Below are positions 1-64,000 of a DNA stretch of 64,000 nt, one piece after another. Location: positions 29,193 through 93,192 of IMG/VR virus record IMGVR_UViG_3300017917_004390. One strand, given 5' to 3'. The stretch is from a virus. Each line of letters opens with the position of its first letter. Positions within the stretch are counted from its first letter, which is position 1. Below the pieces are notes generated by a model that had not been told where the DNA came from, ran no database searches, and saw only the letters and a list, made by a program, of their open reading frames with translations. Made by a program: the position numbers and the translations under genes.

Positions 1-495
1 AATATAAACATTATCATAGTTAACTAATTGACACATATCTCTATCATTAGTTAATATAATTATTTTTTCTGATTCGTGATAATTCTTACAATATACAGCT
101 ATTAAATCATCACCTTCAATTTTTGGTTGTTCAAATTGTCTAATAAATAATTCTTCAAGGTATTGTTGTATTCGAATTTTTTGATATAGCTCAGATTCTT
201 TCTCTCTTTCAAAATATTTAATTTCAGCCTCAGATAGTTCAATTTTTCTATACCAATCTTTATTTTTTCTATTAGATTTATAACCTTCATATAAATCATA
301 TTTATATTTACCAGAATTTTCACCATCCCAAAAAACTACAATTTTGGTTGGTTTAATTTCCTTTGCATATTTTCTTAATTTCATCATAAACATAAAAACA
401 GCGGTTATGTCTCTTCCACCAGACATAACCCTATTTTTACTGCTTAAAGAATTTTTAAATAGATAGGAACCGTCTACTACTAAGGTTTTATTCAT
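1..495 (-). CDS. 5'-3' exonuclease / flap endonuclease (T4 RNase H or PolI N-domain-like), 3'-truncated by the window edge
   Basis: Not in the ORF track. Manual translation from ATG at 495 gives MNKTLVVDGSYLF...IVVFWDG...YEGYKSNR...EGDDLIA...IYTNDRDMCQL, which are canonical 5'-nuclease acidic motifs. Confidence 0.9.
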   Translation of the reverse strand, partial: MNKTLVVDGSYLFKNSLSSKNRVMSGGRDITAVFMFMMKLRKYAKEIKPTKIVVFWDGENSGKYKYDLYEGYKSNRKNKDWYRKIELSEAEIKYFEREKESELYQKIRIQQYLEELFIRQFEQPKIEGDDLIAVYCKNYHESEKIIILTNDRDMCQLVNYDNVYI

Positions 496-1555
496 TATCT
501 TCAGGTTCAGTTAATAAAACATCATCATCACCATCTTCAATATCAAATTCAAGTTTTTCATCAGCTGTTCCACCTAAAACTTGCATAAAATAATCTAAGT
601 TTTTCTTTAGGTAAGCATCAATTTCTTTTTTATCATCTTTAATATAACCATCTGGAACTACAATTAATTTACCTGATAACGAAAGTCCAGTAACGTGATT
701 TTTATCAACAGCTACACTAACTCTACTACCGTAAGTAATAGTTTTACTACCCTTTTTAACTGTAATTTTATTTAAACCAGCGTTAGCAATATTTCCAAAT
801 TGAATTACAAAAATTGAATCGTAATATTGGGTTGTTCCACCTTTTGGTTGCATTTTTGGTTTACCCATTGGGTTATCAGGTTTAGCAACCCAAACTTTGT
901 TTACGCAAATCAATGAATTAGTATATTCAGAGGTACTTCTTCTTGAAGCGGTAATTCTTTGGTTAACCGAACCACCGAATTGTGTTGACATCGCACCAGC
1001 ATTCCACTCATTATTTGATTTACCTTTTTCAACAGACATTAAACAAGGTACTGAACCTACTGAATCCCAAAAGAAATCTAAATCATATGGTAGTTTACCT
1101 TTTTCTTGGTCATCTAATAATCTATTAATGAATTGAGCTACATCTTCAATAGTTTTCAATGTTGATTTATCAACATAAATAAAATTACCTTCATAATTAA
1201 CTTCACCAGTTGTTTCATCAACTACCTCATCATATTGAACACCTAGCATTTTAGCGTGTCCCCAAGACCATTTCATCTCAGTAATAATAAATACGGGTAA
1301 TCTACCTCTTCTTTGTGAATCAGCAGCCGCTAATAACATTGCGGTTGATTTTGATGTGTTTGAATGTCCCATTAATACGGTTACACCACCAATAGGTATC
1401 CCCGGTACACCAGTTAATTCTTTAAATGCTGAACCTAATTCAAACCATTCAACAGGTTTAAATGATGTATTATCTACATTAGTTTTCTTTTTATAATCAG
1501 ATAATGAAAATGTTTTCTTTTTTAATGTTGGTTCTTTAGTAAATGTTGAAGCCAT
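488..1555 (-). CDS. uvsX: RecA/UvsX-like recombinase
   Basis: Variant Walker A GHSNTSKS, Walker B FFWDSVG, KGG and VDKNH motifs. Likely start is ATG at 1555 (MASTF), because the track start at 1579 lies in a hairpin. Confidence 0.85.
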   Translation of the reverse strand: MASTFTKEPTLKKKTFSLSDYKKKTNVDNTSFKPVEWFELGSAFKELTGVPGIPIGGVTVLMGHSNTSKSTAMLLAAADSQRRGRLPVFIITEMKWSWGHAKMLGVQYDEVVDETTGEVNYEGNFIYVDKSTLKTIEDVAQFINRLLDDQEKGKLPYDLDFFWDSVGSVPCLMSVEKGKSNNEWNAGAMSTQFGGSVNQRITASRRSTSEYTNSLICVNKVWVAKPDNPMGKPKMQPKGGTTQYYDSIFVIQFGNIANAGLNKITVKKGSKTITYGSRVSVAVDKNHVTGLSLSGKLIVVPDGYIKDDKKEIDAYLKKNLDYFMQVLGGTADEKLEFDIEDGDDDVLLTEPEDNE

Positions 1556-1575
1556 AATATATGGGTATAAAAAAT

Positions 1576-1606
1576 CCACCCACTAACATTAGTGGTTAAT
1601 GGGTGG
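1576..1606 (-). terminator. Stem-loop between ssb and uvsX (terminator or processing site)
   Basis: ccacccactaac...gttaatgggtgg imperfect inverted repeat, followed on the minus strand by a T run. Confidence 0.5.
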
Positions 1607-1623
1607 TTATAAAATTATTTTGT

Positions 1624-2496
1624 TTAGAACGGTAAATCGTCGTCCTCTAATGGTTTAGTAGTATTTTCTTCAAATGTAGAAGGGGGTACAAAACTAGCTG
1701 AATTTGAATAAGCTCCGTGAATATCGTCGTCATCATCTTCATCATCTACGCTAGGTGCTGAGGAAGTGTATTGAGGTATTGAATTTTTATCAATACTGTA
1801 TTGATTATGAAATTGTTTAAGGTAATCATTAATTTTATTAATCATCTCAATAAAAAACGTTTGTTGTTTCTTAGTTTTATTGATTTCATTACCTTCTTCA
1901 TCCGTTTCAAACGCCTTAGGGATTTCAGTAATTTTATAACCCCAATCAAATTTAGTATTTTCTTCTTTATATACACCATAATTTTTAGAATTAGCTACCC
2001 AATTAGCAGCATTTCTAACATACAATGCTATATTCTTTTTCTTAGGGTCTTTTTCATTATCACTTACATAGAAGTAGAATTTTAAATAACCAAAAGGTTT
2101 ATTATCTTTTACATGACCATAAAATGAATTTAGAATACTAAACAACATTGGTTGTACAGATTTCTTTTGTGTAATAAAATCCATATCAAGTTGATAATTA
2201 TTATCAGCATCATCAACTAATACAAATTGTACTAATGGTTTAGGTTGTTTTTGACCATTTACTTCAATAAAATTATCAGCTTTATATTTAATTTCTTTCA
2301 GATAAGCGTATAAAACTAATGGGTTACCATTTTTATCTAATAATTTTTTATTTACCCATGTGCCATCAGATGTTCTTTCTGATGTTTCAAAATATTTACC
2401 TATAATAGGTGATTTTCTGTCGTCAGGTACAGCATACTTACTTTTAACTTTAATGTACGTTGTTTTTTTGTAATCGGATGTTGCTTCAAATCCCAT
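1624..2496 (-). CDS. Putative single-stranded DNA-binding protein
   Basis: Acidic disordered C-terminus ending EDDDLPF; adjacent to the recombinase and 5' nuclease. Confidence 0.6.
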   Translation of the reverse strand: MGFEATSDYKKTTYIKVKSKYAVPDDRKSPIIGKYFETSERTSDGTWVNKKLLDKNGNPLVLYAYLKEIKYKADNFIEVNGQKQPKPLVQFVLVDDADNNYQLDMDFITQKKSVQPMLFSILNSFYGHVKDNKPFGYLKFYFYVSDNEKDPKKKNIALYVRNAANWVANSKNYGVYKEENTKFDWGYKITEIPKAFETDEEGNEINKTKKQQTFFIEMINKINDYLKQFHNQYSIDKNSIPQYTSSAPSVDDEDDDDDIHGAYSNSASFVPPSTFEENTTKPLEDDDLPF

Positions 2497-2573
2497 GTTA
2501 ATTTTTTTTTAATGTTAAAAATTTATTTTACGTTAAACTAATATAATGTTTATTTATTATAAATAGTATATTT

Positions 2574-3992
2574 TTATTCTATAATTTTAAAATTTGTTTT
2601 ATTCGTATCACCAATTAAATTATTAAATTCATCATAAAATCCAGCTTCAATAGTATAAAAATTTGGTATAAACCATTTTAAGTCTATAATATCATAAAAA
2701 GTATCATTTAATTTATTAGCAAGAGTCAAGGGTATTACATCTATTTGTTGAGTACCTTGTCTAACATATATTTTATATTTAAGATTTACTTTTAAATTTG
2801 TATATATTTTATTCTCATTTAAAAATTTTGAATTAAAAATTACTTTTTTAATTGAATCATTTCTTAAAACATCATTACTTTTAATACCATTAATACTAAT
2901 ATGAGTTTTAATACTACTATAATCAAATTCATCCTGATACTCCAATAAAGTGAATGAATTGGTTTGGTTTTTTAACTTGTTATTAATATTAAAATACCAA
3001 ACATCATTATAATTTTGATTTATTTCATAAATATCTGAATCAAAATTAACATCAATATAATAAGTTGAATTAAATTGTTTTTTTATGTTTTCAGTTATTG
3101 TTAAAGATGTAGTAACAGTAGTTAAAGTTAATGAACTTACAACTTGGTATGTTAAACTTGATATAGTTTGAACTATTTCACCGTTTTGATTTAAGATTTC
3201 AACTCTATCAACATTTGTTATCGGTTTTGAATAATTAAAAACTAATTTACTATTTGTATCAGAATATAAGTGGCACCTATCATCAATAATTGAGTTATCA
3301 TATACTGTTTCAAGATAAGGTTCAAAAAAAGTATAAGTGTATTTACTAAAAAAACTAACTGTATTTCTTACTTGGTCTAATATATTTTCAGTTGAACTAC
3401 TATATGCGATACCAAAACCACTAGTAGTTCCAGCTGAAAATAATATACTATTTATTTTTTCAGTTATATCTAAATCTATATTTTCATTACCAATAACAAA
3501 TCTTTGTGTATTTAAGATTGTTAAACCTGTTGATGTATTATCATAACAACCATTAATAGACCAAGGCTGATTATTTTTTCTATTAAACCAGTTTGGTGCT
3601 GTTTTATTAATATTTAAACTAATATTGTCAGTATAAATATAATCATATCCAGTACCTTCATCAAATTCCTCTGGAGATTCAAAAAGTATTAAATCAAAAC
3701 CAGAAGAACGTCTGGATTTAATCATATTAGTACCAATAAGTTCATCGTTAAGATTAATTACGTTTGTAAATTTTAATTTATGAGATAAAATTTTATTATT
3801 AGTTATTTCACCACTATTAATTTTTTCTATTAAAGGGTTTAAATCTATATTAAATAAATATCTACTAACATTAGTACTTGAACTAACAATTGAACCACCA
3901 TAACTTAACTCAATTACTGGGTTTCTACTATTATTAGAATATGAATTTTGTATAATGGTTGCTTGTTTATCAAAATAACTTCTGTGAATCAT
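2574..3992 (-). CDS. Putative virion structural protein
   Basis: 472 aa ORF rich in N/S/T, preceded by a CTATTTAT motif. Confidence 0.5.
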   Translation of the reverse strand: MIHRSYFDKQATIIQNSYSNNSRNPVIELSYGGSIVSSSTNVSRYLFNIDLNPLIEKINSGEITNNKILSHKLKFTNVINLNDELIGTNMIKSRRSSGFDLILFESPEEFDEGTGYDYIYTDNISLNINKTAPNWFNRKNNQPWSINGCYDNTSTGLTILNTQRFVIGNENIDLDITEKINSILFSAGTTSGFGIAYSSSTENILDQVRNTVSFFSKYTYTFFEPYLETVYDNSIIDDRCHLYSDTNSKLVFNYSKPITNVDRVEILNQNGEIVQTISSLTYQVVSSLTLTTVTTSLTITENIKKQFNSTYYIDVNFDSDIYEINQNYNDVWYFNINNKLKNQTNSFTLLEYQDEFDYSSIKTHISINGIKSNDVLRNDSIKKVIFNSKFLNENKIYTNLKVNLKYKIYVRQGTQQIDVIPLTLANKLNDTFYDIIDLKWFIPNFYTIEAGFYDEFNNLIGDTNKTNFKIIE

Positions 3993-4017
3993 TTATGTTT
4001 CTATTTTATATAAATAG

Positions 4018-4284
4018 TTAAGAAGTTGTTTTAATGAAGTCAAATTTTTTAATAGCACCTTTAATTGTGGGTGATTTCGCCCATGCTCTATGTGTATTAG
4101 ATATATACCAAATTTTACCTTCCGTATCTGTTGATTTCCAAATAGCTATATCATTATCACTCCAAACAGCACCTCTTTCTTTACATATTTTTTTTTCATC
4201 ATCAGTGAGTGCAATTTGATGTTTTCTGAATCGTTTTAAAGTGTTTTTTCTTTTATGTTCTAGTAAAAGTGTTCTTAAAAACAT
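4018..4284 (-). CDS. Hypothetical protein
   Basis: 88 aa ORF coupled to the upstream gene. Confidence 0.6.
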   Translation of the reverse strand: MFLRTLLLEHKRKNTLKRFRKHQIALTDDEKKICKERGAVWSDNDIAIWKSTDTEGKIWYISNTHRAWAKSPTIKGAIKKFDFIKTTS

Positions 4285-4919
4285 TATAACATATTTTTTA
4301 TATCATTATCAGTTAATTGTCTTCCAATGGTATTATTCTGACCCTTTTGATTCTCATGATATTGAGGTGAATTATAATAGATATTAGGGTTTTCAGCTGA
4401 AACTCCATTTCTCTTTAAATAGTTTGACCAGTATTCATCAGGTGTTAACCCACCACTAATTTTAACCATTGTATTAAGTTGTTCAATAGGTAGTGGAGGT
4501 TCAAGTTTTTCAACTCTTTTTTCAAGATTATCAACCTTAGGTTCAATAACTTGTTGGATTGAATCAATTTCCATTTTATTATCTTTAACTACATTAGTTA
4601 AACGATTTACAAAATCAAAAAGTTGGTCAATTTTATTTGACTGTGTTTTTAATAAACTAACTGTAAGAGCATCAACATCATCATCCTTTTTTTCAATTTC
4701 AACATCAGTTTTATTTTCAATTGGCTCAGGAACAACTTGTTCGTTTTCAGTTTCATCTTCTACTGTTGATTCATCACCCATAGCTTTATTAAGATTACTA
4801 ATAATCTTTTTATCAAGTTCTTCATTATCAAAGTCATCAGGTTTCTGATTAACTCCACTTTTTATTTGAAATTCAAAAAGGTAATTAAATTTGTCAATAT
4901 CTGTTAGTTTTTTTTTCAT
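4284..4919 (-). CDS. Hypothetical coiled-coil protein
   Basis: 211 aa acidic ORF. Confidence 0.65.
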   Translation of the reverse strand: MKKKLTDIDKFNYLFEFQIKSGVNQKPDDFDNEELDKKIISNLNKAMGDESTVEDETENEQVVPEPIENKTDVEIEKKDDDVDALTVSLLKTQSNKIDQLFDFVNRLTNVVKDNKMEIDSIQQVIEPKVDNLEKRVEKLEPPLPIEQLNTMVKISGGLTPDEYWSNYLKRNGVSAENPNIYYNSPQYHENQKGQNNTIGRQLTDNDIKNML

Positions 4920-4942
4920 CTATAATAATGTTATTATTAATA

Positions 4943-5116
4943 TTATTTATAGTATACTTCTTTTAGTAATTGACGACCATCACTAGTGACCATTTTTTTG
5001 TCTAATAATTCATATCGTTCAATCAACCCATCTTTTTCAGTAATTATAACCTGCTCGTCATCAATATTTAGAGCCTGTTTTAATTTTTTTTCCATTTCTT
5101 TATCTTTAGGTTCCAT
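4943..5116 (-). CDS. Small hypothetical protein (57 aa)
   Basis: Not in the track: MEPKDKEMEKKLKQALNIDDEQVIITEKDGLIERYELLDKKMVTSDGRQLLKEVYYK. It fills the gap and is preceded by CTATTTAA at 5130-5137. Confidence 0.65.
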   Translation of the reverse strand: MEPKDKEMEKKLKQALNIDDEQVIITEKDGLIERYELLDKKMVTSDGRQLLKEVYYK

Positions 5117-5140
5117 AACTATTTTTATATTAAATAGTTA

Positions 5141-5773
5141 TTATTTTTTTAGATTTATAAAAAATGGTATATTTTTTTCTAATATAAAACGGTCCATGTT
5201 AGGAAATAAAGAAATGAAAAAATCTCTAACTTCACCCTTTTTATCTATAAGACAGTTAAAATTGTTATTAAGATATGTCAAAAATTCTAATTTAATATCT
5301 TCAAATATTTGATAATTTCTAATATCTATTATATAAATTAAGTCCGTATAAATATATACGGTATTGTTATAATAATAAATATTTTTTACTGTTTCTTGAT
5401 TAAAGAAGTCAATAACTTTGTCAATATTATCAAACTCAGGGGTAAAAAATGGGTCAATTATTTTAAATTTATTATCAACTATCAATAAATCAGGTATAAC
5501 ATTAAGAAACTCTTTAAATCCATTAATAAAATAATTTAAAAATTCTTTAGGGTTAAAACACCAATATGTTTTATTATTAATTTTATAATTTTCAATTTCT
5601 ATATTAGGATAAATAGATTTAGCATATTCATAACCAACTATTAATGTTGGAATTTCATCATTAATATAATTAGAATGAAAATGTAAATATTTAAGCAATG
5701 AACTATATTCATAAAAAGTATTTAAATAATTATCATCTTTTGATAAGCCGCAAACATTAGCTATTTTATACAT
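5141..5773 (-). CDS. Hypothetical protein
   Basis: 210 aa ORF, start overlaps the stop of the upstream gene. Confidence 0.65.
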   Translation of the reverse strand: MYKIANVCGLSKDDNYLNTFYEYSSLLKYLHFHSNYINDEIPTLIVGYEYAKSIYPNIEIENYKINNKTYWCFNPKEFLNYFINGFKEFLNVIPDLLIVDNKFKIIDPFFTPEFDNIDKVIDFFNQETVKNIYYYNNTVYIYTDLIYIIDIRNYQIFEDIKLEFLTYLNNNFNCLIDKKGEVRDFFISLFPNMDRFILEKNIPFFINLKK

Positions 5774-8700
5774 TATAATGAATTAATACGTTGATAATCA
5801 TAAACTCCGTTTCTAATATACCCATATTTTTTCATAAATTTCTCAACTTGCATTATAACCCCTGATAATATTTCATCATAATTTGGTGCGGCTGCATATC
5901 CATCTAATTTCATCATTTCAGCTATTTTATAATATAAATCAGGGTCAGAATATTGAGGTTCACCTTTATTTTGTAAATTATTATTTACTAATATATTAAT
6001 ATTTCTATAGATGTTTGATTTAGGGTTTAATAATAAGTCACTTAATGCTTTCACACCTTCATACCTAGTTTTATAAGCTCTGAACTTGGCAATATAAACT
6101 ACTATATAATTATTAGTAGTACCTTTCATTTTCTGTGTTTGACCTATTTCTTTTTGTTTTAAATCAAAAATTACCGGTTCAGTTATTATATTACCGTTTT
6201 CAAAATATTTTGAATCTGTAGTGATTCGGTTATTAACTGTCTTTACTAGTTCACCTTTATGATTATAAAAACCAAGTATATTATTTACTCCGGTATAATT
6301 AATATCGTTTGTTGATAAACTATCTTTATTTGATTTATATATATCACTATTTTCTTTAACTTTTGAGGCTTTTACTATATTAAAATAGATATTATATTTA
6401 TCATCTGTTAATAATTTTTCATCACCGCTTTCAAGTATCATAGTAGCTAATGTATTTATAGCTGGAAATCCTGTTTGTTTTTGTACATCGAAAGCATCTT
6501 TAAGGTATTTATTAATAACATTTTCTCTTCTATTACCACCAGTGTTTAAATCTTTATCTCTATCAGTTTTTATATTAGGTTTTCTAACAAAAATAGTACT
6601 ATTAAAGGTAGAAAGAATATCCTCATTAATTTTATTAATAGTATTAGTATATTTATTATTTTTATTGTATAACATATAAGGTTGGTCAACAATAGGTAAT
6701 GTGTTTCTACTAATTCTATAAGCTTTAAATGATGTTTTTAACTGATTTGACGAATCAATTGAATGTGTTGTTGAATATAACATATAAAATCCATTGAAAA
6801 GCGGGTTATTTGTTAAAACACAGTATTGTGTTGGCTGTATAGTCATACAGCCATGTGGTATTGTTGAAGAAATACTATAACTTCTTTTTTTATACAATGT
6901 TAATAAAGATTGACCTTTTGGTAAACTAAAGCTATTACTCTGGTTATTAATAATACTAGATGTAATTCTTAAAGATTCATCAGTATTTTTATAATCTTCA
7001 GTACTAAATCTAAAATCATTAAAAAATGCTTGATTTTGTATGCCAGTATAATTAATAATAAAACCTCTAACATTAGTATTTAGTAAATCAGAAGGTATAT
7101 TATCAATTGTGACTCCATCATCAGGTATTAAATCATTTGTTTTAAGTGATTTGGACAGTCCTCCCACATAAATACATAAAAATTGTGGTTGAGTGTTTTG
7201 AACTTTAATTTCATTTGATAACCGAAATCCATCTGACCATTTTTTAGGGTCATTAAATAAACCTAAATTTTGAAAAGGATAAAACCAAAAATTATTCTTG
7301 GTCAATATATTTGAAATAACTGAAAGTACTGACATTTTACTATCAGTTGAATCATCAATCATACTACTAAGGTCTAATATGCACTTTTTAGATATATCAT
7401 TAAAGTTTCTATCAACAAAATTAAAAGTATCAATAGTTTTAGTATTATTACCATTAACCCTTGCATAATAATTCTCATATATCATCTGAAAACTATTATA
7501 TAATTCAAGTTTTAAATCATTATCTAACACATTGGACTGAAATTCTTTACTTAATTCAGCTATTCTTTTATTATCTGATGTTATTTGAGAATTTAATTCC
7601 GTTAATAAACTAAAAAAGTACTTATTAAATAAAGTATTACCCAATAAATTATTAGGTACAAATTTGTTTGTATCATCAACATAATTAATATTAGGTTCTG
7701 AATCACCAAAAACTGATGTATCATTAACCACAATATAATATTTACCCTCAAACCTGTTGGTTTCAGTATTAAAAACACCGAATATATCATTAATAATATC
7801 AGTTTCTTTTTTACTCCTATTTTTATTAAAGGCTATTAAAGTATCATTATTTATATTATAAGAAGATAAAAAATCAGAATAAACTTTAATACAGTTTTTG
7901 AAAAAATTACTGCTCTTATAAAATATTAAACTTGAAGATAAAAATATATTTGATTTGATAGTGAAATATACATTATTATCTAATTGCTCAGATAAAAATC
8001 TATAACCTAAATTTAATATTAAACCTAATGGAACTTCTAAAATTGAATTTTTACTAAATCTAAAACTATTATACTTACCAAATAATAATATTAAATCTTT
8101 GAATTTAATATTATTATCAATATTAATATCTTTTTCATTATAAATTTGAGTAATATCAGAACTTTCAACAATAAAATCACTTACTGTATCTACAGTAAGG
8201 TTATCTTTAACAAAAAGTATATTTTCCTTAGTGTAAACTTGTGATTTATTTTTAATAAATGTATTTAAAAGACTATTATCGTTAGTAGTTGTATTATCAA
8301 CTAAATCAATATTAATCTCATCATCTGAAAATAATAATAAACTATTAACATCGGATGAATAATTAGTGAAAGTTGTATTACCTATATTAATATTTGACGT
8401 GCCAAATTTTGTTGTTTGTGAATAAACTTCGGTTGTTGATGGGTTATTAAGTAAATAATTACCAACATTTGATTCACTACGAATATCTCTGTATAAATTA
8501 CTAAAAAAATTCTTAGTTTGTTTATTATCTTTAATTGATGTTAATATATTAATAGCTTCATCTTTAGATTTTTGTAATAAAAAATCATTATCAAACTCAA
8601 TATGATTAGTTCCTTTATTAATAAAAACAATATATCTTAGTATTATTAATTTTAATAGTTCATTAACATTATTAGTATTACTAAGATAAGGATTTATTAA

Positions 8701-10260
8701 TTCGGGTTCATTAAAAATATTATAGTTTTTGTAGTATTCATAAGGATTTAATGGGATATAATTATTAGGATTATTAATATTTGGATTGTTAAGTGTATCT
8801 TCATAGAGTTTTTCATTAATTTGTTCATTAACCATTGATTGAACAAATTTTTCAATAAATTGAACCTCAGGCCAAGTTTTAAAAGCTGGTATTGAACCAG
8901 GATAAACTAAATTATTATTGTTAACAACAGTGGGAAATCCTAACTTACCAATAATATTAGGTACATTTCTATTCTGATTAGAACCTAAATCACCAGAAGT
9001 TTTAATTTCATTAATCAAATAATCATAATCATTCATTAAAACTTTAAAAACATTATAGGCTGTTTGTTTTTCATTATCACCTAAAAATTTTCTAGTTACA
9101 TTTGTAATTTTAGTTTCTAATTCTTGATTAAAAGTTTTACTTTTATTTAATACCTCATTTCTAAGATTTTCGATATAAGAAAATAAATCTCTATATTCAA
9201 GAGTAATTTTATTATAAGATGTATTATATATAATTTGAATTAAATCCCTAGGTGCATCATTTTGTTCTAATGAATTTCTAAATGATTGTTGTATAGCATC
9301 AAAATAAGGTTTATATTCATCTTTATTTGTAGGATATTTTAGATTAACCAAATTAAAAATTAACTGTCTACCTTTATTTGAGTTTACAACATTATTAGTT
9401 ATATCATTTATTATATTTTCATTTGGATTCAATATTTGAGTTAAATCCGATTTAATAGATTCTTTACTAATATATGAGTTTAATAAATCTGTTAAATTGT
9501 TATAAATACTAGTTTTAGATTCTATTTCATTCCTTTTTCTTTTTTCTTCATCACTTTCTTCAATTCTCTTAATATTGTTATAAAGAGATTTTAATCTATA
9601 AAGTAAATCGTAGACACTAACAACCTCACCATCTGATGTACTTTTAAGTCCTTTGTAAAAATGAACAGCCTTTAGATAATTGAAAAGTATATCAGTCATA
9701 CTACTAAATTTATCGCCAACAAATTTAGCTTTAATAATATGATTTCCACTATTTGAATCCACTTCAACTGTGGTGTTACCTTGAATCATTAATCTAAATT
9801 CAACAAGCGGTCCGTAAGCACCTTTAATTCTTAATTTAAAAATTGGAGGTGGTAAATCAAAAAGTGAATTAAATTTACTATTTGAATCTTGAATACTATT
9901 ACCTTTTACATCAATAAAAGTTATATTAACTATTGGTATTTTATTTGCATCAATATTTATATTGATATCTTGAATACCAAAACCTTCATATGTATCATTA
10001 GTTGTATCTGGTCCAACAATATATTCAGTATATCTAGTTGAATAATATTTATCATCAGAATTAATAAAACCTTGTAAATTAATAGTTTCTGGTTTAGAAT
10101 TAGAAACATCAATAGTATTATCTGAACCAATATTTATAATTGATTTACTTCTTTTATAAATTAATAATTCTACAAAAGGTTTAATATCTTCAATTTTATT
10201 GATAAGATTATAGATATCAGTATTATCAATATCATTAGGATTTATTAAATAGTTATTCAT
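5773..10260 (-). CDS. Large baseplate/tail-associated protein with C-terminal GH73 (FlgJ-like) glucosaminidase domain
   Basis: 1495 aa. C-terminal motifs LATMILESG, FRAYKTRYEG and GYAAAPNY are typical of GH73 peptidoglycan hydrolases. Confidence 0.65.
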   Translation of the reverse strand: MNNYLINPNDIDNTDIYNLINKIEDIKPFVELLIYKRSKSIINIGSDNTIDVSNSKPETINLQGFINSDDKYYSTRYTEYIVGPDTTNDTYEGFGIQDININIDANKIPIVNITFIDVKGNSIQDSNSKFNSLFDLPPPIFKLRIKGAYGPLVEFRLMIQGNTTVEVDSNSGNHIIKAKFVGDKFSSMTDILFNYLKAVHFYKGLKSTSDGEVVSVYDLLYRLKSLYNNIKRIEESDEEKRKRNEIESKTSIYNNLTDLLNSYISKESIKSDLTQILNPNENIINDITNNVVNSNKGRQLIFNLVNLKYPTNKDEYKPYFDAIQQSFRNSLEQNDAPRDLIQIIYNTSYNKITLEYRDLFSYIENLRNEVLNKSKTFNQELETKITNVTRKFLGDNEKQTAYNVFKVLMNDYDYLINEIKTSGDLGSNQNRNVPNIIGKLGFPTVVNNNNLVYPGSIPAFKTWPEVQFIEKFVQSMVNEQINEKLYEDTLNNPNINNPNNYIPLNPYEYYKNYNIFNEPELINPYLSNTNNVNELLKLIILRYIVFINKGTNHIEFDNDFLLQKSKDEAINILTSIKDNKQTKNFFSNLYRDIRSESNVGNYLLNNPSTTEVYSQTTKFGTSNINIGNTTFTNYSSDVNSLLLFSDDEINIDLVDNTTTNDNSLLNTFIKNKSQVYTKENILFVKDNLTVDTVSDFIVESSDITQIYNEKDINIDNNIKFKDLILLFGKYNSFRFSKNSILEVPLGLILNLGYRFLSEQLDNNVYFTIKSNIFLSSSLIFYKSSNFFKNCIKVYSDFLSSYNINNDTLIAFNKNRSKKETDIINDIFGVFNTETNRFEGKYYIVVNDTSVFGDSEPNINYVDDTNKFVPNNLLGNTLFNKYFFSLLTELNSQITSDNKRIAELSKEFQSNVLDNDLKLELYNSFQMIYENYYARVNGNNTKTIDTFNFVDRNFNDISKKCILDLSSMIDDSTDSKMSVLSVISNILTKNNFWFYPFQNLGLFNDPKKWSDGFRLSNEIKVQNTQPQFLCIYVGGLSKSLKTNDLIPDDGVTIDNIPSDLLNTNVRGFIINYTGIQNQAFFNDFRFSTEDYKNTDESLRITSSIINNQSNSFSLPKGQSLLTLYKKRSYSISSTIPHGCMTIQPTQYCVLTNNPLFNGFYMLYSTTHSIDSSNQLKTSFKAYRISRNTLPIVDQPYMLYNKNNKYTNTINKINEDILSTFNSTIFVRKPNIKTDRDKDLNTGGNRRENVINKYLKDAFDVQKQTGFPAINTLATMILESGDEKLLTDDKYNIYFNIVKASKVKENSDIYKSNKDSLSTNDINYTGVNNILGFYNHKGELVKTVNNRITTDSKYFENGNIITEPVIFDLKQKEIGQTQKMKGTTNNYIVVYIAKFRAYKTRYEGVKALSDLLLNPKSNIYRNINILVNNNLQNKGEPQYSDPDLYYKIAEMMKLDGYAAAPNYDEILSGVIMQVEKFMKKYGYIRNGVYDYQRINSL

Positions 10261-10359
10261 CTTATTGTTAATATACTATATTTAGTTAAAATATGATTTA
10301 ATAAACAGTTGGGTATTTTTTTTTAATAAACCAAGGTTTATATGGTTCACGTTTTGTCA

Positions 10360-11271
10360 TTAAAAAATCAAAGGTCTTTTCGTTAAAATTATATTAGTTT
10401 CAATTCTATCATACATTTGTTCAAATACACCAATACCGTTAGAAGTTTTTAAAAATCTAAGTTTGTGATATATATCTGGATGTGCTTCTGAAATTAAATG
10501 TCTTTGAGAATCATCTTTGATGTTGAAATGATGTTTTACAACTTGTTCTCTTTTAAGCAGATTTTTTCTTTCGGAACTATGTTTGTATTTAACACCCCAA
10601 GATTTACTTCTATTAAATGTTGAAGATATTAAGCTATTTGAAACACCTAAGTATGCTAAATCGTTATCAATTACTGTTATCTTACAAAGTTTTTTTGGAA
10701 CACCAAGTTTATATTCTCGTTTTGCTGATTTACAGTAGAATTCTTTAATAACGTTATCTTTATACTTATGTTTATTTTTTAATTTTTCATAAATGTCCTT
10801 TTCTTTTGGATTATCAGTAAAATATGTCTCTAAGATTTGTTCTTCTTTTGTATATTTTTGATTTTTAATTAACAAAGCCTCCTTAGCTGTGAAAATTAAT
10901 TCTTTTAGATTTTTAATTTCATTTTTATACAAAATAAAACTATAACGGTTGATAATCTCATAATTACCTGTTAAGTTATAAAATTTCTTTCTTAACTTAT
11001 CCAAACCTATTAGAAAATAAACACCGTTATGATTTTTAGTTATTAAACCTAAATCCAATAAAATGTCAAAATTTCTGTTAAACGTTCTAATTGAAATGTC
11101 AAGATAATTTGAAACGTCCTCTTTTATTTTTTTATTTAATTTGAAATTCCCTGATGTACAAAAATTAATACCCACATACAATTTGTATGAGTTGAATAAC
11201 TTAGTACTACCACTCATAAAATGAGATGATAGACCAATAGGTATTTTTATGTAATCTTTATTAAATTTCAA
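10360..11271 (-). CDS. Basic protein with putative winged-helix DNA-binding domain
   Basis: 303 aa, TTG start, HTH-like segment LDISIRTFNRNFDILLDLGLI. Confidence 0.45.
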   Translation of the reverse strand: MKFNKDYIKIPIGLSSHFMSGSTKLFNSYKLYVGINFCTSGNFKLNKKIKEDVSNYLDISIRTFNRNFDILLDLGLITKNHNGVYFLIGLDKLRKKFYNLTGNYEIINRYSFILYKNEIKNLKELIFTAKEALLIKNQKYTKEEQILETYFTDNPKEKDIYEKLKNKHKYKDNVIKEFYCKSAKREYKLGVPKKLCKITVIDNDLAYLGVSNSLISSTFNRSKSWGVKYKHSSERKNLLKREQVVKHHFNIKDDSQRHLISEAHPDIYHKLRFLKTSNGIGVFEQMYDRIETNIILTKRPLIF

Positions 11272-11304
11272 ATTCCAATATTTTTACTAAGATACGATTT
11301 TTAT

Positions 11305-13935
11305 TTATCTTCCGTATTTATCTTTTTTAAGTTGTACTACAACTTCACGTGTAATTTTTTTAATAATTTTTTCATCGCCAATATCTATAGTGTTGTTAAT
11401 CACAAAATTAGCTTTCATTTTTTCATCAAATTGTACCTTCAAAGGTTCTTTAAGAATTTTTTGTAAATTGTCTAATTTATTACTTTCAAGCGTTTTAATA
11501 TCACTAATAAGACTTTGAATTGCAGCTGCTTTTTTAGTGTCTATATTTATAAAATCATTTAAAACTTTAATTTGATTTAAATTATTAAAATTAATTTTAC
11601 TAATATCATATAGTATTTTAGAGACAACACTAAGTTTATTTATACTTTCAAAAACACTGTTTATACTTGAGAAATTTTTAAAATCAATACTCATATCAGA
11701 TAAATCACCAAATGCTTCTGACAAATCAGAAATTTTAGATAGATTTAGACCTGATATATTATTTAAAGATTGATATATATTATTTAAATTTATTGGTATA
11801 TTGGGGTTACCTAATAAAGATAAATTTTTAGCTGCAAATCCAACGGCTGATGTCATCATCGTAAATTCTACCGCTAACAATGAAACAGTTGCTAATAAAG
11901 CACCAAAACCTAAAGCACCATAACCAGTTGCTAGTATAGCACCAAAACTTTCAGCTGCAACAGCAAGTATACCTGTAAAACCGATAATACCAATACCTAA
12001 TCTTGTTATAGTACCATTTAATAAATCTATTTGTTCAGGTGATAATTCTTTAAATGATTTGGCCATAGAACTAACACCCTCAGATGCCAATTTAAAACCA
12101 TAACCCATACCAATCGCTGCAACACCTAAACCAGCTAATTTTGCTGCCGAACCAAAACCGCCAAGCATCATATCTTTACCAGAACCTAACATACCACCAG
12201 CAGACCCGATAGAACTACTTGCTTTTGATAATGGTAATATTTTACTTAATAAGTTTGAAAATTTACCAGTAAAAATATTTAACATACCACCAAAACCAGC
12301 AAACACAGCTTTAAGAAGACCAGCACCAGTTATAATACCAGCAATCATAGCAATAGCCACACCTTTGCTACCAAAAGTTTCTTTTATTGATGTAGTAGCG
12401 GTCCTAAGTGTGGATAAACTACTATTAAGTAATTCAATAACAGGTAATAACAAACTTTTGGTTTCTTCAACTAAATCAGATAAAGCTTCATTAAAACTTC
12501 TACTATCAACAGCCCTATCCTCAAGCGTTTTTTGTTGAGCGTCAAACAATTTCAATTGTTCTTTTGTTAAGTCTTTAAGAGCGACTTCATTACCATCAAT
12601 TTTAATAACAGCAACACCATTTCTTTTTGATGATAATTCAGCCAAATTAGCTAACATTTCTCTTTGTTTTTCATTACCAATAAATATCTGACTCTTATTA
12701 AAATTAACTTGTGCCGCTTTTTTTGCTGCCTCAGTTAGTTCATTTAAAGGTATTGAAGTCGCCTCAGCAACAGCACGTAATCTATCAAAATCAATATCAC
12801 TTATTTTATCAAATGAATTAGTTTCTTTGTTAAAACTAGCGATATTTGATGTTAGTTTACCCAATTCTTTATTAAACTCAGCCGGATTATTTCTAGCTAA
12901 AAATGAAAATTTAAATGGGTCAATTTTAGCGAATTCACCACCTAAAACCATTAGTTGTGCTGAAGCATCTAACATACCTTCAATAGTTCTAAATTTTTCA
13001 ATAACTGAAAAAGTAGAATTCATTGAAATTCTTGTTTGTTCAGCAAACTGAGCTAATTTTTTGAAATCTTCAATACCATTTTGAAATCTAAACTTTTTAT
13101 ATTGTTCTAAATTTTGAGATATATTTTTTAAAATTTTACCTGAATTTAACCCTAAACTATCAAATTCATTAACAGAGTTTTCTATACCAGTTTTAATATC
13201 GTTAACACCATAACCCATTAAACTAAATTCACCTACTAATTTAGATGCCTCATCAACCCCTAAACTAGTACCTTTAGCTATTGCAACGATATTTTTTAGT
13301 TGGTCTGATGTATAATTCCTAGTTAAACCATTTATATCAGCAATATTTTGTTGTATTTTAACAACATCTTCCAATCTACCACCCATTTCAGCAATAAGGA
13401 TATTAGTATTGAAGGTTTCATTTTTAATATTAGAAGCTGATACGCCTGAATCACCAAAATTTAGAATTAATTGTTTTGTTAATTCATCGGCTTTATTAAG
13501 ATAACTCCATAATTCAGATACAGCAAATGTTGTAGCTGCAAATGCTATTAAGTTTGTTTGTAATGATGTACCAATTGATTTTGTCAATGAAACATTTTCT
13601 TGTAAAACACTAATTGAACGTTCATTTAATCTAAGAGTTTTTTGAACAGTTTCATAGTGCCTTTCCAATTCAGCTAAACGTCTTTTTTCTATTTCACTTA
13701 ACTGTTGTTCATTAGCTTTATATTCTTCAATTGAATCACTTAGAGCTGAAATATACTCATTCATTTTTTTCTGCGACTTAATCATTTGATTAAGTTCTTT
13801 TTTTGCAGAAAAATAACCTTTCAGTGTTGATGATTGTTGTTCTAAAATACTAGACAGTTTTTCTTCAAGCTCAATTTGTTCTTGAACTGCACGAATATTC
13901 TCATATCTTTTATTTAATTCATCACCAATAGCCAT
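11305..13935 (-). CDS. Tail tape measure protein
   Basis: 876 aa, coiled-coil N-terminus, Ala/Gly-rich hydrophobic central segments, near the gp26-like gene. Confidence 0.8.
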   Translation of the reverse strand: MAIGDELNKRYENIRAVQEQIELEEKLSSILEQQSSTLKGYFSAKKELNQMIKSQKKMNEYISALSDSIEEYKANEQQLSEIEKRRLAELERHYETVQKTLRLNERSISVLQENVSLTKSIGTSLQTNLIAFAATTFAVSELWSYLNKADELTKQLILNFGDSGVSASNIKNETFNTNILIAEMGGRLEDVVKIQQNIADINGLTRNYTSDQLKNIVAIAKGTSLGVDEASKLVGEFSLMGYGVNDIKTGIENSVNEFDSLGLNSGKILKNISQNLEQYKKFRFQNGIEDFKKLAQFAEQTRISMNSTFSVIEKFRTIEGMLDASAQLMVLGGEFAKIDPFKFSFLARNNPAEFNKELGKLTSNIASFNKETNSFDKISDIDFDRLRAVAEATSIPLNELTEAAKKAAQVNFNKSQIFIGNEKQREMLANLAELSSKRNGVAVIKIDGNEVALKDLTKEQLKLFDAQQKTLEDRAVDSRSFNEALSDLVEETKSLLLPVIELLNSSLSTLRTATTSIKETFGSKGVAIAMIAGIITGAGLLKAVFAGFGGMLNIFTGKFSNLLSKILPLSKASSSIGSAGGMLGSGKDMMLGGFGSAAKLAGLGVAAIGMGYGFKLASEGVSSMAKSFKELSPEQIDLLNGTITRLGIGIIGFTGILAVAAESFGAILATGYGALGFGALLATVSLLAVEFTMMTSAVGFAAKNLSLLGNPNIPINLNNIYQSLNNISGLNLSKISDLSEAFGDLSDMSIDFKNFSSINSVFESINKLSVVSKILYDISKINFNNLNQIKVLNDFINIDTKKAAAIQSLISDIKTLESNKLDNLQKILKEPLKVQFDEKMKANFVINNTIDIGDEKIIKKITREVVVQLKKDKYGR

Positions 13936-14834
13936 TATACTACAATATGAAAGGTTTGAACATCTAATCTTATATTATTAAACTTATGTTGAGTATTATT
14001 TCTATCACTATAAATAATTTCATTTACAGTATAAGCATTAGGTGAAGTAATGACTTTAGAAATATCAAAAATAACTTTTTCGTTGTTACCTGATTTACCG
14101 ATTATATATTTAAATTTACCATTATTTGGTACAATTCTTACTGGTCTATTAACAATATAACCAGAATTCAAGAATTTAGCCATTTTCTTAAAATCAGTAT
14201 TATTATTATAAATACTATTAGAACTACTAGCTACTATATTAATTGAATACATAATTTCAGAGGAAGTATCTTCAATCTCATACGCATCTGAAATACTAAC
14301 AACATAACACACCCAATTTTTTTCATTTTCTTGGATTGTTTTTAAATTTTTAATAGTTGGATTTCTTAAATCATTTTGTGTTATATTATCATAAGTTAAA
14401 TCATAATAATAAGCATTTTTAATTGTTTTTTGTTGGATTTTATTTTCAATATCAACAGCTACCATCCCACCGTTTCTTGTTGGTTGATACAATTGTAAAG
14501 ATATTTTATTTCTTAACTGTTGAGGTGTTATTCTATTATCACCAATAAAATTATACGGAGCTAAATTTATTATATTTTGTTCAATAGTAAAAATAAAATT
14601 ACCATTTAAATAAACTCCTTTTGGAAAATCAACTGGATTATTACTATTTTGTGAAGCTGCAACAACATAATTGTTATAACTATTTCTATCTAAAAAGATA
14701 AAACCAAATTTTCTATAATTTGAAAAATTATCAATATTACCTATTTTATCAATAGTTTGATTACCTAACTTTCTAGTTGAATCATTAAAATCCTTATATA
14801 AAGTGTGTAATTTACTTGCTTCTAAAATTTTCAT
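13935..14834 (-). CDS. Hypothetical protein
   Basis: 299 aa ORF coupled to the tape measure gene. Confidence 0.6.
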   Translation of the reverse strand: MKILEASKLHTLYKDFNDSTRKLGNQTIDKIGNIDNFSNYRKFGFIFLDRNSYNNYVVAASQNSNNPVDFPKGVYLNGNFIFTIEQNIINLAPYNFIGDNRITPQQLRNKISLQLYQPTRNGGMVAVDIENKIQQKTIKNAYYYDLTYDNITQNDLRNPTIKNLKTIQENEKNWVCYVVSISDAYEIEDTSSEIMYSINIVASSSNSIYNNNTDFKKMAKFLNSGYIVNRPVRIVPNNGKFKYIIGKSGNNEKVIFDISKVITSPNAYTVNEIIYSDRNNTQHKFNNIRLDVQTFHIVV

Positions 14835-14850
14835 TTTTAATATAATTAGT

Positions 14851-14878
14851 AAAAAAAAATCCGTATTACTACGGATTT
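14851..14878 (-). terminator. Intrinsic terminator
   Basis: aaatccgta-ttac-tacggattt stem with a T9 tail on the minus strand. Confidence 0.7.
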
Positions 14879-15126
14879 CTTATTTTATCATATTCAGCCT
14901 TTTCTTTCATTTTTTCTTCGTATAATGTATTGTGTATATATTTCCTTTCATATGTAGGCATTAAATATTTAACAGCTTGATAATCATAATTTCTAAGAGA
15001 AACTAAGTTATCAATTTCTCTAACTAATAGTTCTTCGTAATTAGAATCTTGGATAAAAAAACTTAGGGCCGAGGCGAAATTTACTACGAAAAAATTCTCC
15101 GTTTTCACTTTGAAACTCATATTCAA
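14869..15126 (-). CDS. Small baseplate/tail assembly protein (gp51-like), possibly made by frameshift from the upstream gene
   Basis: LMPTYERKY motif; overlaps the upstream gene; true start unclear. Confidence 0.5.
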   Translation of the reverse strand: MNMSFKVKTENFFVVNFASALSFFIQDSNYEELLVREIDNLVSLRNYDYQAVKYLMPTYERKYIHNTLYEEKMKEKAEYDKIRNP

Positions 15127-15847
15127 GTTTATACTTTGGTTCAGCTGATAACATATTTAATCTTAAATCAGCAATATCACTTGGATTACTTTTAGTGATG
15201 TATTCACGAATAATAACGGGGTCATTTGTTGTTTGATTTGATTTAACACTTTCAATCATAATTACTCTACCAATTACTTCTTCAATTAACTCAAACAAAT
15301 CATCAGTATTTTTTAAAGTTTTACGCCTTTTTTCAATTTTCTCATCTAAATCGTCAGTTTCTTTTTTATTTAATATTCTATATGTAATAACATCTTTTTG
15401 TTTAGGTAGTGTAAAACTATAAAATCCATTAACATCACTTTCAATTTCAGCATCTAAAAATTGAATTTTATTAATATCGATAGTTTGTTTTATTTTTTTA
15501 TCAGTAAATGGGTCAATAACTTCCACTTCAACCTCAGGTCCATAAGCTGTTATTCTAAGATGAAATAAAATTGCATCAATATCGCATTGCATTAAATTAT
15601 TTATATCAAATTCACCACCATTATGTTTAAAGAAAGAATCTTTAACTTTTCGTTTAAGAAGATTTTCAATATTTTTACCACTTGATAAATGTTTTAGTGA
15701 TACTAAATATTGTTCATCAATAGCTGTCATATCTTCAACTGATACCGTATCAAATTCATAAAACCTTTTGTTAGATGGTAATTTAACTTGGTCAGTCATA
15801 ATAACTGGCATAAAAGCTTGTTTATTAAATGTGCCTATATTTTCCAT
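15041..15847 (-). CDS. Baseplate hub assembly protein (T4 gp26-like)
   Basis: VKLPS, DMTAIDE, DIDAILFHLRITAYG and terminal FFYP motifs; upstream of the tape measure gene. Confidence 0.7.
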   Translation of the reverse strand: MENIGTFNKQAFMPVIMTDQVKLPSNKRFYEFDTVSVEDMTAIDEQYLVSLKHLSSGKNIENLLKRKVKDSFFKHNGGEFDINNLMQCDIDAILFHLRITAYGPEVEVEVIDPFTDKKIKQTIDINKIQFLDAEIESDVNGFYSFTLPKQKDVITYRILNKKETDDLDEKIEKRRKTLKNTDDLFELIEEVIGRVIMIESVKSNQTTNDPVIIREYITKSNPSDIADLRLNMLSAEPKYKLEYEFQSENGEFFRSKFRLGPKFFYPRF

Positions 15848-15897
15848 AAATTTTTTATAATATAATACGTTTTATCTATTTATAATAAAAATTAAAT

Positions 15898-16740
15898 ATG
15901 AATAAGCTACCACAAATTAACGAACAAAATATAGAACGTATCTTAACTGAATTGTACAACCAAAATATACCTATGGAAGTTGTGACTGAACAACCTAAGA
16001 AAATGATACCAATTCAAAGAACGGTTAGTAAATCAAAAGTTAATGAATTTTATGAAAAAATTGATAATAATGAAGACTTACCACATAGTTGGATAGATAA
16101 AGATAATAATATTATTGACGGTCATAATAGAAATTTCGCTTATAAAAATCACCCTGATGTTGAAAGTGCTTCATATATAAAAATATGTTTACCAAAGGAT
16201 GAAGCTATAAATATTTTAAACAAAATTATTGATAGAATTAACTTTGAAGATGAATATGCGATAAACCCTAAAACTGCTATCTATGGGACTGACAATAATC
16301 TGAATGAGATTAAACAAATTGAATCTTCTAAAAATATAGATGATGAAATTGAATATCCAAATGAATATGAAAAAATCTACGAATTGTATAGTTCAAAAGA
16401 GTTCACACCTAGAGTAAAATCTGCCGGTGGAATATTTATGTTAATGAGAAAAACTGATACTCATAGATTTAAAAATAAAATACAATTTGATAATCTAATG
16501 GAATTAAGTTCAGTTGAAATACAAGGGTTTACCCCAGTTACTAGATGTGCATTATATAAATTAGATGGTAGATTCATTGAAAAAGATAGTAAAGCTGAAA
16601 TAAAAGAAATGGCTAATGCCAAAGGTATTAGTGAAGAACAATATATTCGTGAATTAGTTAATACATTAGCATATCACCAAGGATATGATGGAATTAAATA
16701 TGACGATATGTTCATTCAAATTATAACACCAAATAAATAA
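15898..16740 (+). CDS. ParB/Srx N-terminal-like domain protein
   Basis: IPIQ...WIDKDNNIIDGHNR motif. Confidence 0.55.
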   Translation: MNKLPQINEQNIERILTELYNQNIPMEVVTEQPKKMIPIQRTVSKSKVNEFYEKIDNNEDLPHSWIDKDNNIIDGHNRNFAYKNHPDVESASYIKICLPKDEAINILNKIIDRINFEDEYAINPKTAIYGTDNNLNEIKQIESSKNIDDEIEYPNEYEKIYELYSSKEFTPRVKSAGGIFMLMRKTDTHRFKNKIQFDNLMELSSVEIQGFTPVTRCALYKLDGRFIEKDSKAEIKEMANAKGISEEQYIRELVNTLAYHQGYDGIKYDDMFIQIITPNK

Positions 16741-17114
16741 TGATATCTATAAAATATCCAATAAAGGATTCTCCTGATGATAAATTGTTTGATTTAAACA
16801 AACTATCAATTGATGATGTAAAATCATCAATATACTTTGTATTGTCAACTAGAAAAGGTGAAAGATGGATGAATCCAGATTTTGGTTGTGATTTTTATGA
16901 ATACTTATTTGATTTAAATGACCAAATAAGTTATGACTCTATCATTAATTCTATTAAAAGGGATATTAAAAGTTTTGTAAGTAATGTTGAAATTTCTAAT
17001 GTTGAAATACTACCCGATTATAATGAAAAACTTATTGACATTAGAATAATTTTTTCATATAGTGAAGCCAACTCAGTTAAACAAGATACGTTATTATATA
17101 CTATTCAACTTTAA
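16740..17114 (+). CDS. gp25: Baseplate wedge / sheath initiator, gp25 family
   Basis: LSTRKGERWMNPDFGCD signature, 124 aa. Confidence 0.9.
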   Translation: MISIKYPIKDSPDDKLFDLNKLSIDDVKSSIYFVLSTRKGERWMNPDFGCDFYEYLFDLNDQISYDSIINSIKRDIKSFVSNVEISNVEILPDYNEKLIDIRIIFSYSEANSVKQDTLLYTIQL

Positions 17115-17137
17115 TAACGTATTTTATTTAAAAAAGT

Positions 17138-18607
17138 ATGAAAAAATTAAATGTGCTTATCACCAACATGGATGTTCATGGGGTTAATTTTTATCGTTCA
17201 GAACAACCAGCAATAGCTTTATCTGATTATTTTGATGATTTAATTAATGTTGAATATACTAAAGAAGTTGATTGGAATGACGATACGTTCCTTAAACAAT
17301 TTGATATAATCCATTCACATAGAACATTTACTAATGATTATAGTAAAATGCCTGAACTTGTTGCTAAATTAAGAAGTTTTGGTATTATAACAATTTTAGA
17401 TATAGATGATTATTGGGAAGTTTCAAAAGAACACCCAATGTATCATATGATTAAAATGGAAAATTTTGATGTTAATATTAAAAATAATTTAAAACTTGTT
17501 GATTATATAACAACAACTACACCAGTTTTTGCTGAATATATTAAACCTTATAATAAAAATGTTTTTGTTATTGAAAATGGTATTAATGATTTATTAGATG
17601 AATTCAAATTTTCAACAGATAAATGTAGTAAAGATAAACTAAGACTTATGTACTTAGCTGGTTCATCACACTTACAAGATTTAAATTTAGTTAAAGATAG
17701 TTTTACTAGATTATGTAATGATAAAACATTAGAAAATAAATTTCAATTACATTTAGCTGGATTTGACCTTAGAGGTAATACTTCAAACTACAATATAAAT
17801 CCTGATTTAATAAGAGTGTTACAAGCTAGAAAATTAACTACACCTGAAATAAATAAAAAATTATTGGCAGTTAATTATAACCTAGATAAAATATCTGAAA
17901 TACCTGATGATATTAAAGAAAGATTTAGAGGTAAATCAATTATTAAAGAAACAAAAGATATTAAACCTTATGAAACTGTTTGGGCTAGATACGAGGAAAT
18001 ATTTACTAATAATTATAACCTAATTAAAGACCCTGAATATTTAAAATATCTTAAAAAATTTGATTTAGATACTAAGTATCCAAATACTGAAAAACAGGAT
18101 TATATTAGACATAAAACCAAAGGTTTATACTCATTTGCTAAAAACTATCAATTCGCTGATATAGCTATTGCACCGATTAAAACGTATGGTGATGTATCAA
18201 AAGATACACCAGATAATAGATACCAATTTGCTAAATCAAACCTAAAAGTTATTGAAGCTGCTTTTCATAAAGTTCCGGTAATAGCATCTAATGTACCAAT
18301 TTATAACTTTGATAAAGATTGGGTTGATGGTTATAATATTTTATTTATTGACTCTGATAGACAAGAAAAAGACTGGTATAAAAAAATTAAATATTGTATT
18401 AATAATCCTGAGTATGTTAAGGAATTAGGTGAAAATGCTTACAAAACAGCTGTTAAAAAATACCATGTAAAAACTCTAGCGGAAAAAAGAATGAACTTCT
18501 ATAATGAATTATTTCAAAATAAAGAACTTATTCATGCAGAGAAAAATATCAAACCAAAAGAAGAAACTAAACCAAATAATCTCTTAAAATTATTAAAAAG
18601 AAAATAA
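17138..18607 (+). CDS. Glycosyltransferase (GT-B fold, GT4-like)
   Basis: GVNFYRS, DIDDYW, GSSHLQDL, DIAIAP and KSNLKVIEAA...PVIAS motifs. Confidence 0.8.
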   Translation: MKKLNVLITNMDVHGVNFYRSEQPAIALSDYFDDLINVEYTKEVDWNDDTFLKQFDIIHSHRTFTNDYSKMPELVAKLRSFGIITILDIDDYWEVSKEHPMYHMIKMENFDVNIKNNLKLVDYITTTTPVFAEYIKPYNKNVFVIENGINDLLDEFKFSTDKCSKDKLRLMYLAGSSHLQDLNLVKDSFTRLCNDKTLENKFQLHLAGFDLRGNTSNYNINPDLIRVLQARKLTTPEINKKLLAVNYNLDKISEIPDDIKERFRGKSIIKETKDIKPYETVWARYEEIFTNNYNLIKDPEYLKYLKKFDLDTKYPNTEKQDYIRHKTKGLYSFAKNYQFADIAIAPIKTYGDVSKDTPDNRYQFAKSNLKVIEAAFHKVPVIASNVPIYNFDKDWVDGYNILFIDSDRQEKDWYKKIKYCINNPEYVKELGENAYKTAVKKYHVKTLAEKRMNFYNELFQNKELIHAEKNIKPKEETKPNNLLKLLKRK

Positions 18608-19068
18608 TGGAAACCAACTCAAAAATTTTTAATTTAAAATTCAAAGATGGTAATGATTTTCAATTATCAGTAGACCCATTTGACCCTTTAGAATATACTA
18701 ATGATGAATGGGATGGTAAATTTGATATTAAAACCAAAGATATGACTGATGATGAGTATAGAGAATACTCTAAAAATAAGATTATTGAGAATGGTCTTTC
18801 AGAAGGTAGATTATTATTAGAAGATTCTTTTTTAATGCATATTGATAATCCTTACTGTTTGAATATTATTGAAGCAAAGAAAAAAAATGGACTAACTACT
18901 GTTGCAACAAATATTAGTCCTGATACACCTGAATTGGAGTTAATTTCTTTAATTAAAGATGAAAATATTAATCCTCCCACAGATGAAGTAATAACTGAAT
19001 TAAAAACTTTTATTAGTAATTCAAATAATATTACACCTGAACTTTTAGATAAATTAAAAAATTTATAA
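18607..19068 (+). CDS. Hypothetical protein
   Basis: 153 aa coupled ORF. Confidence 0.6.
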   Translation: METNSKIFNLKFKDGNDFQLSVDPFDPLEYTNDEWDGKFDIKTKDMTDDEYREYSKNKIIENGLSEGRLLLEDSFLMHIDNPYCLNIIEAKKKNGLTTVATNISPDTPELELISLIKDENINPPTDEVITELKTFISNSNNITPELLDKLKNL

Positions 19069-19069
19069 T

Positions 19070-19957
19070 ATGGATATAAATACATTTTTAAAAAAACTAG
19101 CTTCATTACCTGAAAATATAAGAGATGGTTTTATAACACAACTAACGAATCTTTCAACAGCTGCGGCTGCATCTGAAACTGATTTATTAAAAGCACAAGC
19201 CAAAGCTTTGTCAACCGAAACAAAACAAACCCATAAGATTTATAACAATAAACATCAGTTTGTTTTAGACATGAAAGAGGGTCGTTTAAATGAAGAATAT
19301 GTTAAACATTATTACGCTGTTTTAAATTTAGCCGAAGAAATTGCTGGTAGAATGAATCCCGATAATTTTGATTTTACAAGCTATATGAATGAAAATGATA
19401 GTAACGCTAAATTAATCCTAGATAGAGATGGTAATTCAACTCAAACTTATGACTATGGTGATGGTAAAGTTAATTACGGCGATAAATCTAAAAACTTTTT
19501 TAATGATGCTGAATATTTTAAACGACAGAATGTTCGTAATTTTCAAAATAAAACCCCTGTAATTAGTGTACAAAATAAAAAAATTATAACTAATGTTGGT
19601 TCTGGAATAGAAGAACAACTAGGGTTATATTCAAACACAATTAAAAAAGAGGTTTTTAAAAACGTAATTTTAAATGGTTGTTTCAATCCAAATTATAGTA
19701 ATTTAATAACATCAGTTAATGTTTTTGAAATACCAAATTCAACTTTATATAATGTTGAAATAAACACAAATATTTCAAGTTATCAATATAAAGATACTGA
19801 AGAAATTCTAAAAGCTTTATTACATACTAGTGTTATTTTGAAATACCAACCAAAATATGATGATATACAAAACTACATTTTTTTACTTAAAAGCGAATTA
19901 AGTGTAGGGGTTTATGCTAATAATTACTATATAAAAGGTGAATATAAATTAAATTAA
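19070..19957 (+). CDS. Hypothetical protein
   Basis: 295 aa ORF. Confidence 0.65.
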   Translation: MDINTFLKKLASLPENIRDGFITQLTNLSTAAAASETDLLKAQAKALSTETKQTHKIYNNKHQFVLDMKEGRLNEEYVKHYYAVLNLAEEIAGRMNPDNFDFTSYMNENDSNAKLILDRDGNSTQTYDYGDGKVNYGDKSKNFFNDAEYFKRQNVRNFQNKTPVISVQNKKIITNVGSGIEEQLGLYSNTIKKEVFKNVILNGCFNPNYSNLITSVNVFEIPNSTLYNVEINTNISSYQYKDTEEILKALLHTSVILKYQPKYDDIQNYIFLLKSELSVGVYANNYYIKGEYKLN

Positions 19958-20040
19958 TAAAATAATGTCTAATTAAACACTATTATTATGGAAAATAAAC
20001 GTAAAAATTTTTTAAGAATATTTACTGATTGGTTAAGAAA

Positions 20041-20304
20041 TTAAATGTTAGGGGTTTCTATGTTGTCTTTATTAGTGAAATTTTTTAGACCTAGTAAAGC
20101 CATTAGAAACCCAAAACATTCACCTAATAAAATATGGTCAATTTCTTGTTTAGTAATCATAATACTAATACATTTGTAAAGTAAAAATACTAAGAACAAA
20201 AAGAAAACATTTCCAATTATTTTAGTTTGACTAATTTTGTTTGAATTAGAATCTCTGTTTGTATCAAAAATGAATTTTTTTATGAAATTGATTAACTGTA
20301 CCAT
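20041..20304 (-). CDS. Small two-TM membrane protein (holin-like)
   Basis: Two hydrophobic helices; has its own CTATTTAT motif at 20326-20333. Confidence 0.5.
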   Translation of the reverse strand: MVQLINFIKKFIFDTNRDSNSNKISQTKIIGNVFFLFLVFLLYKCISIMITKQEIDHILLGECFGFLMALLGLKNFTNKDNIETPNI

Positions 20305-20316
20305 AATATAATTTGT

Positions 20317-20333
20317 CTATTTATAATAAATAG
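20317..20333. promoter_or_regulatory. Palindromic pair of putative late-promoter motifs between divergent genes
   Basis: Perfect inverted repeat CTATTTAT-A-ATAAATAG. Confidence 0.55.
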
Positions 20334-20341
20334 AAAAATAG

Positions 20342-29223: not shown

Positions 29224-29916
29224 ATGTTTAAAACAGTTGAATTAGATAAATATGTAACGATTGATATTGAGTGCGTTACTGGATATAAAAATATATATGA
29301 ATTAGAAAGAATTAAACCTAATTTGTATAAAATTTTTCAAAAAAGGTTTGAAAAAGATATAAATGAGGTTTTAAAAAATGTTGATTCGGTGCTTGAAGCT
29401 GAAGAAAAAGTATATAAAGAAAAAGCTGTTTTTATGGCTGAATTTTCAAAAATAATTTGTATTTGTGTTGCTGGTTATTTAAATGGGGAAATACAAACTA
29501 AATCATTTTTAGGTAATGAAAAAGATATTATTAGCAAATTTTATACTTTTATTGCTGGTAAACCTAGAATTATTTGTGGACATAACATAGTTAAATTTGA
29601 TATACCTTTTATTAATAAAAGAGCTTATCTTTATAATATTCAGATACCTTCTATACTTCAGATTCATGATAAAAAACCTTGGGAATTATCTGCTAGTATA
29701 AGAGATACACAAACTTTATGGGCATTTGGTGGAATGAATAATATATCACTTGAACTTCTATGTGAATTTTTAGGTATTGAAACATCAAAAGATGATATTG
29801 ATGGTTCCCAAGTCGATTCAATATACTATATATATAATGATATAGATAGAATTGTACAATATTGTACAAAAGACGTAACTTCAAATTTATTGGTAATCAA
29901 AAGATTATGCAATTAG
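29224..29916 (+). CDS. DEDD 3'-5' exonuclease (PolB-exo-like, stand-alone)
   Basis: TIDIECV, GHNIVKFDIPF and YCTKDV motifs. Confidence 0.85.
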   Translation: MFKTVELDKYVTIDIECVTGYKNIYELERIKPNLYKIFQKRFEKDINEVLKNVDSVLEAEEKVYKEKAVFMAEFSKIICICVAGYLNGEIQTKSFLGNEKDIISKFYTFIAGKPRIICGHNIVKFDIPFINKRAYLYNIQIPSILQIHDKKPWELSASIRDTQTLWAFGGMNNISLELLCEFLGIETSKDDIDGSQVDSIYYIYNDIDRIVQYCTKDVTSNLLVIKRLCN

Positions 29917-30542
29917 AATTAGAAATTAATCGAAAATATTTACAGAAAGGCGATTTTAATACAACATCAGTTAGGAAATCAATATTATTATATAATACAC
30001 CTGTTAAAGATATTGAAAAATATATTGAAATTTTAAATTGGAATAAAAAACATCCTAATTTCATTATAAATGATGATGGTGTTGTTTATAAGATATTAGA
30101 AGAAAATCAATATTCTAATTATTTTGCTGAATTTAAAGAATTTGATACTTATAATAAAGAATTTATATTAATAGCATTAACTAATTCAGGTTATATAGAA
30201 GAAAATCAATATAATAATGAGGATAAAACTTTTTCAAGTTGGTGTGGAGAGAAAATACCTTTAGAAAAAGTAAAAACTGGTTTATTTAAAACACATACAA
30301 ATAAAACTTACAATAGATGTGAAATGTATACTGAAAAACAGTATGATTCACTAGCTAATTTAAGTTATTACCTAATTAATAAATATAAAATTAATTTAAA
30401 TTTTGTTTTTAATAGAAATCCAATTAATCTAACAATAGATAGCGGTATTTATGAAGATAGGACATTATCTTTGTTTAAAACATCATTAACTAATTGTTTT
30501 GATTATGAAAAATATCGAAATAAAGTAAAGGAGTTATTTTAA
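29907..30542 (+). CDS. N-acetylmuramoyl-L-alanine amidase-like protein, probably catalytically degenerate
   Basis: Start MQLEL at 29907; NFIINDDGVVY, IALTNSG and YTEKQYDSLANL resemble Amidase_2, but the Zn-binding His residues are absent. Confidence 0.5.
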   Translation: MQLELEINRKYLQKGDFNTTSVRKSILLYNTPVKDIEKYIEILNWNKKHPNFIINDDGVVYKILEENQYSNYFAEFKEFDTYNKEFILIALTNSGYIEENQYNNEDKTFSSWCGEKIPLEKVKTGLFKTHTNKTYNRCEMYTEKQYDSLANLSYYLINKYKINLNFVFNRNPINLTIDSGIYEDRTLSLFKTSLTNCFDYEKYRNKVKELF

Positions 30543-30953
30543 ACCATCAAGTAACTCCTTTAAACTTTTTTGGTCATCTAATGACATTACACCAGTACTT
30601 TCAGTTTCTTTATCTTTTGGTGCATCTTTATTTTTCTTAAATTCAACCTCCTCTTTAATTTTAATAGCAGTCTTCATAACATCAACAAACTTTAAACTAT
30701 TATTATTAATATCATTAAGACATTTAAGAGCGTTACTACTTGAATTTTCAAGTGCTTGCATAATTTGTAGTTGAGTTTCACCATTATCATCTTCTAAGTC
30801 ACTAGAAGTAAGTTCGCTTTGAATAGTTTCTATTACATTCAACTTCTTAATAGCAGTTAAACGTGTGTATTCTTGTTCACGACGAACCCTATTCAATTCC
30901 TTTTCGAGAGATTCAAAAGTTAATGTGATATTTTCTCTTTTATTTCTAGGCAT
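30534..30953 (-). CDS. Hypothetical coiled-coil protein
   Basis: 139 aa with an upstream CTATTTAT motif. Confidence 0.65.
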   Translation of the reverse strand: MPRNKRENITLTFESLEKELNRVRREQEYTRLTAIKKLNVIETIQSELTSSDLEDDNGETQLQIMQALENSSSNALKCLNDINNNSLKFVDVMKTAIKIKEEVEFKKNKDAPKDKETESTGVMSLDDQKSLKELLDGLK

Positions 30954-31005
30954 ATTTTTATTATAAATAGTAAAAAAATAAAATTCTATTTACAATAAAA
31001 CTAGT

Positions 31006-32820
31006 ATGAAATTTAATTATAATAAGCGTAATTTTATTGAAATTAAAGAGGATATTAAAAACAATATTAAATTGAATTATCCGGATGTTTTTAATAATTT
31101 TGAGGATAATTCTGTAGGTAGTGTTTTTATTGATATTTTGGCTGCATCAAGTGAAGCTTTATATTATAATTTAGATAGAAGTGTTCAAGAAACACAAATT
31201 GAAAACGCTCAATTAAAAAAATCTCTTTTTAACATAGCTCAAACTTTAGGTGTTAAACTTTTCAATAAAAAAGCTGCTATTACATTAGTTGATATTACAG
31301 TTAGAGTACCCGCAAATGGTGATACATATTCAAGAGAGTATTTACCAATAATTAAAGCTGGTACACAATTTAACAGTAATAATACAGTAGCGTTTGAATT
31401 AATTGATGATGTTGATTTTAGTAATGAATATTCTACTGATGGTTTACCTAATAGAACTATCATACCTGAAACAAATAATTTAAACCAAATAGTGAATTAT
31501 GTTATAACTAAAAGAGAAATTGTTTATAATGGTAGTACAAAAATAGCGAATGTTTTAATTGATGAAAATCTTAGTAGACCATTTGCTACATATATTTTAC
31601 CAGATTTGAATGTTTTATCAATTGAAAGTGTTATACTTAAAACAGGTGTTATAACCGAAACACCTACTCAGACAGAATTTAATGATACTAGTTTAAGATA
31701 CTTTGAGGTTGATTCATTAGCTCAACCAAATGTTTTTATTGATGACCAATCTTTCCAATCCAATCAATCTTTTAAAAAGGGTAAATGGTATGCTGCAACT
31801 AAAAAATTCATTAAAGAATTCAACGAAAACGGTGTATGTCGATTAACTTTTGGTGGTGGTAATGGTGATTTACCTAATTTTACTGATAGTCTCAACAATA
31901 TTAAAACGACTAGTAAAATAGCCAATTATCTTTACAATACTGCATTAGGTGAAACACTTCCAATTAATTCGACTTTATTTATAAAATATAGGATAGGTGG
32001 TGGTGCAGAAACTAACGTACCTGCTGGTAGTATTAATTCTATATCAAATCCAATAATTGAAATTAATGGTATTAACCCTACTTTAAATGAAACGGTTAGA
32101 AATAGTATAACAGTTAATAACCCAATTCCTAGTTTTGGTGGTAGAGATTCTTTAACCGTTGATGAATTAAGAAATTTCATAAAATATAATAATTTAGCCC
32201 AATACAGAAGTGTTACTCTTTTAGATTATTATAGTAATATTTATAATATGCCGGGTAAATATGGTATGCCATTTAAATTTATCGCTTCAAAAGAAGATAA
32301 TAAGGTTATAATTTCAATATTGGGGTTAGATTCGGAAAATAAACTTAATAATACATCAACAAATTTATTAAAAGAGAATATTTCCGAATATTTATCTGAT
32401 AATAGAATGTTAAATGATTATGTAGAAGTTAGGGACGGTAGAATTTATAATTTAGGTTATGAAATAACAGTTTTAGTTGATAATAATACATCAAATGACT
32501 TTAATATCATAACAAATGTAACGAAAGAGTTATATAAATTTCATTCAATTTATAAAAATAATATGGGTGAAAATATTTATGTAGGTAAATTATATGAAGT
32601 TATCAATAATATACCAAATGTGATTAACATAAACGGTTTTAAAATATTCAACTTAGTTGGTAATGGTTATTCAGATGATACCTTAAGTATTGGTATTAAA
32701 GATAGTACAACTAATGAAATAGATACGAATGAAGGTATTATATATAATACAAATGATGGTATGTTTGAGATAAAATATACCACAGATATTAAGGTAACAA
32801 TAAAAAAATTAGGTAGATAA
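31006..32820 (+). CDS. gp6: Baseplate wedge protein (T4 gp6 / baseplate J-like)
   Basis: RNFIEIKEDI, AQLKKSLFNIAQTLG, LTFGGG, YRIGGG...N, GGRD and QYRSVTLLDY motifs. Confidence 0.85.
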   Translation: MKFNYNKRNFIEIKEDIKNNIKLNYPDVFNNFEDNSVGSVFIDILAASSEALYYNLDRSVQETQIENAQLKKSLFNIAQTLGVKLFNKKAAITLVDITVRVPANGDTYSREYLPIIKAGTQFNSNNTVAFELIDDVDFSNEYSTDGLPNRTIIPETNNLNQIVNYVITKREIVYNGSTKIANVLIDENLSRPFATYILPDLNVLSIESVILKTGVITETPTQTEFNDTSLRYFEVDSLAQPNVFIDDQSFQSNQSFKKGKWYAATKKFIKEFNENGVCRLTFGGGNGDLPNFTDSLNNIKTTSKIANYLYNTALGETLPINSTLFIKYRIGGGAETNVPAGSINSISNPIIEINGINPTLNETVRNSITVNNPIPSFGGRDSLTVDELRNFIKYNNLAQYRSVTLLDYYSNIYNMPGKYGMPFKFIASKEDNKVIISILGLDSENKLNNTSTNLLKENISEYLSDNRMLNDYVEVRDGRIYNLGYEITVLVDNNTSNDFNIITNVTKELYKFHSIYKNNMGENIYVGKLYEVINNIPNVININGFKIFNLVGNGYSDDTLSIGIKDSTTNEIDTNEGIIYNTNDGMFEIKYTTDIKVTIKKLGR

Positions 32821-32821
32821 A

Positions 32822-34024
32822 ATGTTATTAAATTCAAAACAAAATATAATAGACACAATTAAATTTTATTCAACAATCGTTGATAGAAATGATATTGACT
32901 ATAGTTTTGATAGTTTAAACACTAATAATCCTTTTGATTTTTTGTTATATATAATAGAAACAATTGTAGGTTCCGCTAATATTGATGAAATACTAAACGA
33001 AATATTAACAAAATTAACACCAACACTTAATCAATCGGTTAAATCTATATTTTTTAATATTTTAAGTAAAGGAATTGATGAAAATCAAAAAATTAACCCA
33101 ATATTTACTAATATACCAATAGAAATACCACTATCATTTATTGATAAAATAGGTTTATTCCGTGATAATAATTTTATACCGGATGAATTGAATAATTTAA
33201 TATATACATCACTTAAATCACCTAATATTGATGTTGAAAATACCTTTTTTAAATTAAATTTTGATATTATAAATCAAAAAATAAGAGTATTACTAAAAAA
33301 TGAGTTTAATCTGCTTACATTAATAGAAGATTTATTGGTTAATTCTAATTTAGTCTTTTTAGATAAAGAAATTACTTTAAAATATTTATTTAATATACTT
33401 TTTGGTAGTATATTCAAGTTAAGTACATCTGATAATAAGTTAAATTATAGTATGATTAATAAAATTAGCGATAATTATATTAATGATGTTGAAAAACAGT
33501 TCTATAAAATTAATTTAAAAACAGTTTTAAGTGATTATGATGACTTGATTAATAAAGTTGGTTTAGATATATTAGTTAATTGTGAAGTTGAACAAATAAA
33601 TGTTTCACAAGAAACCATTAATTTAGTTAATAATAGCGAAAGTCCTGTTAGTGTTATTACTGAGCAAATAAGTAATGTTATTAGTAATGAAAATGTTAAT
33701 AAAAATATAAAAAAAAATCTAATTAAAAATATATTAAAGTCGATTTTAATAGCAATTTTATCAGACCCTAAATTTAATTTTATTTTATATATTGTGAGTA
33801 AATTAAAAACTCCCGATATAAATATAAACCCTAGAATAGATATATTTTATACAGAATTTTCAACGTTTTTTACTGATATTTTTGACCAAATAAGTGATAT
33901 AATTAATTGTTTTCTACTTAACAAAGTATTAGCGATATTAAAAACTCTTACAAAACAAGTTATAACTAAATTATTAAGGGAAAGAACTGAAAATAGAATT
34001 AATATTATTAACTCTTTATATTAA
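32822..34024 (+). CDS. Hypothetical protein
   Basis: 400 aa ORF. Confidence 0.65.
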   Translation: MLLNSKQNIIDTIKFYSTIVDRNDIDYSFDSLNTNNPFDFLLYIIETIVGSANIDEILNEILTKLTPTLNQSVKSIFFNILSKGIDENQKINPIFTNIPIEIPLSFIDKIGLFRDNNFIPDELNNLIYTSLKSPNIDVENTFFKLNFDIINQKIRVLLKNEFNLLTLIEDLLVNSNLVFLDKEITLKYLFNILFGSIFKLSTSDNKLNYSMINKISDNYINDVEKQFYKINLKTVLSDYDDLINKVGLDILVNCEVEQINVSQETINLVNNSESPVSVITEQISNVISNENVNKNIKKNLIKNILKSILIAILSDPKFNFILYIVSKLKTPDININPRIDIFYTEFSTFFTDIFDQISDIINCFLLNKVLAILKTLTKQVITKLLRERTENRINIINSLY

Positions 34025-34025
34025 A

Positions 34026-34421
34026 ATGATAAGTAATAAAAACAATGTTAAAGAAATTAATAAGGTATTAAAAAGAAAATCACCTATTAAATTAAATGAA
34101 ATACCTGACCAATTGATTGTTAATAGTCAAAATAGGAATGGTATGTCTGTTAATGTTGTTTTTGAAAAATATATTAATTTAAAAAAAGAACTTGGTTTAC
34201 CAGTTGGTAATCTTGATGATGGTTCATTAAATATAGAAGATAAAATAGTTTATAATTTAATAAAATATATTTTAGAAGAAATACAAGTTAATTCAGCAAT
34301 AACAACATCTATTAAACCGGGTATAGCTATTGAGGCTCAGGGTGCAACTGCTGATGGTACACCAGTATTTGTCAAAGGACAAACGATTTCATTTGGTAAT
34401 GGCGGTGCTGTTATCGAATAA
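34026..34421 (+). CDS. Hypothetical (likely virion) protein
   Basis: 131 aa with a Gly-rich beta C-terminus. Confidence 0.6.
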   Translation: MISNKNNVKEINKVLKRKSPIKLNEIPDQLIVNSQNRNGMSVNVVFEKYINLKKELGLPVGNLDDGSLNIEDKIVYNLIKYILEEIQVNSAITTSIKPGIAIEAQGATADGTPVFVKGQTISFGNGGAVIE

Positions 34422-34437
34422 TTATGTATATTAGATT

Positions 34438-34737
34438 ATGAATGATAAAGCTATTGAGATTTTAAGAACTCCTAAATTTGATTTAGAAAAAATGAATAAC
34501 GCTACTTTGGTAGAGTATGTTAATACATTAGCTGATTTCGAAGAAAAACTAAAAACGGAGTATCTTACCCAAGTAAAGAATGTTAAAGATTCTATAACAG
34601 AAAATACCTCTATGTTTCATATTGAAAAAAATAAAGAGTATCTTTTAAATTTGAGTAACATTTTAGATAATCAAGTTGTTTTAATAGAAAACAAATGGTT
34701 AGAATGTATAACAATTTTACAAGAGAGAGCTAAATGA
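34438..34737 (+). CDS. Hypothetical protein
   Basis: 99 aa ORF. Confidence 0.6.
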   Translation: MNDKAIEILRTPKFDLEKMNNATLVEYVNTLADFEEKLKTEYLTQVKNVKDSITENTSMFHIEKNKEYLLNLSNILDNQVVLIENKWLECITILQERAK

Positions 34738-35585
34738 AACAACTTAACACTAAAAACGTTAAAATAACTAACAGAACCGAAAATACCGTTAGATTATTCA
34801 ATGATTTAAAAAAATATCGACCTTTAACCGCTGAAGAAGAACTTGAACATTTTAGATTATACAGAGAAGAAGGTAATCAAGAATCTAAAAATATACTGAT
34901 ATTAAGTAACATCAAATTAGTTATTAGTGCAGCTAAAAATTATTCTAACAACACTTTTTTAACTTTTGAGGACCATATTTCTAATGGTATGGTAGGTTTA
35001 ATGAGGGCGTTAGATAAATTTGATACAACTAAAGGTTATAGGTTTATTACATACGCTATTAGTTATATAAACCAGAGTATTTTATATCATATTTCAGAAC
35101 ATAATGTAGTTATTAGAAAACCAAATGATAAAACTCAGTTATACCATAATATAAATAAAGAACGTGACAAAATTTATCAAGAGTATGAAACTGATGGTAC
35201 CTTAGAAATGGTTGAAAATAACTTGAATGAAGACATCACTACTAACGAATCAAAACTTAAATCTTTAGAAATATCTGATTTTTTAAATTTTAAATCTTTA
35301 GATTCTTCTTTATCTGAAACAGATGAAACACAATTAATAGATGTTGTACCTAATCCTGATGCTGATTTTACAAATGTTTATGATGATGAGTACAATAAAA
35401 AATTCTTATCAGTACGTTTAAAAAGACTTACAGGCGAAGAAAGAACTATTATTGAAGGTTTATATGGGTTGAAAGGTCAGAAGTTGAATACAGAGGTTTT
35501 AGCAGAGAAATTAGGTAGAAGTGTTAGTCATGTTAAATCAGTTCAAAATCGTAGCTTAGAAAAACTTAGGAAAATGTCAGTATGA
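34734..35585 (+). CDS. RNA polymerase sigma-70 family factor (RpoD/RpoS-like, regions 1.2-4)
   Basis: PLTAEEE, LILSNIKLVISAAKNY, GLMRALDKFDTTKGYRFITYA, and a C-terminal HTH. Confidence 0.9.
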   Translation: MKQLNTKNVKITNRTENTVRLFNDLKKYRPLTAEEELEHFRLYREEGNQESKNILILSNIKLVISAAKNYSNNTFLTFEDHISNGMVGLMRALDKFDTTKGYRFITYAISYINQSILYHISEHNVVIRKPNDKTQLYHNINKERDKIYQEYETDGTLEMVENNLNEDITTNESKLKSLEISDFLNFKSLDSSLSETDETQLIDVVPNPDADFTNVYDDEYNKKFLSVRLKRLTGEERTIIEGLYGLKGQKLNTEVLAEKLGRSVSHVKSVQNRSLEKLRKMSV

Positions 35586-36523
35586 TATATGATATATTAA
35601 ATGAACTATTAGGTCGAGAAAAAAATAAAAATATCGGAACAAATTTGAAGTACAATTGCCCTAATTGTACTTCAAATAATTTTGGTGTTCCTGATAATAA
35701 ATATAATCTCGAAATAACATTAAATAATGAAAATCCTAGAATACCTTATAAGAAGCTTTACCATTGCTGGTCTTGTGGTATATCAGGTGAGTTATTTAAA
35801 TTAGTAAGAAAATATGGTGATTCAGATTTAATAAAAAGGTATAAAGAAAAAGAAAATGATATTCTGGTAATAAAGAATAGAAAAAAATACCTTAGATTAC
35901 CAAAAGAATTTATATCATTCAAAAATATTGATAAAAATAATCCACAACATTTAGAGGCTTATAATTATCTAACAATAGATAGGTGTTTAGATGAAAAAAC
36001 CATATTAAAAGATAATATCGGTTTTTGTCTTGAAGGTTTTTATAAAAAAAGAATTATTATACCCACCTATGATATTAATGGGAGATTAAATTTCTTTTTT
36101 ACTAGGAACTATGATAAAAATAGTAATGAGAAATATCTTAATTCAAATGTACCTAGAAACGAGATTATTTATAACGAACATAATATAAATTGGAATTCTA
36201 CTATTTATTTAGTAGAAGGATATTTTGAAGCTAAATCATTACCTTTGAATACTATTATATTAAATGGTAAAGCTTTAAGTCCTTTATTATCAGACAAGAT
36301 TCTTACATATAAACCTAATGTTGTTATTTGTCTAAATAAAGATGCTATTAAAAAAACCAATCAGAACTCAATTAATTCGACTATAGCTATCAAAGAATTT
36401 TTAGAAAAATATAATATAAATGTAAAATATCTTGATTATCCTAATAATGATGATTTGAATAAAACATTAAAAACCTCAGGAAAAAATGGTATAATAGTAT
36501 TATTAAAGGAATTTTTACAATAA
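35582..36523 (+). CDS. DNA primase (Zn finger + TOPRIM)
   Basis: CPNC...HCWSC, RIIIP and YLVEGYFE motifs. Confidence 0.85.
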   Translation: MIYDILNELLGREKNKNIGTNLKYNCPNCTSNNFGVPDNKYNLEITLNNENPRIPYKKLYHCWSCGISGELFKLVRKYGDSDLIKRYKEKENDILVIKNRKKYLRLPKEFISFKNIDKNNPQHLEAYNYLTIDRCLDEKTILKDNIGFCLEGFYKKRIIIPTYDINGRLNFFFTRNYDKNSNEKYLNSNVPRNEIIYNEHNINWNSTIYLVEGYFEAKSLPLNTIILNGKALSPLLSDKILTYKPNVVICLNKDAIKKTNQNSINSTIAIKEFLEKYNINVKYLDYPNNDDLNKTLKTSGKNGIIVLLKEFLQ

Positions 36524-36548
36524 AATTAGATTTGTATTATGGAACTAG

Positions 36549-37142
36549 ATGGTAGTTGATAGAGAAGTTGATGAAAATATTATATATAAAAAATATAACA
36601 GTAAAATTTTTGGATTGTTTTTTTCCAAAACTAATAATTACGACCTTAGCAGAGATTTAACTGCGGAAACTATAACTAAGGTTATTTTAAATTATAAAAG
36701 TAAGAAATATAATAAACTAACTCTTGATAATTATGTATTTAATACCGCTAATAATAATTTTGTAGATTATCTTAGAAAAATAAATAGAAAAAAAAGAATA
36801 CCACAAAATTTATTTACTAGTATAAATACACCTGAGGAATATCAATATCTTGATGAAGAAATAAATGTTAAACCTAAAAATATTAAACCTTTTGAACAAA
36901 ATACTGATTGTAATTATATGATGAATTACAATATTAGTGAAATGTTCAATTCCGTTAAAGATAATATGATGCATTGTGAAAATATTTCTTTAAAAAAATA
37001 TTTTGAATTCAAATATCTGAAACATTTGAGTGATAAGCAGATAAAACAAAAAATGAAAATCAATGATAGTGAAATAGAAAAAATAGATACCGAATTATTA
37101 AATTTCCTAAAAAAACAGAACCTACAAGAACTATTTACTTAA
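36549..37142 (+). CDS. ECF-type sigma factor-like protein
   Basis: Region 2-like SRDLTAETITKV...YVFNTANNNFVDYLRK. Confidence 0.7.
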   Translation: MVVDREVDENIIYKKYNSKIFGLFFSKTNNYDLSRDLTAETITKVILNYKSKKYNKLTLDNYVFNTANNNFVDYLRKINRKKRIPQNLFTSINTPEEYQYLDEEINVKPKNIKPFEQNTDCNYMMNYNISEMFNSVKDNMMHCENISLKKYFEFKYLKHLSDKQIKQKMKINDSEIEKIDTELLNFLKKQNLQELFT

Positions 37143-37152
37143 AAGAAATTTT

Positions 37153-37914
37153 ATGAGTGAAAGAAAACCAAAGAAAAATAGAATTGTAGATGTAGACCCG
37201 GCTACCAAACTCAAAAACAAAAAACAACTAATATTAAATATTTTACCAAACGAAATTAAATTAGATTGCAAAACTGAAAATCAAAAAAAATTTAAAAACA
37301 CTATAAAAGACCCATCTGTTAAATATGTAATAGCTAGTGGTATTGCTGGTGCTGGTAAAACATATCTAAGTTTAGTGTGCGCTTTAAATTTACTTAGAGA
37401 TGAAACTAACACATTTACTAAAATAACGATTTTCAAATCTGTTAAAGGTCTTGAAGGTGAAGATATCGGGTTTCTACCCGGTAATGTGGATGAAAAACTA
37501 AAATATGTATTAGCTTCATATACAATTCAATTGGAAAAAATATTACCAGTTGAAATTATTAATAAATTACTACAAGAACAAATTATTGAAATATTCCCTA
37601 TAACAAATCTTAGAGGTACAAGTTTAAATGGTGTTGTAATTATTGATGAATTTCAAAATGTTAGTGTAAAAAATGCTGAAACTATTATGACACGTATGGA
37701 AAATGATAGTAAATGTATTATAATTGGTGATGTTCGTCAGATAGATGCTAAAAATAAAAAAGACAATGGGTTGAAAATGGTTGTTGAAAGATTTGAAAAT
37801 GTTAATCCTGCTATTGAAATTATAACCTTTACAGAAAATGATTCAGTTAGAAATGAATTAATTAAACTTATTACGAAAATTTTTGAAGATTATGAATGTG
37901 AAAATGCTAAATAA
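37153..37914 (+). CDS. phoH: PhoH family ATPase
   Basis: GIAGAGKT, IGFLPG, LRGTSL, IIDEFQN and GDVRQID motifs. Confidence 0.93.
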   Translation: MSERKPKKNRIVDVDPATKLKNKKQLILNILPNEIKLDCKTENQKKFKNTIKDPSVKYVIASGIAGAGKTYLSLVCALNLLRDETNTFTKITIFKSVKGLEGEDIGFLPGNVDEKLKYVLASYTIQLEKILPVEIINKLLQEQIIEIFPITNLRGTSLNGVVIIDEFQNVSVKNAETIMTRMENDSKCIIIGDVRQIDAKNKKDNGLKMVVERFENVNPAIEIITFTENDSVRNELIKLITKIFEDYECENAK

Positions 37915-38116
37915 ATTATTTAGAGGTACTTTTTGGGGAATACCAAAATATGCTCTTTATTTTCTAGGTATTATATTACCTATAACAATTATTGATAGAA
38001 TTTTTGAAACAATAGTGATAAGTGAAATAACTTATTTGTGGATTAGTATAATCGCTTTTACTTTATTTTTTATTTCTTTTATTTGGAATATTATTTGGCG
38101 AAAATTCGATAATTAA
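37904..38116 (+). CDS. Small membrane protein
   Basis: Two hydrophobic segments; probable start MLNKLF. Confidence 0.5.
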   Translation: MLNKLFRGTFWGIPKYALYFLGIILPITIIDRIFETIVISEITYLWISIIAFTLFFISFIWNIIWRKFDN

Positions 38117-38144
38117 AACAAAAACATTATAAAATAACTTAAAA

Positions 38145-38182
38145 CCCTGTATATTTGTAATACAAAAATACAGGGATTTTTT
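38145..38182 (+). terminator. Long hairpin with T tail upstream of nrdB, containing TATATTTG
   Basis: ccctgtatatttgta-a-tacaaaaatacaggg followed by atttttt. Confidence 0.55.
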
Positions 38183-38194
38183 ATCTTAAAACAA

Positions 38195-39142
38195 ATGGAA
38201 AAAATATTAGAACAAAACGAAAATAGATTTGTATTATTCCCAATACAACATCAAGACTTATGGGATTTATATAAAACAGCTGAGGCTGCTTTTTGGACAA
38301 CTCATGAAATTGATTTATCTAACGACATGAAAGATTGGGAAAAATTAACTGAAAATGAAAAATTCTTTATTAAAAACATCTTATCATTTTTTGCTGCATC
38401 AGACGGTATTGTAAATGAAAACTTAGCTGAAAACTTCCTTAGAGAAGTTGGTTATCCTGAGGCCAAGGCATTTTATGGATTTCAAATTATGATGGAGAAT
38501 ATTCACTCAGAAATGTATTCTTTATTAATTGATACTTACATTAAAGACCATACGGAAAAGATGGAATGTTTTAATGCCTTACAAAAACTTCCTATTGTAG
38601 CTAAAAAAGCTAAATGGGCTTTAGATTGGATTAAATCTGATAGTTTTGCAGAAAGACTAGTTGCTTTTGCAGCAGTTGAAGGTATTTTCTTTTCAGGGTC
38701 ATTTTGTTCAATTTTTTGGTTGAAAAAAAGACAACTAATGCCGGGTCTGTGTGATTCAAATGATTTCATTTCTCGTGATGAAGGTATGCATTGTGATTAT
38801 GCTATCCATCTATTAAATAATCACATCGAAAATAAACCATCTAAAGAGAAAATTCGTGAAATTTTCTTATCAGCGTTGGAGATTGAAAAAGAATTTGTTA
38901 GTGATTCACTACCTGTATCATTAATTGGTATGAATAAAGAACTTATGATTCAGTATCTTCAGTTTGTTGTTGACCAACTTTTAGTAAAGTTAGGTTGTTC
39001 AAAAGAATTTAATGTTACCCAACCTTTTGAATTTATGAATAATATTGCTTTGCAAGGTAAGAAAAACTTCTTTGAAAGAAGACCTAATGAATATAAAAAA
39101 GCCAATTTAACTGATAAAATAAGTTTTGAAGAAGATTTTTAA
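38195..39142 (+). CDS. nrdB: Ribonucleotide reductase class Ia beta subunit
   Basis: [30 protein letters not shown] and RDEGMH motifs. Confidence 0.97.
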
Positions 39143-39144
39143 TT

Positions 39145-40716
39145 ATGATTATTACAAAAAGAAACGGAACAAAAACAGAATTTAACCCTAATAAAATTCG
39201 TAATAGAATTAAAAAACAATCAGTAAATTTAAATATTGATACTGATAAATTATTCTTTTCAGTTATGAAAGGTATAGCTGATGATATGACTACAAAACAA
39301 ATTGATGATTTGATTGCTGAAACATCAGCATCAATGACAATGATTCATCCAGATTATTCAATATTAGCTGGAAATATTTGTATTAGTAGATTACATAAAG
39401 AAACTGAAGATGACATAATGAAAGTCTATAAAAAATTATATAAAGCAGATGCTTTAGATGAAGATTTTTATGAAAATCTTAAAACTCATTATCAGGATAT
39501 TAAAGACAAACTAGATTACACCAAAGATTATGGTGTAGATTATTTTGGTTGGACTAGATTACAAGAAGTGTATTTATTAAAATTAGGTGATGAAGTTGTT
39601 GAACGACCACAACAAATGTTTATGAGGGTTGCTTTAACAATTCATAAAAAAATTGAAGATATACTTGAACTATATTATGAATTATCAAATAAATATATTT
39701 CTAAGGCTACACCTATTTTAATTAATGCTGGTACTGATGTTAAGAGTTTGATATCGTGCAACTTAACTTTTAATAAGGGCGACACTACTGAGGACTTGCT
39801 TAAAACCATTAATAATATCGCTGTTAGCTCATCAAGAGCCGAAGGTATTGGATTAGCTATGCATAATATTCGTTCTAAGGAATCATCAGTAGGTAAGGGT
39901 TCTGGTAAAGCAGGTGGATTGTTGAAATACATTAAAGTTGTTAATGAAGCACTTCGTTTTTGGAACCAAAAAGGTAAAAGACCCGGTGCAGCGGCAATTT
40001 ATCTTGAACCTTGGCATAAAGATGTTTTTGACCTTCTTGATATTAGAAAAAATACAGGTAAAGAAGAACTAAGAGCAAGAGATTTATTCAGTGCTATGTG
40101 GACCTGTGATTTATTTATGGAGGCTGTTGAGAAAGATTCTGATTGGCATCTATTCTGTCCTAATGATATTAAAAAAGCTGGATTAAGACCTTTCTATGAA
40201 TTATATGGTGAAGATTTTAAAACTGAATATAATAAAGCTGTTGAATTGGGAATCGGTAAAAAAATTAAAGCACAAGACCTTTGGTATAAAATTTGTGAAT
40301 CTCAAATTGAAACTGGTATACCTTATATTGGATTTAAAGACCATGTAAATAGAAAGTCAGCACAAAAAAATATTGGTACCATTAAAAGTTCTAATTTATG
40401 TTTAAGTGAAGATACTGTACTTGATGTTATTATTGATGAAAAAAATGAAAAAATCGATATAAAAACTTGTATTGAATTACTTAAAATAAAAGATATTTTT
40501 GTTAAATCTTATGATATTAAAACTAATACAATTGAGTATCAAAAAATAACTAACGGTGCTTTAATGTCCAAAAAAGCGGAAGTATTAGAAATTATTGATG
40601 ATGAGACTGGTAAAAAAATAATTTGCACCCCTGAACATAAAATTTTTACCAAAAATAGAGGATATGTAATGGCAAAAGATTTGTTAGAAAGTGATAATTT
40701 ATGTGTTGATTTTTAA
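39145..40716 (+). CDS. nrdA: Ribonucleotide reductase alpha subunit, N-terminal part fused to split intein N-half
   Basis: ATP cone, ERPQ, TPILINAG, SCNL, QKGKRPGA, then SSNL|CLSEDT...IICTPEHKIFT. Confidence 0.95.
   Translation: MIITKRNGTKTEFNPNKIRNRIKKQSVNLNIDTDKLFFSVMKGIADDMTTKQIDDLIAETSASMTMIHPDYSILAGNICISRLHKETEDDIMKVYKKLYKADALDEDFYENLKTHYQDIKDKLDYTKDYGVDYFGWTRLQEVYLLKLGDEVVERPQQMFMRVALTIHKKIEDILELYYELSNKYISKATPILINAGTDVKSLISCNLTFNKGDTTEDLLKTINNIAVSSSRAEGIGLAMHNIRSKESSVGKGSGKAGGLLKYIKVVNEALRFWNQKGKRPGAAAIYLEPWHKDVFDLLDIRKNTGKEELRARDLFSAMWTCDLFMEAVEKDSDWHLFCPNDIKKAGLRPFYELYGEDFKTEYNKAVELGIGKKIKAQDLWYKICESQIETGIPYIGFKDHVNRKSAQKNIGTIKSSNLCLSEDTVLDVIIDEKNEKIDIKTCIELLKIKDIFVKSYDIKTNTIEYQKITNGALMSKKAEVLEIIDDETGKKIICTPEHKIFTKNRGYVMAKDLLESDNLCVDF
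40399..40713 (+). mobile_element. Split intein N-fragment (105 aa)
   Basis: Block A CLSEDT and block B CTPEHKIFTKNRGY, followed by a stop codon. Confidence 0.9.
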
Positions 40717-40758
40717 AACAACACATAAATTTCTACTATTTACTATAAATAGTAGAAA
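40696..40758 (+). promoter_or_regulatory. Two tandem hairpins with an embedded CTATTTAC motif before the endonuclease start
   Basis: aatttatgtgttg/caacacataaatt (40696-40731) and tttctactattta/taaatagtagaaa (40730-40758). Confidence 0.65.
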
Positions 40759-41792
40759 TGGAAATACAACGCTATACTAGAATAGATTTATTATACGATA
40801 ATGAAGAATTTTTAATTAATTTTGATAATGAGTTAAAAACACATTTACAAAATACTATCATGAATAAAAAAGAATATTACCGAGCTTTAAAATTTTTATA
40901 TAATAAAAATATTAAATCTTTTAAAGATTTCACTGATAAATATTCAAATGATGGTATTTACAAAATATGGAATAATACGAATTTTATTTTTAAAGATTTA
41001 GAAACTAAATTAAAATATATGATAATACCTTTTAAAGGTAAGAAAAGACCTAAACATTCTGAAATGATGAAAATAAAAATGTTGGGTATCGATAGAGGTG
41101 ATAATTTTAGAAAAATAAAAAATGAACAAAATAAAAGTATTAATTTCAAGAAAAAATTTTTACAAAATAAAAATATTAATATTGAAAATAAAACTGATGA
41201 AGAAGTATATAATATATACTGTGAATACATATCAAAAAGAAATAAAAGTGAAGAATTTAGAATAAATAAAATTAAAAAATTTTTAAAAAATGATAAATAT
41301 AAAAATGAAGAATTATATGAATATTTCAAAAATAAATATTTAAATATTAAATTAGATAATAAAAATTATGAAGAAATATATAGTGAAATGCTTAGTTTAA
41401 TTTCAATTATTGCTATTAAAAATAACGGCAATATGGGTAAAACTAATTATTTTAAAAAGGGTTTAATTAATACTAAATATTGTTTAAATAAAAGTATTAT
41501 AAGTTTTAGAAGTTCTTGGGAAGAAAAAACTATTCAATTTTTAGAAGAAAATAAAATAAAATACGAATATGAACCGATATATTTAGTCACTGATAATCAT
41601 AGATATTATTTACCTGATTTTATATTACCGGACCTTAAAATTATGCTAGAAATAAAAGGTTTTATTAGAGGTAAAGAAGGTGAAAAGAATGAAGAATTTA
41701 AAATTAAAGCGGCAAAACGCTATTGCGAAAAAAAGGGATTAAAATTTATTTATTTAAAAAACATATTAACAAATTTAAAACAATTAAATTAA
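40758..41792 (+). CDS. Free-standing putative homing endonuclease with C-terminal PD-(D/E)xK domain
   Basis: FRSSWE...YEYEP...YLPDF...LEIKG; Lys-rich N-terminus; located between the intein halves. Confidence 0.75.
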   Translation: MEIQRYTRIDLLYDNEEFLINFDNELKTHLQNTIMNKKEYYRALKFLYNKNIKSFKDFTDKYSNDGIYKIWNNTNFIFKDLETKLKYMIIPFKGKKRPKHSEMMKIKMLGIDRGDNFRKIKNEQNKSINFKKKFLQNKNINIENKTDEEVYNIYCEYISKRNKSEEFRINKIKKFLKNDKYKNEELYEYFKNKYLNIKLDNKNYEEIYSEMLSLISIIAIKNNGNMGKTNYFKKGLINTKYCLNKSIISFRSSWEEKTIQFLEENKIKYEYEPIYLVTDNHRYYLPDFILPDLKIMLEIKGFIRGKEGEKNEEFKIKAAKRYCEKKGLKFIYLKNILTNLKQLN

Positions 41793-41793
41793 A

Positions 41794-41895
41794 ATGGGTA
41801 TAAAAATTAACAAATTAACAACAAATATTCCAGTTTATGATATAACTGTCGAAAAAAATCATAATTTCTTTGCTAATGATATATTAGTACATAAC
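41794..41895 (+). mobile_element. Split intein C-fragment (34 aa)
   Basis: Blocks F/G ending in His-Asn before Cys+1. Confidence 0.9.
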
Positions 41896-42939
41896 TGTAT
41901 AGAAATCGTACAATATTCCGACCCTGAAACAACAGCACAATGTATTCTTAGTTCATTAGTATTACAATCATTTATTAAAAATGGTAAATTTGATTTTGCT
42001 AAATTAATCGAAAGTACAAGAATTATTGTAAAGTCTTTAAATAACCTCATTGATATCAATGAATATTCAACAGTAGAAGCCCGTAAAGGAGCCTCAGAGC
42101 AACGAGCTATTGCTATTGGTGTACAAGGTCTAGCTGATGTATTTGCTATCCTTAAACTTAGTTTTACATCGGAAGAAGCTAAGAAATTAAATAAAATGAT
42201 ATTTGAAACTATTTATTTTGCAGCATTAACAGAGTCAAATAGATTAGCTAAAGAAAATGGTATTGTTTATAAATATTTCAAAGGTTCACCATATGAAGAA
42301 GGTATTTTACAATTTGATATGTGGGGGTTAACTAAAGATGATTTACTTTGTGGTTATGATTGGGATTCACTAAAAGATTCTATTAAAACATATGGGTTAG
42401 CTAATTCATTAGTTACAGGTGCAATGCCTACTGCTAGTTCAGCAATTATCATTGGTTCTAATGAATCTTTTGAACCGTTTACTTATAATATTTATACCAG
42501 AGCAGGTATTGGTGGCGAACACATTATTATCAATAAATATTTAGTAAAAGAACTATCTGAAAGAGGCTATTGGATTGATGAAATCAGAAATGAAATTATT
42601 AAAAACAAGGGTTCTATCCAAAATATTCCTGTTTTAGATGATGATATTAAAGAACGTTATAGAACAGTATTTGAAATACCACAAAAAGAACTTCTTAATA
42701 TGGCTGCGGATAGGGGTGCTTTTATTGACCAATCTCAAAGTATGAATTTATATATGTCTACACCTACGATTGGTAAGTTAACTTCATCGCATTTCTATGC
42801 ATGGAAGAAAGGACTTAAAACGGGTGTTTATTATTTAAGAACTGAGGCTGTTGATAAGAAAACAACACACTTAGCTATCGATACAACAGAAAATAAAACT
42901 TCTAACGGTGATATAGATTGTTTTGGTTGTACAGCTTAA
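41794..42939 (+). CDS. nrdA: Split intein C-half fused to ribonucleotide reductase alpha C-terminal part
   Basis: VYDITVEKNHNFFANDILVHN|CIEIVQY, then CILSS, IGVQGLAD, MPTASS, DQSQS, GLKTGVYY and terminal CFGC. Confidence 0.95.
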   Translation: MGIKINKLTTNIPVYDITVEKNHNFFANDILVHNCIEIVQYSDPETTAQCILSSLVLQSFIKNGKFDFAKLIESTRIIVKSLNNLIDINEYSTVEARKGASEQRAIAIGVQGLADVFAILKLSFTSEEAKKLNKMIFETIYFAALTESNRLAKENGIVYKYFKGSPYEEGILQFDMWGLTKDDLLCGYDWDSLKDSIKTYGLANSLVTGAMPTASSAIIIGSNESFEPFTYNIYTRAGIGGEHIIINKYLVKELSERGYWIDEIRNEIIKNKGSIQNIPVLDDDIKERYRTVFEIPQKELLNMAADRGAFIDQSQSMNLYMSTPTIGKLTSSHFYAWKKGLKTGVYYLRTEAVDKKTTHLAIDTTENKTSNGDIDCFGCTA

Positions 42940-42957
42940 ATTTAATAAAACCCCAAT

Positions 42958-42989
42958 AAAAAACCCCATCTCAAAAAGGTGGGGTTTTT
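42958..42989. terminator. Bidirectional intrinsic terminator between convergent nrdA and tail tube genes
   Basis: aaaaaccccatc-tcaaaaa-ggtggggttttt. Confidence 0.8.
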
Positions 42990-43014
42990 AATTTTAAAAT
43001 ATTGGAATGAGATA

Positions 43015-43530
43015 TTAATAGTTCAATTCAGCATAAGGGAAACGAATTGTAACTTTAATTTTTTGTACTTCATCTGAACTCATATCGTTATTACCATAAT
43101 CGACATTTGATATTTGACAATGGTACAATGTCCATTGTTGAGTTCCTATAAGTGTAGGGTCTAATGCAGATAAACGAATATTTTTCTTATAACCAGCAGC
43201 ATAACCCATACGACCTGTAAGTGGTTCAATATGTAATCTAACCCATTCTTGTACTTTTTGTGCTGTTGATGGTCCAATAACATCAAGAATTTCGAAAGTA
43301 ATAGGTTCGAAACTATATTTACCAGCAACATAATCTTCAGTATTCAAGAAATCGATTTTTACATCGTTAATCTTGATTTTAGGTCTGTCAGTCATCTGAA
43401 TTAGATACGTGACATCATTGTTTGGGCCAACCCCACTTTGCAGTGGGTTCCCATCATCAAAACTCATTTCAAACCTATTAATTAAATAGGGTTCATTGTT
43501 AATTGGTACACCTCTTAGTCCTCTTGCCAT
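43015..43530 (-). CDS. gp19: Tail tube protein (gp19-like)
   Basis: 171 aa downstream of the sheath gene; NRF, RPKI, YVAGK, VQEW and GYKKNI motifs. Confidence 0.85.
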   Translation of the reverse strand: MARGLRGVPINNEPYLINRFEMSFDDGNPLQSGVGPNNDVTYLIQMTDRPKIKINDVKIDFLNTEDYVAGKYSFEPITFEILDVIGPSTAQKVQEWVRLHIEPLTGRMGYAAGYKKNIRLSALDPTLIGTQQWTLYHCQISNVDYGNNDMSSDEVQKIKVTIRFPYAELNY

Positions 43531-43564
43531 TTTTATTTCTTTTTAATTATATATAGTAATTTTA

Positions 43565-46270
43565 TTATCTTTGTTTAACTGAGAATGTGAAACCTATTGA
43601 TTCTAATGTACCAGTTGGTGTTAATTCTACTTTGAAATAAGCTTCGTTTCTAGCTAAAGCCTCAGGAGTAGTCAAAGTACTATCAAAAGATACTGTATAA
43701 CTAACTAAACCTCTATCATTTTTAATAAGTTGAAGTTCTTTATTAGTTTCTCTAATAACACTATCAATAGTATTTTGGTCATTAGGGTCAAAGTTTAACG
43801 TAATAGCTTTAATATATGTTCTTTGTTTCGCAAACAATACTAAACGTCTAACATCAATTCTACTTAATGGAGTATCAACACCTACACCAATTGATTCTAA
43901 GGTTTTATTACCCCAAATTACAACACCATCAACACTAAATTTACGAAGAGGGTTAATATCATTTTGATATAATGTATCACAATCACCATCTTTAAAAACA
44001 GTTTTAACATCTTGCAAATTAGAAAGTTTACCACGTTTTAGACCACCAAATGATGTCCAAGCGTTATTAGTTTTATCAGATTTTGCGATAGCCTTTAAAA
44101 TTTCACCAGTAGGTGGAATCCAAACGTTGACATTATTATCAGTATCACGTTTTCTACCGTATGGAGCAAATGTACAACCAAAAGAAGTATTTAATTCAGC
44201 AGCATCTTTGTAAGATACAAGCCTTTCAGCTATAACATTTGATTTTTCATTAATACCAGAAGTACTAACATCAGGCGAATCAATAATATATAAACAATCC
44301 TCACGTACTTCTTCAACAATTCTAATAGCTTCTTTAACTAACAATGTATTATTATACCAGTCAATACCCGGTGTAGCAAACAAGTTAATTGGGAAGTTTT
44401 GAATAGTTTCAAAAGTTTCAAAACCTTCAACATAAGAATTAAAATCTGAATTAGTAAATGCATTTACACCACCTTGACCGTAAGAATCATCAGTAGTTCT
44501 TGATGTTCTATGAACATCCCAACCATCAAACCCACCAGCTGGTACTACTGTAAATTTACGCTTATTAATATCCGAGTAAACACCTGTTGAAACTGATGCA
44601 GCCTCTCTAATTTCACCTAAACCAGTTTCAAATGAACCAATAAACGCTGTTGCACTTGTGAATGAACCAGTTGCACCAGAATCTAAGTGAAACCCATTAG
44701 ATTTAGTATAAGAAGTTGTAACATTTACAGCACCATTAAAGTTAAATAAATTCTGATTGATACCTAAACCTTTTCTAGCTGCGGTTGTGTACCCTTTTTC
44801 AGATAAACCTAAATAAGTTTTACCTACTTTATCAGTTGTACTGTATGATGTTTTATAAATAATTTTAGGTGGTTTTGCTGTTGAACTACCAGTTTGAGAA
44901 CTATCAAATGAGCGTAAGTTGTACCCTTCAAAACCACAAGGAACAGCATCAATTGGTGCGTCAATATTTACTACAACATAAATATAAGATGATTTTGAAC
45001 TTTCTAAGAAAGTAGTTTCATCATCAGATAAAGAACCACCAATTCTTTTTAAAACAAAATTATTTGAATTTGGATTTAGATTACATCTTGAGAAAATTTC
45101 TAAAACCGATGGATTATCATCTGTATCATTGAAATCTCTAACTACAACATCAAATAAGTTGTTAATAACGTCAATATTTTCGATTGAAATTTTAACTAAT
45201 TTATTAGCTGAATCACCATCACTAAATAAAACGAATTTAAATAATCTAAATAATGAATTTGAACGTAACTCAGATACTAACCAAGGTGTTTCAGGTGAAG
45301 TGTATGATGAATGATAATTTGTAAATGATGTACCAGTCAGTTTAACCAACCCATTTACTTTATACATACTACCATCAGTACCAATTTTAGAAAGTAAATC
45401 CGGATAAATTGATTCAAGATACAAATTAGATTTACTATCTTTAGGGTGTGAACCTAATACATTACCGATAAATGATTTTTTTGCTGGGTCTAATGTAAAA
45501 GAAACCACTTCATTTAAAGAAGGACCGGATGCACTTAAAGTAAGTGTATTAAATGGATTACCTGATGTTGATGATACGTCACTAAGTATTAAATCATTAA
45601 TTTTAAAATTTAAATCATCACCTATATAATCGGCTCTACTTCTAATAATAGCGACAACCATATCATCATATTCACCTAATGATGTACCAGATATTGTTGT
45701 TGCTGTATAATCATAAGTACCTGAAAATGGTTTAGATACGTTATCAAAATAAGTTACATTTAAATCTATTTTAGTTCCAGTAAATGTTGAACCAGATTTG
45801 TTAAGTATAAAACCTGTACTATAAGGTCCAACACTAGTAATTGTTATACCTGATATTAAGGTAAGACTATTAGATGTAAAACTAACACTACTACCAGTAT
45901 TAATTGATGTTACACCACTTGTTACTTTATTAAGACCACCACCAACGGTGATTGCCCAACCAGTACCAGCATCATAACCTGTTTTACCTAAAACACGGCT
46001 AACATATAATTGATTACCTTCTTCAAGGAAGGGTAAAGCATAATAAGGTAGTAAATATTTATATTTATCACCTAATTTTTCAGTAGACATCCCACCAAAG
46101 TATTTTCTAAACTCAGAGTTATTACTAACTAAAATAGGTGAAAACGCTGGACCAATAGTTGTTTCACCAACTAAACCTAACGAAGTAATACCTAATGTTT
46201 GCTGAGTCACAATTTGTTCTGCCTTTTCTAAAAATTTTACGTTTGGAGATTTAAAAGTTAATTGTGCCAT
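43565..46270 (-). CDS. gp18: Contractile tail sheath protein (gp18-like)
   Basis: SPNV.F.E, GLVGET..GP, GGFDG, ATPG, WIPPTG, IWGNKTL and RIDVRRL motifs. Confidence 0.93.
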   Translation of the reverse strand: MAQLTFKSPNVKFLEKAEQIVTQQTLGITSLGLVGETTIGPAFSPILVSNNSEFRKYFGGMSTEKLGDKYKYLLPYYALPFLEEGNQLYVSRVLGKTGYDAGTGWAITVGGGLNKVTSGVTSINTGSSVSFTSNSLTLISGITITSVGPYSTGFILNKSGSTFTGTKIDLNVTYFDNVSKPFSGTYDYTATTISGTSLGEYDDMVVAIIRSRADYIGDDLNFKINDLILSDVSSTSGNPFNTLTLSASGPSLNEVVSFTLDPAKKSFIGNVLGSHPKDSKSNLYLESIYPDLLSKIGTDGSMYKVNGLVKLTGTSFTNYHSSYTSPETPWLVSELRSNSLFRLFKFVLFSDGDSANKLVKISIENIDVINNLFDVVVRDFNDTDDNPSVLEIFSRCNLNPNSNNFVLKRIGGSLSDDETTFLESSKSSYIYVVVNIDAPIDAVPCGFEGYNLRSFDSSQTGSSTAKPPKIIYKTSYSTTDKVGKTYLGLSEKGYTTAARKGLGINQNLFNFNGAVNVTTSYTKSNGFHLDSGATGSFTSATAFIGSFETGLGEIREAASVSTGVYSDINKRKFTVVPAGGFDGWDVHRTSRTTDDSYGQGGVNAFTNSDFNSYVEGFETFETIQNFPINLFATPGIDWYNNTLLVKEAIRIVEEVREDCLYIIDSPDVSTSGINEKSNVIAERLVSYKDAAELNTSFGCTFAPYGRKRDTDNNVNVWIPPTGEILKAIAKSDKTNNAWTSFGGLKRGKLSNLQDVKTVFKDGDCDTLYQNDINPLRKFSVDGVVIWGNKTLESIGVGVDTPLSRIDVRRLVLFAKQRTYIKAITLNFDPNDQNTIDSVIRETNKELQLIKNDRGLVSYTVSFDSTLTTPEALARNEAYFKVELTPTGTLESIGFTFSVKQR

Positions 46271-46325
46271 TCTTTTTAATATTTTATTATAAATAGTATT
46301 GAAGATTAAAAAAATACTAAATAGT

Positions 46326-47123
46326 TTAATTTATTTTAATACCCTTAGATAATATACTTTCAATATTATTTGTCATTTCAATAAGCTTTTTAATATCATT
46401 GCTTTTAACAGGTTCTTTTTGTGAATGTGGGTGTATATGATTAATAATAATATTATTTTGTAATTTTATTATTTCAATTAATAAATCACCAAACACTAAT
46501 GGATGTGTTAATTCTTTTATATTAGGGTCTGATGGATTTATATTTGAATTACGTGTTAATAAAAATATATCATCTGAAATGACTTTTGCTGTATTTTTTT
46601 CTAATGAAACTAAAGTAGGTTTATTATTTACATTTTTATCATTTAAGTAATTAGATATAAGACTAGTTGAATCACCGGAAAATATTAATCTTGTATTACC
46701 TCTACCCCTATATTCAGTTGTTATATTCTTTTCTAATTTATCATTATTACCTATTTGATAAAAATCGGAATCATTTAATGTAGGATTATTCAATGATTGT
46801 TTTTGTAGATAAAGTTCATTTGATAAGATAGGGCCAACCCATAAACGATTATTATCGCTTTTATTCAAATGTGATAAATCTTTAATAAACACTCTAACGG
46901 TTTCACCTATATTTAAAGGTATTTTATTATTAATACCTAATAATGGATATGCAAATGGAAGTGAATTTAATTCAATACCATTATCAATACCATCAATAAA
47001 TACTTGAATCCTACCAGTATCATTAGGGTCATCAATCTTTTTCACTACACCTTCAAAAATAAATTTTTCAAGATTTGTAGGTAAATCATTTTCTTTAATA
47101 TAATTATTGTAATTTAAACTCAT
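46326..47123 (-). CDS. Baseplate central spike (gp5/VgrG OB-fold)
   Basis: GVVKKIDDPNDTGRIQV, LPFAYP and C-terminal NHIHPH metal-binding tip. Confidence 0.75.
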   Translation of the reverse strand: MSLNYNNYIKENDLPTNLEKFIFEGVVKKIDDPNDTGRIQVFIDGIDNGIELNSLPFAYPLLGINNKIPLNIGETVRVFIKDLSHLNKSDNNRLWVGPILSNELYLQKQSLNNPTLNDSDFYQIGNNDKLEKNITTEYRGRGNTRLIFSGDSTSLISNYLNDKNVNNKPTLVSLEKNTAKVISDDIFLLTRNSNINPSDPNIKELTHPLVFGDLLIEIIKLQNNIIINHIHPHSQKEPVKSNDIKKLIEMTNNIESILSKGIKIN

Positions 47124-50100
47124 TATAATGGTATTTTTAATCTATATTTGTTACTATATGTTTCACCAGTAACTATAATTTCATTAATTGTTATATATTC
47201 TTTATGTGATAAAAGTTGATAATAATATGTATTACCGGGAATTAAAGTCGTATTAGTCCAGTCAAATGTTTCATTAAAACTATTAGTGTTATAATTATAG
47301 TTTGTTCTAGCTGAATAAATAGTAGTTCCAGTATAATATTGATTATCATAAAATTGATGTTCAAAATAACCGTTTATGTTAGGTTTAATTTGTTGATTAG
47401 TAAACCAATTTATAGTGTATGGATTACTATTTACCTCAATCAAACTATTTTCAAGATAATCATTAGTTTTTGTATAATATATATTAATAACATCACCATC
47501 AACTAAAGTAAAATTTAAAACACTAATTGCGTTATTATAAACACTAATTGTATAATCACTCCCATTAGCAAGTATTACACCATTTAAACTTAATACTATA
47601 TCATTATTAACATCAATAGTATTATCAAGATGTATATCATATCTAGTTGTTGCTGTATTATAAATAATTTTTGTACTACCAGTTGAATATACGATAGTTT
47701 CATTTATAAAACTAGTACCTATCGAACGATTTGCGGTAAGATAAGTAACTGTTAAAACATCACCATATAAGTTTGTTAAACTATTATATAAATAATAACT
47801 TTTATCTCTTAAAGATGGTATTTGAACTGTATTATCTTTAGACCATTCAATATCTTTTAATAAAGTTACGCCATTAACAGCTACCATTATATCACCCAAA
47901 GGCTGATTAGTTAATGTGAAGCCTGTGAAACCACTATTAGGTATAATAAAACTTTCAACAATCAAATTAGTATTACCACTTTGAGCTAAAGGAAAATTAA
48001 GTAATGGTTTTTCTGGATTTGAAAAAGATAAGAAATAATAATCTTTATTTTTTTCATAAATACCAAAATCCGTGTTAAGGTTATTTAAATTACTTTTTGT
48101 GGTTAAATTTAATCCAGTATAAGTATTATTATTCTTATAAAAAGTAGAAGAACTATAAGAAATATAACGGTTTAATTTAAAATCATCATAATAAGTATAA
48201 GCTGTGTTTATATTAAATGTATTTGATGATGGTAATGGTGAGTAAAAATTAAAATAAGGTTTAATAATGTACTCACTATCAGATTCTAATATATTATTTG
48301 ATATTAAATCTGTTATTTTATTATCTACATAACCACTAAGGTTTAAATTTAAACCGCTATATAAAACATTTTTATTAAAACCTGTAATAGTATTATCATA
48401 TTTAAATAATTCATAGTTGAATGTATTTGTTGTTGATGATAAAAATTCAGTATTTGATGTAAAAATAAAACTTAAAGTGTGTGCAGTATTAGTATTAAAT
48501 ATATATTTAGAACCATTAGTTAAAGATGATAAATCAATTTTAGTAGCACCACTAACATTAAATTTAGGTGTTTCAAAAACAAAACTATTTGATGAATATT
48601 TAGGTTTGATATTAACATTATTATATATCAAACTGAATACTGTATTATCAGTATTAGCTGTCAAACTACTACTCATTGAAACCATTGAAACCTCAGATTC
48701 AATAGTCTTGTATGTTTCTGATGAAACAACACATAGAGCATTGTTAGACCTTAACTCATCAAGTTGTTTTTTAGTAAATTCAGAACCATCATCAATACCA
48801 TGTTTATAAGCAAATTTTTGTCTACCAAATACTGTATTTCGTATTAGACCCCCGGTTTCACCAATAATAGTCGTTGCTGGAATAAGTTGGTCAATAAATT
48901 TAGACCAAACAATATCTATTTTATCAATATAATCTAATATTTGTCTAAAAGTTCTTTTATTTGAATCAATACCTATAATATCAATAGCATTTAGATAATC
49001 ATAATATAATTTACCTAATGTTGGGTATTGAATACCTATTTCCGATTTAATAACTTTTCTATTCTTAACATCAATAAAATTTTTGTAAACAGAATCCACA
49101 TATTGAGCAAATGTTAATCCGGTAATATCCAATTTAACATTTGGATAAGGTAATGCTCTACCTGAATAACTAACAGGAAAATCATATACTTTATTAAAGT
49201 TATAAACATCACATTCAATAGCTTTTGCTATATCAAAAGATAATGATATTTCTTTTGTATTTAGTACTAATTTAGATGAATTAACCGTATAATTAGTGTT
49301 TTTACTAATATCAGTTCTAGTTTGTGTAGATAATGTATAAACCCAAGATTTTTTATTATCAATAGTTTTATTAACATTAAAACCTAATTTCCTATAAATA
49401 TCAATATATGTTTGGCCACCATCTGTATTACCCTTACTTTGAAAATATAAATCAGTATTTTCAGAAGGAGCTTTTGGATAACCTTCAGAGTCAAATGGTA
49501 AGTCTTTATATTTAAGTTTTAATTCTGATATATTGATGCTATTTAAATCAATTTTTCCTTCTACTGTATATATGTATTCATTAAAATTAATCAAGCAATC
49601 AGGCGCACCTATGAATTTAAAAATTGTTTCTATAGCCTTTCTAGTACCTTTTGATTTTAAAAACCAAAAACTATTGATTAAAATTCTTCTCCATAATTCA
49701 ATATCAACATCAGATATTACTGTTGATATACTTTTTTCACTTTGTATAGAATCACCGAATACAGATTCAAATAAATCGTTTTCATCTACAATACTAAAAG
49801 TTTCCCAACCTAGAGTATTACCAAGATTTTTAACTAATAAATCTGGTACATTATCTATTTTATCATATGATAATCTATTAATATATGAAACTGAATCTAT
49901 GAATTTATTAACTTCATCTATTTCATTTCCGTATATTCTCAAAACCTTTTCAATTTTATTATTTGATGTTCTATCAAAGTCTAAAATACTTTTAGGTATT
50001 AATTTTCTTAAAATTAAATCTGATTTAATAGTATCATAATTATCACAGGCATCAAATAATTCATCAATATATAAATTATACCTATTTGTTATAACATCTA

Positions 50101-50980
50101 AATTATATCCATCAGCTAAAACAGGAAATGTTAAAAATTTAGAATCAACAATTAAATTACCATCATCATCCAACTCAGAAACTTTAAATTCTGCTGTATA
50201 TATTGGTGATGTATTTTTATTTAGAAGATAAGCAGCTAAATCACTTAAACCTTTATAAAATAAATTAAACTCAGAATCACTAGGTCTAATTAAAAAATCA
50301 ACTGATAATGTTGAAGATGTAATACCTTCAAATAACTCACCTTCAACATCAAAATTTAAGAAACTAGGGTTTGAAGCTGTAACCCCTGTGAAATTAACTA
50401 AGTTATATGTTCTTCCACTAAGAAAAACTTGATATTTATTATAAGATGATACTAAATTATTTAATGTATCAGAAGTAATAGTACTATTAAAATTTAAATT
50501 AAATGGATTGGTTATATAACCAATAAAAATTTTAAATGAACTAACATTTTTATTTTCATTATAAGAGTAATCAGTTATATTAAAATATTTTGTTGAATCA
50601 ATATAAGAGTTTACAGACAAACCACCAGGAAATTTAGTTAATATTTCGTTTAATGAATAACGAACTTTTTCTCTTAATGAACCATAAGAACTATAATTTT
50701 CAAGATTTGATTTATCATAATTTAATTTTAATTTTTCATTAACATCAAAAGTTTCTAATGACTCAAAACTATTAATTTTATAATTTGAGACTGATACATT
50801 CTTTTTAGTTGTAATGAGTTTTTGCGTGTTTATTTGTAAACTTGTAGGTGAAGTATTTTTTGATATTTTGATACTACCACCATTGAATATATCACCGAAA
50901 TTATCATTAAAAAATGATAAAGACGTTTCATCTTTTACATTAGTAGGTGTAAAATTTCTATATTTGATTTTAGTTGCCAA
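47123..50980 (-). CDS. Large baseplate wedge/tail protein
   Basis: 1285 aa, TTG start; LWRRILIN...LKSKGTRKAIE motif of baseplate proteins; repeated V.VNGV.L small beta domains. Confidence 0.65.
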   Translation of the reverse strand: MATKIKYRNFTPTNVKDETSLSFFNDNFGDIFNGGSIKISKNTSPTSLQINTQKLITTKKNVSVSNYKINSFESLETFDVNEKLKLNYDKSNLENYSSYGSLREKVRYSLNEILTKFPGGLSVNSYIDSTKYFNITDYSYNENKNVSSFKIFIGYITNPFNLNFNSTITSDTLNNLVSSYNKYQVFLSGRTYNLVNFTGVTASNPSFLNFDVEGELFEGITSSTLSVDFLIRPSDSEFNLFYKGLSDLAAYLLNKNTSPIYTAEFKVSELDDDGNLIVDSKFLTFPVLADGYNLDVITNRYNLYIDELFDACDNYDTIKSDLILRKLIPKSILDFDRTSNNKIEKVLRIYGNEIDEVNKFIDSVSYINRLSYDKIDNVPDLLVKNLGNTLGWETFSIVDENDLFESVFGDSIQSEKSISTVISDVDIELWRRILINSFWFLKSKGTRKAIETIFKFIGAPDCLINFNEYIYTVEGKIDLNSINISELKLKYKDLPFDSEGYPKAPSENTDLYFQSKGNTDGGQTYIDIYRKLGFNVNKTIDNKKSWVYTLSTQTRTDISKNTNYTVNSSKLVLNTKEISLSFDIAKAIECDVYNFNKVYDFPVSYSGRALPYPNVKLDITGLTFAQYVDSVYKNFIDVKNRKVIKSEIGIQYPTLGKLYYDYLNAIDIIGIDSNKRTFRQILDYIDKIDIVWSKFIDQLIPATTIIGETGGLIRNTVFGRQKFAYKHGIDDGSEFTKKQLDELRSNNALCVVSSETYKTIESEVSMVSMSSSLTANTDNTVFSLIYNNVNIKPKYSSNSFVFETPKFNVSGATKIDLSSLTNGSKYIFNTNTAHTLSFIFTSNTEFLSSTTNTFNYELFKYDNTITGFNKNVLYSGLNLNLSGYVDNKITDLISNNILESDSEYIIKPYFNFYSPLPSSNTFNINTAYTYYDDFKLNRYISYSSSTFYKNNNTYTGLNLTTKSNLNNLNTDFGIYEKNKDYYFLSFSNPEKPLLNFPLAQSGNTNLIVESFIIPNSGFTGFTLTNQPLGDIMVAVNGVTLLKDIEWSKDNTVQIPSLRDKSYYLYNSLTNLYGDVLTVTYLTANRSIGTSFINETIVYSTGSTKIIYNTATTRYDIHLDNTIDVNNDIVLSLNGVILANGSDYTISVYNNAISVLNFTLVDGDVINIYYTKTNDYLENSLIEVNSNPYTINWFTNQQIKPNINGYFEHQFYDNQYYTGTTIYSARTNYNYNTNSFNETFDWTNTTLIPGNTYYYQLLSHKEYITINEIIVTGETYSNKYRLKIPL

Positions 50981-51025
50981 TCTACTTTTTTTAATAAATA
51001 GAAAGAAACTATTTATTAAAAAGCT

Positions 51026-53605
51026 ATGTCGTCAGTAAATAAAATAAAAATAAATCGACAAAATCAATCTAAACGAATTACTTTTAATAATAAACAAACG
51101 TATCTTAACGTTAAATTAGATAATACAATTGAGTCTTTAGATGTATTATCTTTAAAGCTTTTTCAAAAAGATTTATATAAATATTATGATAGTAATTATG
51201 GTATTATAGTTGGTAGAGTAGTAGCAAATGGTGGTACTGGTGTTCCTAATTGTAGAATTAGTGTTTTTATACCTGTGGAAGAAAATAATTTAACAGAAAT
51301 TAAAACATTAGAAGACCTTAAAGTTATACAAAGTCAAAAAATATATCCATTTAAAACTCCTACTGATGTAGATTCTGAGGGTAAGATATATAATTTATTA
51401 CCTAAATTTTCAAGAAATCGTTATTTTAATAATTTTCCTGATAATGAATATGGTATTGGTGCTACACCTAAAACACCTGTTGGTTCATTCAATGAACAAG
51501 AACAAATAGTTTCAAATGAAACATTACTTGAAGTTTATCAGAAATATTTTAAATATAGTACATTAACCAATGAAAGTGGTGATTATATTTTAATTGTACC
51601 ATCAAATACTGAACATCAAATTATTATGAATTGTGATATTACAGATATAGGTAAATATTCTATGTCAGTGTCACAATTAAAAACACAAGGCGCATCACCA
51701 TCTTTTTTTGATGAAAATGGTACTTTAATTATTCCAAGCAATGATATAACTAAACTACCTAATATTGATATACAAACAACAAATTTATTTGTTAAACCTT
51801 TGTGGACACAGGATACCGATAAAACTGATTATGTTGGTATTAATAGATTAGATTTTAATATAAGTAAAAGAATAACACCATATTCAACCATAGTTGGAAA
51901 CCATATAACACCTAAAAAAAATAGCTGGTGGGGAGATACTATCATATTTAGATTATTCTTTGGTATTATGAATTTTTGTCAGAATATCATTAATATCAAT
52001 GCAAATTGTATGAATCAAATTGATACTCCCGGTCTTCATTATATATTTAATATAAATTTAAATTTACCGTTAGGTATAGGTAGAGTACCAATAGTAAATA
52101 AAGGTACTTTAGTAGCTACGTCAATATGTACTGAAGAACCCCTTTTTAGAATAGGTATAAAACTAATAATTAAAAATATTTTACCATTTTTTAATGTTAT
52201 TTTATTTAGGAATAGATATTGCACTTTAAAAGGTGGTAAAGGTAATTATAATGCTTTTGATGTTGTTTATCTAGGTAAAACTGGTACTTGTGATAGAAAT
52301 AAAGCTTTAATGTCCTTAGGTGAATTATCCGATGATTTATTTATTAATTCACATACTACAAATGAACTTGATATGAAAGTCTTTAGTTTATCAAATCAAA
52401 TACCTGATGTTGATGCTGATAGGTTAAATAATGATTTGGTAAATGATACTGATGAAATTTATCAAAATTACGATTATACTACTGACATTAATCTTTTACC
52501 TGATAGTAGATATACTTTATTACAAGAGAATGGGCAATTTATTCTGATATTACCTTGTAATAGAAAAAAAGTAATAACAAATGAATTTGGTCGAGAAGTT
52601 GAAGTACCATTTGATAATCCAAATGGAATTTTCACTGAATTTAGAGGTTATTTATATATTAAAAATAATCAAGAACCTGATAATCCTGCATATAATAAAT
52701 TAACATCAAATATTAGGTTAAAAATACCTCAATTGATAGATTATTCTACTTCTAATATAAAATGGATTTGGAAACACTATAAATTTGAATTAAATAAAAT
52801 ATATAGTGTAGCTCAATTAATAAATGTTAAAAATCCTACCTTTACAAAAATAGATGAATCTACTGATGATGATGGTATTGACCCTACATCTGATTTAGGC
52901 TCAACTGTTAGTATCGCAGGTGAATTAATAGAAGGTCCAACTTTAAAAGGTTATGATGAACAAACTGGTATTTTATTTACTGGTATATTCGAAGATGATA
53001 ATCCTGAAATACCTTATATTAGAAATGCTAATACAGATAATAATTATACTGATTTTTACAATCATATAACATTTTTAGGCGATGACTTAAAAGATGAAAT
53101 TAATCTTGAATCTTTAATTGATGAAATACCACAGCAACCACCTGTATTACCTCCACCACCACCTGATTATTCATTGAAAAAAATAGATACTTATTTATAT
53201 TCTGAGACTACATTAGGTACTAACACAACAACTTATTTTGATTTAAATGATTATACATTAGGTTTATTTAATATTAAAGCTAAGGTAAGTTTAGGTTTTG
53301 ACTATTATTATCCACCTAATAACTGGAATTTTACTTTAATTGCTAATGATAGTATGTTACCTTATATAAATACTATTGTTTCTGATGGTGTAATGGCTAG
53401 TTTAAATGATTTAACTCCTTATGAAGAAATACTTCATAATGAAGATAAATATAAAGCTTTTACACTTAATTTTGATACTATATTTATTGATTTAATTCGT
53501 TTAGTACCAGAAATAGCTGGCACTACACAAGAAATAAAAATAAAAGTTGTCAATACTATTGATAGTTCTAAAATAAGAGAAGATATTATAACTATGAAAT
53601 TTTAA
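51026..53605 (+). CDS. Virion structural protein
   Basis: 859 aa; GIIVGRVVANGGTGVPNCRISVF...TNESGDY transthyretin-like beta-sandwich pattern. Confidence 0.55.
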   Translation: MSSVNKIKINRQNQSKRITFNNKQTYLNVKLDNTIESLDVLSLKLFQKDLYKYYDSNYGIIVGRVVANGGTGVPNCRISVFIPVEENNLTEIKTLEDLKVIQSQKIYPFKTPTDVDSEGKIYNLLPKFSRNRYFNNFPDNEYGIGATPKTPVGSFNEQEQIVSNETLLEVYQKYFKYSTLTNESGDYILIVPSNTEHQIIMNCDITDIGKYSMSVSQLKTQGASPSFFDENGTLIIPSNDITKLPNIDIQTTNLFVKPLWTQDTDKTDYVGINRLDFNISKRITPYSTIVGNHITPKKNSWWGDTIIFRLFFGIMNFCQNIININANCMNQIDTPGLHYIFNINLNLPLGIGRVPIVNKGTLVATSICTEEPLFRIGIKLIIKNILPFFNVILFRNRYCTLKGGKGNYNAFDVVYLGKTGTCDRNKALMSLGELSDDLFINSHTTNELDMKVFSLSNQIPDVDADRLNNDLVNDTDEIYQNYDYTTDINLLPDSRYTLLQENGQFILILPCNRKKVITNEFGREVEVPFDNPNGIFTEFRGYLYIKNNQEPDNPAYNKLTSNIRLKIPQLIDYSTSNIKWIWKHYKFELNKIYSVAQLINVKNPTFTKIDESTDDDGIDPTSDLGSTVSIAGELIEGPTLKGYDEQTGILFTGIFEDDNPEIPYIRNANTDNNYTDFYNHITFLGDDLKDEINLESLIDEIPQQPPVLPPPPPDYSLKKIDTYLYSETTLGTNTTTYFDLNDYTLGLFNIKAKVSLGFDYYYPPNNWNFTLIANDSMLPYINTIVSDGVMASLNDLTPYEEILHNEDKYKAFTLNFDTIFIDLIRLVPEIAGTTQEIKIKVVNTIDSSKIREDIITMKF

Positions 53606-53606
53606 A

Positions 53607-54083
53607 ATGGGAAAAGTAAAAGCTTATGCAATTAAAAATCAATGGATAAACCTTAGTTTATACTTTCTAAATTTTATGTATGTTCTTAAAAATAAAGATA
53701 CAAATAATAGAGTATGTGAACATTTAGTTAAAAAAACTAGATTAAGAGATAATAATAATCCTATTGGTGGTAAAGTTAAGAATAACGTATTTTTAGCTAA
53801 TGGAGATAATATTAAAACTGATTTCATAGAAATTAACAAAAATGATTTATTAGTTCTATTTGAAGAACAAAAATTAGGATTTGTTAAAGAAAAACTTAGT
53901 TTAAATGGGTCATATAAAAGGCAAAATAATCCCGGTGAACCGATAAAAAATGTAACTAATCAAGAAAGAGAAAATAATGACCCTGCTATTCAAAATTGGA
54001 ATAATTCAAACTGGTTTTATTTCTTAAAAGGACTAAATACAAAAGATATCATAAGATTTTTAGTAAACTCTAAAATTATATAA
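53607..54083 (+). CDS. Hypothetical protein
   Basis: 158 aa ORF. Confidence 0.6.
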   Translation: MGKVKAYAIKNQWINLSLYFLNFMYVLKNKDTNNRVCEHLVKKTRLRDNNNPIGGKVKNNVFLANGDNIKTDFIEINKNDLLVLFEEQKLGFVKEKLSLNGSYKRQNNPGEPIKNVTNQERENNDPAIQNWNNSNWFYFLKGLNTKDIIRFLVNSKII

Positions 54084-55453
54084 TGGAATACAAAAACGTT
54101 TTACCTAGTAAAAAATATATTAACGCACCTAACCAAAATCAGTATTTAAATCTGAATTTAAATGGTACGTCTAAACAATTTGACGATTTAGATAAAACTA
54201 TTCTTGTATCAGCTTTTGATATTTTTAAAAATGAGATAAATTCTACTAATAACTATAAATTGTATTTTACATTACAGTATAATAATATTTTATTAGGTAA
54301 AAATAAAACTATTAATAAAATTAGTGATATATTTACTCAGGTTAATAATAATAGAAAAACATTCTATGATGATTTTGATATCTTTGTATGTTATCTTAAT
54401 AAATTAATAAATGTTAAAGATAATATATATCAACAATATTTTAGTAAATTAACAAAAATTAGTGATATTAAAACTAACAACTTTTCTTTTAATAAAGATA
54501 TTTTTAATAATGAAACATATTCTATAACTATCAATAAAACATTTAATATTGAAAATCTTAACACTAAAATTATACAGATTGATGATGATTATAATGAATT
54601 AATTGAAACCGAAATACCTATTAGTAGTTTATACATATTTTTTCAACCAAAAAAATCTGTTAAATTATTGAATCCTAATAGTTTTGAAAAAGTTATTTTA
54701 CATCCAGACACTACATTTGGTTATAATAATGAAGAAATACCTGATAATATTTTACAAGCTTTAAAACCAAATGATTTTACTTTGGAATCTTTTAGAATAT
54801 ATTTTATTGAACAAATAAAGTTATTTTGTAGTATATTTAATATAAATCCTACATTAAATAATTTGTATATAAATAAAATTCTTTTATTAGATTATTTAAA
54901 TTTGATAAATCAACCTTTATTAGAAACACCTGATTTTACGGATATTAAAGGTGATTTTATTGAAATTGATAAATCAAATTTCTTATTTAATAAAGTATCG
55001 AGTATTAATTATATTTATGATATTAATTTAATTGATACTTATATTGGTGATAATATTAATAATTATATTGCACTTAATTATAATAAGTATAATTATACAT
55101 TAAACAGTAATAATATTACAATACCATTTACTTTTAAGTTTAACCCTTTTATAGAAATACCTTTAAAAAAATATAGTGATGGGGTTGTAATAAATAATAA
55201 TTATGGATTTCTAATCGAAGGTAATACAATAAGTAGAAGTTTTATTAATAATTCAGATAATGAGGCTTTTGATTTTCCTTATATAAATGATGTACTTTAT
55301 GTTTATGAAAATCTAATATTAAACGTTAATTATTATCTTAATAATATCAATAATAATGTTTTAATTAATGATTTGAAAACATTTATAGATATAAATCAAT
55401 TTAAACTAGATAAAGCTAAACAAATAAGTAATTTAAAGACTAGATTATGTTAA
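54083..55453 (+). CDS. Hypothetical (likely virion) protein
   Basis: 456 aa Asn-rich ORF. Confidence 0.6.
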   Translation: MEYKNVLPSKKYINAPNQNQYLNLNLNGTSKQFDDLDKTILVSAFDIFKNEINSTNNYKLYFTLQYNNILLGKNKTINKISDIFTQVNNNRKTFYDDFDIFVCYLNKLINVKDNIYQQYFSKLTKISDIKTNNFSFNKDIFNNETYSITINKTFNIENLNTKIIQIDDDYNELIETEIPISSLYIFFQPKKSVKLLNPNSFEKVILHPDTTFGYNNEEIPDNILQALKPNDFTLESFRIYFIEQIKLFCSIFNINPTLNNLYINKILLLDYLNLINQPLLETPDFTDIKGDFIEIDKSNFLFNKVSSINYIYDINLIDTYIGDNINNYIALNYNKYNYTLNSNNITIPFTFKFNPFIEIPLKKYSDGVVINNNYGFLIEGNTISRSFINNSDNEAFDFPYINDVLYVYENLILNVNYYLNNINNNVLINDLKTFIDINQFKLDKAKQISNLKTRLC

Positions 55454-56172
55454 GAATACAAAAAGATTTACCTTTTGATATCAAATTTAATTTGTTAATT
55501 AATAATACAACTAATAATGATTTACAATCAGATATAAATCGTATTATAGATGAAGAAATTGAAAAAAATATCATAAAATCTGAAAATGAAGAAAAAAAAC
55601 TTTATACACCGAAAAATGATTTTATACTATCTTTAGTTTCATATATAGGTACAACAGCCAACCCATTATTATTAACTAAATTTACGGTTGATGAACTTAA
55701 TAATTATGATAAAGTTCTTAATGATAGTGTTTTAATTTTGAAAATATATGATGATGTTATAAGTGAAAAACAAATATTTTTTAGTGGTTCATATATTAAA
55801 GCTGGTTTAATGTATAATATTTATAATGGAGCGTTAGAATTCAAAAATGCACCAAATAATAAATTTCATGAGTGTATTTATATTCCTGAAATATATGAAA
55901 AAAATTATGTATATTTGAAAGTGGAGTTTTTTAATAGTAAAACTGGTTTAATTAGTAATTTTACTAAAAATTTACAATCTACATCAGTAGATGACCTTTA
56001 TATTAAAGTAAATTTAGATAATGAAACATCCACATGGTTTATTGATGATACTATAGTATATGAAATTCAATCTACATTAATAAATCAAATAAATAATAAT
56101 AAAGTTTTACCTGAATTTAAAGGTAGAGATTTTATTAACAAAATTATAACAAATAAAGGAAGTCTAATATGA
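55447..56172 (+). CDS. Hypothetical protein
   Basis: 241 aa ORF. Confidence 0.6.
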   Translation: MLRIQKDLPFDIKFNLLINNTTNNDLQSDINRIIDEEIEKNIIKSENEEKKLYTPKNDFILSLVSYIGTTANPLLLTKFTVDELNNYDKVLNDSVLILKIYDDVISEKQIFFSGSYIKAGLMYNIYNGALEFKNAPNNKFHECIYIPEIYEKNYVYLKVEFFNSKTGLISNFTKNLQSTSVDDLYIKVNLDNETSTWFIDDTIVYEIQSTLINQINNNKVLPEFKGRDFINKIITNKGSLI

Positions 56173-56375
56173 CGTATTTTTTAAATAATTTATTTAATTC
56201 AATCCCTGTATATGTTTTAGTATTGTCTATAATTTTGACAATCTATTATGGATTTATTATAGTGATAACTTTACTAGCATCAGAGAAAATAACATCAACA
56301 ATGGAAAAATATGATGCTATAACATTATTACTTAGTATATCATATATAATAACGTATATTATTAAAAGTTTTTAA
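56169..56375 (+). CDS. Small membrane protein
   Basis: 68 aa with two hydrophobic helices. Confidence 0.55.
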   Translation: MTYFLNNLFNSIPVYVLVLSIILTIYYGFIIVITLLASEKITSTMEKYDAITLLLSISYIITYIIKSF

Positions 56376-56377
56376 AT

Positions 56378-56830
56378 ATGACAAATTTATTTGATAAAAA
56401 ATATAAAGAAAATTTAGTTAATATTGATATTATTAATGAAACTGTAGCTGAGGTTTTATTACAATTTAGAGACAGTTGGAACGTAGAGACTATCATACCT
56501 AAACAAAATGAATTTATTAAAATTGAACTCGTAAGTTATAGAAGTGATATTTCATTCAATATTTATAAATTAACAATCAATACTGAAAAATTTCAACATA
56601 AAATCATAACTGATGTTATTGACTCAGTAATTGAATTAAATAAAGCTAGTGAAGAACTTTACAAAAAACATAGACTTGAAGTTGAGGAAAAAGAAAAAAT
56701 GTTTAAAGAACAAACAAATCAATTAGTTCAACAAACAAAAATAGAATTAGATTTTGATGATATCCAACAAGTTAGAGTCTCTGATATTACTGACGAAGAA
56801 AAGGAAAAAATTAGTGATAAATTTAAATAA
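56378..56830 (+). CDS. Hypothetical protein
   Basis: 150 aa ORF. Confidence 0.6.
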   Translation: MTNLFDKKYKENLVNIDIINETVAEVLLQFRDSWNVETIIPKQNEFIKIELVSYRSDISFNIYKLTINTEKFQHKIITDVIDSVIELNKASEELYKKHRLEVEEKEKMFKEQTNQLVQQTKIELDFDDIQQVRVSDITDEEKEKISDKFK

Positions 56831-56854
56831 TTTGCTATTTACTAAAAAATAGCA

Positions 56855-57973
56855 ATGATTTTTAAAGAGCCGTCTGAAAAAGAAAAATTATTTAATCAAA
56901 TAAGAACTTATATTGGTGAACCTGCTACCGATTATAGTAAAGTAGTAACTGATAAAATATTAGAAACTAACACCGAATTAGCTGTTGATAATTATATTAC
57001 TATGCTAGATACATGGTTAATTAGTCAACAATGGGGTCAATTACAGAATCAAAGTATTGAAAGTACTAACTTTATTGAAGCTTTTACTACTAGGACATTA
57101 GATTATGAAAAAATATTCTTTAATGCTTATATGAAGCAAGTTGCTTCGTCATATTCAGCACCTTGGGAGTTAAAAAAAGATTTTATTGAAATAAGTGCTA
57201 ACACTCAGGTTTATATGATACCTTCTGGTAGAGAAATTAATGAAGTTCTTTGGTATACACCAGCACAAATATCACCTAGCATTATTGACCCTATTGGTAG
57301 TAATGGATGGTTTAGTAGTGCTAATGGGTGGTTTTATGGTTCTACACCAGCAATGGCTATGTTACCATCATTTACTATGATGTTAACTAGTATGGATACT
57401 TTGCAGAAGAAAAAAATATTACAAAGTGAATTGAGTTATAGAGTTGTGGGTGGTCCTAACGGTACTAAATTATTATTTTTATATCCAATGCCGGGTTCAC
57501 CAGATGAAATAACAAGTAGATTTGGTAAACATTTTCAAGGTACTAAAGTATGGTATTTTTATTATGATACTAATAGTTTAGGTCGAGATAAATGTCTTGA
57601 AGAAAATGATGATATAATTAAATTACCTTCTGACGTACCAATTAGAGCTAAAACTTGGGATAATCTTAATAATCCATCTAAAAATAGGGTTAAAATGTTT
57701 GCAATTGCTTATACATTAAAATATTTAGCTATTGGTTGGGCAAAATTTAGCGGTGAGGTTTTTGGTCCTAATGAAAAGAAAGTGACCCTTGATTATAAAC
57801 ATTTTGATGAAGAAGCTGAAAAAATATTGACAACAAATAAAGAGGAAATTATGAAAGAATTAGAATCTTTCAGTTATAATGAACAATTAAATAAAAAGGC
57901 TGATGCTATGGATAATTTAAAACGTATTATTACTAACTCACCTGTAAACCCTAAAGCTTTTATTTATAGATAA
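56855..57973 (+). CDS. Putative neck / head-tail adaptor protein (gp13-like)
   Basis: N-terminal IRTYIGEP, C-terminal IGWAKFSG...VTLDY, size and context. Confidence 0.6.
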   Translation: MIFKEPSEKEKLFNQIRTYIGEPATDYSKVVTDKILETNTELAVDNYITMLDTWLISQQWGQLQNQSIESTNFIEAFTTRTLDYEKIFFNAYMKQVASSYSAPWELKKDFIEISANTQVYMIPSGREINEVLWYTPAQISPSIIDPIGSNGWFSSANGWFYGSTPAMAMLPSFTMMLTSMDTLQKKKILQSELSYRVVGGPNGTKLLFLYPMPGSPDEITSRFGKHFQGTKVWYFYYDTNSLGRDKCLEENDDIIKLPSDVPIRAKTWDNLNNPSKNRVKMFAIAYTLKYLAIGWAKFSGEVFGPNEKKVTLDYKHFDEEAEKILTTNKEEIMKELESFSYNEQLNKKADAMDNLKRIITNSPVNPKAFIYR

Positions 57974-58452
57974 TGAATATACATTTTAGTGATAGTGATT
58001 ATAATTATATGCAAAATTTAGCACAAGAATTTTTTGTGGATAATAATAATTTTTATATTACCCTATTTAGGGTTGATATTGTCAATACTAAAAAAGATAT
58101 CTATGGTGAAACATTTCCTGACGATAAACAATTTTTAGACCCGGTAAAAGTTAATATTATTTTAAATGTTGAAGACTCTGAAACAACTAAAATTAGTAAT
58201 TTAACAACTGAAAGTAATAAAATTGATTTTGGTGTCTTTATAAAAGAATTAGAAGATAAAAATATTAAAATATTACGTGGTGATTACTTTATTTATGATG
58301 ATAAAAATGCTAAACGATTTTATGAAATAAATAAAATTTCTAATATAAATACAAATAATTCAATTAATGGTGAAAAACCTTACTATTATAATATTAGTGG
58401 TGTTTATGTTAAAAATGATAAACTACCTAAATATCTTAAACAATATGCGTAA
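57973..58452 (+). CDS. Putative head closure / neck protein (gp14-like)
   Basis: DIYGE...LRGDYF pattern; directly follows the gp13-like gene. Confidence 0.55.
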   Translation: MNIHFSDSDYNYMQNLAQEFFVDNNNFYITLFRVDIVNTKKDIYGETFPDDKQFLDPVKVNIILNVEDSETTKISNLTTESNKIDFGVFIKELEDKNIKILRGDYFIYDDKNAKRFYEINKISNINTNNSINGEKPYYYNISGVYVKNDKLPKYLKQYA

Positions 58453-58505
58453 CTGTAATTGCTCAGAAGTAAAACCCGTTATTAAAGTAAGACCTAGAAA
58501 ATAAC

Positions 58506-58787
58506 ATGATTACAGCTGTTTTAATTGGTATAGTATCATATTATCTGGTTAAATTAATTGATTTTTCATTTAATAAAGATAATATATTAGATTTTTATTA
58601 TGTTTTTTTATTAGAAAATAAAGATAAATATCCTAAATTAACAAAAGTTTTAGGACTATGTATTAAATGTTTCGGTGTTTGGTTTACAATATTAACTTAT
58701 TTATTGTTCTATTTTAACCATGATATATTATTTGTTAATATATTGATTAGTATATCAGTTTTTTGGATGCTTATAACTTATAAATAA
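58506..58787 (+). CDS. Membrane protein with CxxC (DUF1360-like)
   Basis: LGLCIKCFGVW within hydrophobic helices. Confidence 0.5.
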   Translation: MITAVLIGIVSYYLVKLIDFSFNKDNILDFYYVFLLENKDKYPKLTKVLGLCIKCFGVWFTILTYLLFYFNHDILFVNILISISVFWMLITYK

Positions 58788-59163
58788 ATTTAGCATCACA
58801 TTCATCAACAAACATTTTAACTAAACGGCCAGAAATGGCATTAGCCGTGTCTTCTATTACTCCACCTATATTTGGTATATTACCTACTAATTCTCCCTTT
58901 TCATCTTGTTTATGATGCGTTAATTCATGTGCTATTGTTCTAAGTACATCAACAACAGCCCTATCTTCATATCTAACTGAAGTTGTATATGTTGTAGGTA
59001 AATAACCTCCAGTACTTATCCCTTCATTATTATTCTTAGGTAATAATTTAATTATACAAGGATTTTTAAGTTCTAATTTTTTAGAACAAAATACAACAAA
59101 TTTTTTGATAACATCCACAATATTATCTTCAATATTTAATGATTTATGTATTCTAAGTTTCAT
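58771..59163 (-). CDS. Putative zinc metallopeptidase-like protein (HExxH)
   Basis: RTIAHELTHHKQ...EDTANA. Probable start is MKLRI at 59163, because the track start lies within the terminator. Confidence 0.65.
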   Translation of the reverse strand: MKLRIHKSLNIEDNIVDVIKKFVVFCSKKLELKNPCIIKLLPKNNNEGISTGGYLPTTYTTSVRYEDRAVVDVLRTIAHELTHHKQDEKGELVGNIPNIGGVIEDTANAISGRLVKMFVDECDAKFIYKL

Positions 59164-59182
59164 TTTTATTATAAATAGTAAC

Positions 59183-59212
59183 AAAAAAAAGGGTGATAAA
59201 AATATCACCCTT
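59183..59212 (-). terminator. Intrinsic terminator of the major capsid gene
   Basis: aagggtgata-aaaa-tatcaccctt with a T8 tail on the minus strand. Confidence 0.85.
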
Positions 59213-59234
59213 AAATTTACCTAGATTACGCCTA

Positions 59235-60953
59235 TTAAACGAACTCAGATGTGTTCAAGAATGGTGTGTTTTGAACAATCACCTTTCCGAAGAAACGGTT
59301 ATTAACCAATTTCTTAGCATAACGAGTCATAATACCCATTACTGGTTTGAAGTCGGCAGGGTTCATTCCTTTAGGGAACAACATCAATGGCACGTATGGT
59401 GCGTAGATATATCCACTATCGAAAATACTTGAACCTTTATGACCTACAAGGATTGTACCAGCAGGTGCGTAGTTATCTACGAATACTTGATATCTGTTTT
59501 GGATTGAACCAATTTTTTCGATACCTAATGAGAACTTAGTTTCCTCAGCAGAAGCGTCAGTTGCGTGGAAGTATTCTAAATCATTCAAGATAGCCTGAGT
59601 CATCGGAGAAACGATTAAGAATGTAGCACCACCTTTTAGAGTAGCTTGCTGAATTTTAGCAGAGATAAGATTTACCTTAGTAATTAACTCTTGGTTATAA
59701 TCTTTACGTGTCAATGCTAAATTAACTGATTTCATTCTGTCATAAGCAGCGTAGTCCCAAATTTCTAAGAACGCACCACCTTTACGCATATCACGTAAGA
59801 TTTCACGGTCAATTTCACCAGAAACAACTTCTGACAACATAGCAGTTAATTCTGCTTCAACGTCAACGCTTTGGAAAGCTGAAACGTCTTGTTGTAATTC
59901 TTGTGTGAATGTAGCACCTAATTTACGAGTTGTCACATCAACAGTCACAAATTTGAAGTCGAAACTTACTTGTGGGATTTGAGCATCTTCTTCCATATTA
60001 CTGTAAATCTTGTAAACACCATTGAATGTAATACCAGAAGCAGCAGTAGCAGAAGTTAATGGTAAAAGATAAGCACCAGCTGTGTTTGGAGTACTTAATT
60101 GAATTTCTAAATCAACTACACCAGTACCTAATGAAGCACCAGAAGCATCTCTTGTTCTAACAAGAGAATCACCATATTTTTGTGTAATAACACGATAAAA
60201 TAATGGACTACCAGCTGGGAAGCTATAAGCACCACCTAATGCAGATGTAAATGTAGTGTTAGATGTGATAACTAATGAACTTAGGAATTCTTCAGTATCA
60301 ACTGGAACACCAGCAGGACCAACTAACTTACCAGCATTTGTGATTGAGAAACCACTTAATTGTACTTTTAGTGTTTGGTTAGTACCAGGAGTAAATGATT
60401 CACTTAAATTAAGTTGCTGACTAACAATTGTAATAGCACCTTTTGTTAAATCAAATAAACCGTTAAAGTCATCATTGTATAAATCCTTATTGTACCACTG
60501 GTCATAAAGAGATACAGTTTCGTATTGTGTTTTAGCTGTTGCATCAGCAGTTGCGGCATTAGAGTATACACCATCGAATACATAATGTCTAGCAGGAGAA
60601 CCTGTTGTTCTTTTTGAAGTTTTAGGGTTCAAGAAGTATAGACGACCGATAGGTAGATTTAATGTTTGAATTGAAGCTACTTCATTAGCCAAAAGTTTTT
60701 GGAAAACACGTCTGATAATTGGGAACGCTACTGTTTCAAAAGAACCAGAAGAAGTTGAATCACTAGATTCTGTTAAGAACCACTGTGCTTGGTTTTCGAA
60801 CAATTGAGCCATGTTTTCTTTTTGAACTGGGTTCTTAAGACCTTTTAACACACCCGCTCTATCCCAAGTTTCAGTCACTAATCTCTTCTCAGCTTGTTGA
60901 CGTTGAAACGCTGCACCAACTTCGCCTGATTGTAAAATTTCACTGAATAACAT
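59235..60953 (-). CDS. gp23: Major capsid protein (T4 gp23 family)
   Basis: MAQLFENQ, FPIIRRVF, TRKL, ELQQD, EIDREIL, GYIYAPYVPL and GIMTRYA motifs. Confidence 0.97.
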   Translation of the reverse strand: MLFSEILQSGEVGAAFQRQQAEKRLVTETWDRAGVLKGLKNPVQKENMAQLFENQAQWFLTESSDSTSSGSFETVAFPIIRRVFQKLLANEVASIQTLNLPIGRLYFLNPKTSKRTTGSPARHYVFDGVYSNAATADATAKTQYETVSLYDQWYNKDLYNDDFNGLFDLTKGAITIVSQQLNLSESFTPGTNQTLKVQLSGFSITNAGKLVGPAGVPVDTEEFLSSLVITSNTTFTSALGGAYSFPAGSPLFYRVITQKYGDSLVRTRDASGASLGTGVVDLEIQLSTPNTAGAYLLPLTSATAASGITFNGVYKIYSNMEEDAQIPQVSFDFKFVTVDVTTRKLGATFTQELQQDVSAFQSVDVEAELTAMLSEVVSGEIDREILRDMRKGGAFLEIWDYAAYDRMKSVNLALTRKDYNQELITKVNLISAKIQQATLKGGATFLIVSPMTQAILNDLEYFHATDASAEETKFSLGIEKIGSIQNRYQVFVDNYAPAGTILVGHKGSSIFDSGYIYAPYVPLMLFPKGMNPADFKPVMGIMTRYAKKLVNNRFFGKVIVQNTPFLNTSEFV

Positions 60954-61046
60954 AATATTTAAAATTTGTTGTTTTTTTGTTATTTTATTTTATTTAATTG
61001 TATATAGTATTTTTTTGCTTAGGTAACTATTTTTTTATCAATTTTT

Positions 61047-62372
61047 TTAATAATTTATTAGAAAATCAAATCTATTTAAATCACTATTTTTTGATAATGA
61101 ACCTTCAACCATAACTCCTCTATCATTACTTACTACATTTAATAACTTTTTCGACTCATTTAAAGCCTCTTTATTACTTGTTCCATTTTCGAACTCTTCT
61201 TTAAGCATATTAAAAGTATTTGTAATATCTTCTTTTGTATTTACAGATGTAAAGCCTTCAACAATTTTGATTTTATCAGCTTTTGATAAATCATTTTCTA
61301 ACATAAGTTTATTAATAGATACTAATTTCTTACTAACAATAGCTGTTTCTTGTAGCATATTAATAAGTTCATTATATTTACTTGTTAAACTGTTATATTT
61401 TTCGTTTAATTCTTTATATTCTGCACTTTCATAAACTCTGTTAGGTGCTTGATGAGCATTTGGTAAACCTTTTCTAATTGATTTAGATTCTTCCAATTCA
61501 TCTTCAGGATTAGCACTTTCACTTTCTAATTCATTTAAGCTATTTTCGATTTCACTTAAAACAGCATCTTCTTCCATATTTTGAGAACCACCTTGATAAT
61601 CTTCAGTGTCAATACCATCTTTATTAAGGTGAACATCAACTGCCATTTCACTTCCTTCTGGATGTAAAGCACCTGAGGCATCTGAATCTTGTGATGATTC
61701 ACCGTCATCTTCACCTAAATAACTTTCAAACTCACGTAATTCTTCTATTGACATATTTTCTAACATATTATTAAAATCTTCATCTTCATCATCTAAAGGA
61801 AGGTCAGCATCAAATCCACCTTCTTTATCAATAAATTCATCATTTTGTTCAACAGTACCAAAGTCATCTTCATCATCTAAAGGAAGGTCAGCATCAAATC
61901 CACCATCCATTTCAGATAACATAGCATCAATATCCATTTCATCTTCTGAAATCATTAAATCATCTTCTTCAAGTTGATTATATTTTTCCATAATTTCATC
62001 TATTGATTTATCTCTTAAATCTTCTGTATTTTCCATTTCTGTGTTTTGTGTATCATCTAAATTATTTGGGGTTTCTATTTCATCTGAATTAATTAGAGTA
62101 TCATCAGAAATTTCAATGTCTTTAAAAATGTCATCGTTATTACCTTCAATTGTATCATCAGATTCAATTGTTTCATCATCAACAATTTGACTTGTTTCAT
62201 CGTCATCTTTAATTTCACTACTATTCATTAAACCATTTAAAGTTTCAGCAACTAAACTATTAATATAATCGCTTTGTTCCTCTAATACTTTTTTTTCAGC
62301 TTTTTTCAACGCCTCTTGTTTTAATTTTTCAATTTCTTCCAAGGTTTGTTTTTGTAAAGAATTTTCAGTCAT
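61047..62372 (-). CDS. Prohead scaffolding/core protein
   Basis: Very acidic coiled-coil protein between the protease and major capsid genes. Confidence 0.75.
   Translation of the reverse strand: MTENSLQKQTLEEIEKLKQEALKKAEKKVLEEQSDYINSLVAETLNGLMNSSEIKDDDETSQIVDDETIESDDTIEGNNDDIFKDIEISDDTLINSDEIETPNNLDDTQNTEMENTEDLRDKSIDEIMEKYNQLEEDDLMISEDEMDIDAMLSEMDGGFDADLPLDDEDDFGTVEQNDEFIDKEGGFDADLPLDDEDEDFNNMLENMSIEELREFESYLGEDDGESSQDSDASGALHPEGSEMAVDVHLNKDGIDTEDYQGGSQNMEEDAVLSEIENSLNELESESANPEDELEESKSIRKGLPNAHQAPNRVYESAEYKELNEKYNSLTSKYNELINMLQETAIVSKKLVSINKLMLENDLSKADKIKIVEGFTSVNTKEDITNTFNMLKEEFENGTSNKEALNESKKLLNVVSNDRGVMVEGSLSKNSDLNRFDFLINY
61780..61904. repeat. 41-bp perfect direct repeat in the scaffold gene
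   Basis: 61780-61820 is identical to 61864-61904; encodes GGFDADLPLDDED twice. Confidence 0.9.
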
Positions 62373-62411
62373 AATATTTTTTATATAATTAGTAAAAAAA
62401 TAAACAATAAA

Positions 62412-63110
62412 TTATAAATTTAATGTTTTTATTAAATTTTGTTCATAAAAATTATTTTTAATACTTAAATCAGTATTTTCAGCTATGGTAGCTGTTTCCA
62501 TAAAAAGATAAGCATTAGGTGTTGAAGGTGTTGCTACTAAATCATAACAAATTAAATCTAAATCCGATTGTACTATATTTTTACCTCTTTCACTTCTAAC
62601 AGAACCTATCGCTCTTGATGAAATACCTATTTTATAACCACGCTGTAGATATAAAGCGATTTTATCACCAATTACACTACATACTCCACCATGTATAAAC
62701 CCATCAGACATGATTAATTCTAATGTACCCCATAAGGTTTTTTCATTATTATTATTTACCCACCAAGTTTTTATTACATTATGTGAAATATCTTTTAAAG
62801 AAAGTTTAATACCATCTGGATGGTCACATTCACCAAAAGCATTTTTATTATTAATCAATACTTGATATTTTTCATCTTCACGTTTTAATATATCATAAGG
62901 ATAAACCCTACCATTTCTATTTAAAACATCCGCTTTTTGTAAAATACAATCAATATGTATTACTTTATTAACTGACTTTATTTCACCTTTATCAAGACTT
63001 TCAAATAATTTTTTATTATTATCAGTTAAATCTCTAAGGATAAATCCAGCATCATGTTCTTTTAATAAACCAAATCCAACTTCATTAGCTTTTAATTCTT
63101 TGATAATCAT
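62412..63110 (-). CDS. gp21: Prohead maturation protease (gp21 family)
   Basis: NRNGRVYP, GECDHP, GISSRAIGS and DLVATPS motifs; probable start MIIKE at 63110. Confidence 0.92.
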   Translation of the reverse strand: MIIKELKANEVGFGLLKEHDAGFILRDLTDNNKKLFESLDKGEIKSVNKVIHIDCILQKADVLNRNGRVYPYDILKREDEKYQVLINNKNAFGECDHPDGIKLSLKDISHNVIKTWWVNNNNEKTLWGTLELIMSDGFIHGGVCSVIGDKIALYLQRGYKIGISSRAIGSVRSERGKNIVQSDLDLICYDLVATPSTPNAYLFMETATIAENTDLSIKNNFYEQNLIKTLNL

Positions 63111-63111
63111 A

Positions 63112-63804
63112 TTACAAACATTTATATAAAGTATAAATATCATCAATGTAAGATGATTCATTATACTGTAATGAATTTATTTTATTAATACTTTTATTGT
63201 AAACACTTTCAGATAAGGTTTCTTTGTTATTATTAATATTTTTTATAACGTTTTCTTTCAATTTATTAAAAGTAACTAATTTATCATCAGAATCACTTAA
63301 TACACTATTAATTATCATAATTTCAGTATCATTCATATTTTCAACTAGCTTACTTATAACATTTTTTTGTGCTTTGAAATATAAATCATAACTAACATCT
63401 TCTTTAATAATTTTCTTATTTTCTCTTTTTGATAAAAATTCAACTGATTCTGATATTACTTCAATATTTTGATTTTCGAATAATACTTTATCGATATAAT
63501 TATTATATGTTTTTAATTCATCACTTAAATCTACATTAATATCATATACTTTAAGTTTTTCGCATTCAGAAAGAATATCTTTTTTAGAATATACTTTAAG
63601 TTTTTCTTCTATTTTTTTTGAAACTAAAACTTTGTATATATCATTTTTTTCTTTATCAAGTTTATTTAAATCTTGAGACAATAAATACATTTCCATTAAA
63701 ATTGGACTATTTTTAATGGTATTAAAATATTTTAAGTAAATATCTTTATCACCTTTTAATAAAGATATACTCATTTTATTTTTTATATTACTAAATTCAA
63801 CCAT
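63112..63804 (-). CDS. Hypothetical head-cluster protein
   Basis: 230 aa with an upstream CTATTTAT motif. Confidence 0.6.
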   Translation of the reverse strand: MVEFSNIKNKMSISLLKGDKDIYLKYFNTIKNSPILMEMYLLSQDLNKLDKEKNDIYKVLVSKKIEEKLKVYSKKDILSECEKLKVYDINVDLSDELKTYNNYIDKVLFENQNIEVISESVEFLSKRENKKIIKEDVSYDLYFKAQKNVISKLVENMNDTEIMIINSVLSDSDDKLVTFNKLKENVIKNINNNKETLSESVYNKSINKINSLQYNESSYIDDIYTLYKCL

Positions 63805-63831
63805 TTTATTTTTAATATAAATAGTTGTTAT

Positions 63832-64000
63832 TTAAACCATATTGTCCATCTTATTAAGAATATTATCTAAATCATCACTAATCTTAGTTATAGGTTCTTT
63901 TTTACTTAAATAATCTAAGGTTTCTAATATTGGAGTTCCTTGACCACCTCCCGGTCCGTTTTGACCAATTGGTAATACTGGTTCATTAGACATACCACCC
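63832..64000 (-). CDS. C-terminal end of an upstream gene (possibly portal, by synteny only)
   Basis: Open frame ...GGMSNEPVLPIGQNGPGGGQGTPILETLDY...MDNMV ending at a stop. Confidence 0.4.
   Translation of the reverse strand, partial: GGMSNEPVLPIGQNGPGGGQGTPILETLDYLSKKEPITKISDDLDNILNKMDNMV

Follow-up and report, generated by a model that had tools for sequence, protein, structure and literature searches.

A fractured nrdA gene in an uncultured phage, with a predicted split intein at the radical-cysteine site and a putative endonuclease gene between the intein halves

Analysis of a 64,000-nt stretch of viral DNA (the window; IMG/VR record IMGVR_UViG_3300017917_004390, positions 29,193 to 93,192) supported a locus in which nrdA carries a naturally split class 1 intein at its radical-cysteine site, as judged from the encoded sequences, with a putative endonuclease gene between the intein halves. 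The two NrdA pieces are most likely rejoined by the predicted split intein. We give a probability of roughly 85% to the explanation as a whole, namely a functional fractured nrdA whose product is restored by trans-splicing, together with a homing-type endonuclease whose translation is restrained by a hairpin. This explanation draws on the observed ORF architecture, homologies, conservation of catalytic residues, recurrence of the layout and hairpin. The source phage is large, very AT-rich, uncultured and not cyanophage-like, and its record is about 30% complete.

The nrdA gene was found as two plus-strand ORFs that share a frame, with a 344-aa ORF between them in another frame. The first ORF (523 aa, 39145..40716) consists of the NrdA N-extein (418 aa, 39145..40398; Pfam, PHROG 84 and PHROG 3987), which ends in ...K-S-S-N-L, and the 105-aa IntN (40399-40713), which is closed by a TAA stop codon (40714-40716). 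A 41-nt spacer separates this stop from the ATG of the free-standing putative homing endonuclease gene (40758..41792, plus strand), which was assigned from Pfam, a structure model and homologues. The third ORF (381 aa, 41794..42939) opens with an ATG located 1 nt 3' of the endonuclease stop codon (TAA-A-ATG). It encodes the 34-aa IntC (M-G-I-K-I ... V-H-N, 41794..41895) and then the NrdA C-extein (347 aa plus stop, 41896..42939), which begins with C-I-E-I-V-Q-Y and ends with C-F-G-C. With the IntN stop at 40714-40716 and a start codon of its own for IntC at 41794, the intein halves are encoded as separate polypeptides. The sequence-only reading had described an NrdA-N part ending in SSNL with a 105-aa IntN and a stop, a separate 344-aa ORF, and a new ATG opening a 34-aa IntC that ends in HN before CIEIVQY, and the ORFs bore this out in every point, with the three lengths exact. 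The RNR small-subunit gene nrdB (38195..39142, plus strand; Pfam Ribonuc_red_sm, E 1.7e-107) lies directly 5' of nrdA and gives an nrdB-nrdA operon context.

The features of a class Ia NrdA were all present across the two ORFs, including the ATP-cone, all-alpha and ten-stranded barrel domains, with the ATP-cone, the all-alpha domain and the first half of the barrel in the N-extein. Pfam matched the first ORF to ATP-cone, Ribonuc_red_lgN, Ribonuc_red_lgC (positions 2-213) and Intein_splicing (positions 7-94), and the third ORF to Intein_splicing (positions 125-155) and Ribonuc_red_lgC (positions 193-523). The halves are therefore complementary with respect to the RNR barrel as well as the HINT domain. 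The catalytic Cys/Asn/Cys/Glu/Cys residues, the Y-Y pair and the C-terminal Cys pair were kept in alignment with human and yeast R1, an S-C-N-L motif was located at NrdA residue 204, and C-F-G-C forms the redox pair at the C-terminus. Both exteins were full length and free of internal stops. The C-extein aligned to residues 427-743 of human RRM1 (E 1.8e-105), with the +1 Cys placed on C429 and the next Glu on E431. C429 of human RRM1 is the established thiyl-radical cysteine. The break in nrdA is thus located directly before this residue (...SSNL / C-I-E-I), between the Leu and the Cys of the N-L-C-x-E loop, and the same Cys is the +1 splicing nucleophile. The proposal that the radical cysteine occupies the +1 position was borne out by this alignment.

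The intein halves retained the conserved splicing blocks. Block A begins with Cys1 (C-L-S-E-D-T) directly after ...S-S-N-L, the T-x-x-H of block B is present as T-P-E-H, and blocks F and G read V-Y-D ... V-H-N / C. Cys1, the T, P and H of block B, V-Y-D, H-N and the +1 C were invariant in 20 related sequences, a set with a mean column identity of only 51%. IntN matched the solved NrdJ-1 intein (8ubs) with an E value of 3.9e-12. The Pfam family PF14890 scored 29.7 bits on IntN (positions 7-94) and 28.2 bits on IntC (positions 125-155). Both scores fell under the 35.8-bit gathering cut-off, which could be attributed to each ORF carrying just part of the domain. The net charge was 0 for IntC and -5 for IntN, and judging by these values the electrostatic complementarity known for NrdA-2 is weaker at this locus. 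The conserved blocks, the NrdJ-1 homology, the dozens of independent contigs with the same stop/start arrangement and the Rfam scan, which detected no group I intron, all supported the split-intein interpretation made earlier from the letters of the DNA.

Relatives of IntN were found at 142 viral-contig loci, and the architecture was compared in the 80 that were kept. In most of these a stop followed within 0-7 codons after IntN; the IntC ORFs started with Met and were 33-34 aa long, and the S-N-L / C junction was seen in nearly all. Most related loci were split, with a GIY-YIG, HNH/NUMOD3 or PD-(D/E)xK endonuclease at the same site. Some lacked an endonuclease gene or contained contiguous mini-inteins, and comparison with the latter (e.g. 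L022 and L063) placed the split in the loop that joins block B to block F. At L004-L006, identity was 58% for IntN, 74% for IntC and 41% for the endonuclease, as against 24-25% for the exteins. The better conservation of the intein and the endonuclease gene points to horizontal spread. The related loci form a series at one site, with at least three endonuclease types, none, a remnant, and contiguous mini-inteins, and provide good material for the study of intein splitting and endonuclease gene replacement.

The first 225 or so residues of the 344-aa protein form a helical region, and a PD-(D/E)xK nuclease domain (about aa 227-344, nt 41436-41789) follows at the C-terminus. The Pfam match to Phage_endo_I (PF05367) was marginal, at 30.5 bits against a cut-off of 29.1, and one relative (L091) fell below this cut-off. 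A profile search of the PDB matched T7 endonuclease I at 4.6e-9. In the AF2 model (pLDDT 91), structure comparison of residues 227-344 by VIA-align returned restriction-endonuclease-like folds only, among them TnsA with Z 8.9. Residues 163-228 gave generic helical-bundle matches under the meaningful level, and the first ~160 residues were barely covered by this comparison. Foldseek, with the PDB as target, found nothing like the model at E up to 0.001. E255, E272, D287, E298 and K300 were invariant in 34 homologues, and no conserved His was seen among them. Pfam detected no NUMOD motif in the protein, and no Vsr match at E up to 0.1.

Distant homologues of the endonuclease numbered 803 representatives at E up to 0.001. 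The 50,697 GenBank phage records contained no full-length homologue; the nuclease domain alone gave matches. The single protein used as query for related loci found nothing, and a six-sequence alignment used as query did retrieve related loci. The relatives in viral contigs numbered 12, all located between IntN and IntC of RNR genes. With every one of these relatives at one site, the target of the endonuclease is easy to guess. No PD-(D/E)xK or T7-endonuclease-I-like gene inside a split intein was found in the literature searched, most subscription journals lying outside the search. It is possible, with chances that we put a little short of even, that the ORF represents an undescribed homing endonuclease lineage, which would be specialised on the RNR split-intein site of phages, would vie there with GIY-YIG and HNH genes, and would have a T7 endonuclease I/TnsA-like PD-(D/E)xK domain joined to a helical DNA-binding N-terminus of unassigned fold. 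If so, it would be a third or fourth nuclease type for fractured genes, and a new scaffold for site-specific cleavage, possibly as a monomer with a targeting domain. Junction-resolving enzymes are structure-specific, not sequence-specific. The resemblance of the nuclease domain to such enzymes counts against the homing-endonuclease part of the explanation, and so does the fact that no characterised enzyme is related to the protein over its full length.

RNA folding revealed a perfect 14-bp hairpin with a 3-nt loop just before the endonuclease gene (40729..40759, plus strand). Its folding energy was -16.5 kcal/mol (z -6.8), and none of 200 shuffles did equally well. The hairpin ends within the endonuclease start codon, at its A and U. 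Of 18 related loci that were folded, most had a comparable hairpin ahead of the endonuclease start codon; those at L005/L006 and L020 were weak. The 5' arm contains CTATTTAC (40736-40743) and the 3' arm TATAAATA (40744-40751), and the palindrome holds both the TATAAATA motif and one of the CTATTTAY type. The TATAAATA motif was first taken as a T4-type late promoter. Just 3 of its 53 copies lay directly upstream of a same-strand gene, as against 12 of the 24 copies of the reverse-complement-like CTATTTAY in the source phage, which makes the promoter reading of TATAAATA uncertain.

These features suggest the following course of events. The two NrdA pieces would be translated separately, and IntN (105 aa) and IntC (34 aa) would come together as a HINT domain. 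Trans-splicing would then follow the class-1 route, in which Cys1 undergoes an N-S acyl shift and trans-thioesterification to the +1 Cys, terminal Asn cyclisation and an S-N shift come next. This would yield a class Ia RNR alpha chain of 765 aa with its N-L-C-x-E active-site loop restored. Since the thiyl-radical cysteine doubles as the +1 nucleophile, no activity is expected from the unspliced pieces, and we infer that the phage depends on splicing; another RNR gene could lie beyond the partial record. The putative T7-endonuclease-I/TnsA-like homing endonuclease may carry the cassette over to related RNR alleles in co-infected cells. By burying the start codon, the hairpin probably restrains endonuclease translation, and the same hairpin also bears the recurrent gene-upstream motif of the phage.

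The NrdA pieces might instead assemble non-covalently, with the intein halves serving only as an association module. A precedent exists in phage Aeh1, where a homing endonuclease gene divides nrdA and the product works as two chains (PMC2677866). The Aeh1 gene, however, has no intein, and the splicing residues at the present site were invariant in divergent relatives although association alone would not need them. Non-covalent assembly would also leave a HINT domain of about 140 aa right at the radical Cys, and the allelic NrdA-2 intein splices according to the PMC7090010 supplements. We consider this possibility improbable. Decay of nrdA, in which a selfish element has broken the gene and the active enzyme has been lost, appears just as improbable. 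Campylobacter phages do have degenerating, multiply interrupted nrdA genes (PMC3653736), and in an incomplete record a second RNR could exist. At the present locus, however, the exteins were full length with the catalytic Cys, Asn and Glu, the Y-Y pair and the C-terminal C-x-x-C, the intein blocks were intact, and so was nrdB directly upstream.

The metagenomic origin of the contig and the frame shared by NrdA-N and NrdA-C could indicate an assembly or sequencing artefact, the true gene having a contiguous intein with an in-frame endonuclease domain. This is very improbable, given that the endonuclease ORF has another frame, its own start codon, the 41-nt spacer and the hairpin, and that many independent contigs, drawn from different samples, show the stop/start layout too, as does the finished genome of Yersinia phage TG1. 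Least probable of all is a group I intron with an endonuclease gene, with the halves joined by RNA splicing. Such introns are frequent in phage RNR genes (PMC3653736), but the DNA on either side of the insert codes for conserved halves of an intein in which every catalytic residue is kept, and an intron would have no need of these. A search of 38000-44000 with Rfam (E up to 1) detected no group I intron and gave three chance-level matches to unrelated families.

In biological terms there is little new in principle: the locus is a clean case of a selfish endonuclease in a split intein, inserted where an essential enzyme is most conserved. It supplies a further natural split-intein pair, of the canonical 105 + 34 layout and with Cys as the +1 residue. 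The pair is akin to the fast NrdJ-1 and NrdA-2 inteins and is a candidate for speed and orthogonality screening.

Fractured genes of this kind had been named as already known, correctly so: Dassa et al. (2009) described the "fractured gene" layout, with seven NrdA loci broken at the same site (PMC2677866). The same arrangement, site, hairpin and TATAAATA are reported there. The present locus shares with NrdA-1 to NrdA-7 of that study the host gene, the S-N-L / C site, the split into about 105 and 34 aa and the phage origin, as well as the free-standing endonuclease between the halves, whose 3' end abuts the IntC start, and the hairpin with TATAAATA just 5' of the endonuclease start codon. In contrast to those loci, the intervening gene is a canonical PD-(D/E)xK gene rather than GIY-YIG or Vsr-like, and the host is a very AT-rich large phage rather than cyanophage-like. 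The locus adds a new case to the layout described in 2009, and only the type of its endonuclease, neither Vsr-like nor GIY-YIG as reported before, is unusual.

Pinto et al. (2020) give data on the splicing of the NrdA-2 allele, both in cis and in trans, in supplements of PMC7090010. The S-N-L/C junction equals that listed there for NrdA-2. The comparison with known split inteins that had been suggested earlier gave, besides the NrdJ-1 match, about 49% identity to NrdA-2 for IntN and about 64% for IntC (manual count from the sequence printed in a supplement). The intein, which has the same SNL/C site, is thus not a family of its own but one more allele of NrdA-2, a family characterised before. 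NrdJ-1 (PDB 8ubs / 9omb) was the best solved-structure match of IntN, with roughly 40% identity over 92 residues by manual count, and IntC and NrdJ-1, as printed in a supplement of PMC7090010, agree in all of their final 12 residues. NrdJ-1 is from a class II RNR, lies one residue further downstream and has Ser as +1 (PMC2677866). The orthogonality proposed for the pair is in question because it belongs to the NrdA-2 family and shares these 12 residues with NrdJ-1.

The same three-gene layout and junction were present in a cultured phage with a finished genome, Yersinia phage vB_YenM_TG1 (NC_028820), a relative of T4-like coliphages. Its junctions read ...Q-S-N-L / C-L-S-G-E-S... and ...V-H-N / C-A-E-I, and its IntN and IntC are 44% and 64% identical to those of the window. 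The endonuclease of TG1 is an unrelated one (a forced global alignment gave 23% identity, and Pfam no match). The annotation of TG1 lists merely two RNR genes and a 'homing endonuclease'. I-Bth0305I and the other EDxHD (Vsr-like) enzymes (PMC3239194) are likewise encoded by free-standing genes inside split inteins. They share with the window protein a bipartite build, with an N-terminal DNA-binding part (putative in our case) and a C-terminal nuclease, and a restriction-endonuclease-like fold (3r3p, Z 6.4; Vsr 1cw0, Z 7.0). In contrast, the window protein has a canonical E...P-D...E-x-K site with the Lys present and the His general base absent, and PDB searches with the profile and the single sequence matched T7 endonuclease I and Bax1 only. 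Membership in the EDxHD group was rejected, since both the E-D-x-H-D site with its His and sequence similarity to Vsr were missing. T7 endonuclease I (PF05367; 1m0d, 1fzr, 2pfj) has E, P-D and E-x-K in register with the window protein, all four residues being kept relative to 1m0d. It is a single-domain, domain-swapped Holliday-junction resolvase of 149 aa, whereas the nuclease domain of the window protein forms the C-terminal third of 344 aa, after about 225 extra N-terminal residues, and the viral-contig relatives of that protein are all restricted to the intein site.

Directly after nrdB (38195-39142, plus strand), three open reading frames follow one another on the plus strand. ORF calling and Pfam searches assigned the NrdA N-extein and IntN to ORF 1 (39145-40716, 523 aa), and IntC and the NrdA C-extein to ORF 3 (41794-42939, 381 aa). 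Between them lies the called ORF 2 (40758-41792, 344 aa), the putative homing endonuclease gene, which is separated from ORF 1 by a 41-nt spacer and read in a different frame. With 418 residues, the N-extein covered the start of a class Ia RNR alpha chain; in Pfam it held an ATP-cone, an all-alpha domain and positions 2-213 of the barrel. Its end, K-S-S-N-L, joined without a gap to the 105-residue IntN, which begins with C-L-S-E-D-T, contains T-P-E-H and is followed by a stop codon after residue 105. The first 34 residues of ORF 3 ended in V-H-N, and C-I-E-I-V-Q-Y then led into barrel positions 193-523 (Pfam). The lengths of 105, 344 and 34 aa proposed in the sequence-only reading for IntN, the middle ORF and IntC were reproduced exactly on re-measurement. 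That reading had also placed the break at the radical cysteine, with C-I-E-I after HN, and this held in alignment: the +1 Cys corresponded to residue 429 and the Glu to residue 431 of human RRM1, which we take, from established knowledge of class I RNRs, to be the thiyl-radical cysteine and the catalytic glutamate. Once spliced, the predicted 765-aa chain would still have its remaining catalytic cysteines, as well as the Y-Y pair and a C-x-x-C at the C terminus. This was the only RNR large-subunit locus in the record, a 93-kb fragment estimated to be ~30% complete; a second such gene could lie elsewhere in the phage genome. The N- and C-terminal NrdA pieces matched separate PHROGs, 3987 and 3844, each nearly full length (profile positions 4-447 of 467, and 107-449 of 451). 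Since each piece fills its own PHROG, split nrdA halves are common enough in sequenced phages to form families.

IntN and IntC matched complementary parts of the Pfam intein splicing profile, and IntN matched the solved NrdJ-1 split intein with an E value of 3.9e-12. A scan of viral contigs yielded 142 loci with relatives of IntN, 80 of which were kept for analysis. In almost all of the 80, the insertion was at S-N-L/C of an RNR gene; most had a stop 0-7 codons past IntN, and most had a new ORF with its Met start 33-34 residues ahead of H-N/C. Eleven of the kept loci held contiguous mini-inteins, and their linker maps the split to the loop that joins block B to block F. No gene intervened in three of the split loci (L007, L032 and L037), and another, L012, had only an endonuclease remnant between the intein halves. 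In an alignment of 20 diverse sequences (mean column identity 51%), every one had Cys1, T-P-x-H, V-Y-D, H-N and, at +1, Cys.

A broken gene of this kind might also arise from misassembly, from an endonuclease domain lying in frame within a contiguous intein, or from halves that are joined at the RNA level. The same layout was found in cultured phages with finished genomes, however. The finished genome of Yersinia phage TG1 encodes Q-S-N-L/C-L-S-G-E-S, a 'homing endonuclease' and V-H-N/C-A-E-I in succession, and Klebsiella phage KP13-7 has a split nrdA layout with a GIY-YIG gene. No group I intron was detectable in an Rfam scan of 38000-44000. Misassembly, an in-frame endonuclease domain and RNA-level joining are therefore each very unlikely. 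The sequence-only reading was confirmed in what it observed, and its interpretation as a naturally split intein in nrdA with an intervening endonuclease gene is supported at the sequence level.

Related intein traces were noted in other genes and genomes. In the jumbo phage KP13-7 (OP617745.1, 30440-37505), the annotation puts five 'hypothetical' genes between nrdA_1 and nrdA_2. They include a GIY-YIG gene; the next gene starts with an IntC and continues into the RNR barrel. The nrdA of this phage seems to have more than one break. The IntC-region DNA of the window was 85% identical to KP13-7 DNA over 66 nt. The stretch encoding IntC blocks F and G (41857-41898, 42 nt) was 93% identical to DNA within T4-gp43-like DNA polymerase genes in three Campylobacter phages (CP21, F379 and CJLB-13), so the same intein clade seemingly occupies different host genes. 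A weak match to a second intein C-terminal block (PF14890 positions 124-155, E 7.9e-4) lay in another part of the virus record (G000:C1:11770-11868, minus strand), ~17 kb before the window start and within an open frame of 857 aa.

In three related loci (L004-L006), identity to the window was 24-25% for the exteins, 58% for IntN, 74% for IntC and 41% for the endonuclease. The higher values for the intein and endonuclease are in keeping with horizontal movement of the cassette. A single nucleotide separated the stop codon of ORF 2 from the start of IntC (TAA-A-ATG); in relatives the distance was 1-11 nt, or the two overlapped. This closeness suggests that the downstream start site moves together with the cassette, as proposed in PMC2677866. 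The nearest NrdA exteins among the relatives (~50% identity) were those of L091 (IMGVR_UViG_3300010357_001273; region noted, 3409-3443), where the same endonuclease family occurs, the hairpin arms are likewise CTATTTA / TAAATAG and the endonuclease ORF runs 10 nt past the point where IntC starts. We also noted the 8-mer TAAAACAA at the IntN stop codon (40714-40721) and again at 41776-41783, 11 nt ahead of the endonuclease stop. The endonuclease-free locus L007 (4322-4345) has TAAAACAA once, followed by a 19-nt spacer similar to the 3'-terminal 15 nt of ORF 2. These repeats could mark cassette boundaries or a microhomology deletion, or may be due to chance in DNA this AT-rich.

A perfect 14-bp hairpin (40729-40759, plus strand; -16.5 kcal/mol, z -6.8) preceded the endonuclease gene, its 3' edge formed by the first two bases of the start codon. 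Comparable hairpins occurred ahead of the endonuclease start in most of 18 related loci folded, irrespective of endonuclease family; those of L005/L006 and L020 were weak. Dassa et al. (PMC2677866) described such hairpins in 15 of 16 loci, ten of which carried TATAAATA, and on the model of Aeh1 mobE proposed that they attenuate translation. In the window, TATAAATA was in the 3' arm and CTATTTAC in the 5' arm. Half of the 24 window copies of CTATTTAY sat 7-18 nt upstream of a same-strand gene start, including those of the tail sheath gene (46296, minus strand), the PhoH-like gene (37131) and ORF 2. TATAAATA was over-represented (53 copies against 37.6 +/- 6.5 expected), with just 3 of the 53 in such a position. 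A regulatory role for the hairpin and its motifs is inferred.

The C-terminal third of ORF 2 matched Pfam Phage_endo_I slightly over the cut-off and TnsA_N weakly, and alignment with T7 endonuclease I brought the E, P-D and E-x-K residues into register. Searched against the PDB, a 34-homologue profile matched T7 endonuclease I (4.6e-9) and Bax1, with no match to Vsr or I-Bth0305I. E255, E272, D287, E298 and K300 were invariant among the homologues. The AlphaFold model was confident (pLDDT 91), and its residues 227-344 superposed on TnsA (Z 8.9), Vsr (7.0), I-Bth0305I (6.4), Bax1 and Hjc, so the C-terminal domain is predicted to adopt a restriction-endonuclease-like fold. Structure searches with the helical N-terminal part gave no informative match. 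Full-length relatives were few: 21 by word search, all unnamed, 17 cluster representatives below 1e-30, and none in 50,697 GenBank phage records, where the nuclease domain alone matched resolvase-like genes. Each of the 12 relatives in viral contigs was flanked by IntN and IntC within an RNR gene. Elsewhere the same slot held GIY-YIG genes in the majority of loci, HNH/NUMOD3 genes, or ORFs without family assignment.

Fractured nrdA genes are already known, and the window locus is a further example. It has the arrangement of NrdA-1 to NrdA-7 (PMC2677866), in the same host gene and at the same insertion point, and shares with them the hairpin and the phage setting; its S-N-L/C junction is identical to that of NrdA-2. 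The suggested comparison with known split inteins, run for NrdA-2 and NrdJ-1, showed homology to both. By manual count against the sequence printed in the PMC7090010 supplement, IntN was ~49% and IntC ~64% identical to NrdA-2, and the final 12 IntC residues were identical to those of NrdJ-1. The pair is therefore a new allele within a family that has already been characterised. In PMC7090010, NrdA-2 is reported to splice in cis with ~75-98% efficiency and also in trans, and to have given no cross-reaction in an in-vitro panel. EDxHD/Vsr-like endonucleases have been described in fractured genes by Dassa et al. (PMC2677866) and Taylor et al.; in contrast, the active-site motif of ORF 2 excludes it from that family. 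The endonuclease family is the sole part of the locus that goes beyond the published descriptions found in our literature search.
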